Shown here: positions 1 through 64,000 of the stretch, piece by piece
How positions within the stretch are numbered: position 1 is the first letter of the stretch
Layout: every line of letters starts with the position of its first letter
NCBI GenBank assembly: GCA_031835245.2
Contig: JAVKOQ020000021.1
Span: forward strand, 124,001 to 188,000
Length of the DNA: 64,000 bases
Source: Balamuthia mandrillaris
Taxonomy: Eukaryota
Direction of reading: 5' to 3'
Notes under the pieces: generated by a model
The model's input: only the letters and a program-made list of their open reading frames with translations
The model's database searches: none
Told to the model about the DNA's origin: nothing
Program-made: the position numbers and the translations under genes

Positions 1-1249
1 GAACGAAGCTCTTTCCATTGCGAACACACCCTTTACGTCGGGGGTTGTGTGTCTTTGGTTGATGAGCTGGGTTGTACTTTCAGGTGCGTTGCTATCTATC
101 TATTCTCCTGCGCCACAAGGGTCTCACGTTCTTCTTACTTGTTCCACTTTATACAGCGAATGTGACAGGGAAAGCGGAGTCTGTACCATCGATGAACTTC
201 GGGATCTTATTTGCCCGCCCGTTGTCTCTAACACAAACAACTCCACCGAGGATGGTTGCTTTAGCCTCGAATGCATCATCAAGGACGAATCCTGTGATAA
301 GGCTGGTCCACACGGAGGAGTTATCAACGATATCGTCTGCTCTGATGGAACGTGCGTTGCTATTGCCTCCGAATGTGACGCTTTGGCTCCTTCGGTGGTT
401 ACTTCTCTCTCTCGCAGCTTTGATCCGGATCGAACAGAAGGTTTGGATGTCCCTTTTCTTTCTGTGGAGAACGGAGAGTTTGTTGGAGCGGTTCAGGTGC
501 GACCTGGGTCCTTCATGAATGTAACAACAGTTTCGGTCAGTTCCACGTCGTTAGTGAAACTGAAAAGCTATTTGAACGAAAGTTTCAACTGGGAGAGACT
601 GCTGTCGAGTGTTGTTACGTTGGCGGCCTCTTCGAAAGAAGGACAAGAGCTTCTTCCCAATGAATTCTTGCAACCTGTTCTAGTTGCTTTCCGACCAACC
701 AAAGATGTCAATTTGGTACTTCTTCATCACTCTTGTTTTTATCTCTTCTTCTTTCATGTCTGTCTTCTCTACATTGCTCGTTTCGTGCTCATGTTCCCCT
801 CTTCGATCTCGTCTCTGCTGGGCTCTCTGCTCGTCTGCTCCGCTTCAGCTTTACTGCCTTCTTCGTGTTGGCTCTTCAGTCAGTACCTCACTTACATATC
901 TTCTTTCTAGACAGACGTGTGCGTTGCGTTCTTGAATGAAACTAGAGGAGAGTGGCAATGCTTACCCCAAACTGCCATTGCGAACCAGTACCCGCAAGTC
1001 TTTGCCGCTGAAACTCCCCATTTTACCGACTTTACTCTTCTGCTTACGGGAACGCCAAAGGAGGAAGAGGAGGACGGAGAAGAGGACAATGAAAACATGG
1101 CGCCTGTCATAGGCGGAGCCGTAGGCAGCGTTTGCTTTGTTGTTCTCTTGTTCGCAATTGCGTTGGCATTGATGTGGTATGTTCGAAGAGAAAAGAGGCT
1201 AAAGGGACATAAAGGAGCTGTTAACTTTGTTGGTGAAGATGGCCTATAA
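1..1249 (+). CDS. Cys-rich single-pass membrane protein with ZU5/GAIN-like region and GPS-like autoproteolysis motif (5' partial, spliced)
   Basis: Cys-rich segment (CSDGTCVAIASEC), GAVQVRPGSF, an intron ending at ttctag ~910, then CVAFLNETRGEWQCL...AETPHFTDFTLLL, an acidic linker, a TM helix (VIGGAVGSVCFVVLLFAIALALMWYV) and a short basic tail. Paralogous to the next gene. Confidence 0.65.
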
Positions 1250-2055
1250 TGTGAATACCTCTAGATTGTAAAGTTTTGTTCTTGATAAACAGACCCATAG
1301 CTGAACAGCAATGAGAGATATTCTAAACGATTTGATGTGAACCTGCCAGTTCCAGCATGCCAAACCAGCTGAAAACTTCTCCACTTTTTAAAAGATTATC
1401 TTTCAAAATGATAACCGTATCACAATGGTGAGGAAATGGAGGGCAAAGTAGGTGAATACAACAACGGGAGTCAACATTGGAGTTGGACTTGGGCGATCGA
1501 AAAAATGAGGAAGAATCAAACCCAGGGCCATAGCATGAAGTCGTGCCTCACTTTGGTATCACCCTCTCTCTCTTTTCGCTTGTTTTGTATGTTTTTCTTG
1601 CTTTTGCGGGGTGATAATGAACGGTGCCATCCGTTTAGCTTTTAAAAACACCCACACAAGGACTCATTAAAACTGATAAAGTACGTAAGAGGCGCCTTTG
1701 TTTAGAAGTCTGCAACGGGTCACACTAAAAGGAAGAGCCCTGGTAAGCGAGCGCGTCCGTGAAGCTTGTCGCATGCTGATAACTATTTTCAACCCTCTTT
1801 TGGCCTTTTAATGTAGCCTAAGATGGTGAACTGTTTAGTGAAAGCCCTAGGTGATCTCATTCATTCATTCATTCATTCATTTGTCATTTTTATCGTTTAT
1901 CGGCTTGCAATACTTCTCCTTGGTTTGTGTTTTCCCTTCAACCCTAACGATAGCCAAAAGGTGAAAAAAACTGTCTTGAGAGTAGAATACCAACAAAACT
2001 ATATATTTATTTATATCTCACAAACGCAACATCGTTACAGGTCACATTGAAAGCA

Positions 2056-3864
2056 ATGAGATCAACGGCAGTTTGTGTCGGGCTTGTTTTTTTTGGAGCG
2101 TTTCTCTCTTGGTTGGTTGCTGGGGAGATAGACTGGAAAACACAGACTTGTTCCGAGAAACAACTGCGTGATGGCTCGGCGAAGACTTGCTATCAGTTCT
2201 GCGACCACTGGAAGTTCATCGATCAACATCTTTACAAAACGTAAACGTTCTCTCTCTCTCTCTCTCTCTCCCCCCTCTTTCTCTTCTTTCAGCTGAGTGT
2301 ACTTCCTCGTGAATTCACTAGTTGCATTACCAATACCGTCCCTCCTTGTTTGGGTTGTCGACCAGCCACCAAGCTGATGGCCGAACCTCCTTCTTACATC
2401 GAACAATGCACTCTGTTCACGGGCTTCAGCTGCAGTTTCTTTGAGGTCAGCGACAGCTCAATGCACGGTAACACTCCGTCTTTATCTTTCGTTGTTTTTT
2501 TTATGGTTAGTTTAACAAAAGCGCCAACTATTTTCCAGTGTGGGATATGTACGCCTCGAAGGGTTGCCAAGCCCCAAATGGCTTTTTGTACAGTTTTAGT
2601 TCTCCGTGGTGTGTCTGCCTTCCCGGTTGGGGTGGACACGATTGTCAAACCGGTAACGTCTTCACGTTTGCTTTCGTCTGCATGTTCCGTTTTCTTTAGC
2701 TTTTTTATTTCCTCCATTCTTCGAGGCGCATGTTCTTCACTGTTCTTATGTGTCTCGTTTTCTTTTTTTATGCCTGAAGAGAGAAGCATGGAATACTGCC
2801 ATAACGACACTCGTTATGTCGGAGGCTGCGCCAAAGCCTTTTCCGACGTTAAGTGCGGCGAGATAAGGTCTTTGCTGTTCTCTTCTGGATAATGCTTTCG
2901 CTTCTCGTTTTTGACTCGTGTCTCTCTCTTCTCGCATTGTAAAACGACAGCAAGGAGGTTGTTGCATGCGAAGGAACCAACATGTGCGCACCCAGCAACT
3001 TCTGCCCCCCAAAGGTGACTGGAGTGCTGGACTCCAACGCATGCTACACCCCCCAGTGCCTCCTGAACGACCCCTCCTGCTTCTCTCCATCCGAGGACCT
3101 GTTCCACTGTGCGGACGGAACATGCGCCAAGGAGGCATCGGAATGCGAGCACCTGGTCTCCCCCATCATCACACCTCTCACCAAAGTCTACCACATGGGC
3201 CAAAAGGAGGATCTCACCATTCCTTTCCTGTCCTACGACAAAGGGGTGTTTGCGGGAGCTCTCCGGATCCCGCCCGGAACGTTCAAGCAGAACACCATCC
3301 TCTCGGTGCAGCCCATGCGCTATGGAGAGGGGGATCTCTATTTCTCCTACCCCGACTACTATGCCGATTACGTGGTGTACCGGGCCATCGTTTCAAGCAC
3401 CCTTTCGCTGAACGCATCCTTTGAGATGGGCGGCAGAGAGCTGGAGGCGGACGAGTTCCACGAGCCCATTGAGATCTATTTTCAGGCCTCACGAGATGTC
3501 CAAAAGGTGCTTCCTCTCTTCCTGCTCGTCTTTTCGTCGTTCTTGTTCTCTTCACAAAAGCTCTTAGTAGTGTTATTTCTGATATCGTTGTCAGGGCGAG
3601 AGAGCCTGTGTAGCGTACTTTGATGAGGAGCTAAGCGCATGGGTTTGTTTGGACGATACTACGCTGGCAAGCGGCGATACATCTCCTCAAGTTTACTGCG
3701 GAGTCACGCACCACTTCACCAACTTTGCCCTTCTCATTGGCACCATTCCTGACAAAGAGGATGGCAACGACGGTGATGATGAAAGTGGTTTTGACTCTTC
3801 CTCGGAAGTGGGTTCGGAGGGTGTCTCAGGTGCCGTCCTGCTTCCTCCTGGACAACTGTGGTAA
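2056..3864 (+). CDS. Secreted/surface Cys-rich EGF-like protein with ZU5/GAIN-like region and GPS-like motif (multi-exon)
   Basis: Signal peptide MRSTAVCVGLVFFGAFLSWLVAG, EGF-like exons, CADGTCAKEASEC, GALRIPPGTF, and W-x-C...CGVTHHFTNFALL. No clear TM after the acidic linker; 3' end uncertain. Confidence 0.65.
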
Positions 3865-4026
3865 AAGACAAGAAGAACAGAACGAAGAACAGAAAGAAGA
3901 AAAAGAAGAAGAAGAAAAAGAAGAAGAAGAAGAAGAAGAAGAAGAAGAAGAAGAAGAAGAACAAGAAGAACAAGAACAAGAACAAGAACAATAATACGAA
4001 CAATGACTGTTTGTAAAAAATGTTCG

Positions 4027-4382
4027 TTACAGGTTGTTAAGTTTTTCTAAGGCAAGTTGAAGAGCATGCGTTCCTTTCTTTCCATGGCCTTGTGCTTTGA
4101 CCGCAAGATAAAGCTGTCTTGCTAAAGCCAAACCCGGAAGACTCAAGTTCATCTTTGCGGCTTCTTCCAAAGCTATTCCCATATCTATGTTGTTCGTTAA
4201 AAAGAGAAGTTAGTTGCTTTTTTTCTGTTTTCTGCTCCTTCAAGCGGCAGAAACATTACCTTTAAGAAAGTGGTCCACAAAGAAACCGGGATCAAAGTTG
4301 CGTTGAACAATGCGCGGCCCCAAGTTGTTTATGCTCCTTTTTGTTGTAACGAAAGAACAAAAGAATATAAAGATGAGGAGGT

Positions 4383-4417
<35 letters not shown>

Positions 4418-4686
4418 ACGAGGAAAAAGCTACCAGGAACCAGCGGCACCACTGCCGACGGCTTTGATGACGGTGTTCAGGTCCAACCCGGCCTTATGTC
4501 CATATATCAATCCTTCACACATTCCAATCTGATGTTTTTATGTGTTTTTTTTTTTTAACAAAATAAAGCCATTACAGCCTTGATACGAAAAGAGTAATGT
4601 TTTACAAACCATGTTGGTGGCAATGAGGATCTGGTTCACCATTTTTGTGTGTTGCCCTAATCAGAACAAAACACCTTAGTTACAAA

Positions 4687-4733
<47 letters not shown>

Positions 4734-5760
4734 GGGAGGAAGAGGGAGGAAGAGGGGGAGAGAGAGAACCCGAAGAAGGAGGGCCAACGTGCAAAATGTT
4801 GGTACCCATCAACTCAAACAGAGGTCGAATGCTATCGATGGCTTCTGCATCGCCTCCCGCCATTATGGACAACCGTCCTTCTCTTGCACCCACGTCCCCT
4901 CCTTTTAAAACGGCAATAATAAAAAAAGAAAGTAAGTGCAAGAAAGAAGGAATGATAAACAGGAAAATAAGTGCTAAATAGAAAAGAAAGACATACCAGA
5001 AACGGGAGCGTCAATGCTGTACACTTCTTGTTCCTTGGCTTTGTGATAGATGTGAAGAGCAAGAGACGGTTCGCTAGTGGTCATGTCGCAAATGATGCCT
5101 CGTTTACTAGCTTTTTCTCTTTGTTGCATGCCCGACAACACTCCATTCTCACCCAGTATTACTTCTCGTACTTAAAAACACAAATCAAAAGAAGTCAGCG
5201 AAGAAGAACGAAGAAAGAAGAAGAAAGAAGAAGAGAGAAGAGAGAAGAAGGAGGAGAAGAGAGAAGAACAAGAACAAGAACAAGAAGAAGAAAGAAGAAG
5301 AAGAAAGAACAACGAAGAAGAAGAAGAAGAAGAAGAACAAGAAGAAGAAGAAGAAGAAGAAGAAGAACAAGAACAAGAACAAGAACAAGAAGAATAACAA
5401 GAAGCAAAAGAAGGACACAAACGACAAGACTCACCATCGGAAGGAAAGCCCACCATCGTGAAAACAACATCAGAGCAAGCGGCCACTTCTCGAGGCGAGT
5501 CCACGATACGTGCACCCAGTTGCCTCAACGGCTCCGTCTTTGCTGCCGTCCTGCTGTAAACGGTGGCCGGATAACCAGCAGCCATGACCCGCTGACACAT
5601 ATGACGCCCCATCACTCTATATATTAGTGGTTTTTTTTTAAAAAAATGTTTAGTCTAGTTTTTTTTTTTTTGTTGTTGTTGTTGGTTGGTTTAGATAGAG
5701 CGAACGAACCCAGTGCCAATCCATCCAACACGAGTATCATTGGGGGACGCTTTTGATGAC
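4027..5760 (-). CDS. 3-hydroxyisobutyrate dehydrogenase-like / beta-hydroxyacid dehydrogenase (multi-exon; start not located)
   Basis: Exons read [14 protein letters not shown]...[15 protein letters not shown]...DMTTSEP...[22 protein letters not shown]...|KMVNQILIA|...[20 protein letters not shown]. These are hallmark motifs of the family. Confidence 0.88.
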
Positions 5761-6137
5761 TTTTTTTTATAAAAAAAAAAGGATATGTGATCCGATGGGA
5801 AAGGAAATTATTAAAAAAAATAGCGCACGTTGAAGCGAATTCCTCCGTTCAGGGTACTGAATGGAGTGTGTGGCGAAAGGAGGCGAACACCGCTTCGACC
5901 GCCTTGCTGATGTTGCACAAAGCCAAGGCCTTGGAGCCAATTCTTCATCTTTTTTGTTTTATTTGTTATTTGAAGAATGTGAATCATATAAATAATGTAT
6001 GGAACGCCAAGCATTTTTGGAATTTTTTTCTTTGCATCCTTTGCATTCTTATCATTCTTACAATAAATTTATTTTTGTTTTTTGTTTTTTTTTTTTTATT
6101 AACTTTTTATTTTTGTGCTTCTTATTCCTCACAGCTT

Positions 6138-8350
6138 CTAGTGTTGCCAAAGAGCTCGTCTTCTTCGCTGTGCCACTTGTTCTTGTTGCTGGTGCTGGTG
6201 GTGTTGTAGCCACTCATCAAGATTGCCAAACATCGCCAACCCTATTGATGTTTCAAAACAAACATGTACATTTAAAAAAAAGACATCAAAGCGAAAGAAA
6301 GAAACGAAAAGAAAGAAAAGAAGAACAAAGAAATGACAACAAATAAAGAGAGTCAGCAAAGGAAGAAATGTATTGTACGTACGAGGACCGCAGGCAATGC
6401 CATAACGAAAGCCGTAAAGGTCTACAACGCCAGAACCAGCATCCACCAGCCATTTCATGCCATGGCAGTGCCTCGCACAGTTCAATTGAGTGTGCGACTG
6501 TAAACAGAGAGGAGAGGAGAGGAGAGGAGAGGAGAGGAGAGAGAGAGGAGAGGAGAGGAGAGGAGAGGAGAGGAGAGGAGAGGAGGAGAGGGAGAGGAGA
6601 GGAGAGAGAGAGGAGAGGAGAGGAGGAGAGGGAGAGAGAGGAGAGGAGAGGAAGAGGAGAGAGAGAGGAGAGGAGAGGAGAGGAGAGGGAGAGAGGAGAG
6701 GAGAGGAGAGGAGAGGAGAGGAGAGGAGAGGAGAGGAGAGAAATAGCAACAGAGATAAAAGACACACAGAGCATACAGTAAAGAGTGAGCAAATACAATG
6801 TAAAAGGCACACCAGAAAAGAAAAGCAGGTGCAAATGAAAACAGGAATGGAGGCGGAAAATAGTGAAAGAAGAAAGAGAGAAACATACTCGGTAGAATAC
6901 ATTTGGAGTGACGTTGCTAGCTATCGGATGAACATTAGTATAAACCTCCGTAGTGATGTGCGGTTGAGAGGGTGGTGCGAGAGTGTACTGCGTCAAGCCT
7001 TTCCATAGCAGCATGTGACAAGTGTTGCACCATACGTCAATGCTTGGCATCATCTCTACTTCGTTCTCTTGTTCTTTTTTGTGATTGAGGGTTTTCTCTT
7101 CCGTCTCTGTTTCTTGTTGTGATTGAGCTTTTTCTCTCCAATCCATTCTTTTGACTCGTCTGTAGAATTGTTGAAGAGCGGAAGCGCCTTCTTCTTTTGT
7201 TTCTTCTTCATCACCCTCTTGTAATGGAACGTTTCTTCTTCTTTGCCGTTGAGTCTCTTCAGGGAAGTTGGTGGTTATGCTCTCTACCAGAGAGAACGGC
7301 GTGAGAGAGAGTTCTTGAAGCGAAGGAGCGTGAAGAAGGATGGATGCGTCTTTTACTCTCGGGCAGTCTTTCAAAACCAGCTTTTCAAGCTTTGGAAACG
7401 CAAACCGTGTTTCCTCTGCTGTATCATCTATCCTCATTTCTTCCTTTACTTTTTCTTTTTCTTGTGTTTCTTCCTCCTTCTCTCCCTCCTCTTCCTCCTC
7501 TTCTTCCTCCTCCTCCTCCTCCTCCTCCTCCTCCTTATCGTTCTTTCTTAGATGTTCATATTTTTGCAGTAGTTCGACGGAAAAGGAAGCTGCGGTGAGA
7601 AATGGACAACCACGGAGAACCAAATGACGCAACGTATTTTTGTTGTGTTGGGCAATCAAAGCCATCGTAGCGTCAGTCACAGTTACTGCCAATAGCACAT
7701 CCACCCATGTTAGGCTATGAGAGAGAAGCAGAGAAGCAGAGAAGCAGAGAGCGAGAGAATAACAGAGAAGCAAAGAGGCAAAGAGGCAACGAAGCCGAAA
7801 AGCAGAGAACCATAAACAGAGAAGCAGAGAACGAGAGAAGAAGAGAACGAGAGAAGAACAGAGAAGCAGAGAGGAAGACTCACTAACCGTAGCTAAGGTC
7901 CAAGCTGACCAAGCGATGAGGCGGCAGGCTCCACGAAGACTGAAACAAGAGGTGCAGCGCCTTGCTGGATATGCCACAACAGCCTCTCAACGACAGCCTC
8001 TGGCAAAGACTCGCTCGGCCCACCACCCCTTGCAATAGGGTTTCATCATTTACTTCCTGCAAACAACAACAACTACGATGTCAACAAGAGGAAAGAGAGA
8101 GAGAGAGAGAGAGAGAACAAACCTTGGAGCGTGTAGAAAGGTCGATGACCGGCCAAAGAGAAGGATGGTAGGCCCACACTTTCCACGACTGACAAACGGC
8201 AGCCGCCCTGGCCAGGTCGGCGGCGGTGTCCTGCAGGTGAGAGAATATTTCCAACAACGCCTCCGGCGGCAAACTATCAAACGGCGAAGAGTCATCCCAA
8301 GCAGCAGCAGCAGCAGCAGTCTCCCATGGCATGCCTCCCCCTTCTGCCAT
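6138..8350 (-). CDS. F-box/leucine-rich repeat protein with Cys/His-rich C-terminus
   Basis: F-box FDSLPPEALLEIFSHL...AAAVCQSWK...LW; LRRs LRHLVLRGCPFLT and LEKLVLKDCPRVKD; C-terminal WCNTC and CARHCH. Confidence 0.75.
6505..6740. repeat. (GAGGA)n-type intronic microsatellite
   Basis: Directly visible degenerate GAGAG/GAGGA array inside an F-box gene intron. Confidence 0.9.
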
Positions 8351-8617
8351 TCTTTTTTTTTTGTTTGTATCATGCACCATTTCTGAAAACTGACGTAGTT
8401 TTTTTCCAAATTAGTGAAAGTGACATCAGAAATTTACTTTAAATGGTATATGTCGACAATAAAATCTGTACAGCACGCGGAGAGAAGCAAGATCAAGAGA
8501 AGAAGAAAGGTGTTTCCATTGGGACTCGACGCGTTGTTGTTTCGGGAGGTCAGGATTGCATGCATCGTCCCCAGATGAATTCTTTGTTCCAACCACCTAA
8601 AAAAAATGGAACCAGTT

Positions 8618-9565
8618 TTACTCGACCGTCTGCCATGCGCGCACGGTTTCCCACTCCGTGTGGACCGTCTGCCCTCCCCAGGTGGTCTTCCTCAACCTCT
8701 TCTGCTCCTCGTGGAACTTGGTGGTCTTGGTGCCCGTCTGGACGTTCTCCGTGGTGTAGCGAGTGACCGTCTCCCAGACGGTCTTTTTCTTGCCAAAGAT
8801 TTTGCCCAGGTCGCCATCCCACTTCTGCCTCGGCTCCTGCACCTGGTAGGCCTTTTGCCGGGTGGTGATGATGGGGACGGTTTCCGTCTTGGCCACGACC
8901 TGACGCGTCTCTTCCTCGATCTTCTCGAACTGCGGATCCGCGTGGTTGAGGAGGTCGGTACGAAGCGGGGAGAGAGAGGCAATCCAATCCTTCAACCTGG
9001 TCAGCTCCTCCTCGTTCTGCGCGGTTGGGGCGTTGTCGTTGTTGTCGAGGAAGAAGCAAGGGATGAGCTCTTCTTGGGGAGGAACGGCCATTCCTGCAGC
9101 GGCGAGCATCTGCTTGAAGACATCGGTGACTTCCTGCTGCTTGCGCTGCTTGACCTCCTCTCTGGTGCGGAAGGAGTGGGTGAAGATGAAGCCCACGCTG
9201 CGGGGGAACTGGCTGCTTCGGAAGATGTAGCAGAACAGCTTCAGCATGTCCTTCAAGGAGGAGGAAAGCCTGGGGTCCTGATAGTTGAGCGCGATGAGGA
9301 CGCCGTGGATGGCCTGGCGGGACCGCAGGTAGACCACCAGCTTGTGGATGTGTTGGCTGTCCATGCCGTCGCTGTCGTTGATGCCTGGAGAGTCGATAAA
9401 GTGGATGGGGAGGCCCTTGAACACCCCATCATTTCCTATCGTCTCCTTGGTCTCTGAGCTGGGGTCGCTGGAGACGTTGAAGTGGTTTTGGCCTGTAATG
9501 GTGTTGCCTAGCGTGCTCTTTCCAACACCGGTGGAACTCAAGCTGACGACTGCCTTTCTATCCAT
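8618..9565 (-). CDS. AIG1/GIMAP-like (septin-like TRAFAC) GTPase, intronless
   Basis: G1 SSTGVGKSTLGNTITG, G2 SETKET, G3 IDSPGIND, G4-like FIFTH. Single uninterrupted ORF with GC3-rich codons. Confidence 0.85.
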   Translation of the reverse strand: MDRKAVVSLSSTGVGKSTLGNTITGQNHFNVSSDPSSETKETIGNDGVFKGLPIHFIDSPGINDSDGMDSQHIHKLVVYLRSRQAIHGVLIALNYQDPRLSSSLKDMLKLFCYIFRSSQFPRSVGFIFTHSFRTREEVKQRKQQEVTDVFKQMLAAAGMAVPPQEELIPCFFLDNNDNAPTAQNEEELTRLKDWIASLSPLRTDLLNHADPQFEKIEEETRQVVAKTETVPIITTRQKAYQVQEPRQKWDGDLGKIFGKKKTVWETVTRYTTENVQTGTKTTKFHEEQKRLRKTTWGGQTVHTEWETVRAWQTVE

Positions 9566-9882
9566 GGTCTCGTGCTTCTTTCCTTTCGTTGTGGTTTGTT
9601 TGTTTGTTTGTTTCGATGTTTGTAACACTCAAATGGAGAGAACAAAAATGAGTTTCATTTTTATCTTTGGCCAAAACAAAGATATAACCGTCAACGAACG
9701 TCAAACGAGGTGATTTACCAACCAATCAGCTGTTTGCTTTGAATATTTAGACACTGGACCAACCAAAAATCAAAAAGCAATGATCAATAATCGATAAAAA
9801 ATGTAACAATTAAAATAAAACAAAATAAATTTTTGGACAGAGAATAATCGTAATTTTCTCGAACGCTTTGCCTTCTCTTCTT

Positions 9883-12800
9883 TCACTCCTGCTGCAGCTG
9901 CTTCTCAAAGCCAGGCTGCCCTTCGGCCAACACGTTCTTCTGCACCCGATACTCGGCCTCATTCATCTTCCGCATGACCTCGTTCTGCTTCTGCAGCTCC
10001 CGCTCCAGCTCGATGATCTTCTGGGCCTGGTTCATCCTGGCCACCTTGTAGGCAGTGGAGGACATGGAGTTGAAGTTCATGGAGGAGACGGCCTCCGAGT
10101 CCTGCTTGGCGGCAGCAGCGCGCGCCGCCTCGACGAGCTTCTCGGTGGCGGTCCTCACCAGGCCTGAAGCGCGGACGAGGTGCTCCTGGTTCTTGCTGAA
10201 GGGATCGGCTTTGGCCTTGCTGGCGGCCACCAATTGGGCGGTAGCCTGAGCAACAGCCCTGCTGGCAGCAATCAAGCCGGCATCGTCAAGGGAACCCTCC
10301 ACGGTCTTACTGGCGGCGCCCACCAGCTGAGAGACGGCCATGGCCACAAACTTGGCGGCAGAGATGAGGCCCTCCGACCAGGTGGGGTCCCTCTTGTAGA
10401 CGCTGCTGTTGTTGGGGAGCTTGCCCTGGCGGACTCTCTCCTTCTGGCTTTCGGTAGCGGCGGCGACGAGCCTGGCGGCGGCGTCGGTGATGGCGGTGGC
10501 AGCATCGAGGATGGGTCCGGCCACATCGACGGCGCCCTCGGGAAGCTCCTTGGGTCGGGGCCTGGCTCGGGCGGCCATGAGATCCTTGGCGGCCTGCTCG
10601 ATGACCCTAGCGGCAGCAAGGAGCTCCTGCTCTGCCAGCTCCTCCAGGTCCTCCTGTGGCTCGTTGGAGGTAGCGGTCTGCTCCTCCTCCACGCGGCCGG
10701 CCACTTTCTCCAGCTCGGCAAGGATGCGGCGGATGATGTCGGAGCGAGCGGCCAGGTCCTTGATGTCCTTCCAGTCTTCCATGTTTTCCACTGAGTTAAC
10801 CAGCTCGTTAAGGAGCTCGGCCACGGAGCCTCCGGCCTCTCGGGCCATCTTCAGGATGAGTTCCCTCAGCTCGGGGTTCTCGGTGAGGTAGGACAGACCC
10901 TTGGCGTTGTTGAGGAGGTCCCTGTTGCGGTTGATGACAGCTTGAATGGCCTCCCGAATCTTGGTCTCGTCGCCGGAGGCCACGCTTTCCAGCAAGCGGG
11001 AAATCTCCTGGGCGAGGGCGTGGCTCGAGTCCATCAGGATCTGGGTAGTAGCGTTGGCATTGCCGGCGTTGGCAGGACTGTCCAGGTCGAACAGTAGCGT
11101 GTCCACCATCTTGTAGGCTCCATCCAACTCATTAACTGTATAAAAGAACAAAATACCTCACAACCATTAGATATAAGCACTAGTGGATGGAGAGAAAAAG
11201 AGAAAAACATACGCATGCGAGAGCGTCTTTCTTCATCGTGTTCTTCGATGAGGTTAGCAATCTTATCTTTGAGCTCGGCCTTCTCCCTCTCTAATTGTGC
11301 GTTTCTGTTCAACAAGAACCTGTTTTGTTCTGTGGACTCCAGTCAGGGGTGGTTGAAATATTACTTTAAACAAAAAAAAAAAAAGGATAAAAACCTTCTA
11401 GTTCGGCAACGCGCTTCTTGAGTGCTTCGTTTTCTTTGCGCAAATCCGAATCGTCTGCGAAAGGATTGAGGGGAGGTTGTGGCATCGGTTGTGGTTGAGG
11501 CACAAAGGCTGGTTGTGGAATCAACGGACGAGCGAACGGAGAAGAGAATGTGGTCCAGCCCTTCAAAAGAAGAAAAAAGAAAGCAGCAGTTAATAAAGAA
11601 TAAAATTGGAAAAGCCAAAAAAAATGCGAGCGAGAGAGAGAGAGAGAGAGAGAACAAGATCCTCACCTGTGGTCCTGTAGCTTGGTTGGACCTGGGCTCA
11701 AGAGGAAGATCAAACAAGGATGGTGCCTGTTGAACCTTGGGCTGAGGTTGTGGCTGCTCATGTTCACCATTTTCTTCATCCTCTTTCCTCTTCTTGGAGG
11801 GGGCTCTCTTTCGTCTCTGCCTGTCGCCTGCGCGTTGGCGAGGTTTGGCGAATTGGGGAGGATCTACGGGGAGCATTGGCACTGGGATTACTCGGGTGAT
11901 GGCTTGGATATTGTTGGCCTTGAAGTAAAAGTCGCGCAGATCCATGTATTGAGTGTAGTATCGTTTGGCCAAGAAGTCAAACAGTTCCATGTTGTCAATA
12001 GCTGGTAACAATTCCAAAAAAAATAGTTGGGTCAGTTTGACGTGGAGAGATGAGAGAGAGAGAGAGAGAGTGTGTGTGTGTGTGTGTGTGTACAATTGAT
12101 CAGTTGTTTCATAAAGTAAGTGATAACGCTGTAAATGGCATATGACTCCAAAACGCAGGGAATCAAGGCAAAGACTTCCAATTCGTTCAACAACTCACGA
12201 TGAGAAAAGATCAATTTCTCAAACTTAAGCAAGTTTTCTTGGTGATCCAACAAATGAGCAATCATCTCGAAGCTGCAGTAATTGTTGATGTTGATAAGGA
12301 ACCAACAATAAGTGAGAAACAGTTTGTAAAAACTTATTGAAAGACATGAACAGAATAACGCAAGCTAGAAAAGAATATATATACTGACCTCGTGTTGTGA
12401 TCCGGCAGTCGGTTATTGGTCTTGCGGAGAAAGGCTTCCAAAGAGATGTTACCATCAAAAACAGGATGTTTGTTGTGGAAACGAATCTTGCTGATCAGAA
12501 AGTCGATGTAGGCTACGTTTAACACGCCATAGCCGCCTAATGATCATTTTAAAAAGTTATTAAAATGACTCGCAACAAAAAGCAGAAAAGAGGGGCAAGA
12601 AACAAACCCATATCGCGAGCTCTGGCCCAGTTTGCTCTGAGATCCTCAAACATTCTCATTTCATAGGCGCTGTCTTTCAACACCTTTGAAACAAAAACAA
12701 ATAAACATAGAGGAGATGAGAAGGGGAGAGAGGGAGGGAGAGAGAGAGAGGGAGGGAGGGAGGGAGAGGGGGAGAGAGAGAGAGAAGAAATTACCTTGGG

Positions 12801-13097
12801 ATGGCCGTCCATCATCACTCTGTGAATGCAGTTGAGGGCTCTCCAGCACACAACCTGGTCCTTGAATACGGGGCGCTTGGCCACCTCGCGGTAGAAGCTC
12901 ACTCCTCCATGGACGTTGTGCGTCTCCAGCACCAGCCTGCGAATGTGCTTGGTCTTGGGCTGGAGCTCTTTGGACTCGGTGGCTTTGTACAGGGCACGAG
13001 GGAAGGTCACTTTGTACAGTTTGTCCGAGTTGAAGACGTTGATCCTTCCTGTTACGTGCGTTTGCACCTTCTCCATGGTGGTTGTTCTGGGTTTCAT
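9883..13097 (-). CDS. Sla2/HIP1-family endocytic adaptor (ANTH + coiled coil + I/LWEQ talin-like domain)
   Basis: N-terminal ANTH (KATESKELQPKTKHIRRL, VCWRALNCIHRVMMDGHP, KIRFHNKHPVFDG), an NPF motif, and a C-terminal I/LWEQ domain (YKRDPTWSEGLISAAKFVA, ATAQLVAASKAKAD). Confidence 0.9.
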
Positions 13098-13793
13098 TTT
13101 TTTTTTGTTTCAATGCTTCTCGCTACTAACTACTGAAAGGAAAAAAAATAATCCCAAAGAGAAGGAAAAAGATTAGGTGAAGCGAAAGAAAGAACGGTAG
13201 AGAGAAAGAAGAAACAGAGAGAAGAGAGGGAAAGAGAAGGGAAAGAGATGAGAAAAAAAAAAGGTACCGCTGATTTAGATTCGAGAAAAATCGTAGCTGT
13301 GGAGCGAATCTACAAAAAAAATAAATCAAGGAACTATTGTATTTTATTCATTTTTTTTTTTGTGTGAGAAAGATCGCCCACTCACTCACACAAAAAATAA
13401 AAATCAATCAATCTTTGGAGTAAAAAGGTCCTTACCTCTTCTCTCTCTCTCTCTTGCAACGCTCACTTCTTTTTTCTCTACTTTTTTTTTTTGGTTCCTT
13501 TCTTTTTCAGGTTTTTTATTTTTCTTCGGGAAAGGACGTCCTAATACAACGCAGAAGAAACGTTTCCGCCCAGCGAACCGTGTCCGCCGCGAAGAGCAGG
13601 CGTTACCGCTCTCATTCGCTGGGACTGTTTTCGCTCTAGCGTCGTGGTTCGAAGAAAACTAACGGAAAAATACTGATTTTCTGTCGCCAATCGGCATTTT
13701 TTAGGTTCAGTTCCACACGAGTTTTCCTCCTTGCTTCCGCCTGTTTTCGGGTCGATTTTCAATAAAAGAAAGTATACCGAAATTTCGACAAAA

Positions 13794-15209
13794 TCACGTT
13801 GTTAATATTTCTGCTTTCTCGCTCCTTTCCATCTTCTTCTTCTTGTTCTCTTCCTCTAGCGCCTGCTCTTCCGCGGTGGCACCCGAAAGCCCTTTCTCCT
13901 TGGCCACAGCGCACAGAACCCGCCATAGCACATCGCTCTTGCTCTCCTCCACAGGATAAAAGTAGGCCAACACGTCGCCATCGTACCGCCACCGCTCCTT
14001 TCCTATGGGACAGGCATCCCTGATCCGCAACAAGGTGGCTGCGTTACGCCATCCTTCCTTGCAGGCTACTGCCGTCCACTGTTTTATCTCCTCTTTGGCA
14101 GCCTCGGGCATGATGGAGAAAAGCAGTTTGGGTGGTTCAGGGAGATGGCTGGGGAATGGGAGGTCAAAGACAACCACGCAGCGGAACACGAACCAGACGC
14201 CGTATTCGGGATGGCAGCACCACATCGTGTCTTGGTCGTACGGAAAATGACCTTTTTTTTTGAGCATTTGAAAATGGAAATGAGAACGTCAATAGAACAA
14301 AGACTAATAACAGCCACGGAAGAACAAATACAATAAAAGATAAAGATAGAAAAAGAAAAATAAAAAGAAAATGAAAAAGAAAAAGACAAAGAAAGAGAAA
14401 GAGAAAAAGAAAAAGATAAAGAAAAGAAAAAGAAAAAAGAAAAACGAAAAAAGAAAAAAGAAAGAAAAAGCAAAATAAAAAGAAAAAATAAAAAGCAAAA
14501 GCAAAAGAAAAAGAATAAACAGAAAAAGAAGAAGAAAAGAACGAACCAGTAACATGTCCAGCCGTTTGTATGTGAACATACTTGCCACCACGAGGGCCAT
14601 GCCAGTCGAACCGCAGGTCATAGCGACGGCTCCCAAAGGGCTCCTCCGCCAGGACGCCCTCCACCGCGGTCTTGCACCACGTGTCGACAGGGTCCTTGAT
14701 GACCGTGCCTCTTCGCAACGTCGGCACCACCACCCTTTGCCTTGGCCCCGTCCCTGCAGTTGTGTTCACTTGTTGCTGTTGCTGTTCTTCTTTTTCATCT
14801 TCTCTGCTTGTGGTTCTGCAGCTCTCGTCGTCTTCTTCAGGGTTTTGTTGTTGATACTGGGCGAACAGCCAGTCTATGAACTCGGGCCAAAAGGTTTTGG
14901 TGCAGCCGATGACCAGGCCCAGGGCGTCGGGCACCTCAAAGTCAGGCAAAGGATGCCTCTTGGCTTTGGCGTTATAGTCGGAGACCTAGAGTTGGTGTTT
15001 GTTTTTTTTTTTTTCGCTTTGGTCAGGCTACCATATTTTTGTTGTCGTTTTCGTTTTGGATCTGTTTTTACCCGAAAGGGAGAGCATATGTCGAAACCTC
15101 TATCCTTCAAACGTGTCTGCAGCTGTTTGACGAAGGCGAAAGCGTCCTCGGACTCCGTGGCCGTCATCGGTGATGATGGGGCAGTGGAAGTCCTCTCGTC
15201 GTGACACAT
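13794..15209 (-). CDS. MMACHC: Cobalamin trafficking protein CblC-like (cyanocobalamin reductase/alkylcobalamin dealkylase)
   Basis: RGFDICSPF, LVIGCTKTFWPEF, DPVDTW, VHIQTAGHVTG, CHPEYGVWFVFRCVVVF, RDACP and RYDGDVLAYFY follow the MMACHC motif order. 3' end approximate. Confidence 0.8.
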
Positions 15210-15281
15210 TCTCTTTCTTTTTAGTGGTCGGCGCAGTTTTTGTCGACGGATTTTAAGGTGTAAAGTCTCTCGCTTCCTTAA

Positions 15282-15425
15282 GGGGGCGTGCTCGGGTTCG
15301 TCCCATACTCGAAGGGCTACTGCAGGGCATTTTAGCAAAAATTATGGGATTTGATTTGTGCTGAGGAAGTGCACCAACTGAGCAATGGATGTTGAGAAGT
15401 GTTTTATTGAGCTACAGCTTTTGTG
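15282..15425 (+). repeat. Left terminal inverted repeat (144 bp)
   Basis: Reverse complement of 17325-17338 joined to 21794-21923. Confidence 0.92.
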
Positions 15426-16914
15426 CTCTCACACTGCAGAGGAGCGGGAGCGGGCCACAACAACCGCAGAAAAAGGAGCCGAGGGTAAAGGTGAAGAGCA
15501 GTGAGGCGCAGTGGCTCGTGGCTTGTGAGGCCGCAAGTAGTGTTGAAAGGCGCTTTGATCGGAGACGAACTCGGCCAAACGCTTCTTCTGGCCCTCCGCG
15601 GTGGAATCGCCCTTATAGGTCTTGAAGAGGCCGAAGAGAGTGAGTTGTGCCTCAAGCGCTTTCCCTTTGAGCTTGCTCACCTCTTCAACTGTGGACACTT
15701 TAGCAACAGAAAGATCAAGCGCCGTTTTCTGCTTCTTCTGCTTTGTGTGTGTGTCCTCTTCAAAGACTGGAGCAAGGCTCTTTTGATGCTTGTCCAGGTA
15801 AGCGTCCCCCTTTTTTTTTGAGATTTTTTCTCTTGCTCCGCTCTGGCCTTTTGTTGTTGACGCAACTCTTGTTCTCTTTTCTTGAAGGCCTTGCTTTGCT
15901 TCCTTTTTCGATTTCGCTTCTCCTGTTCATCCAAGTTGTCCAAATGTTGCTGGACGCTGGTCGTTATATCAAGTTGAATGGCGAGGGGGCGTGCTCGGAT
16001 CATAAGGATCAGTCGTGTCGTCTTGAAAAAAAGTCGAGTGTTCCGGTCACGCTTGATCTACGTGTGTTTTACTGCTTTTGTTTCCATTCCCCCCGATCAA
16101 GGGGATTTTTTTTTTGTCGAGCAGGAGGGGAGGTGGTGTAGACGGCAACATGGTTTTGTATGGGTTTCCCTGCTAATGGTCCCACCCTCCAAACGTCCCC
16201 AAAAATTTTTTCGTGACGAAAACAACACAAACAAAATAAAAAAGTAAACATGAAGCGAGACCGAGCTGCATACAAACGTGAGTGGCGAGCAAAAAAGAAA
16301 AGAGAAAGGGAGGAGAAGGAACAGGAGGAACAGGAGCAACTTAAAAAAAGGCGAGAACAAAAGAATGCTTTAGCCCGTCATTGCCGAGCACGGTTATCCG
16401 CAGGAGGAGGCTGAAAATGAACACAGGCTGGGTTTTCCTTCAGGTTTGTCTTTATCTTTGCCTTGCCCTTCCTTGCTTTCTCCTTTGCTCTTTAACCTCA
16501 CCCTCTTCACCCTCAGTTTCACCTTCGTCCTCGCCCTCGCCCTCGACCTCAAAGGAACAGTGCCAGCTCCAGAAAGAAAAACGATGTAAGCAGATGGCAA
16601 AGAGCCAAAGGCGTCTTCGAGCTCAGCAACAACAAGAAAAGGAGGAACAAGAAGCCAAGACACGGCGAAAAAGGCAGCTCCAGAAAGAAAGAACGCAACG
16701 CCACCGAAACAAGTGTCGAAAAGAAGAAGAGGAAAAGAAATCTCAGCAAAAGGAAGCTGCTGAGTCACTGAGCTCTTTGCTTACCCCATTCTCTTCTTTA
16801 ACCATACCTTCGTTTGCACTCCCTGCCTTGCTTCGTCACTCACCAGCAGGCTCCTTGAGCATCCCAGCATGTATGGTACCCTCCTTCTTGAGCCACTTGC
16901 CAACCACTTTTTTG

Positions 16915-17100
16915 TCAACCTCTTCACTGACCTCTTTGACAACCTCTTCGCCGACCTCCTCTTCGCTGACCTCCTCTTCGCCGACCTCCTCTTCGCCAAC
17001 CTCCTCTTCACCAACCTCCTCTTCGCCGACCTCCTCTTCGCCAACCTCCTCTTTGCCAACCTCCTCTTTGCCGACCTCCTCTTCGTCGCCCTCCTCTTCA
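16915..17100. repeat. 15-bp minisatellite (CCTCCTCTTCGCCRA)n inside the TIR element
   Basis: About 10 degenerate units, reading TSSSP on + or EEEVG on -. Confidence 0.85.
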
Positions 17101-17232
17101 CCAGGCTCCTCATCAAGGCCTACACCAAAAATCGAGTTGAATGGGAACAGATTAATAGCAGATATTGAACCGCCTCTATCCAACACTTTTTATCTAATCT
17201 TACGACCTTACTCCTCCACTCATCTTTCTCTC

Positions 17233-17273
<41 letters not shown>

Positions 17274-17338
17274 TCATTGCTACGAGTTCTTGTTTTCTGC
17301 TCTTTCTTCTTTTCACTGCGCCACCACAAAAGCTGCAG

Positions 17339-17528
17339 TGTTAGCAGAGTAAATAGGTATATGGGAAAAGAGTATGTATTGTAGTCTGTAACTGTAGAGA
17401 TAAACATAAAGATAGTGTTGGTATAAAAAGGATTGGTATCGTGGTCCTTATGGTGGTTTCGTGTTATCGTGTTCGTGTTCGTTCCTTCCTTATGTGGGGT
17501 AATGAGATGAGGGGTCTCTCAATTAACA
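17339..17528 (-). repeat. 3' LTR (190 bp)
   Basis: Matches 21599-21788 except for one base (17517 T vs 21777 A). Preceded on the minus strand by purine tract AAGTGGGAG. Confidence 0.97.
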
Positions 17529-20500
17529 CTCCCACTTGATCCCGATTCTCTTGTCTCATTCCGATGTCCGTGATTAGTTTGACGTGTTTGTCTCGCGGTA
17601 GGGGTTTGGTCAGAACATCGGCGGGCATCTCGTCGCTGGCCATGTACTCCAGCTTGATGGTACCCTTCTTGGTTTCTTCCCTGATCTTGTGGTGTCGAAT
17701 GTCGATGTGCTTTGTTCTGGAGTGGTTTCCTGGGTTCTTGGACAGTTCGATACATCCAATGTTGTCCTCGTAGATGATGGTAGGTCCCTCTTGGGTTTCT
17801 CCGATATCGTCTAGCAGTCTTCTTAACCAGATAGCTTCTTTGGTTGCTTCGGTGATACTCATATATTCGGCTTCGGTTGTAGATAGCGCGACGGTCTTCT
17901 GTTTTCTCGATTGCCATGATATTGGTCCTCCGCAGAATTTGAAGACATATCCCGTGGTCGATCTTCTTGAGTCGATGTTGTTGGCGTAGTCGGCGTCGGC
18001 GTATCCAATAAGTTTCGAAGCGTTAGCGTCGTTGGTGTCGAAGGTGATACCGTGGTTTCTTGTTCCGTTGAGGTAGCGAAAGATTCTTTTTAGGGCTTTC
18101 CAGTGTTCCACTTTGGGGTCAGCTGTGAATCTAGCGAGCTCGTTAACGGCAAATGCTATGTCGGGTCTGGTTCCGGTGGCTGCGTACATTAAGCTTCCGA
18201 TTGCGTTTCGGTAAGGAACCTTGGGGTCGAGCTTCCTCGAATTGCTATACTTCGTTAGCTTTACTCCCACTTGCGTTGGGGTGTCGATTGGCCTGCTTTT
18301 GTGCATGTTGTACTTCTCGAGCATATTGCTGATGTAGGTAGGTTGGAGTAGTGTTGTGCGTCGGTTCTGTCGGTCGCGTTTGATCTGGATTCCGAGGATG
18401 AATTGGGCTGGTCCCAAGTCCTTCACGTCGTAGTGTGACTTCAAGTCGTTCTTGAACTTGTTGATGTTCTCGGTTGTTCCCGCGATCAGTAGGTCGTCAA
18501 CGTACAGTCCGATGATGATGATGTTGTTGTTCTCCCATTTGAAGTAGATGCAGCAGTCGGCTGATGCTTTTTCGAAGCCAAGGTCAACGAGAGTGCTATC
18601 AAATTCTCCGTTCCACTCTCTTGCTCCTTGCTTCGTGCCGTATAGTCCCTTTTCTAAGAGGCAGACGTCGTCGGGATGCTCGGGGTCGACGAATCCTACA
18701 GGTTGCTCCATGTAGATGACTTCTTTCATGGTAGCGTTGAGGAATGCTGTGACAATATCCAACTGGTGGAGTTCTAGGTCGTAGAATGTCGCAAAGGCTA
18801 TGATGATTCTAATCGATGTCATTCGAACGACTGGTGCATAGACTTCGAAGTAGTCGACTCCTTTCACTTGAGTGAAGCCTTTGGCAACGAGTCGGGCCTT
18901 GTATCGTTCGATCTCGCCGTGGGCATTCCGCTTAATTCTGAATGTCCATTTGTTCTTGACGATGGTTCTCTCTCTTCCGGGTCGTTTAACGAGTCGCCAA
19001 GTTTTGTTCTTCATCAGAGCTTCGAACTCTTCTGACATCGCCTTAAGCCACTTCTCTCGATCTGGTCCGTTGATTGCTTCTTCGTAGGTTTTTGGTTCCC
19101 CGATGATTGCTGTGATCAGCGCGTAGGTGACCAGGTTGGCACTCTTCTTCTTGGGATCCTCTTCGATGAGTCGCGAGGTTATCGTGATAGCTCGTTTCCC
19201 GTCTGCTCGTGGCTTTTTGAGGAATGAAAATGCAGGGTTGGTTGTCTTCTTATCGATGATGGCTTTGCCGTTTCCGTCGCTGCTGTTGATAGGTTGCTTG
19301 CCTTTGGTTTCGCCTGCGTTCTCATCAGCCTTAGTTTCGCTGTCTTCGCCTTCCTCCTCTTCATCTTCGCTTGAGTCAGAGTCTTCTTTGTCGCTTAGGT
19401 CTGAAGTTTGCATCCTCTTCGGTTGCTCAGGCTTGTTTTTGATGGAGGTGAGTTTTTCTTTCTCATCGTCCATTGTGCTCCGTTCAGGTTGGATGAACTT
19501 TACGTTGCGTGAAAGAGTAATTCTCTTTGTCTTTGGGTTGTAGAGGGTATGTGCCTTAGACGTTTCGCTGGGTCCAAGGTAGATGAGCTCCTTCGCTTTG
19601 GCATCTAGTTTCTTTCGGTCGTTACTGGGTATGAGCGTCCACGCTCTGCTTCCAAAGATTTGGATGTGTCAGAGAAACGGTTTCTTTCCAGTCCAAGCTT
19701 CTTCTGGCGTCATTCCGTTGACTGCGCTGGTGCCAGTGCGGTTCGTGATAGAGTTCGCCATGTTGATGGCTGGCCCCCAATATTTCTCGTCCAGGTCAGC
19801 GTGTTGAAGCATACATCGTGCTTTCTCCATAAGCGTCCTGTTTTTTCTTTCAGCGACTCCGTTCTGCTCCGGTGTATGGGGTGCAGACGTTTGGGTTTGT
19901 ATACCGTTCTTGTGTAGGTGGTTTCTGAAGTTTTTGCTAATGTATTCGCCGCCGTTGTCGCTTCGTAGTGCCTTGATCCTTTTGCCGCTTTGGTTGGTGG
20001 CCAAAGCTTCGAATTCTTGGAATCGTTCCAGTGCACCGTCCTTCGTGGCCAGTCCGTAGACCCAGGTTCGTCTGGTCAGGTCGTCCGTGAAGGTAATGAA
20101 GTATCTGGACCCTCCGATGGAGGTCTGCATTGGTCCGCATATGTCCGTGTGCACTAATTCGAGCTTCTCTGTGGCTCGAGTGGCTGGTTCTGTACTAACG
20201 GGGTTTCGGGATTGCTTGCCCTTGAGGCAGGCAGTACACGGTGCGAGGGTTGCGCCGCTGGGTATATCAATTCCGTTCGTGATCTTCGGTAGTTCCTTCA
20301 GCTTTTCAATGCTGATGTGGCCCAAACGTTTGTGCCATTCGTCCACTGCGGTATTAGCGTGCTCTTTTCGCGGCTCTGGTTTGCCTTGGAGGTGGTATAG
20401 TCCGTCTTCCTCCAATATTCCGATACCGATGACCATTCCGTCCTGTTTGAGTCTGGTGACTCCGCCGGATGAGGAAATGGTTATTCCTCTTCGGTCCAGG

Positions 20501-21534
20501 GTCGTCGTGGATATTAGCGTTTTGTCGAATCCGTCGACGTAGAGTACATCTTGGAAAACACACGTTTCGTGTCCGTACTTTGTCTCTGTTATATAACGTA
20601 GGTTACCAGCTTCCGTGGCGGTTATCTTTTCGCCGTTTGCAAAGTAGACCTTGGTTGGTTTTGTTGGCTTACAGTCCGTTAGCAGGCCTTTGTTACCCGT
20701 CATGTGGCAGGATGCTCCGGAGTCCAAGATTATGTCTCCGGTTGGTGATCCTCCTTTGAGCGACACGTTCATCATTCGCTCTCCTTTCTTTTTCTTACTA
20801 CCGTTCTGACTGCGGCAGTTCTTCGCTATGTGTCCAAATCCATGGCACTTGTAGCACTCGATATCTTTATCTTTCTTCTCTCGGCGACCGTGGTCCTTTC
20901 TGTTTCCACGTTGTCTATGGCGTCCGTACATGATTGATTCGCCTTTGCCGTCGAACTTGCTTTTCTTTCGGGCAGCTTCGAGTCTAAGTTTGTCCAATAT
21001 CTCCTCGTAGGTGCTGCTGTCCTTCAAGGATAGCGTTAGCGAAGAAGAGACGTGCTCCAGGCTTTCTGGTAAGCTGTTTAGGAGGTAGTGGATCTTTTCG
21101 TCCTCAGGTATCGAAGCGTTGCTGAAGATTAGGTCCGCCTCGCCGATCAAGCTGTCGAACTTATCGAGGTGTTTGTCGAGGTCCTGATTGTCCCTCATTT
21201 TCGTAGCAAGTTTGGTGCGGAGCTCGGTCCTTCTAGTGGCGTCGGCCTTGTCGTATTTCTCGCAAAGCCTATCCCACTGTTCTTTCGCGCTTTCAAGGTT
21301 CGTCACCCGTCTCAAGAGTGGTAGGGTGAGACAGCTACAGATCAAACCGCTGGCTATGGCGTCGTTCGCCGGATTAAACTCGATGTCTTCCTGCTTTTTG
21401 CTGCTGCTGGCTCCTATGGTTATCGTTCCGTCGACGTAGCCCCATACGCCCTTGCTCTTCAAGAGCGTTCTCATCTGGCATTTCCAATCCTGGAATCCAT
21501 GTCCGTCGAACGGTTTGATTTTCAACTTGCCCAT
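17464..21534 (-). pseudogene. Copia gag-pol polyprotein with one in-frame TGA at 19669-19671
   Basis: Zn knuckle CYKCHGFGHIAKNC, protease DSGAS, integrase HKRLGH/CTAC and D-D-E (HTDICGP, SDNGGEY, GVAERKN), RT YVDD, RNase H YADADYA. Both ORFs are in one frame (GKKPFL*HIQIFGSRAW). Confidence 0.93.
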
Positions 21535-21585
21535 CGTGCAGTGTGTTTGAAGGAGATTGTGAGTGTAGCGGTTTTAGTTTGACTG

Positions 21586-21598
21586 TGGGCCCATAACC
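21586..21598 (-). promoter_or_regulatory. Primer binding site GGTTATGGGCCCA (internal half of initiator tRNA-Met)
   Basis: Immediately follows the 5' LTR. Matches the Drosophila copia-type PBS complementary to the tRNAiMet anticodon region. Confidence 0.85.
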
Positions 21599-21788
21599 TG
21601 TTAGCAGAGTAAATAGGTATATGGGAAAAGAGTATGTATTGTAGTCTGTAACTGTAGAGATAAACATAAAGATAGTGTTGGTATAAAAAGGATTGGTATC
21701 GTGGTCCTTATGGTGGTTTCGTGTTATCGTGTTCGTGTTCGTTCCTTCCTTATGTGGGGTAATGAGATGAGGGGTCACTCAATTAACA
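21599..21788 (-). repeat. 5' LTR (190 bp)
   Basis: Direct repeat of 17339-17528, followed on the minus strand by the PBS. Confidence 0.97.
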
Positions 21789-21923
21789 TGCAGCTCAATA
21801 AAACACTTCTCAACATCCATTGCTCAGTTGGTGCACTTCCTCAGCACATATCAAATCCCATAATTTTTGCTAAAATGCCCTGCAGTAGCCCTTCGAGTAT
21901 GGGACGAACCCGAGCACGCCCCC
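21789..21923 (-). repeat. Outer part of right terminal inverted repeat (inner 14 bp at 17325-17338, split by Copia)
   Basis: Inverted match to the left TIR, followed by TTAA. Confidence 0.92.
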
Positions 21924-22371
21924 TTAAGATAAATCATGTCGTCGTGAATTCCTCAAATTCCGCCAAGATTGTGGGAGGCCTTCCTCTGCCTGGTTTTGCT
22001 GTTGGGGTTGCGCTCCCTCGCCCATCTCTCCTTGTTTTGCTGTCGAACAAAAAGTGTAGCGAAACAAAACAAAAGAAGAAGAAAGTGGATAAACATGACT
22101 TCTTTCCCTCGTGCACAGCAAACCTTGCCGTGGTACACCCATCTTCCTCTTTGTTCGTGCGGCAGGTTTTTGGCGCCAAAATGCAAACCAAACCAAAAAA
22201 ATTAAAAATAAAATAAAAAATAAATTCAAAATATGCTCAATTATACAGGCAAGTTGTCGCACAGCAAAAATCGGTGTGTGGCCCTCACGTTATCGCAGGA
22301 AGCTCGCCGCCCCATCGATGTTCGCTTCGGCCCTCCCTATCGTCGGTACGACGTGGTCCCCGCAAAAGTCT

Positions 22372-22444
<73 letters not shown>

Positions 22445-22941
22445 GAATGAGACCCAAGAAGAAGAAGAAGAAGAAGAAGAAGAAGAAGGGAATCCCGTCC
22501 GATTCAACTTGTTCGCTATCTCTTTGACAAAAAATAAAAAGGAAAGTTTTCACCGCAACCAGTGGCCCCGGAGGGGGGAGGGGGGAGAGGTCCCCGAGTT
22601 TTCGACGAGGACCATCGCTTGATTGTGGCGGTGTCATACGATCGCCGCTTCCCTGACCCCCCCCATGACCGACCCACCTGACCGGAAACTTGGAAAAAGA
22701 AAGTCAACGAAGAATGGGAACGACGAGTTGTGGTGTGCGTTTGTTGTTGTTTTTTTCTAAAAGGTTTGGTTTAGGCTGGTTTGACAAGCGTACCCCTTCC
22801 CTCCCCCAACAAAAAGGACAAAAAACCCGAGTACTCTCTCCTCTCCTCTCCTCTTTTCTCCTCTCCATTTCTCTTCTCATCTTCTTCTTCTTCTTTTTTT
22901 TTTTGCAACTGAACACACACCATACACCAAGGAATGAAAAG

Positions 22942-24888
22942 ATGAGCTCAAACACAACAAGCAGCGAGGAGCGCATGCTGAGGAAGAGGGGCAGGAGACG
23001 TTCCTTCGATGGCCTCCAAAGCGGCACGCTGGAGGAGATGCTCTCGCCCTACGTGCCCTGGCTCGTCAAGAAGAGATGCCTTTCCCTCTCGCGCGAACGA
23101 CTCCAGAAGAAGAAGACCAAAGTGACGCAGAAAGAACAGGCGGAGGAAGGAGAGGAAGAGGAAAAAGACTGTCCGCGTTGCTTTGCCTTTGCGGGAGCGG
23201 TTGTCTTTGTGGATATCAGTGGCTATACTCCGTTGACAGAAGCGCTTTGTCGGTCCAGTGCTGAGGTTCTCTCGTCTCTTTCTCTTCTCTCTGATCTCTT
23301 TCTTGTTCTCGTTGCGTGTCAAGCTCTTCTGCTCTTTGCTTTACTGTGTCTTTCCTCTGCATCTTCCTTCTCTCTTCTCGTTGTTGTTCGCTTCTTTTCT
23401 CTTGTACTCTTCCCTTTCTCCATTTTGATGTTTTTGTTTAAATTGTTTGCAGAAAGGAGGAGAGTTGATGCATTTGGTCTTGAGGCGATTCTTCACGGAA
23501 CTGTTGAACTTGGTGGAAGAGTATGGTGGTGATGTCATAAAGGTTGTTCTTCTTTATTTCTTTCATTCTGTATTCTTCCTTTGTCTTCTTCTTCCCTTTT
23601 CTCTCCTCTCTTCTTTCCTATCTCTTCTCTCTTCTTATCCTTTTCATTCTGCTACCTTCGTCTTATTCCTTGTTTTCGTGCCTGCAGTTTGCTGGTGATG
23701 CTTTGCTGATAGTGTGGAGCTCACAAGAGGAAGATGATGGCAGTCACAAAGACAGCTCATCCTCTTCACCTGATACCAGCAACACCAACCATAGATCGAC
23801 GTTGGCTGCAACCGTTCGTTTGGCTACCCGCTTTGCAATGGCTGCTTCCAAGTTCGAGTGGAAGATGAACCTGGAAGCAGAGGAGGAAGAGGATATCTTG
23901 ATCAAGGACTTTGTTACTGATACAACCGTTCTCTCCATTCTGGAAAACATCACGTTGCGCGTTAAAGTCAGCGTTAGCGCTGGTATCTCTTCAAGCTCTC
24001 CCACAACGTTTTTCTTGTTCTGTTTCTTTTCTTCTGCGTTCTTTCTCTCGTTTAACTCTTTTGTTTGTTGTCGTTAATTGTGGTATAGGAGACGTAGTGG
24101 CGATGCAATTAGGCGGAGTGAATGGGCGATGGGAATACCTTTTGGCTGGAAAGCCGCTGGAGGAAATAGCAGCAACAGAGCAAGATGCTGCCGTTTCCAC
24201 TGTTGTCGTCACCTCATATGTTTGGTCCATGTTGAAGCCAAACAACAACCAAAAACCACAGGAAGCAAAAGAAGTATCACAAGAGCTAGAAGCTCCAACG
24301 GCAGAAGGAAACGAAGAACAAGATGAGCGAGGAGAATACTATGCCAAACAAATTCCATCTGGCAACTTCATCATTCGGAAAAAATACCAACCAAATGAAG
24401 ATGTCTTCTCATCAACTCAGACCACGATGCAAGATTCAGAAGACTATGAACAAGACGAAGATCAACAGCTTCTTCCAACGAGAAAGTTTCGTTCCAACGC
24501 CATAGTTGGGAGTGCATTATCGCCATCTTTTTCTCTCATGCGCATACGTAAAGAACGAGCCCTCATCAAACTTTCCATATCTTCCGAGCAACAAGGTCGA
24601 TTCAATTGGATGCAAGGTTATGTGCCTGAACCTCTACGAAAATGGTTGGAAGAAGGGTATAGTCTCCATCACTTGGCCGACATACGTCAAACCACGGTTT
24701 TGTTTATCGGATTGTGTGGACGTGCGTATTTTTTTTTCTTTCATTCGTTCTTTTGCTCCTTTATTCCAGAACTCCACCCTTCTACTATCGCTTTCTTCTT
24801 CACTTCACTTATCCTTTTTTTCTAAAGTGGACACCACCACTATGAACTGTTTCGAACCGTTGCAAAAAGCATTAACCAGTGCCGAAGT

Positions 24889-24920
<32 letters not shown>

Positions 24921-27772
24921 GCTAACAACAATAAACATCTCCTTCCTTTCATTTACAGGAAGTGTTGTTGCATTACAAAGGAGCATTACGACAATTCATC
25001 ATCGATGATAAAGGAGCCGTTCTCATCGCTGTCTTTGGTTTGCCTCATATGACTTTGGAAGATGACGCCGTTCGTGCTGTGAACGCCGCCCTCGTCATCA
25101 ATGCACGATTGCACGCATTGAACTTGTTCAACTCGATTGGTATCGCTACTGGCAAAACGTTTTGTGGAAATGTTGGAAGCTCCAAGCGGTGTGAGTATTG
25201 TGTAGTTGGAGATTCAGTCAATCTTAGTGCCAGGCTCATGGTCGCTTCTGCAAAGTTTGTTTCTACTTTAGTTTCTTCCTTCTCTTCCTTATTTCTTCTT
25301 TTCGTATTACAATGAATGTACTCATACCAACAACTGAAGAGCATCGAATGGAGGGAAGGCTTCTGGCGCTATCTATGTTGATGAACAAACCTATCGTGTT
25401 GTTACAGAATCCGAAAGCCGTTTTTTGTTACAACCACTAGAACCTATTCTCGTTAAAGTCCGTTCTCTCTCCTCTGCTATGTTCTCCTCTTCTTATCACC
25501 GTTTCGTCATTCTCATCTCTTCATTGTTCTCTTTTCTTGCTAACGTGAAATACCACAAACAAATGAAACTACAAACAGGGGAAAAAAAATCCAATACCAA
25601 TCTACACACCCATTGAAGGAAGACGAAAGTCCCTCCGCGAAGCTATCATAAGCCCCAGACAACTAATTGGCAGAACTCACGAAATGAATCTCTTTCGCAA
25701 CGCCTTCGACACTTTCATGCATCAAGAACATCATCCCTTCAAAGTGGTATTCATCAAAGGTCAAGCAGGAATGGGAAAGACAGCAATGGTTCGAGAGTTG
25801 CTCAACTGGACTACTTTCCAGGAGAATGGCAAAGAAGAAGTGCTGATCATCGACGGACAAGCACCAGAGGTAGAAAAGAACACGCCTTACTTCATCTGGC
25901 AGGAAATACTGAGCACCGCTTTTGACTTTCCGGTCATAATGCAAGATGAGAGTGTATGCCGTTCTTCCGATGAGAGCTACCTCAAAGGCTTTCTTAGCAA
26001 AATGGATCCAGCGCTTGCGAAGTATGTTGCAGTGTTGAATCCTTTGCTTGTGACTCAGTTTCCGGAAACAGACGGTTCGCATCTCTCTCTCTCTCTCTCT
26101 CTCTCTTGGGGTATTTTCTTTGTGTTGATTGATTTGTACAGAGTCCAACCAACTAAAAGCAAAAGAACGGCGTGATATACTTCATGCATTTTTATCGTTC
26201 ATGTTCCACGAGTTTCGTTGTGCCAACGGCAACCGACCCATTGTGTTAGTCATGGAGAACTGTCACTGGTTGGACAGCGCCAGTTGGGGCGTCGTCGCCC
26301 ACATGCTCAACGCAGCGGACGCGCACCATGGTCTTTTCTTGGTACTCACATCGAGGCCTCCGCAAGAACGAACTTTCTCAACAAGCATGGTAGTTTGCTT
26401 TTGCTTCTTTCTTCTAGTTTTTCTCTAGACATTGTTCTTGCTGTCTTTATGTACTTATGGTCTTATTCCACTCCAAAGCATGAAGAGGTGGATGTAGTAA
26501 TTGAAGAAGAAGTTAGGCAAGAAGCCACAGCACTTGCTGCAAACATCAAGTATCTGGAAGAAGCTCACGCGGAGGTTGTTTTAACCATCGAATTAAACCG
26601 AATGAGCAACGAGCAAATTGCAGAATTGGCCAAAGCTGTGATGCAAACATCGGAACTAAACGAAGCGGAAGAGGGAATTCTATTCTCCAAGTCACAAGGC
26701 AATCCTATGATCGCCATTTCTTTAGGTTTCTGTTCCTCCATGCTTTCTCTAGAGTTCTGTCACTCACGTTCTTGCTATTTTTTTTTTTGTAAAACGTGCC
26801 AAAAGCGTCAACACTCCCGAAACTCAAACTAGTGTGCAGCGAAGATGTCTGTTTCATGGATCCCTCCACCATTCGTCAACTTCCAAGCTCAGTGGAGAGT
26901 GCTATAACGAGCACTGTCGATAAACTTTCCGTCAACCAACAAATCATTTTAAAAGTAGCTTCCGTCATCGGCTCTCGTTTTTCGGCTGCTCAGCTGCAAA
27001 CCGTTCTTACGAAAGCAGGAAAGGATGAACTCGGACAGGAACAGTTCTTGAAGGAACTGGATGCGTTAAGGCAGATGGCCATTTTGTCGGTGTCTTTGGA
27101 TCGAGAGGACTTGCTTTATTTCTTTGATAACGCGTTTGCTCAGAGTAAGTTTGTCATGCGTGTTCTCTCTCTTTCCAGAGTTCTTTGTTATCTCTCTTTT
27201 GTTGGTCTCTTTCTGAACCGTAGCAACATAGAAACTATATATGACATGATGCCCTTTTCGGAGCGATACAAGTACCATGCCATCATTGCTGATTGGTATG
27301 AACAACGTTTCTCCACAAACAGCGCGCCTCATTATCCTGTGCTGGCCTACCACTGGCGCCGAGCCCAAGACTTTCTCAAGGCCATTCGTTACTACGACCT
27401 CGCTGGCGAGTTTGCGTACACCAATTATGCAGGAAAAGAAGCTTCTTCTAGTTGGCTACAAGCCATAAAACTTCACGAACGCATCTTAAACATGTGCACT
27501 TCAGCTTCAGCTTCAACGAAGAGCGAGAAACAAGAAAAAGAAGAGAAAAGACATCGATATGAAAAGTACCTGATGGAGCAAGATTCGGGGTTGAGGGTGG
27601 GACGATGGTATAGAATGGTTGGTTTGGCTAAAGGACAAGTTGGTAATCTGTTGGATAGCGTTAGCTTCACCAAAAAAGCGCTTCAAATTTTGGGAATGCC
27701 GGTGCCTGAAACGGATGAAACAACGGTTGAAGGTTTTTGTCTTTTTGGTCTCACTCTTGATGTCACGCTTAT

Positions 27773-27823
<51 letters not shown>

Positions 27824-29456
27824 AAAAGCGATTCATCGTTTGTTGAAGCAAGTATTGGTGCATCACATGTATTCTTCACGTCTCATTGGAAGGCTCAAGG
27901 ATGACCCTAAGAACAAAGAACTACTTTACGCGTATAAACGCCTTATGGTGTACGTTCTTTTATCAGAAACTTCTTCTGTTTCTCCTTCTTGTTCAACATT
28001 GCTTCCTATCTTCACGATAAAGTTCAGGGATCTTGTTATCATGGGACAACAAAATTTTCACTGTGTTAACTTTACAACTGGCGGTTTTGGCGGAACAGTG
28101 CGACATTCTGCTGGAAAGAGCTTTTGCCTATTCCTTTGTTCTCATCAATGTCAACCGTTTCTACCACAATTGGAACAAGTTTGCTGGGTATCATTGGGGC
28201 TGGCTGCACAACCTGTTTCAGCGAAAATGCAATGCTCTCATTCAACGCATCGACCAAGAACTGCAACAACATTCAGCCGAGACGAAAGAAGAAAAGGAAT
28301 CGAGGAAACTAAAGCTCATGACAAGGGCAATGTTGGAGTTGAGAACTCAGTTTCTTCTGATGGGCGAACCTGGCTGTTCTCTCACCTACACAATTCAACG
28401 TTTAGAAGCGCTGAACACGGCTTTGACGGAAGTTGGAGAACACTCTGAGAGCGACAGCATGAAAACGTTGTTGCTCGTCATTTTGTACTTGCAGGGAGAG
28501 TTGGAGAGAGGCATTCGACTCGCAGACGAGCTTCTGGAGAATGTCAAAAAGCGCAAATATCCGACTCATGAAGAAGCTACCATTCGTATGAAGTCAATGA
28601 TACTCATTCGGTTTGTTCTTTGCCTTTCTTTTCTGCTGTTTCTTTTTCTTTACTCTTCTAACTCTTTTAATCACAGAAAGGGCAACTGGGAAGCGGTGAA
28701 GCATTACAACGAAGAAATGGTGGAAAAGAAACTGCACAAAATTAGTCCTTCCGTCCATTTCGCTTTCTTGCTTCGTGTGGCCTACTGCCATTTGGCCAAC
28801 GGCCAAATGGACGCCCTTCGTGAGAATTTGACCCAAGCTCTTTCGCTCTGGGAAGATGCCTTCTTGCAACAGATGCGAATCTTGGCTCCCTTGCAACTCG
28901 CTTTCGAGGAGAGCATTGCGCTATGGGAGTACGAAATCGCTGTTAGAGAGAAACAGAAAGAGAACAATGACAATGCTGAACTGGAGGAATGTGAAAGACG
29001 ATGTGAGTTTGTGTTAGGCATATTCTGGAAGATGAGCGCCATCTTCACGCTCGGCCGATGTGGAGCTTGGTACTCTCAAGGCATGTTCTTTGCTCTTTCT
29101 GGAATGATTGACAAGGTTAACCCTCCTTCTCTTCTCTCCTTTCCCTTTCCTCGTCTTTTTACCGCTGACAACCAAAAAACAAACAAAAGGCTCATATTTG
29201 TTGGGATCATACAAAGCAACTGTACAATAGCGCACCGGACTTTTTCCCAGTGGAACGAGCGCTGGTTCTGCTCGCCAAAGCACGTTTTCCTAGGCCATCT
29301 TCACAAGAAACAGCAGAGCGCACAAACGCAAAAAGAGTTCGACGAGCAACGGCAGCAATGAAGGCCTTCCAACGCATGGATTATCAACCATTTGCTCAGC
29401 AATGCAAGCAGCTCCTTCATTCTCTTTCTTCTTCTTCTTTTTCTTCGTCTTGTTGA
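22942..29456 (+). CDS. Soluble nucleotidyl cyclase of ADCY10/Dictyostelium sGC architecture: two class III cyclase domains + STAND P-loop ATPase + TPR-like region
   Basis: VFVDISGYTPL, GGDVIK|FAGDALL, QFIIDDKG, YCVVGDSVNLSARLM; Walker A GQAGMGKT; LVMENCHWLD; SQGNPM; LKVASVIG; YPVLAYHW. Confidence 0.9.
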
Positions 29457-30215
29457 GTGAGCAATAAAAACAAGACAAGAAAAAAAAAAAAAAAAGAGGA
29501 TTCCCCTTCGTTTTTGTTTTTCTCTCTCACTCTTTTCGAACAAGCGAATCACCGGCAAGGGGTAGGTGGAGGCAGCTTTGGCTGCAACACAACAACTCCC
29601 ACCAAACTCCTCTCTCCAAGCCCCAAAACCTTCTCAGCATTTGCCTTCATTGTACTTCCTCCTCCTCTGCCTCTTCTGTCTCCAAAAAAAGCTGTGCACA
29701 GAGCTCACATCGTCTTTGCAATCGTTCCTTCGCATCTTCTGGCAGCACCACTTCCGCACCCTCCACACTTTCTTCCGTTTCTGTTTGTTCTTCTTTTGTA
29801 CCTTTCTTGTCATGTTCTTTATCATGTAGAGAAGCAGATGATGATGAAGGAGGAGGAGGAGGAGAAGAAGAAGAAGAAGAAGAAGAAGAAGAAGAAGAAG
29901 AAGAAGAAGAAGAAGAAGAACAAGAACAAGATCAAGAAACAAGGCAAGGGAAAGGAAGGACTGGAACAGGGGTCATAAGGAACACACTTTTGCTCTCTCT
30001 CGTCCCCTTGCCACGTGTTGTCTTCTCCCCTCTCTCCTTTCTGCGCTGCTCTCTGCTCTCTCCTCTCTTTCGTTACACCACCCCCCGATACCACCATCCC
30101 GAGCACATTATCTCTCATCGTTGGACCAAAAGGAAGCAATGGTAAGACAAAGTTTTCTGCAAGGAGGTAAACGAAGAGAAAAAGCGCCACATGGAATACT
30201 GAGCAGGACCGTTTG

Positions 30216-30265
<50 letters not shown>

Positions 30266-30572
30266 AGAACTTTCTGTGGTGTTGATTGTCTTGCACATTG
30301 CTTTCAAGTTGTTTGGACAGAGACGGAAAGAGACGAGGGATGGAAGCGAAAATTCCTTACCTTGGACCAAGGGGGAAAGCCGATGAAGAGGAAGCCCTGC
30401 TATAATACTAGCCCCTTTTAGCTAGAGGAAACGTCGCTTCGCCAAATGCAACAGCATGACGTTGTTAAATTCCATAAATGGAAAATGTTACGTCACACCA
30501 CGGATGACGTTTGAATTTCCAAAAATAGACAAACATCACATCATCCAAACAAACGAAGAAAGAAAGAAAGAA

Positions 30573-31724
30573 ATGCAAAGCGGAAAGAGAAAGCTGCCAG
30601 CCGAGGAAGAGGAAGCGGGAGAGCACAGGACGACGAACGTAAGGCATGACGCTGCTTCCTCTTCTTCCTCTTCTTCTTTGGTCTCTCCTCCTCCTGCCAT
30701 TTCAGAGGAGGAGGCCGCTCTCTACGACCGTCAAATCCGTCTGTGGGGCGCGCAGGCCCAACAACGGATGCGCGCCTCTCGCGTTCTTCTGTGCAACCTT
30801 CGCGGTCTTTTAGTAGAGGTTTCTTTCTTTTCTTTTCTTTTCTTTTTTTGAGAAAAACGTTGTCCTGTTTCCCTTTTCTTCTGATTTTTTTTTGTTTGTT
30901 GGTTGACGAAAATCTTTGTATATTTAAAAATAAAGGTAGCGAAGAACATCGTGTTGGCGGGGGTTGGTTCTGTGACGCTGTTGGATGCTGCCACTGTTTC
31001 GGAGGCTGACCTCAGCGCTCAGTTTTTTCTTGGCGAAGCCGACATTGGCAAAAACGTAAACACACTTCTTTGCCACCTCGTCCTTTTACTCTTTCTCTTT
31101 CTCTTCTCTCTGTCTCCTTCTTCTCTGCTCTTCTCCTTTCGCTCCTCTTCTCTGTTCCATTGCCTCTTCCTTCTTATCGTTTCTCTCTTTCTTGTTTCGG
31201 TTTCATTTTCTTCTTTCTTCTTTTTCTTTTCTTCATTTTTCTTTCTTCATGCTTCTTTCTTCCGTTTTAACTGTCTACTAACTCGTTTTTTGTTGAATAT
31301 AATAATAATAAGAGAGGAGAAGCGTGTCTCGAAAAAATCAAAGCGTTAAACCCCAAAGTGGAGGTGCGGTGTGAGGCGGTGGACCTCGACTCTAAAACAG
31401 AGGAAGAATTGTGCAGTTACAACGTCATATGTCTTAGCAACTGCTCCCTAAGCTCCATGGTACCATCTCCTTTCTGCTTTCTGCTCTTTTCTCCTTTCGG
31501 CTAACGCGTGGTCGTCAAGTTACGAGTAGATAAGATCTGCCGGAAGCACAAGATACCACTCTTCATTACGGATTCTTTCGGCTATCAGGCCTTCATCTTC
31601 TCTGACCTGGACCGTTACGTTTACATAGAGTTTGTTTCTCCCTTTCCTTCCCTTTGTTGCAGTTTTTGTTTCTCCTCCTGACCTTTTTTGTCTTGTTCTT
31701 CTTGTTCGTCTTCTTCTTGTTCTT

Positions 31725-31755
<31 letters not shown>

Positions 31756-31760
31756 TTCTT

Positions 31761-31791
<31 letters not shown>

Positions 31792-32515
31792 AAGTTTTTT
31801 CTCCTTCTCCCTGTCCTGTCTGTTCCAAAAGTCTAATCCACAAATAACAACAGAGAAGAAACAGATGAAGAAAAAAAGTATAGAAAGAAGCAAAACAAAA
31901 ATAACAACAACAATACCGAACCGAAGAAGCAAAGAGCCATGCACACAAAAGAAATCTCTTCGCCCAGTTTAGAAGATGTCTTCTCCACAAAAGTGAATTG
32001 GGCAGATTCTACCCTTCAACGAACTCCAAAACTCTTTTTCACTCTCCCCATTCTCTCACAATGGAGCGAAGAGAACGGAGGGCGCTATCCCACAAGCAAA
32101 GAAGAGGAAGAAAGTCTGTTGAAGTTTGCTCACGAGATGTTGAGCGCTCGCAATGTGCCTTCTTCATTTTTGTCAGATGAGTTCATACGGTAGCTTTTTT
32201 TTTGTTTCTTTGTTTCTATGTTTTATATTTTCTTAACCTTCTTTGTTTCTTCCTCCCTTTTACACAAACACAAATAACAGAACAACAGCAAAAACAGCAA
32301 TGGCAGAGCTAAGTCCAGTGTGCGCTATAGTGGGCGGCATATTAGGGCAACAAGTCATCAACGTCCTGTCCGGCAAAGACGAGCCGCTCCACAACTTCTT
32401 CTTCTATGACGTTCAACGCGGTGTTGGCTTGGTGGAAAAGATTGGACCTACCTCTTCTTCGTCTTCCTCTTCGTCACCAAACAACGAACAACAAAGTCTC
32501 GTTATTGAACTTTGA
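30573..32515 (+). CDS. SAE1: SUMO-activating enzyme subunit 1 (Aos1)
   Basis: ISEEEAALYDRQIRLWGAQAQQRMRASRVLL, VAKNIVLAGVGSVTLLD, AQFFL, ELSPVCAIVGGILGQQVINVLSGKDEPLHNFFFYD. Confidence 0.92.
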
Positions 32516-32659
32516 AATGCTGACTCGCTCTACTCCCCTCTTCGCTTTCTCTGCATGCAACAACCTACGGTCTCTCTTTCTCTCTCGCACACGCTCTAAG
32601 CAAATTCGTTTTACTTTGAACAAAAACAAAAAAATAAAGAGAAGAAGAAAAGAAAAAAA

Positions 32660-32767
32660 GCCTGGAGTGGATTTAAACCACCATCAACCCGGATTTGAGG
32701 ATGGATCTTCCTCATGGAGCAGCGTGCGCTGCGTTAGACGGATCGGCTGACTGTTGCCGCGCCAGGC
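32660..32767 (-). ncRNA. Putative Pol III structured small RNA, copy A (~108 nt, tRNA-like fold)
   Basis: Closing stem GCCTGG/CCAGGC, internal hairpins, T7 terminator, ACCCACAA at -64..-71. Homologous to copy B with compensatory changes. Confidence 0.7.
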
Positions 32768-32830
32768 TGATTGGAGAACAAGGAGCCTCAGCCCCTCCTT
32801 GTTTCCCTGCGCGTGCCCTTGGCCACACGA

Positions 32831-32838
32831 TTGTGGGT
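32831..32838 (-). promoter_or_regulatory. DUSE/USE-like upstream element ACCCACAA for RNA copy A
   Basis: Fits the Dictyostelium DUSE consensus WCCCAYAA; same spacing in both copies. Confidence 0.65.
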
Positions 32839-33115
32839 GAGGGCATCAAATAATATTTGACCGACGCGCAATGGTTTGGTATGGCGGTGGTCCTTGTCGA
32901 CACTAATTTTCCCCCGCTAAAAGTAGCAGGGAAGCGCAGGGACCTTTTTTGCTGCCCTTTTTGTCCCTTGCCGTTTCTTTTCGGCCATTTGTAGACAAAA
33001 TTTCTTTTTGTCGACCCAACAAGAGAGGAGAGGAGAGAAGAGAGGGAGAAGATAGGAGAGAGAGCAGAGAGAGCAGAGAGGGAGGAGAAGAAAAAGAATG
33101 GTTGAAAAAAAAAAA

Positions 33116-33237
33116 GCCTGGAGTGGGGAGTTTAACCACCATCAACCCGGATTTCTCATGTTTTAAATAAGAAGCGGCTTGCGCCGCATCCACCTGTGGG
33201 TAAGACGGGTCAGCTAACAGCTTGTGCTGCACCAGGC
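33116..33237 (-). ncRNA. Putative Pol III structured small RNA, copy B (~122 nt, tRNA-like fold)
   Basis: Same closing stem and 3' segment AAATCCGGGTTGATGGTGGTT; GCGGC-GCAA-GCCGC tetraloop hairpin; T11 terminator; TCCCACAA at -64..-71. Confidence 0.7.
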
Positions 33238-33300
33238 TGAACTTGGGAAAACCTCACAAACCCCATTTTCAACCCCATAGGCCCACCATAGGCCGCTCCA

Positions 33301-33308
33301 TTGTGGGA
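33301..33308 (-). promoter_or_regulatory. DUSE/USE-like upstream element TCCCACAA for RNA copy B
   Basis: As for copy A. Extended shared context CTCWCCCACAATSGWGYGGCCWA. Confidence 0.65.
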
Positions 33309-33575
33309 GAGAGGAGATTTGATGCCCACACACAACCAGCTGTGGAGTTCGGTTTGAGGCAGAGATATCTTCTCTCGTGTTTTAAAAAGGTTGTTAGTTT
33401 GTCTCCCGAGCGCACACCGTCACCGGAGATGCCTTCTTCCTCTTTATCTCCTTATTGTTGACACGAGACCACCTCACCTTCGTTTGGTGTTCTTCTTTTG
33501 CTTCTGGCTTGCTTGGCATCCATCTTCTCCTTCTCTCCTCCTTCTCCTTCTTGTTAACCTCCGCTGCATCGAACA

Positions 33576-34260
33576 TCAAAAAGCGGCTAACATGTTGTTG
33601 ATGCCTTCTTCCAAGGTCCCATCGTTGCTGACACGAACCACTCGCACCTGCCCGTCCCCTCCTTTGCGTCGCCACTCCTCCAACAGCCCCTCCAGCTCCT
33701 TCTCCTTCTCCTCGTTTCTCTGCAGGCGTTCCAGCAGCTCGGCCTCGCTTTCGGTGGCCCTGCCTCGCAGCCGCCGGGCCAACGTCTCCGGCTTGGCGGT
33801 GAGGTGGAGCACCAGCATCCTGTACCCACCGGGGAAATAGGTCTCCAGTATCCGCTGCAGGCTCTCTCTGGAAACGCTCAACAACACTTCTTTGCCTACT
33901 GCTTCCATAGGTTCTTCTTCTCCTTCCTCTGCTTCACTATGTTCTTCCTCCTCTGCTCCTTCGTCCAAGGCTCGCTTCACCTCCGCCTCGCGAATGCCGT
34001 AGCGAAGGCCATGCGCCCGCCAGTGAAGGCACGCGCCAAAGGCGCCTTCCTCCAACAGCCGCTGAAAGGCCTCCTCGGAGACGTGCTCGTTGTTCTCTCT
34101 GCCCTCGGCGGCCTCGCGCGTTAGACTCGTTAGAACAACAAAAAGAAAAGTTTTGGTCACAGAAACGAACCAGAGTATCTTTACCAACGCCGCTGGGACC
34201 GATGACCAGACACAAGCGTCCTCTGTTGGGCTCTCCCTTCTTCTTCCTCTGCTGTTGCAT
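33576..34260 (-). CDS. PhnN-like ribose 1,5-bisphosphokinase / guanylate-kinase-fold protein (possibly disrupted)
   Basis: LVIGPSGVGKDTL, LTRE...NEHVSEEAF, LHWRAHGLRYGI, SVSR, LARRLRGRATES, NDGTLEE. Splice phase at 34125-34170 does not fit. Confidence 0.7.
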
Positions 34261-34719
34261 GATGATCTGTTTCGGCGTTTGAATTCGTATTGAAGCAAAA
34301 GTAACGATGGGGGGGGGGGGGTCGAAGATTCCTGTCCTCTGACAGAGGTGCTTATCTTTTGGACACATTTTGCCCTTCTCTGTATAAATTTAGGTTGAAT
34401 GTTAAAACATGGTGGAAAATTTTTTTGGTTGAACAAGCCAAGTCCTCCTCTCCTTGCATGCTTCTTCCTTCTGGGCAAGCCCTCAAGACCCCTCCTTCCG
34501 AGTATATCGTTGCTCTCGCTATAACGGTTTTGTTGTTACCACCAAAACAATTCATAAACGTTCTTGTTGGCAGAGAAAAAACCTTTGTTGTTCTAGGGAC
34601 CCGGTCAAGGTACCTTGGTTTTCTCCGTGTTGGATCCCTTGTTCGTGGGCATCGCGGCCAGTGCTTGGTACGCCTGCGCTCCGCCGTCTCTCCGCGACCA
34701 GTTTTAACAAAGCGGCTGC

Positions 34720-35356
34720 CTGCAGCTCCATCTCGGTGCTGGAATGGGCTGTGGAGGAGAATGGCTGTCCTTTTAACGCCCGCCTGACTTCTATGATGGC
34801 CAAACAGGGCAAACTGGGAGTACTGAAATGGGCTCGAGAGGGAATGGGTTGTACAGGTGCTGAAGTGGGCCAGAGAGAACGGGTGCCCTTGGGGTGGCGA
34901 GACTTGTTGTTCCGTGGCTGCCTATCAAGGCCGTTTGGAGGTACTTCAGTGGGCCAGAGATAACGGATGTCCTTGGAACCACGAAACTTGCAACTGGGCA
35001 GCATCGAATGGACATTTGGGGGTGCTGAAATGGGCAAGGGAGAACGGATGCCCTTGGGAAGCCAACACTTGCGCCCATGTACCAAGGCAGCCCAGTGGGT
35101 CCATTTGGAGGTGCTGGAATGGGCACGGGAGAACGGGTGCCCTTGGGGTGAGCAAGCTTGCACCAGGGCCGCTGAGCATGGCCGTTTGGAGGTGCTGAAA
35201 TGGCTGAGAGCCAACGGATTCCCGTGGGACAAGAACACCTGTCACGCTGCTGCGTTCGGCAACCGTTGGGAGATGCTGCGATGGGTCAGGGTGAACGGAT
35301 GCCCTTGGGGCAAGTCCGCGAGGAAGTGGGCTGCGGAGAACGGGTATGTGGAGTAG
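34720..35356 (+). pseudogene. Degenerate ankyrin-repeat gene of the GHLEVLKWARENGCPW type
   Basis: About 7 repeats of LEVLxWARENGCPW spread over three frames, with frameshifts and no introns. Confidence 0.8.
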
Positions 35357-35591
35357 CAGAGCTGTCCCATCATGGGAAGGAAGCCAAGGTCGGTGGTGGA
35401 GGCACCTCTTACGATGTAGCGTAACGTATATTAGTCTTGTGCAGGCCATATCGAGCAACGGACATGGGTGTCGAGCAAAAGAGCTTTGTCCACGTGAATA
35501 TGTGCTTTTTCGTGAAGACATAATTTGCCCTTCCCAACAGAAGAATCCCAATAAAAATTGAAGAAAGAAAAAAAAAATAAAGCGAAAAGAG

Positions 35592-36889
35592 ATGAAAAGA
35601 GGTGAAGAGAAAGACGACGCTTTGATGGAAGTTGAAGAGGAGGCGGAGGAGGAGGAGGAGGAAGAGGAGGAGGAGGAAGAAGACGAGGTGGAGGAAGGAG
35701 CAGAAGCGGAGTCGGAGGACGAAGAAACCAAAGAAAGAAAGAGACAGGAGCTCAAGCAGCTGCTGAACCAGGAGCTCCGCGCCCTCCCCGCCCTCAAAAG
35801 CGGCACCCTCGCCAACGGCCTTCGCTACTTCATCCTGCCGAACAGAACGCCGCCGCAGCGCTTCGAGGCACACCTGGAGGTGCACGTCGGCTCCGTCGAT
35901 GAGGAGGACGACGAACAGGGTCTCGCTCACTACCTGGAACACGCTGTCTTTCTCGGTATGTTTTTGCGCTCGCTCATTCTCATCTCTCTCTTTCTCTCGC
36001 TCTTCTCTCTCTCTTACCTCTCTCACGCACTCTCGCCACAGGAACGGAAAAGTATCCAAACGCAGAGCTCATGCGAAACCTCTTCGCCGCATGGGGGTAT
36101 GCTACTTTCTGCTCTGTCTCCTCTCTCGTTCTCTCGTCTCTGTCTCTGTCTCTGTCTCTGTCTCTGTCTCTGTCTCTGTCTCTGTCTCTGTCTCTGTCTC
36201 TGTCTCTGTCTCTCCTCTCTCTCTCCCTCTCTCCCTCTCTTCCTCTCTCTTCTAGATATCTCTTTGTTCCACACTAAAAACAAAACAAGAATGTCATTTG
36301 GTGGAGACACGAATGCATACACAGACTTTCGAAACACTGTCTACACTTTCAACGCCCCGACGTCCTTGAACAAAGAAGGAGAAGCGGAGAATGCAAAACA
36401 ACCGGACGACAAAGAGATAGAAGATCACAGTGACAAAAACTTATGGAAGGTATTGGATGCCATACATCAGCTGGCGTTCAAAGCTCTATTGCAGGCAGCT
36501 CCTATTGACAACGAACGTGGCCCGATTCTTTCAGAGGTGGCTTCTCTCTTCCTTCTGTTCTAAGCCTTTCGTTTCTTACTTTCTTCTTTCTTGTACAGGC
36601 TCAAATATCAAACAGCATTGGTTATCGAGTGGAATACCAGGTACGCTCTTCTTGTATTTTGGTGTTGCTCATGAGACTTCTAACTTGCAACAAATGGTTT
36701 TGTCTTTCACAAGGAATACCAACAAATACATGCCACGAACCGACTCTGTCAACGGTTTCCAATTGGCAAAGTGGCACAAATCCAAAGTTTTGCCAGAGAA
36801 GACTTGTTGCGTTTCTATCAAAAGTGGTATCGCCCCGATAACATGTCACTATTTATTGTTGGTTCGTTTAGTTTTTCAGCTTCTCTTCT

Positions 36890-36928
<39 letters not shown>

Positions 36929-37251
36929 CATCCGCAGAATATCTCACTTATCCTTCTCTATTTGTTATCTTGTTTTGCTTTCGTTTATCATCACCACAAA
37001 AGGCGATGTGGATGCGGAAATATCAACGAGTTATATTCATCAAATATTTGGCTCAACTCTACAACCTTCTCTTCCTCTTCCTTCTCGGGTGGCTCCACAG
37101 TTTGGACCACCTGCAGAACCCATCCACATTTTTCAACACGAGCTCTTGCATCAGTTTTCTCTGACGATGAATGTTTTGTTCCCGATCACTGGTTATCGGA
37201 CAGTTAACGACATCAGAGAAGAACTTATTTGGTCGCTGCTGGGTATTTATC

Positions 37252-37288
<37 letters not shown>

Positions 37289-40200
37289 TCCTTCCTCCGT
37301 TTCTTATTTCCCACAACAAAATAACTTTTCACATTGTTAAAAGGTATCGTGTGGGACCTGAGGATTTATGCGTTGAAACAAGCGCAACTCAAACCAGTTT
37401 TCTCATCCATATCGTGGCAATTTTCGGATTCTTTTCGCGACAACTGCGCTTTCAGTTCACTGTTTGTCATTTCTAATCCTTCCACCTGGAAAGAAGCTGT
37501 CTCGGTATCTTTTAGTTACCTCTTCTTTCGTTTCATTCTGCTTTCGTGTTACATTCTTAACAAATGTTTCCTTCACTATTTCATTTCCTCAAACAAAAAC
37601 AGTTAACCTTTCAAGAAACCGCAAAAATGGCACTGTACGGAGTTACTCAACAAGAAATGGAACGCAGTTTAGCTGCTCTTCTTCGCGATATGCAACAACG
37701 CGCCGAACAACAGGACACCACATTTTCTATTTGGCACCTGGAAGACATGATGGAGGACAATCAACTGAAGCGTGTTTTTATGTGCAAACAAGAAGCCTAC
37801 TCTATAGCTCTCAAACTTGCTCCAACCATTTCTTTGGAACTTGTCAACAAAAGAGCTTCTGAGATATTCTCTCCGATGATACTTCCCTTCGTCAACAATG
37901 AAGGAGAAGAAAAAGAGCATAAACAGAAGAAAACTAAGAAAGAAGGAGAAGATGAAGCAGAGGAAGACGACGAAAATGTTTTGAAGAAAAGAGAAACGAG
38001 CGTGTTTGTAACGGCTCCGATTTGGTTGGGCGACAACAATAGCAACAATGACGTCGATGCGGAGGACGAACAGCAAGCAGCAGATGAGGAAGAAGAGGCC
38101 ATTCGTTCTTGCGTTTTGGAAAGACGTTCAATGCGAGACTTGTTGACTTCTTCGTGTTCATCTTCATCCTCTTCTCTACTTGAACAACACATGGAACTAG
38201 AACAAAAAGAAGAACACGAAGAAACGAAGAAAGCCAAGTTTAACGTCAACGAGACGGAAATTGGTCAAGTGATAAGTAATGCTGTAAGCAACGTCAAGCC
38301 ACCAGAAGATGTTATAGTTCCAGAGGATCTATTGGAAGAAAGGGAGTTGCTTGCCAAAGCGGATGAACAAAAACCTCATTGGGTGCCTGTACAATTGTAC
38401 GACGACCTCTTTCGCTTTGTACAAAAAGATGAAAGCAGCTCAATGAATGAAGAGAAGAGGATAAGAGCTATGCATAAAGCAACGAATGTTACTTTGATGG
38501 AGTTGAATAACGGCATTCGAGTGAACTACCTCAAAACAAGCTTTAGAAAGAATCATTGCAGGTAACTCTCCCTCTCTCCCTCCCTCTCACATACATCTTT
38601 TTGCTTTCTTCTTTAGTCTTTTTCTATGCTATACATACTTTCATAGCTTTTCCCCTTCTAACGTCTTCCTTTCCCTTCTACCCTTCTCTTTTGTTTCTTC
38701 TTTCTCCCTCAAGTCTTCGGATAAGCTGCGTAGGCGGGATGTGTTGGGAAACGGAGGCGCCCTTTGGCGGCATCACCGAGCTCACCTTTGAGACGCTCCT
38801 CGACAGCGGGGCCGGACCCCACTCCTCCCAAGTGATTGCTGAGTATTGTGCCCGGTGGGGCATCGCCACCTCCTCCGCCTCCACCGCGGAGGTTGTGGCC
38901 ATCGATCTTAGCTTCAGCATGACGGATGGAGGCTTGAGCAAGGCCTTACAGCTGGTTCACCTTGTGTTAAGCGCTCCCAATTGGGACTATCTGTCCTTTG
39001 AGAGAGCTAAAATGAACGCCATTCTGCAGGCTGAAGGATGGAAGAAGGACCTGCAAAGTGTTGCTGTGGATTTGTTGATGAAGATTTCCATGAAGCGATG
39101 TTACAATTTGAAAGAAGATGGAGAAGAAAGCACTGAAGGTGAAGAACCGAAGAACAGGAAGACAACTACGAAGAAAAAAGAAGACGATATGGATTATCGA
39201 TTCGTGCAACCAACCAATTGTAGGCTGCTTGGAAATGCGAATCCGGCTTTGGCAGTTTCCATCTTAGCGCAACACGTTTGCCGAGCAAAGAACTTGACAG
39301 TGAGCATCGTGGGAGACTTTGGGAGTGAGGAGCAGTTAGAAAGCGAGCTGCTCAAGTATCTTGGAACTATTCCGTCTACCACCACTGTTCGTCTTTTGAA
39401 TTTCCCTGCTGCTTCTTCTTTATCATCATCTTCTTCATTATCTACCTCCTCTTTGTCGTCATCAGTCTCTTCTCCTTTAAGATCTTCTTCATCTTCAGCT
39501 AAAACGCGATTGAAACTGAGCGATCCGTCTTCAGTTTCTTCGCCTCTACGAGCTTCTTCTGCCTCTTCCATGAACGATTCTGTTTCTTCTTCAGCTCCAT
39601 CTTCTTCGCTGCACGCTAACGCAATGAAAGCTGCAAATCTAGAGGGCATTGGCTGCGATTTTCCTGATGTTTTGGGCCTGTTTTCTGAGGGAGTTTTGCC
39701 AACAAGGTTTACTCGTCCTCCTGTTTCAAAATGGTGGGTATTCCTGCAAAGAGAGAAAAAAGAATGAGAGAAAGAGAAGAGAAAAAATTGTTATTAACAT
39801 TTTCCCACCTAAAACAGGTTTCATATAACCGACGAGGAAGAAAGAGCGTTCGTGTGTATAGCTTTTCCTACTTTTAACCGATGGGGACAACGCTCAACTT
39901 CAATTCGCTTGACAACAACAACAACACAAAAGAAAGACCGTGAAGACGGAGAAGAAAGTGTGAGTTTTGCCGTTGAAAATGGAGGAGAAAGCAATCATAC
40001 ACGAAGACAACACCGTCTCTGGCAAAGTCGTTCTGCCTTTTTGTTAACTGAAGTACATCTTTTCTATCTCGTTCTTTTTTTTGCCCTTCTTCTTTTTTGG
40101 TATAACTTTGCCCTATTCATCAGATACTTCAAAATCGATTATTCGCTGTCATTCGAGAGAAACTTGGACTGGTCTACAGCGCTGACGTGGAGCTCACTCT

Positions 40201-40777
40201 CACCGACTTTTACGACAGCGGCACTCTCTTCCTGATGTTGACAGCTTTTCCTCACTCCATAGCAGTCACCGTGGAGCAGGTGTTCAACATTTTTCAAGAC
40301 TTTTTCGATGGGGAGAGAAAGAAAAAAGATAAGAAGATTACGAAAGAAGAATTCGTGGAGGCGCAAGTTCCCTTTGTGCAGCAACAAAGAGCGAGCCTTC
40401 ATCGGAATAGCTATTGGCTGAGCTTGTTGGAGTACTTGCAGCTCTTCCCTCCACACCTTCCTCGTCACCCTCCACCTCTCCAACACGATCGCAACAAACG
40501 AAAAGAGAGAAAGAAGGAAGAAGAAAAGGAAGAAGAAGAAGAAGAGAGAAGGTTACAAACGTACGACTTGAGCTGCATCGAAGATATTCCAGGACACTTT
40601 GCGAGCATCACCTACGAGGACGTGTTGTTGGTGACGGAGGAGCTGTTTGCCGGGATGGCGGAGCACGTGTGCGTCGCGGTGGGCACGGCCGGAGCGATCC
40701 CGCCCGCGGACATTCACCTCCAGATGCAAAGGATTGATGCGTGCTTGAAAGCGTTGTCTTCCTCTGCTCGAAAATAA
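35592..40777 (+). CDS. M16 zinc metallopeptidase, stromal-processing-peptidase-like
   Basis: NGLRYFILPNRTPPQRFEAHLEVHVGSVDEEDDEQGLAHYLEH (HxxEH), NAYTDF, ERGPILSE, RFPIG, WYRPDNMSLFIVGD, IFQHELL, and a second unit starting LNNGIRVNY. Confidence 0.88.
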
Positions 40778-40951
40778 TCGAATAGTTTTGATATTTTATC
40801 TTAAATTTGGAAACATTTGCATATTTCAATATTATCGCAATAGGATTGAATGAATTAATACTTATTGAAAAACTCGATAATCTCTGAATCTTGTTCAACA
40901 TTATCGAAAATTAACGCATATTCGCGTTAAGAAAAGAAAAATGCAGGAAAG

Positions 40952-42345
40952 ATGCTAAAGCGACACCAAACGTGCAAGTACCATGCGCGAGGCTATTGCC
41001 GACAAGGCACAAGCTGCGCCTTTAGCCATGGTAAGTTGTGTTGCTCCCCCCCTTTCTTTGTTCTTTTTATCAGACAAGGAAAAACTCACCTTTCTTTATG
41101 GTATGTAATGCCAAAAAAAAAGAACCGTTATGCAAATACTTTCTTGGTGGATACTGCCGAAACGGTGCTCTCTGCAGCTTTTCACACAACGCTTCGCCCA
41201 CGCAGCTAGACGAGCAAGGGCAAGAAGATAGGATGGAAACCGTTTCTTCCTCCAGCGACGATGATGACGAAGAGGACATGAAACTTGAACGAGTTAATAC
41301 AGAGGCTGCTCACCCACAAAAAGAAGACGGAGAAGGCGGCGCCTTTTCGCTCATTAGAAGAAGGCTAAGAAGCGGTGGAAGAGCGGTGGGGCCAGCACGA
41401 ATGCTCACCATTGAGGCGTTTGAACAACAGCGACAGAGGATGGAGGCGGAAGGAAGGGAGGTTCGAAGGGTTAGAATCGTTTGCCTCTCCGACACGCACA
41501 TGAAACACGAGCTCCTTACTCCATCCTTGCCCCAAGGAGGTAACAACATGTCTTTAGCTGTCTTCTTTCTCCTGCCATATGTTGGTTTTCGTTTTTTTTT
41601 TTCTTGTCCTGTTCTTGTCCTCCTTGTCTCCGACTGGTTAATTCTGAAAATGTTAGATGACCACATATTGGTGCATGCTGGGGACTTCACGTGCCTCGGC
41701 CGGTACGAACACGCTCTGGCGTTCAACGAGTGGCTGGGCACTCTCAACTATCGATACAAGTTCATTGTCTCTGGTTCGCTCTCATCTCGTTTTTATGTTT
41801 GGCGCTTTTTTCACGCAATTATAACAAACAATTCAAAAAAAAACATAGGAAACCACGAACGGTTGTGTGGAAACGTTCGTCAGCATGCCTCCTATAACCA
41901 ACTACTGACAAATGGCATCCACATCACCCACCAACGCATTACACTCTCCGAGTTTGGTGGTCTCACCATTCTTCTCTCCTCTTGGGAGAAAATGAATCTC
42001 AAAGACAACACCTCTGTGGAACCGGAACTCTTTCTTTGGAACGACGATGCTGCTGCTGCTTCTTCTTCTTCTTCTTCTTCTTCGGAAATGATGATGACTG
42101 AAACTTCTTCAAAAGTGGATATACTTGTAACGCACGTTCCCCCACGTGGCGTTCTTGACAGAGTTAAACTTGTGAAACATCGGGGAAGCGCACGCCTGTT
42201 GGAAAGAGTGCTACGGATTCAGCCAACTGTGCACGTGTTTGGCCATGTACACAAAGGTGGCTTTGAAGTCAGAGATGGAATGACGTTTGTGAATGCAGCG
42301 AATCCAGGTCTTTTTGGGCCATTTGTTTTTGACTATTATTACTGA
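40952..42345 (+). CDS. Two CCCH zinc fingers fused to an MPPED-like calcineurin-type metallophosphoesterase
   Basis: CKYHARGYCRQGTSCAFSH and CKYFLGGYCRNGALCSFSH; SDTH, HAGD, GNHE, LVTHVPP, HVFGHVH. Confidence 0.85.
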
Positions 42346-42390
42346 GGACTGAAAAGAGAGCATGTGTACAAAAGAATAAATGACAAACTT

Positions 42391-43299
42391 TTAACTGTTG
42401 GAGACTTGTTTTCTTCTCCTTTTAATGGGGCGGTTGTCGTTCTTGCCGGTCTGTCTCAGCTGCAAACTGATCCGAAAGTTGTGCAGGTCGTCGGGAAGGA
42501 ATGAAGGACAGGTGCCGGGAACAATAGCATCGATACCATGCCAGACATTCCACTCAGTTCCTCCGTTGAACACCAGCACATCCCCAGACTCAAACTCCAG
42601 CACTATTAGTGTTTTTCAAACTGAGCATGAAGAGAAGGAACAAGGAAGAAGGACAAGAAGAGGTATCAGACCTTCTTTCATGTGCATCTCTTTGCCTTTG
42701 ATATGAAACATGGCGGTGCATCCTAAAGAGAACAAGACCACCCAACCCTCCACTTTGTCACAGTGGCCAGTCAGCCGGCCCTTTCCCTCCTCATAACGAA
42801 AGGCGGTGATGTAATTGGGCGAATAAGAGGGAGGGATCGTGGAGGGGCTGAGCTGGGAGGCTGCATAGCATGCCGACTGGGCGAAGCTGGAGAATGTGCT
42901 GGGGATGAGGTCCGCCTGACGACGGCAGTCGAAGGCAATGATCTTGAGAAAGTTGGATTTGGGGTTGCGAGCTCTCGTGGCGGAGTAATGAGGGGTGCTG
43001 CAGAGGATGTCTTGGTAGAGGTCGCATTGTTGGCGAGGTGAGAGGAAGCGTTTGAGATGAACCACGCCTTCTTGGAGCTGATTTATTTATTTATTTATTT
43101 ATTTTGATGAAACGTTAGAAAGGCAAGCCAAGCAAGAAAGAGAACGATGAGACCACAAAATCGAGCAAGAATAAAACAACGATGAACAAGAAAAGACCAG
43201 AAAGAAAGAAAGAACAACCGCAATCCCAGCAGAGGGTTCCGGGAGGGCAGAAGGAACGAGAGAGCTGGAGGACGAGGCGTCCTGCGATGGTTGCTCCAT
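42391..43299 (-). CDS. AlkB-like 2OG-Fe(II) dioxygenase
   Basis: VVHLKRFLS, HxD (GHCD), VVLFSLG, ESGDVLVFNG, WHGI, RISLQLR. Confidence 0.8.
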
Positions 43300-43557
43300 T
43301 GTTATGTTCAACTCACTCACTTGTTTGGAAAGGTTTTGTGTGTTGTAACCTTTTCGTATTATTTTTTTTTTTTGCTTTAACGAATTTTTTTTATTTCTTG
43401 GAAAAAATAATTCAAATTTTGATAAATAGCTAATCCCCATTTTGGCTTGCATGATGTCGGTTCGACTCGGAACCAACGCAACACGACTTTTATTTTTATA
43501 GCTTTGCCGGTTGGCTTCCACAACAAGCTCCAGCCATTGCAGCAATACTTTAAAGAC

Positions 43558-45076
<1,519 letters not shown>

Positions 45077-45618
45077 TTCTTTTGTGTTAGGTTGCCGAAG
45101 CCGGTACTCTCTTCGCTTTGGTGTGTTTGTTGTTTTGGCTGTTGTTGGCGATAACAAAACCCGCAACAGCACAAGCAAACTGTAAAAAAGGACGGAGACC
45201 GGTAACGCTCGCCCGTTTAACATGATAATAATGCCTCGTCATCATTTTTTCGAAAGGAAAGGGGCTTTCAGCCTCCTCTCGGTCCATGTTCCGGGCCACC
45301 GCACCACCACAGTGTCACCTCCAGCAAAGGCTCTCTCTCCAGCGCTGTAGAGAGGGAGGGAAAGCACCCCCTTTTGGTCTAACCATCAGGAGGCTTGCCT
45401 CTCCGAATAATTATTTCAGATAAACATCCAACTATCGTCTCTCCTTTCGAAATATTCAATATTTTTCTGTATATTAACAAATTTTAAATTTTTTCAACAT
45501 TTTATTTACATACGGAATTTTGCCGACTTTTCCTTTATTTTGTGTAGACACAACAAAAAATCCTTAAAAAAATTTAATTTTTTTTTTTGTTGTTTAAAAG
45601 AACAAAAACAAAAAACCA

Positions 45619-46080
45619 ATGAAGAGCCGAAGTGGTAGTGCTTCTCTCTCCTCCTCCATGGACGCCCTCCCTCACTTCAAAAGGCTTCGTGTTGGCGTCA
45701 TTGGGACCGGCATCTTTGCCACCAACGCTCACTTGCCCGCAATGCTGGTATTTTTTTTTATTATTTATTTTTTCATATTTTTTCTATATGCAAAGATTAT
45801 TTAAATCACTTTTCTTCTTTCTTCTTCCTCCTCCTTCTTCTCCTTGTTTTTTTATTTTTGAAAAAACACACAGCGTATGCCAGAACGTTTTGAAATCGTT
45901 GCCGTCTGCAACCGAAGCGAGGAAAAGGCCTTTGCCTATGCGGCCAAGGCCAAGCTGCCAGAGCCCACCCTCGGCCTCAACGTCTACCAGGACTATCGCC
46001 AGCTGCTCGCCAGGGAGGACGTGGAGGCGGTAGTGGTGGCTCTGCCCGTTTCCTTCAACTTGGAGGTATGCTTGCAACAC

Positions 46081-46122
<42 letters not shown>

Positions 46123-47803
46123 CTTTTCTCCTTTCTTTTCTGTCTCTTTTTCTTTCGTTTTTCTTTTAATTTTTTTGGAATTTTATATTTTATATTTTAT
46201 ATTTTATTTATTTTGGTTTTTCTTTTTCTTTTGGTTTTGTTTTGTTTGTTGCTTTGTCCTTCTTCTTTGGTGTAGTTCTTCGATTTCGTCGCCATCAACT
46301 TCTTGTTCTTCTTGTTCTTCTTGTTCTTCTCCTTCTCCTTCTCCTTCTCCTTCTCCTTCTCCTTCTCCTTCTCCTTCTCCTTCTCCTTCTCCTTCTCCTT
46401 CTCCTTCTCCTTCTCCTTCTCCTTCTCCTTCTCCTTCTCCTTCTCCTTCTCCTTCTCCTTCTCCTTCTCCTTCTCCTTCTCCTTCTCCTTCTTATTGTTC
46501 TTCTTCTTCCTCTTCTTATTGTTTTTGTTCTTCTTCTTCTTCTTCTTCTTCTTCTTCTTCTTCTTCTTCTTCTTCTTCTTCTTCTTCTTCTTCTTCTTTC
46601 TTAGTCCTCTTCTTTTAGTATTAGCATTTACTTACAAAAACAAACAAAAAAAGGTTTGCAAAGCAGCTCTTGAGAAAGGCAAACATGTCCTCGTGGAGAA
46701 GCCCATTGCTCATTCTTTGGATGATGCTCGAGAAATCGTTCGCTTGGCCAATTACTACCGAGCCAACAAGGGCCTCTGCCTTATGGTTGCCGAGAACTAT
46801 CCTTACAAGAAGTCCACTCAGGCCATGGCTGATGTTGTTGCTGGTTTGATCCTTTGCTCTTTCTCTTCTTTCTCTTTTTTCTTTACTTCTTTTCCTCTTT
46901 TTTTTTTCTCATTGTTTCTCTTTATGTTCAAAAGGTGGTAAATTGGGAAATGTCATTTGCTTCAACTTGACTATCGCTCGTCAGTTCAGCCCTCAATCCA
47001 ACGTCTATCTAACCACTTCATGGAGACAATCTCCCGAGCATCCTGGTGGCTTTCTCTCCGATGGAGGAGTTCATTGGGTCTCTTTGTTGACGAGCGTTTT
47101 GGGGCCTGTTCGCTCTATCTCTGCTTTTACTCGTAGAATCGAGGAAGCGAATGGCGCTGGTATGTATAACACTTTTATTTATTTTTATCTCTTTTCTCTT
47201 TAACTCTAGTATTTATTCCATCCATTTCTCTTTCACACTTTTTTTTGTGAAGAGGATACGATAAGCGCAACCGTGATGCTGGAAAGCGGAGCAATCGGCA
47301 CTTGGGCTCTCACCTTTGCCTCTGGCGGCGCCTCTCATGCTACCTTCAATGTGATTGGTAACAAGGGGAACGTCTCCCTGTTTGACATGGCCAAAATGAT
47401 TGTAACCACTAAAACCGGAAAAGTTTGTCTCCTCTTCTCCTTTACTTCTTTGCTCTTTAGCTTATTTTGTTTCTCTCCTTGGAAATAGCGAAGTGAGGTG
47501 GTGTTTGAAGGGGAAGGCCTCGGCGACAAACTGGACATCGTGGCCGAGTTTGAAGACTTTCACCGTGTGGCAACCTTTGAGCGACCAGAGATCATCAGAA
47601 AAGAAAAGCCATCCGGGGAGAAGGAAGAGAACGAGGAAGGCAGAAAAGAAGAGGAAGAGTTTGTGTTTGTGGAGGGAGGGAAGCCCAGGGTAAGCGTGGA
47701 GGAAGCGTTCCATCATTTGGCGGTCGTAGTGGCCGCTCTGCAATCGATGAAGTCCATGAAAGTGGAAGGCATTGCTTCTCCTTCTCCTTCTGCTGCTGAA
47801 TAA
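45619..47803 (+). CDS. Gfo/Idh/MocA family oxidoreductase
   Basis: RVGVIGTGIFA...HLPA, VAVCNRS, VEAVVVALP, GKHVLVEKPIA, MVAENY, WR...GGFLSDGGVHW, SGAIG. Confidence 0.9.
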
Positions 47804-47900
47804 CATTATTTGAAAGGAGAAAGAAGAACAGAAAAGAAAGTTTTAGAGAGAATTTTTTTAACCTGTACATTAAAACAAAAAACAGTTAAAAAGAGTGTTT

Positions 47901-50900
47901 CTAGCTTTCGTGCATTTCTCTTTCCATGGCGTCCAGGTCGAAGCAAGCGAACAAAGCCTCAGAGTCTTCTTCGACACTTTCTTCTTCGACAAAAGTGCTT
48001 GCACGTTCTTCTATCACCGGTCTTTCTTGTTCTTCTATGAATTCTTCTTCTTTTTCTTCTTCTGTGAGGCTGGTAAATTGTGGTTGAGGAGGAAGGTTTT
48101 GTGGAATGAAAGTGGAGAAAGAGTTAGAAGAAGAGGAAGATGGGAAAGCTCCAGAGAAAGAAGAAAAGGAAGAAGGAGAAGTGGTAAAGGGAGTTGAAGT
48201 GGTGGTTCCAAAGGGAGCAAAAGTTGGATTTGGGGAATGTAAAGTTGAAGATAGGAAAGGTGAAAAGGAAGAAGAAGAAGAAGAAGAAGAAGAAGAAGAA
48301 GAAGAAAAGGAGAAGGAAGGTAATGATGACGAAGAAGAAGGAACAGCGATAGACGGTTGGATAGTAGAAGAATTCGACTCAAAAGAAACGTCATTGGAAA
48401 ACGGAGAAGTATAAATCGTAGCAATAGAAGACGAAGACGAAGACGAAGACGAAGACGAAGAAGGAGAGGATGTAGAAACTGCTCTTTGGGCTTCAGTGGT
48501 TGTTGCTTCATTATGAGGTGAAGCCTTTGTCGGTCGAGAGAAAGTTATGCCTGCGGAAAAAGGAGAAGACGAAAACGAAGGACCCATTCCACTTTCTTCT
48601 GTTGCTCCTTCTGCTTTTTCTTTTTCTTTTTCTTTGTCTTTTTCGCCTTCATCAACCGGTCGTAACGAACCCAAACGAGTTCCAATCTTCATGCGAACGG
48701 GCAAAGGTACTTCCAATCGCACCGCACCTTCCATGCACCTCCTGAGCACCTCTTGCATCCCGTCCGCTGCTTCCTTCTTTACCTCCAATATCAACTCGTC
48801 ATGAACTTGCATCACGATTCGCGCTCTCTCTTTCCCTTGCTGTGTGTTTGAAATCTCCTTTTCCACTTGAAGCATAGCTCTCTTCACAATGTCGCTCGCG
48901 GTCCCTTGAATGAGCGTGTTGAGGCATTGTCTTTCCGCCTGACTAACACTTGCAGAAGATGATGAAGAAGGCGAAGCAGTAGGATAAGAAGAAGGAACGA
49001 TGGCAGGTAGTAAACGCCAACGGTTCGAGAGAAGAGTGCGCACGTTCCCCGTTTTGCGAGTTTGCTCTTTGGTCTCGTCGATGAAGTGTTTGATTCTGGG
49101 AAAGCTTTGGAGGAAACGATCTAAGAAGCGACGTGCCTGGTCTTCGTTCACTTGAAGCTCGCTGGCGAGAGCGGCTGCTCCTTTGCCGTAGATTATGCCG
49201 TAACAGATTTTCTTGGTGACTTCGCGTTCTTGCTCGGGATTTGAGGACTTCGGCCACCAACGACTAAAAGGAAGATAAAGAGATTGAATAAGCCAAGTAG
49301 AAGAGAAGGGAGAAGGAGAACGAAATGACAAAAAATGGTACCTCGCTAACACAGTAAAGATGTCCTCTCCGCTGCGAAGAAAGCCCAACAAAGCCTCATC
49401 CTTGCAACAATGTGCCAAAATCCTCATTTCCAGCTGAGAATAATCCGCTGCCAAAAACACACAATCCTCTTGGCACCTGAAAGCATCTTTTATGTTAAGG
49501 TTCAAACTTTTCTGTTGAACTTCTTCGTTTCCATTTGCTCCTCCGACGAAGAAAGTCAGGTCCTCTGTTCTGGGTAAGTTTTGCAAATTTGGATCCGCGG
49601 AAGAAAGTCTTCCTGTTGCTGCTTTCGTTTGCGACCATGTACAGCGAACTCGAAACAATCCTTTTCTTCTCAGGAATTCATCTGCTTCATTTGTTGCTCT
49701 TTGCGCAAATGGATCGATGTAACTTGAAAGGAGTTTCGAGATGTGACGATGTTCGAGAATGATGGAAGGAAGAGGATGAAGTTTGGTAAGTTCACGGAGA
49801 CAAGCAGCCCCGGTGGCATAGTCATGCTTGGAATTGTTGTTGTTCTTTGGTTTCGGGAGTTGAAGTTTGTCGTAGAGAATGTGACTCACTTGTTTGGAAG
49901 AACTTAGAAGAAACTTTTCTTCGGCCCATCTTTTTGTTTCGAAGAAGAAATAAGCACGAGAAGGAAGGAAAATAAAGAAGAAGACAACAAACGATAACAT
50001 AATAAATAAACAGAAAGAGGAAAACTCGTACTCTTCAGCTTTTTGCTCCAGAACAGCAGCTCGTTCCATCAACGCAGCTTTATACCGAGTCAAAGCGGAT
50101 ACCTCCAACAAAATGCCACCAAGTTCCATTTGGCAAAGAACATGAGGCATCAGCATTTCTTGCTGCAAGAAAGCAGAGTCCAAGCAGTTTCTTTGCAGCG
50201 ACGAAAACAGAGAAGACATTATTTGATTGACTGTTTTGAGAGCTTTCCAAAAGCTTAACGATGACTTTGTGGTTATATCTGTTGACAAGAGACAAAGAGA
50301 AGTTTGTGAGTTGAAGAGAGTAGGAACATCAAGCAAAAAGATAAAGAAAAGTACAAACCGGAAGAAGAAGCATAACCAGCAAACAAACGTTCATAAGCGT
50401 AGGCCGCTCCAAACTCCTCATCAGCCCCTTCATCCGGATCCAATAACCAAGCTGCAATTTTCGGATCATAAACTGCTGTAGGTTTTGTCATCTTGCCCTC
50501 CGAAGAGGAATAAAGAGCACGCAACATTTGTTGGAGGTCGTAACATACTTTTTGTAGGTGAGAAGAGTTCAAAACGGCCAACAAAAAGGCGGCCATCACC
50601 ATTCTCCTCTCTTTCATCGTCGAAGAGGAAAGTGGTATAAAATAGAGTTGTTGTTTCCACAGTAAGCCAAATCCTTTTATCTTCTTTTCGATGCTCTGCT
50701 TTTTCGACTTCTTGGTTTTGTTGTCAGGAATGAAGTTGGAAGAGCCGTCTTCGAATAGTACTCCTAACGCAACGCATGAAGGAGAGGAGTTGTCCAGAAA
50801 AGGTTGTTCGATGGAAGAAGAAGCAGAAAAAGAAAGGAGAGATTGTTGAAAGTGTTGAAAGGCTGAAATGTTCATCTGAGAGAGATCAATTATTTCGTAT

Positions 50901-51721
50901 GTTTCTTCTTGTTGTTGTTGTTCCTCGTTTTGTTGTTGGAGACTTGAGGCTGTTTTCGGTTTCTTTGATGTATAAGGAGAAGAAGAAGAAGAAGAAGAAG
51001 AAGAAGAAGAAGAACAAGAAGAAGAAGAAGAAGAAGAAGAACAAGAAGCAGAAGCAGAAGAAGGAGGAGAAGGAAGAACGGAAGATGAAGAAGAATGTTG
51101 CGAGTCTGTCTCTAGGGTTTTTCGTTTCTTGAGAGAAGATAGAGAAGATAGAGAAGACGAAGAAGAAGAGGAAGAAGAGGAAGCAGAAGCAGAGGAAAAA
51201 GAAGAAGAAGAAGAAGACATTTGTTGCAGCGAATAGTAAGTGCTGGCATCCGCTTTCAACAGCGGCGTAAAGTCCTGCCGTTGGTCCACAATTCCCGCAG
51301 TCCTTTGCCCATCCGTTGTCGTCATCGAAGCAGAGGAAGAAGAACTTTCTTCGTCATTCTTTTCGTCTTCCTCCTCCGCTTCTTCATTCTCTTCTTCGTC
51401 TTTCTTTTCGTCTTCCTCGTCTGCTTCTTGCAATTTTTGTCGACATTCGAGCTGCCGTTGGAGCTCTTGCTGTTGTTGCTGTCTTCTTCTTCGCGTCAAG
51501 CTGGCGAGCAGCTTCTGTTGCCGCTCCACTGCGGCGGCCAACCTGTTGTTGTGGTCGAGGCGGAAACGGAGCTGCTCGGGCGGAACGCAGACCTGGTCGT
51601 TGAAGTGGTAGAAGTTGTCCCGGCAGAGCTCGTGGAACCTGGAGCATGGCGGAGGCTCCCTGTACCACACGAACATCTTGCCTTGGTTGCCGTTCTCGTC
51701 GGAGGCATCGAAGAAAGCCAT
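47901..51721 (-). CDS. Family A DNA polymerase, Pol nu/theta-like polymerase domain without helicase
   Basis: DPKIAAWLLDP, HPLPSIILEHR, ATGRLSSADPNLQNLP, motif A ADYSQLEMRILAH, motif B REVTKKICYGIIYG, AERQCLNTLIQGTASDIVK, motif C QVHDEL. Confidence 0.88.
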
Positions 51722-52184
51722 TTCTTGTTGTTTGTTTGCTGTTTCCTTCTCTCTTCTGCCTCTCTGTTTATATTTTTTGAATTTTTTCCAAGAAAAATTT
51801 GAAAAAGTATAGTATAAGGAGCACAATAGCTGCAACCCAGTTGCAGGACGAATCAACACTGCGTTGAATTTGTCGACAGCAGTTAAATTGTCGACATACC
51901 AGAAATCCAGCCGAAAATAATCATGGTTTAGATACGATAATCGGACTGTTGTTCCCCAAAACAGGTAAAAACAAGCGAAATATCGATTCGAAAACGCAAT
52001 AAAATCTGCAACGAATCGATATTTGAGGGTTCCATCTGTCCACCCCCACGCAAAAATGGTAAAAACAAACGAAATTTAGGTTTAAAAAAAAGAAAGTCGA
52101 AAAAAAAAGAATAAAGCACAAAATTTTTTTTCATATTTAAACAAATTCTTTTTTTTTTATTTATTTTTTTTGGCTTTAGGTTGC

Positions 52185-54960
<2,776 letters not shown>

Positions 54961-55013
54961 AAAGGCCGAGAAGAAAGGAATAAATAAATAGTTCGTTTTT
55001 TTTTTTTTTTTTC

Positions 55014-57499
55014 CTATGCGATGCTTCTTCTCTTCTTTTTCTTTTTCTTCTTCATCTTCTTTTCGACAGTTTCGTTCTTCTTTTCTGCTTCATCTTGTTG
55101 GTTCTTCTGGTCACGTAGGACAGGCATTGACTGTTGACGAAGCAACTTTTTGGAGAGTTGTTGTTCTGTTGAATTGTCTTTGCTCTTCTTTTTCTTTTTC
55201 TTCTTTTTGGGAGTTGAAGCTTCAGGTGGGTCGTTGGTGAGAAGTGGCGCTGGAAGACTTTTTCTTCGACCTTTTGCCTTCTTTTTCGTCTTTTTCTTCT
55301 GTTCCACTTCTTTCTCCTCCGTCTTATTCTCCTTCTTTTCCTTCTCCTTCTCCTTCTCCGTCTTCTCCTTTTCCTTCTTCTTCTTCTTCTTCTTCTCCTT
55401 TTTCACCTCCTTCGCTTCCTCTTTCTCCATTTCTTTCGTCTTCTCCTCTGGTTGGGTCTTTCTTCTTTTCTTCTTTCTCTTTTTCTGTGTTTCTTCTTTC
55501 TGCTCAATAGCATGTCTGCCCGCATCATGAATCTGTTCAGCTTCTTCTTCTTCCATTTCTCTCCGTTTTCGTTTCTTGCCTTGTTCTTGCTTTTGCGGGA
55601 GTGTTGCCTCATCTGCCTTTTTGTCATCAGGCATTGATTTCGGCTGCCTTGGTGTCCTTTGTGCTTCTCCTTCCTCTTCGTTCAAGTCATTCTTCGTGTT
55701 CTCTTCTTCCTGCTTCTTTTGCTTCTTCTTCTTCTTCTTCTTCTTCTTCTTCTTCTTCTTCTTTTTCTTCTTTGGTATTTGTTGTTCTTCCCCTTCCTCT
55801 TTCAAATCTTTCTTAGTGTTCTCTTCTTCCTGCTGGTTTGCGTCTGCTTTATTTTCTTTTGCTTCTGTCTCTATTTCGTTGGTGGCTACTTCCACGTTCA
55901 TCTTCTTTTTTTTCTTTTTCTGCTTTCTTTTCTTTGGTCTTTCAGTACCAGTTGCGGATGTCGTTGAGATGATTTCCTGTGTCGCAGCTTTCCTATCTTT
56001 CTTTCTCTTCTTATCGTTCTGTTTATTTTCTATTTGTTCTTGCGTTCCTTCTTTGTTTTGTTCTGTCACATGGTTCACTCCTTCATCCTTTTGTTTGGTC
56101 GGTGCAGTCGCTTCTTTTGTCTTCACTTGTTTCTCGCCTTCCTCCTCTTCTTCGTCTGATTCCTTCTCTGATTCTTCTTCCTCTTCTTCGATTTCTCTTT
56201 GCCTTTCTTGAGTTCTAACTCCATTTGTCGCATCTTTCGCTGCAAGAGAAGAAGCAGAAGACGAAACCGAATAAGGAGAAGGAACTGAAGGAGTTGCAGC
56301 AGGAAGTATTGCTGAATAAGATGATGATGATGACGATGATGCTAAGGAACTTGATGAAGAATTCAAACTCGCTGTAATGCAAACCAGTTGATCAACAGTC
56401 CATCCAGGAAAAGCAAAAGGATCATGAGCAGGGCCATATCGTTGATTCAGCTCCATGAGACGCTCAGTGTAATCCTCTATGAGTCCACTGCCTTTCAATC
56501 CTCGCAAAAGCCAATAAAACAGTTCTCTTTTCTCATTTTCATACTCAGTTCTTGATCGTTCTTCGTTCATAATGTTGTTATTGTTGGGTTTTGCTTTTGT
56601 TGGGGTTGCTGTTGGTGTTATAAGGTTTATGGTTTCTTTGTTTGTGTTGTTATTGTTTGTTGTTGAAATAATGACCACTTCATCGTCTGAACTGCTGTCT
56701 TCGTCCGACGATGGCGAGAGAGAAGAAGACGCAGAAACAGAAGAAGATGAAGGAGAAGAATTAGTGATAATCTTGTCTTTGCCTTTGTCTCTTGACTGCT
56801 TAGGCGATGAAGAAGAAAGTGGGTTCTTAGTCCTCTTCGCTGCTTCTTCTTTATTCTTATCTTCATCATCGCTGAAAAGTGGTGAAGGAGGTGAACCGAG
56901 TTGACGTTCAGAGTTTTGTCTTAGCCTTCTTCTTCGTTGTTGTTGCTTCGTTTCCCTTACTCTCTTTGCTTGATGTCCTTTCGTGTTTTCTAAAACAGAT
57001 GAATCATCGTCCGAATATAAAATAGGTTCATTGTCGCTCACAATGAACTCATCTAAACTGTTCTCTTCTTCTTCGTCTTCTTCAGCGCTACCTCTTTTCT
57101 TCTCTTTCTTTCGCTTATTGTTTTTGTTTTTGTGTGTGGAGAGAGTGGAGGTCCAATCTTCATCTTCTGATGATCCTTCAGATAAGCTATAATCTGTCGC
57201 ACAGAAAACAAATACTTGAGAACAACAACAAAGAAGACAGAAGAAAGAAGAAAGACATAAGGCCGAAACAAACCATCTTCGCTACATAGACTGACAGCGT
57301 CCAAGTCATCCAGCAAGTCTTGGTCGTACTCACGATCTTCTTCGGCAGCCCTTTCTTCCTCGGCCAACGCCTCCTCTTCAGATACTTCCTCTGCCTCAAA
57401 ATCCTCTCTCAATGCTGCCAACTCTCTCAGCCTTTCCAGCCTGTGATTTGTAGATTTTAAGTGCAACGGAATACGAGAGGTCAAGAGGGAGAAGCAAGA

Positions 57500-57534
<35 letters not shown>

Positions 57535-58314
57535 ATACGTGGCAGCAAAATTGGGGATGAGCAAATGCAAGTCATCAGTAACAAGGTCAGGGTCATCTTG
57601 ATGGTCGGCGAGGAAGCTCTCTAACTCTTCCTCCGTGTAATGTGGCCTCTGTATGGCGTCTGGGATAGGAATTCGTGTTGGTTCCTCTGCTCCTCCTTCA
57701 CTCTGTTTGTTCCATTGTTACAAGAGAAGAGTGCGAGAGAGCAGAGAGCAGAGAGCGAAAGAGCAGAGAGCGAGAGAGCAGAGAAAACAAAGTACCGAGC
57801 GAGAGGCCAAGGAGGAGAACCGTCGCTTGCAGACCGGACAAGAGTTGGTGATCTTACTCCATTCAAACAAACACGTAAAACTTTAAAGAAGAGAATCAAA
57901 AAAAAACAAAGTAGGAGCTGGTGAGTGATTGAGAAAAGAGAACATAAAAGTCGTCTTTAAAAAAAAAAAAAAACAACACAAACCAAAACGGATGATCACA
58001 AACGCCATTATCAGCAAATGAAGTTATCTATTATTGATGTGATCACAAAGGAGAGAGTAGAATATAAAGAGGAAGGAGCTGATTGAGTTTTTTTTTTAAA
58101 AAAAAAACAAAAGGAACACTCCGAGCGGACAACGTACGGTGCCAAGACAAATGCCGCATTTGTTGTCCGCTGCTGCTGCAGGAGCAACGTGGCTATCGTT
58201 TGGCGGTGGCCGCGATTGCTGTGGTCGCTGCCGTTTTTCCCTGGCGGTGACGGGGCTGCTACTCGTTCTCCGCGCTTCCTCCCTCCTCTTCTTCTTCGCG
58301 CTTCTTGTCTCCAT
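55014..58314 (-). CDS. C3HC4 RING-finger protein with very long Lys/Glu-rich low-complexity C-terminus
   Basis: Splicing three short exons gives CGICLGT|ITSFADNGVCDHPFC|FTCLFEWSKITNSCPVCKRRF. Downstream acidic exons appear to join the 675-aa ORF; that linkage is inferred. Confidence 0.7.
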
Positions 58315-58517
58315 ATATTTTTTTTTTGGTTTTCTTTTTTTTTTCTATTTTTTTTTAATAATTTTTTTTTGGCGGGTAAACGCTGCTCACCCGGTGGACA
58401 GTTTGACCTGCACGAATATATCATTCTTTGCGTGTTTATCATTCTCTACATTTTTCAAATGTTTTTGCATATTTGGAATTTCTTGCATTCCAGAAGCAGC
58501 AGGTAGGGCTCTCCAAG

Positions 58518-59564
58518 ATGCGCCGCTCCTCCGCGCTCTCTCTGGGGAGCAGGCCTCCTCTCGCCGCCACCTTTCGTTCTTCTTGTTCTTCTTCTTCTTC
58601 TTCTTCTTCTTCTTCTTTTGCTTTCCTGTGCGCCTCCAAACGTTTCTACGCGGTGCTCAAGCCAAGGGGCCTCCTGGGGGCTCCTCACAAGAAGGCTCTG
58701 ATATTCGACGCCAACGGCGTTCTCTACACCCGCAAGCGCTCAAGACAGCAAGCCCTCCTCCATGCCACCCGCAACGAGAGCATTGCCCTCAACCCTCCTT
58801 CCACCCCCGAGCAAATAGAGCATCGCACCAAGACCATGGCCGACCTCAGAGAAAAGGCCTTTCGGGGGTTGGTCCCCATCGAGGCCTATTACGACGCCAT
58901 CCTGTTGGCCGCAGGGTTTCCCATCGACAGGGATGAGCAGGTCAGAGTCCGTGGCCATGCCATACTGCGGGAGGTCGATGCTGACGTGGAGCTGCGGCCC
59001 TTTGTGGCGGAGACCCTCCATGAGCTGCGATGCAGCACCGACATCAAGCTTGCCGTGCTCACCGGTTTCGTTTTTTTTTTTCTTTCTTCTCTTTCTTCTC
59101 CTTCCAAAGACCCTAACCAGCTCGTTCCTCCCTATCTAGACTCAGCAGCCACGACAGAGACCAAGAAACGATGGCTGGCGCATAAGCTGAGCCAGCACCA
59201 CCCCAGCCTGCCCTTCTTCCTCGACCAAGAAAAGACCATCACCCAGCTCTGGCACGCCTTTGTCAACAGCGCGCACCTGGGGACGCGAAAGCCCGACCCG
59301 CGCATGTACGAGGTCGTCCTGGAGGAACTGCAGCTCGCGGCGGAGGAGGTGGCCTTCGTGGGCCACCGGAGGGACGAGCTGGAGGGGGCGTTGCGCCTCA
59401 AGGTGGACACCATCGTGTACAACCCGGACCCGGACGTTACGCCGGAGCTGGCCACTTGGTCCATCGAGAGGTTTGATCAGCTGTTGGAGCTGTCTTGCGT
59501 GAAGGAGAGCAAGGGGAGAGGAAGAAGAGGAACCACAACAGACAAAGAGAAAGGAAAAGTGTGA
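58518..59564 (+). CDS. HAD-superfamily hydrolase with probable mitochondrial targeting peptide
   Basis: Arg/Ser-rich leader; LIFDANGVLY, LAVLT|DS, KPDPRMY, AFVGH...ELEGA. Confidence 0.8.
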   Translation: MRRSSALSLGSRPPLAATFRSSCSSSSSSSSSSFAFLCASKRFYAVLKPRGLLGAPHKKALIFDANGVLYTRKRSRQQALLHATRNESIALNPPSTPEQIEHRTKTMADLREKAFRGLVPIEAYYDAILLAAGFPIDRDEQVRVRGHAILREVDADVELRPFVAETLHELRCSTDIKLAVLTGFVFFFLSSLSSPSKDPNQLVPPYLDSAATTETKKRWLAHKLSQHHPSLPFFLDQEKTITQLWHAFVNSAHLGTRKPDPRMYEVVLEELQLAAEEVAFVGHRRDELEGALRLKVDTIVYNPDPDVTPELATWSIERFDQLLELSCVKESKGRGRRGTTTDKEKGKV

Positions 59565-59565
59565 A

Positions 59566-59608
<43 letters not shown>

Positions 59609-59695
59609 CGAAGTGTAAATAGCGTTAAAACAAAAAAAAAATACTATTGGGAAAAAAACAAAGATGAGGATTTGGTGTTTTGCTGGGTTATTGTT

Positions 59696-59894
59696 TTAGA
59701 GACCTCCACGGAGGGCCAACACCAAGTGCAACACTGCACCGGCCTCGATTTTGTAGCTCTCAACAGTTCTCTCGTCAGCCCTAAGGTTGTTTAAAAAGGA
59801 GAGAGAGAAGCGGGTTAGTTACAAAATAAAAAAAGACCCTCACTGTATGATTGCAGGAGTGATGGTGACGAGACAAAGACATACAAAAGAGAAT

Positions 59895-59937
<43 letters not shown>

Positions 59938-60211
59938 GAGGAAACGTACATGGCCTTGCCGCCAAAAATAAGTCGTTGCTGCTTGGGAGGGATACCGGCC
60001 TTCTCTTCCACGGCCTCTTTCACCTTTTGAATGGTGTCCTCCTTGTTGACATCAATGTCGATGATGTTTCCAGTCAAGTTCTAAGCAAAACAAAAACAAA
60101 AACAAAAAAAGGGATTGGGATGTGAGCGACGTGCACAAAATGGCCCAACATAATAAAATCAAAATAAATCATCGGGGACAAAAAAAAAAGAAAGGAAAAA
60201 AAAAACGGATC

Positions 60212-60249
<38 letters not shown>

Positions 60250-60274
60250 AAGAGACCTTCACTTTAACCAACAT
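59696..60274 (-). CDS. NEDD8: Ubiquitin-like protein NEDD8/Rub1 (3 exons)
   Basis: MLVKVK|xLTGNIIDIDVNKEDTIQKVKEAVEEKAGIPPKQQRLIFGGKAM|ADERTVESYKIEAGAVLHLVLALRGGL*. The ALRGG end is diagnostic. Confidence 0.88.
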
Positions 60275-60552
60275 GGTGTGTTTTGAGTTTACGATGTGTG
60301 TGTGTGTGCGATGTTTTAGTTTGTCCAACCAGAAAAAAAAATTCACAGACAAAAAAATTTTTTTTTTGTTTTTTCATTTCACTTTTTTTTTTCTTTGCTT
60401 CGCGGAACCAAATGTGGTTTTTCTGTGCACTAAAACTGCACGATTGGACCACAAAAGCTTCACGTCATACAAAATTTTTGATTTCTCATTCGTTTCAGAT
60501 CAAGATCATTTCTAAGATGATAGAGAGAGAGAGAGAGAGTCCACCGTTCAGG

Positions 60553-61413
60553 ATGGCAAGCCCGGCTGCTTCCTCTTTGCCGCTGGAGCTGGTGGTCCAC
60601 ATCTTCCACTGCTTGGACCGCTACCACGATCACGTTCGGGCCTCCGCGGTCTGCCGGGACTGGCAAAGGGCCGCCAGCGATGACTCCCTCTTTCGCCGTT
60701 GGTGCTATCGGCTGCGCGCCCAAGAGCTCGAAAGCGAACGGGGCTATCGCAGCGGCTCTTCCATAGCCCAACGCCTCGAGGCTGCTCTTCAGCAACTGCG
60801 CTTCGAGCAGGAGCTCCTTTTGGAGGAGGCCTCCGGTGCCAACAAAAACAACAGCAATCCTCCTTGCTTCTCGGGTTGGCATGGAGTCTTCGCCTCCATT
60901 CGCCGCTACTGCCAGCGCTGCGAAAAGACCTTCACTCTCGAAGAGAACGCTCGTATAGCGTCCTCTGGTGCCGACCTCACACAAGCGAAGCTAACAAAAA
61001 GGGCTGGACAACAACCCTGCTGCGAATACCACCCTTGTCCTTACTACCGGGAGCACAAGATGGTGGCGTGGGATGGCGGAGGTGATTCCTGGGACGTCCG
61101 CGGGTGGATGTGTTGCCAGGCAGAGTCTCCCAAGGCCAGAGGTTGCCAACGAGGTTTGCATTCGGAGAGAAAGCATCGGGAGGCCATCGATTGGGTGACG
61201 ATTGACTGGCATGCCTTTCATCACGACCGTACTATATGCCTTGTTGAAGAGGCAGAAGAAGAAAGAAGGAGAGAAGCAGAAGAGGAAAGAGAAGGAGAAA
61301 ACGACGGAGTGGACTTGAGAACGTGTGAAGAATGTCACTTCTCGCCATGCTTGTGTGAGGACGACGATTGGGTCTTCGAAATGGATGAAAACAGTTTAAC
61401 AAAGACGTTGTGA
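60553..61413 (+). CDS. F-box protein with Cys/His zinc-binding C-terminal motif, intronless
   Basis: SLPLELVVHIFHCL...ASAVCRDWQRAASDDSLFRRWC; CQRC...CEYHP...WMCC...GCQRGLH. Confidence 0.82.
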   Translation: MASPAASSLPLELVVHIFHCLDRYHDHVRASAVCRDWQRAASDDSLFRRWCYRLRAQELESERGYRSGSSIAQRLEAALQQLRFEQELLLEEASGANKNNSNPPCFSGWHGVFASIRRYCQRCEKTFTLEENARIASSGADLTQAKLTKRAGQQPCCEYHPCPYYREHKMVAWDGGGDSWDVRGWMCCQAESPKARGCQRGLHSERKHREAIDWVTIDWHAFHHDRTICLVEEAEEERRREAEEEREGENDGVDLRTCEECHFSPCLCEDDDWVFEMDENSLTKTL

Positions 61414-61787
61414 ATACTACACCAAAGCACTCCATCAACATATGAGCAGAAAGAGCGGGCTTTTGCATGCCCTCTTAGCGAGCTACCTCCACCGCGCCTT
61501 GTTTCTTCTGCCCAGTGTCAGTGTCACCTCTCTCTTCCTCTCTCTCGCCTCTTGTTCCCAAAAAGAACCGGCCCCTTGAACTTGCTACCGCAAAACGTCA
61601 CAGGGACCCGCTGTGCCTTTGTTACGCCAACCCTTTCCCATGGGCGACAGCATGCCCGGCGGGGTTTGGTGGTTTTGCTGTTGGAGCCTGTCCTATAGTG
61701 GAGTGTATGTAATGCATTACACACAAACCGTGACGTCGTGACGGTAATGCCAATCGGGGAGAGAGATAAAGAACATTGAAAGAAAGA

Positions 61788-62693
61788 ATGGAAGAGCTGC
61801 CGGTTGAGGTTTTGGGTATGATCTTTGGGTTTGTGCCCACGAAGCAGCTGTATCCGACGTGCTTCGTGCTGTCCTCCACCTGTTTGCAGGCGGTGCGGGA
61901 TGAGGCTGCATGGCGTGTCCGTTGCGAGCAGGACCTCGGCGTGGGACAGCTTCCTGAGGGCAAGTCCTCCTGGTTTTACCACTATCGAGGTTTGCTACCT
62001 AGTTCTTGTCCTTACCCTTCATCTATTATTCTTGTTCTTGTTATTCTTCCTTTTCTTTGTCTTCTGCTTGTTGTTGTTGTTGTTGTTGTTGTTGTTCTTC
62101 TTCTTCTTCTTCTTCTTCTTCTTCTTCTTCTTCTTCTTCTTCTTCTTCTTCTTCTTCTTCTTCTTCTTCTTTTCCTCTCCTGCTCTGCTCCGGTTCGGTT
62201 GACAAGTCTCCTCCTCAGACTCTCTGTTAATGTGGGACAGCTCGCAACTGAAAAAGACCGCTCAGTCCTTCTCCTGGATCCGGAACAGCAGCATCACCTT
62301 TCCCACCGCTGACTTGGTCGTCTGGCCAGACTCCTTGCAGTAAACCCCCTCTTGCTCTCTCACCTCTGTTGTATGTTGACTCCCCACAAACAACGACACA
62401 GGAAACCAGGATACTTCACCGTCCGGAGCAAACAAAGCTTCCGCTCGGGCGTGGTGGCCCTGGAGTTCATCATAGAACAGTGCAACACGTACACATGGAG
62501 CGTTGGCTTTGTGGATGATAACTTTGATGTTTGCAGGCGGCAGTTCATAGAGCCATTCCGTGATGTCTGCTACGCTTGGTGCAATAAGGCAAGGGCTTCA
62601 CACAGTGGTAGGTGAACACCTTTCTTTCTCTTTCTTGTCGTTTCTTGCCGTTTCTTGTAGTTTCTTTCTTGTCGTTTCTTTCTTGTCGTTTCT

Positions 62694-62773
<80 letters not shown>

Positions 62774-63151
62774 GTCGTTTCTTCTTTCTTTCTTTCTTTC
62801 TTGTCGTTTCTTCTTTCTTTCTTTCTTTCTTGTCGTTTCTTCTTTCTTTCTTTCTCTTCGTTCCTCTCTTTAACGTTGCTGAACCACCTAGTGACCGGCA
62901 ACTTTACCGACTTTTCTCAGCGACGCAACGTGCTGCACGGATGGAAGGCAGGGGACGTATTGGGGGCTCTGGTGGACTTTGACAAGCGGGAGATCCAATA
63001 CTTCCACAACACCCGATGGAACGAGACCGTGAAGCTTCACGCGGAGTCCAAGAGGTTGTGGGCCATGGCCAACATGTACAACCCGGGCAACGCCGTGAGG
63101 ATACGCATCAAGTCCATGAGCTCCAGACCTCCTGAGTGGGAGTTGCGTTGA
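61788..63151 (+). CDS. F-box + SPRY/B30.2-like domain protein
   Basis: MEELPVEVLGMIFGFV...WRVRC; VRSKQSFRSG...EFII, WSVGFV, WKAGDVLGALVDFDKREIQYFHN. Confidence 0.8.
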
Positions 63152-63408
63152 GACCACCACCGCGCTGCTTCCTTGCAGGGCACTTGCGGGGTGAGGGAGA
63201 AAGATCCAGAAAATGGGCCAAGTCAAAAAAAAGAGTGGTTTCTTCTTTTTATGACTGTAAACAAAGAGAGAGGGAGAGAGAAGAGAGAAGAGAGAAGAGA
63301 GAAGAAGAAGAAGAAGAAGAAGAACAAGAAGAAGAAGAAGAAGAACAAGAACAAGAAGAAGAAGAACAAGAAGCTTCTTTCTCCTCACTCATGAGACTGG
63401 TCGTCTTT

Positions 63409-64000
63409 TCACATCAACAACTTTTGTTGCCAGGTCAATTCATCCTTTGATCCTTTCTTGTTGTTGTTGCTGCTGCTGCTGCCATCACCAGAAGAGGAGG
63501 CAGTGCTGTTGGCTGCGCTGTTGTTTTGGCTCCTCTTCTTCCAGTGTTGCTTTCCTCTGTTGCCTCTACCTCCTCCTCCCCTCGCTACTCCTTGAGTTGT
63601 GGCGGTGACATCCTCTTGTTCCGTTTTGGATGAAGCAGCACCATCTCCTGCGTTACTGCCATTGTGTTGTCTTCTTCGACCTCCTCCAGCTGCTCCTCCT
63701 CTATTTCCTCCCTTTCTTCCTCCACGCACCTGTTGTGAAGAAGAAGTTGATGAAGAAGTTGCTGCCGCGCTGTCTTGTTGTGATGAAGAACCAGTGTTCA
63801 TGCCCAACAAGGCTTGCTGTTGCCAGTTCAAAGCAGGTGCTCCTCCTGTGGAAGCAACTCCATCTTGCTGCTGCTGAGCAGCAGCATAAAGTGCATGAGG
63901 AGGCATAGGAGGATAACCAAAAGGCGGCATGAACATTGGTGGAGCAGGGCCACCAGGAGCACCAGCTTGAGGGTAGAACATCGGTGGCATGAAGAGATGG
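63409..64000 (-). CDS. C-terminal Pro/Gly/Ser-rich part of a gene starting beyond the window
   Basis: Open frame running to the window edge with PPMF repeats and an RGG-like segment; no domain recognised. Confidence 0.5.
   Translation of the reverse strand, partial: HLFMPPMFYPQAGAPGGPAPPMFMPPFGYPPMPPHALYAAAQQQQDGVASTGGAPALNWQQQALLGMNTGSSSQQDSAAATSSSTSSSQQVRGGRKGGNRGGAAGGGRRRQHNGSNAGDGAASSKTEQEDVTATTQGVARGGGGRGNRGKQHWKKRSQNNSAANSTASSSGDGSSSSNNNKKGSKDELTWQQKLLM

What the first reader, a model, noticed from the sequence alone, without database searches (positions are those of the whole stretch)
32650..33330. Tandem pair of unannotated tRNA-like structured RNA genes with their own upstream promoter and Pol III terminator
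Seen on the minus strand: A = GCCTGGCGCGGCAACAGTCAGCCGATCCGTCTAACGCAGCGCACGCTGCTCCATGAGGAAGATCCATCCTCAAATCCGGGTTGATGGTGGTTTAAATCCACTCCAGGC then T7; B = GCCTGGTGCAGCACAAGCTGTTAGCTGACCCGTCTTACCCACAGGTGGATGCGGCGCAAGCCGCTTCTTATTTAAAACATGAGAAATCCGGGTTGATGGTGGTTAAACTCCCCACTCCAGGC then T11. Both fold as a cloverleaf: closing stem GCCTGG/CCAGGC; a D-like arm that covaries (CGGC/GCCG vs CAGC/GCTG); a central stem ATCCG or ACCCG pairing with CGGGT; and a T-like arm GTGG...CCAC. The anticodon loop is replaced by 2-3 hairpins that differ in sequence but still pair (GCAGC/GCTGC vs GCGGC-GCAA-GCCGC; TGAGGA/TCCTCA vs TCTTAT/ATGAGA). Structure is conserved while sequence and flanks diverge, which argues for selection on RNA structure. 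They lack canonical tRNA D-loop GG and TTC. I cannot match them to 5S, spliceosomal snRNAs or SRP. Inference: a new small-RNA family, possibly a vault-, Y- or class-I-like RNA or a tRNA mimic.
Basis: partly seen in the sequence, partly recalled or inferred. Interest (0 to 1): 0.9.

Follow-up and report, generated by a model that had tools for sequence, protein, structure and literature searches.

The report
Amoeba tRNA-framed RNAs with swappable middles
Two neighbouring genes in a Balamuthia amoeba make short RNAs that keep the outer frame of a transfer RNA but carry a different bundle of hairpins after the anticodon position; they match no catalogued RNA family and likely act as protein-binding scaffolds, in the manner of vault RNAs, rather than as decoders.

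Summary
A (32768-32659, 110 nt) and B (33238-33115, 124 nt), minus strand, fit tRNA numbering: 7-bp acceptor stem (A1:U72), 4-bp D stem, 5-bp T stem. After a valine-type anticodon stretch (C32-U33-W34-A35-C36) sits a 38- or 47-nt hairpin insert. Each gene has a Dictyostelium-type upstream element (WCCCACAA) at -70..-63 and a T-run. The host is Balamuthia mandrillaris or a close relative. RNA-seq reads from three runs cover A and B as discrete blocks, with no depth directly upstream and no splice joint. Of 17 variant sites in the reads, 15 are unpaired and 2 keep their pair. Partly matching reads and one contig point to about three further members with other inserts. No Rfam family or ARAGORN tRNA matches. 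D-loop GG and T-loop positions 55/56 are lost, 31:39 is mismatched and base 73 is U, so these are unlikely to be decoding tRNAs. Best reading: a new tRNA-derived Pol III RNA family with a constant frame and variable centre, working like vault/Y-type RNAs (0.38; no partner tested). A link to Dictyostelium Class I RNAs is possible but weak.

The parts
33301..33308 (-). DUSE-like upstream element TCCCACAA, -70..-63 from the start of B
   Evidence: DUSE ~63 bp upstream per PMC3188802 passages, whose printed consensus differs at position 6
33115..33238 (-). RNA gene B, 124 nt, tRNA-shaped frame with 47-nt insert
   Evidence: sequence, fold, numbering, RNA-seq block 33120-33243
33198..33205 (-). B positions 31-38 (tRNA numbering), Val-type W34-A35-C36 stretch; position 37 reads A in 64 of 72 reads
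33151..33197 (-). B variable insert: GCAA-capped 5-bp hairpin, 6-bp hairpin, one weak extra hairpin
33105..33115 (-). T11 run, Pol III terminator-like (first T pairs with A1)
32831..32838 (-). DUSE-like upstream element ACCCACAA, -70..-63 from the start of A
   Evidence: same 470-nt spacing as the two 5' ends (D4 and D9)
32659..32768 (-). RNA gene A, 110 nt, tRNA-shaped frame with 38-nt insert
   Evidence: RNA-seq block 32655-32778
32731..32738 (-). A positions 31-38, anticodon-like stretch with A34-A35-C36; positions 31-36 predicted unpaired (0.82-0.97), 37-38 paired in the first insert hairpin
32693..32730 (-). A variable insert: 5-bp and 6-bp hairpins
32671..32677 (-). A T-loop TTTAAAT; across alleles and paralogues T54, R57 and A58 stay while 55, 56 and 59 vary
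32653..32659 (-). T7 run, Pol III terminator-like

Best explanation
A and B are transcribed, unspliced 110-124-nt RNAs of a likely tRNA-Val-derived, likely Pol III multigene family, whose constant tRNA-shaped frame is predicted to dock on a housekeeping RNA-binding protein (most likely the TROVE protein TEP1) while the paralogue-specific insert would recruit other partners, as vault RNAs do. Shown: discrete transcription, no splice joint, tRNA-register frame, DUSE-like element at -70..-63, T-run, variants that avoid stems, lost elbow residues. Inferred from indirect data: about three further paralogues with different inserts. Inferred: SNAPc/Pol III transcription from the upstream element (which would free the internal A/B boxes to decay), descent from tRNA-Val, no role in decoding. 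Predicted and untested: TEP1/vault or La binding, and any effector function. My confidence that this is a real non-decoding tRNA-derived RNA family is about 0.85. The number given here is for the whole mechanism, including the vault-type role.
For: Expression: depth about 32/42/18 over A and 31/24/16 over B in runs X3/X4/X5, zero at 32779-32840 and 33244-33400. No joint skipping the insert at 90% or 80% likeness. Structure under selection: 15 of 17 variant sites unpaired, 2 kept, 0 broken against 98 of 222 positions unpaired (p 1e-4; 0.003 if the B loop cluster counts once; two sites in B's unresolved hairpin left out). Promoter at identical register. Family: loose ends at 32694 (5 reads, X3), 32692 (7 reads, X4) and one X1 contig at 33150 continue the shared 3' core into unrelated inserts, with matching minority T-arm variants including a G49-U65 to G-C change. 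Vault RNAs are Pol III, multi-copy, with tRNA-type A/B boxes, an acceptor-like terminal stem and a member-specific central domain (PMC7904556, 10.64898/2026.10.07.757187 passages). MVP is present in Amoebozoa including Acanthamoeba, Dictyostelium vaults carry a TEP1 orthologue, and structural homology was suggested as the way to find vtRNA outside metazoa.
Against: No hit to the Rfam Vault or Y models even on 126-141-nt searches at E<=10; the only Y-type hit is Deinococcus_Y_RNA at 19.7 bits against a gathering score of 80. The B-box-like stretch lacks the TC of the tRNA/vault consensus (consensus recalled). A cloverleaf is not the described vault fold (recalled). TEP1, MVP, Ro60 and La in this genome were not checked because no genome is held. 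A kept anticodon-like stretch is not explained by a vault role. All three RNA runs are one study, with both mate directions on both strands, so the strand is inferred. Most reads are 90-95% alike, so they may come from other alleles or paralogues: only 6 reads are 99+% alike, and 2-4 reads per run lack B's variant letters.
Confidence: 0.38

Rival explanations
1. The working part is the single-stranded Y-C-U-W-A-C stretch right after the central stem. The RNAs present it to a specific protein (an RRM protein, or valyl-tRNA synthetase as a decoy) and are the discosean counterpart, perhaps the ancestor, of Dictyostelium Class I RNAs.
For: Same promoter type and distance, T-run, multigene family, stem followed directly by a conserved motif and then a variable region. 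[quoted passage not shown] The motif's positions 31-36 are unpaired in A.
Against: Only 2 of 5 (A) or 3 of 5 (B) invariant Class I motif positions match. Length 110-124 vs about 60 nt, GC 52-55% vs 32-41%, no CUGU 3' end, no Rfam Class I hit. Class I was not found outside Dictyostelia. A 5-6-nt resemblance is within chance. In the window's B allele the motif is predicted to be largely paired.
Confidence: 0.22
2. A ribosome- or SRP-associated tRNA mimic that pauses translation, like trypanosome sRNA-76/sRNA-85.
For: A precedent exists for a tRNA-like RNA within a protist SRP (PMC2800229, PMC9283944 passages). The 12-bp acceptor/T helix is intact.
Against: Those RNAs are tRNA-sized single species that replace a missing Alu function. 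Here the elbow residues are gone and inserts differ among paralogues. Pairing with this organism's 7SL could not be tested.
Confidence: 0.1
3. Intron-containing pre-tRNA-Val genes; the spliced tRNA is missed by standard RNA-seq.
For: Exact tRNA register; both anticodon positions read Val (AAC, TAC). ARAGORN at 80% threshold calls A tRNA-Val(aac), possible pseudogene. Mature modified tRNAs are poorly captured by such libraries (own knowledge).
Against: No splice joint in 212 or 202 laid RNA reads. At that threshold ARAGORN makes 109 calls in the window and calls B Leu. The spliced form would have a U31-C39 mismatch, no G18G19, variable 55/56 and U73. The base that should pair with C32 is A. No A34>G or A58 misreading appears in the variant tables. 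An external promoter is atypical of tRNA genes other than tRNA-Sec (these criteria recalled).
Confidence: 0.08
4. Functionless tRNA-derived pseudogenes or SINE-like copies with residual transcription.
For: Degenerate A/B boxes. Low read counts (36-90 laid reads per 12.9 million). One related copy sits in an X1 contig that runs past its T-run. A dispersed repeat lies just upstream of A.
Against: Variants avoid stems. External element kept at fixed distance in both. No A-tail on the sense strand and no target-site duplication seen in the flanks.
Confidence: 0.1

Closest known systems
Vault RNA (Rfam Vault; T. brucei vtRNA/TBsRNA-10)
   Same: Pol III-type small RNA of similar size, terminal acceptor-like stem plus U-tail, tRNA-derived A/B-box-like stretches at the two ends, several paralogues differing in the centre
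   Different: Full D and T arms in tRNA register, a retained anticodon stretch, degenerate B box, no Rfam match; TEP1/vault binding untested
Dictyostelium Class I RNAs
   Same: DUSE about 60 nt upstream, T-run, multigene, stem followed by a YCUWAC-like motif and a variable region
   Different: Twice as long, higher GC, tRNA frame around the stem, only 2-3 of 5 invariant motif bases, no CUGU end
Bacterial YrlA Y RNA
   Same: tRNA-like module joined to another domain at the anticodon stem, no anticodon loop
   Different: YrlA is circularly permuted with a closed acceptor stem and an intact GG/T-loop elbow; here the order is unpermuted, the acceptor end is free and the elbow residues are lost
tRNA-Val with an intron
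   Same: Register of all four arms; W34-A35-C36 and C38
   Different: No splicing seen, 31:39 mismatch, no G18G19 or psi55-C56, U73, external promoter
Trypanosome sRNA-76/sRNA-85
   Same: Non-decoding tRNA-like RNA in a protist
   Different: Single, tRNA-sized, bound to 7SL; no variable insert family described in the passages read
tmRNA (recalled)
   Same: tRNA-like ends enclosing an internal domain at the anticodon arm
   Different: No tag reading frame or pseudoknots, nuclear gene, no encoded CCA; ARAGORN found no tmRNA

Membership tests
Vault RNA | Match to the Rfam Vault model | tested here: not met
   no hit at E<=10; sequence homology is slim even within metazoa
Vault RNA | Terminal stem plus U-tail, internal A/B-box-like sequences, variable centre | tested here: inconclusive
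   stem, tail and variable centre present; boxes degenerate
Vault RNA | Binds TEP1 / co-purifies with vault particles | not testable with these tools
   needs pull-down; host genome not held
Y RNA (YrlA type) | Circularly permuted tRNA module with closed acceptor stem and GG/T-loop elbow | tested here: not met
   unpermuted order, no D-loop GG
Y RNA (YrlA type) | Match to Rfam Y RNA models | tested here: not met
   best is Deinococcus_Y_RNA 19.7 bits vs gathering 80, B only
Y RNA (YrlA type) | Ro60 binding | not testable with these tools
   needs pull-down
Dictyostelium Class I RNA | DUSE about 60 nt upstream | tested here: met
   WCCCACAA at -70..-63 in both; one base off the consensus printed in PMC3188802
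Dictyostelium Class I RNA | 11-nt motif with T3, C6, C9, A10, A11 next to the 5' strand of the closing stem | tested here: not met
   2 of 5 (A), 3 of 5 (B), and next to an internal stem
Dictyostelium Class I RNA | About 60 nt, GC 32-41%, CUGU 3' end | tested here: not met
   110/124 nt, GC 0.55/0.52, ends CCAGGCU
Cytosolic tRNA (Val) | ARAGORN or Rfam tRNA call at default threshold | tested here: not met
   (introns allowed, thresholds 100 and 90: none)
Cytosolic tRNA (Val) | G18G19, psi55-C56, five-pair anticodon stem, A73 (criteria recalled) | tested here: not met
   numbering table; T-loop variants
Cytosolic tRNA (Val) | Insert removed by splicing | tested here: inconclusive
   no joint, but these libraries capture mature tRNA poorly
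Cytosolic tRNA (Val) | tRNAscan-SE score | not testable with these tools
   program not available
tRNA-derived SINE | Sense-strand A-tail, target-site duplications, internal promoter only | tested here: not met
   T-run, no duplication seen, external element in both
tRNA-derived SINE | High copy number | not testable with these tools
   2 copies in 64 kb; genome not held

The most novel reading that the evidence does not exclude
These are a living intermediate between tRNA and the orphan Pol III small RNAs. A tRNA-Val gene moved under an snRNA-type upstream promoter, lost its elbow and turned the anticodon loop into an exchangeable domain. The family is the amoebozoan vault/TROVE RNA, and the Dictyostelium Class I RNAs are its trimmed descendants, their conserved 11-nt motif being a fossil valine anticodon loop.
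Probability: 0.12. Interest if true: 0.9.

Novelty: new variant of a known kind. Interest (0 to 1): 0.72.

Why it matters
Amoebozoa have vault proteins, but I found no amoebozoan vault RNA in the passages I read, and Class I RNAs were thought to be confined to dictyostelids, as was their promoter geometry. This locus gives concrete, expressed candidates for both questions and shows a DUSE-like element at the same distance in a discosean amoeba. That makes the motif a search key for all snRNA-type genes in Balamuthia and Acanthamoeba. It is also a clear case of a tRNA gene apparently being reused as a non-decoding scaffold with a swappable centre.

Tried and rejected
Rfam: whole window at gathering, 0 hits; E<=10 searches gave only chance-level hits (mir, sR55, Antizyme_FSE, Deinococcus_Y_RNA). 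ARAGORN default, 0 genes; lowered thresholds are uninformative (109 calls at 80% in 64 kb). Homologue searches outside the organism failed. Metagenome pattern scan: 33 loci, none with a T-run or DUSE. Prokaryote genomes: 0. Viral contigs: 0, 91 and 49 loci. Model R1 (two sequences) on all 173 loci gave at best 21.2 bits (L004, chosen by the pattern itself) against 131-155 for A and B. Phage blastn gave 2 chance matches. No third copy in the window. No eukaryote genome collection was searchable, so absence from Acanthamoeba or Dictyostelium is untested. The run search listed no holder on record as RNA; the evidence comes from laying raw reads. X1 and X2 contigs do not cover A or B, which proves nothing. 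My first variant count mis-indexed B's extra hairpin (16 unpaired, 3 kept, 1 broken of 20); one search leaves that hairpin and its two sites out, and one of them breaks a pair of the predicted hairpin. Considered and rejected from sequence, criteria recalled: telomerase RNA (no 1.5-repeat template; the CUWAC stretch differs among alleles), C/D and H/ACA snoRNA, Sm snRNA, 7SK, tRNA-Sec (wrong stem lengths, no UCA). Earlier scan findings: none returned. Ten literature searches listed no paper describing such an RNA in Balamuthia or Acanthamoeba; the library is open-access only. Kolev 2019 on trypanosome vault RNA could not be read.

Full report
Observation. Including the A before GCCTGG, A spans 32768-32659 (110 nt) and B 33238-33115 (124 nt). 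They share an exact 21-nt block and nothing else in the window resembles them. Both fold better than shuffles (z -2.68 and -2.97). They lie in about 1.06 kb between a PhnN-like kinase gene (minus strand, TIGR02322 E 1.7e-21, below cutoff) and the 3' end of a convergent E1-type gene (SAE1/Aos1 is my inference). A window protein matches a Balamuthia mandrillaris protein at 316 of 336 ungapped positions, so the host is that species or a close relative.

Anatomy. Laid on tRNA numbering, both have a 7-bp acceptor stem with A1:U72, two linker bases, a 4-bp D stem, A26, a 27-30:40-43 stem with a U31-C39 mismatch, a 5-nt variable loop and a 5-bp T stem. Positions 32-38 read CTAACGC (A) and CTTACCC (B), so 34-36 are AAC and TAC, both valine anticodons, followed by inserts of 38 and 47 nt made of hairpins. 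The D loops have no GG and the T loops lack TC at 55-56. Of 25 core pairs all form in both genes; two change on both sides (D stem 11:24 and the GCAA-type hairpin), which is not significant for two sequences (129 of 500 shuffles). The D stem is the least supported arm (pair probability about 0.4 in A, 0.01 in the window's B).

Promoter. WCCCACAA lies at -70..-63 in both genes, with the same 470-nt offset as the 5' ends. In Dictyostelium, DUSE ([AT]CCCA[AT]AA) sits about 63 bp upstream of snRNA and Class I/II genes (PMC3188802, passages) and is found before all expressed Class I genes (PMC7919456, passages and sections 8 and 14). Ours has C at position 6. The widened pattern occurs 13 times in 128 kb of both strands. 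The two copies are not independent, since they probably arose by duplication. Pol III and SNAPc-type transcription is inferred.

Expression. Three raw RNA-seq runs of one study, labelled as the same species as the best holder of the stretch (3-5% of each read), give 86, 90 and 36 laid reads. Depth forms two blocks over A and B and is zero directly upstream of each and between B and the PhnN-like gene, so this is not mRNA read-through. Both mate directions occur on both strands, so the strand is inferred from DUSE and the T-run. Most reads are 90-95% alike to the window, in line with the roughly 6% protein difference seen. A minority carry the window's own letters (A: 4 of 32 in X3, 0 of about 42 in X4, 2 of 18-20 in X5; B: 2, 2 and 4 reads). 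I cannot tell alleles from near-identical paralogues. No joint skips either insert at 90% or 80% likeness. No A34>G or A58 misreading is listed. The 3' ends pile up near 32662, but random priming does not map ends.

Selection and family. Of 17 variant sites (two sites in B's unresolved extra hairpin left out), 15 are unpaired and 2 keep their pair (G-C to G-U; G-U to G-C), none break (p 1e-4, or 0.003 counting B's loop cluster once). The majority B form has A37 (64 of 72 reads), giving C32-U33-U34-A35-C36-A37-C38, the usual tRNA-Val loop (recalled), and appears to have a 7-nt T loop (loose ends at 33127 plus the 33130 variant). T loops seen or inferred are TTTAAAT, TTAAAAT, TCAGAAT and TGAAACT: T54, R57 and A58 stay while 55 and 56, which contact the D-loop GG in tRNA, vary. 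Loose ends at 32694 (X3, 5 reads), 32692 (X4, 7 reads, agreement 0.76) and one X1 contig at 33150 continue the shared CCGGG...CCAGGC core into three unrelated inserts. I read these as further paralogues. Their 5' halves were not seen, and linking the minority T-loop letters to them rests on matching read counts.

What it is not. No Rfam family reaches its threshold and none of tRNA, Vault, metazoan Y, YrlA, Class I, SRP or snRNA matches A or B at E<=10. ARAGORN finds nothing at default or at 90% with introns allowed. A spliced product would lack the elbow, have a 4-bp anticodon stem and U73, so a decoding tRNA is unlikely (0.08). YrlA is circularly permuted with an intact elbow (10.1101/312249, passages). 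Class I RNAs are about 60 nt with a different motif and 3' end. No homologue turned up in metagenome, prokaryote, viral or phage collections; eukaryote genomes could not be searched.

How it most likely works. A constant 12-bp acceptor/T helix with a U-tail, plus a centre that differs among paralogues, is the layout of a scaffold or decoy RNA. Vault RNAs share that logic: Pol III, A/B boxes, several paralogues, member-specific central domain (PMC7904556, passages) and an acceptor-like terminal stem (10.64898/2026.10.07.757187, abstract and passages). Amoebozoa including Acanthamoeba have MVP (PMC3762200, passages), Dictyostelium vaults carry a TEP1 orthologue (PMC13100048, passages), and a protist vault RNA exists in trypanosomes (PMC12547018 and PMC9283944, passages; the original paper was not available). 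I put a vault-type role at 0.38. It rests on analogy, not on a test, and does not explain the kept anticodon-like stretch. That stretch favours the second reading (0.22): a motif presented after a stem, as in Class I RNAs, whose CCTTACAGCCAA motif shares CTTACA with the majority B form. The match is short and may be chance. SRP/ribosome mimicry (PMC2800229, passages; 0.10) and functionless copies (0.10) are less likely, and about 0.12 is left for roles not listed.

Novelty. Ten searches of the open-access library listed no description of this RNA. A Balamuthia genome preprint annotated 681 tRNAs and 100 ncRNAs with tRNAscan-SE and Infernal (10.1101/2025.02.25.640156, passages); its supplements were not visible and might list these loci as pseudo-tRNAs. 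Passages of PMC5041481 and 10.1101/2023.10.19.562841 added nothing on it. I rate it a new family within a known kind (tRNA-derived, non-decoding Pol III RNAs) with an architecture I did not find described. Interest 0.72.

Noticed in passing
window 32852-32981 (inverted arms 32804-32817 / 32929-32942): Sequence just upstream of A recurs elsewhere: two X1 contigs (depth 153 and 10.5) and X3/X4 reads match it with several differences. The 14-nt inverted arms bracket A's DUSE-like element. Possibly a small dispersed element or the upstream region of other family members.
   Followed up: partly
window 32777-32803: Perfect 9-bp inverted repeat directly upstream of A's start; B has a different 9-bp one at 33100-33108 / 33266-33274 that encloses the gene.
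   Followed up: no
L004 906-1034 (+): In a prokaryote-like tRNA array, an uncalled tRNA-shaped gene has a canonical T arm, a 3' half close to A/B, a 31:39 mismatch and about 55-60 extra nt in the anticodon loop. Picked up by my pattern, so the likeness is partly built in; it may be a tRNA with an unusual intron.
   Followed up: partly
window 33576-34262 (-): PhnN-like ribose 1,5-bisphosphokinase gene of bacterial type, apparently with an intron; possible lateral transfer.
   Followed up: partly
window 17464-21573 (-): Copia-type LTR retrotransposon (gag, integrase, RT) whose frame is interrupted by one in-frame stop between the integrase and RT parts.
   Followed up: no
window 21976 (-): A third WCCCACAAT, about 400 nt upstream of the retrotransposon's first ORF; model R1 finds no family member there.
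   Followed up: no
window 47901-52075 (-): Family A DNA polymerase gene with only 30-39% identity to its nearest relatives, mostly bacterial Pol I.
   Followed up: no
window 32738: Position 31 of A reads C instead of U in 31 of 90 reads across three runs; allele, paralogue or modification not resolved.
   Followed up: no
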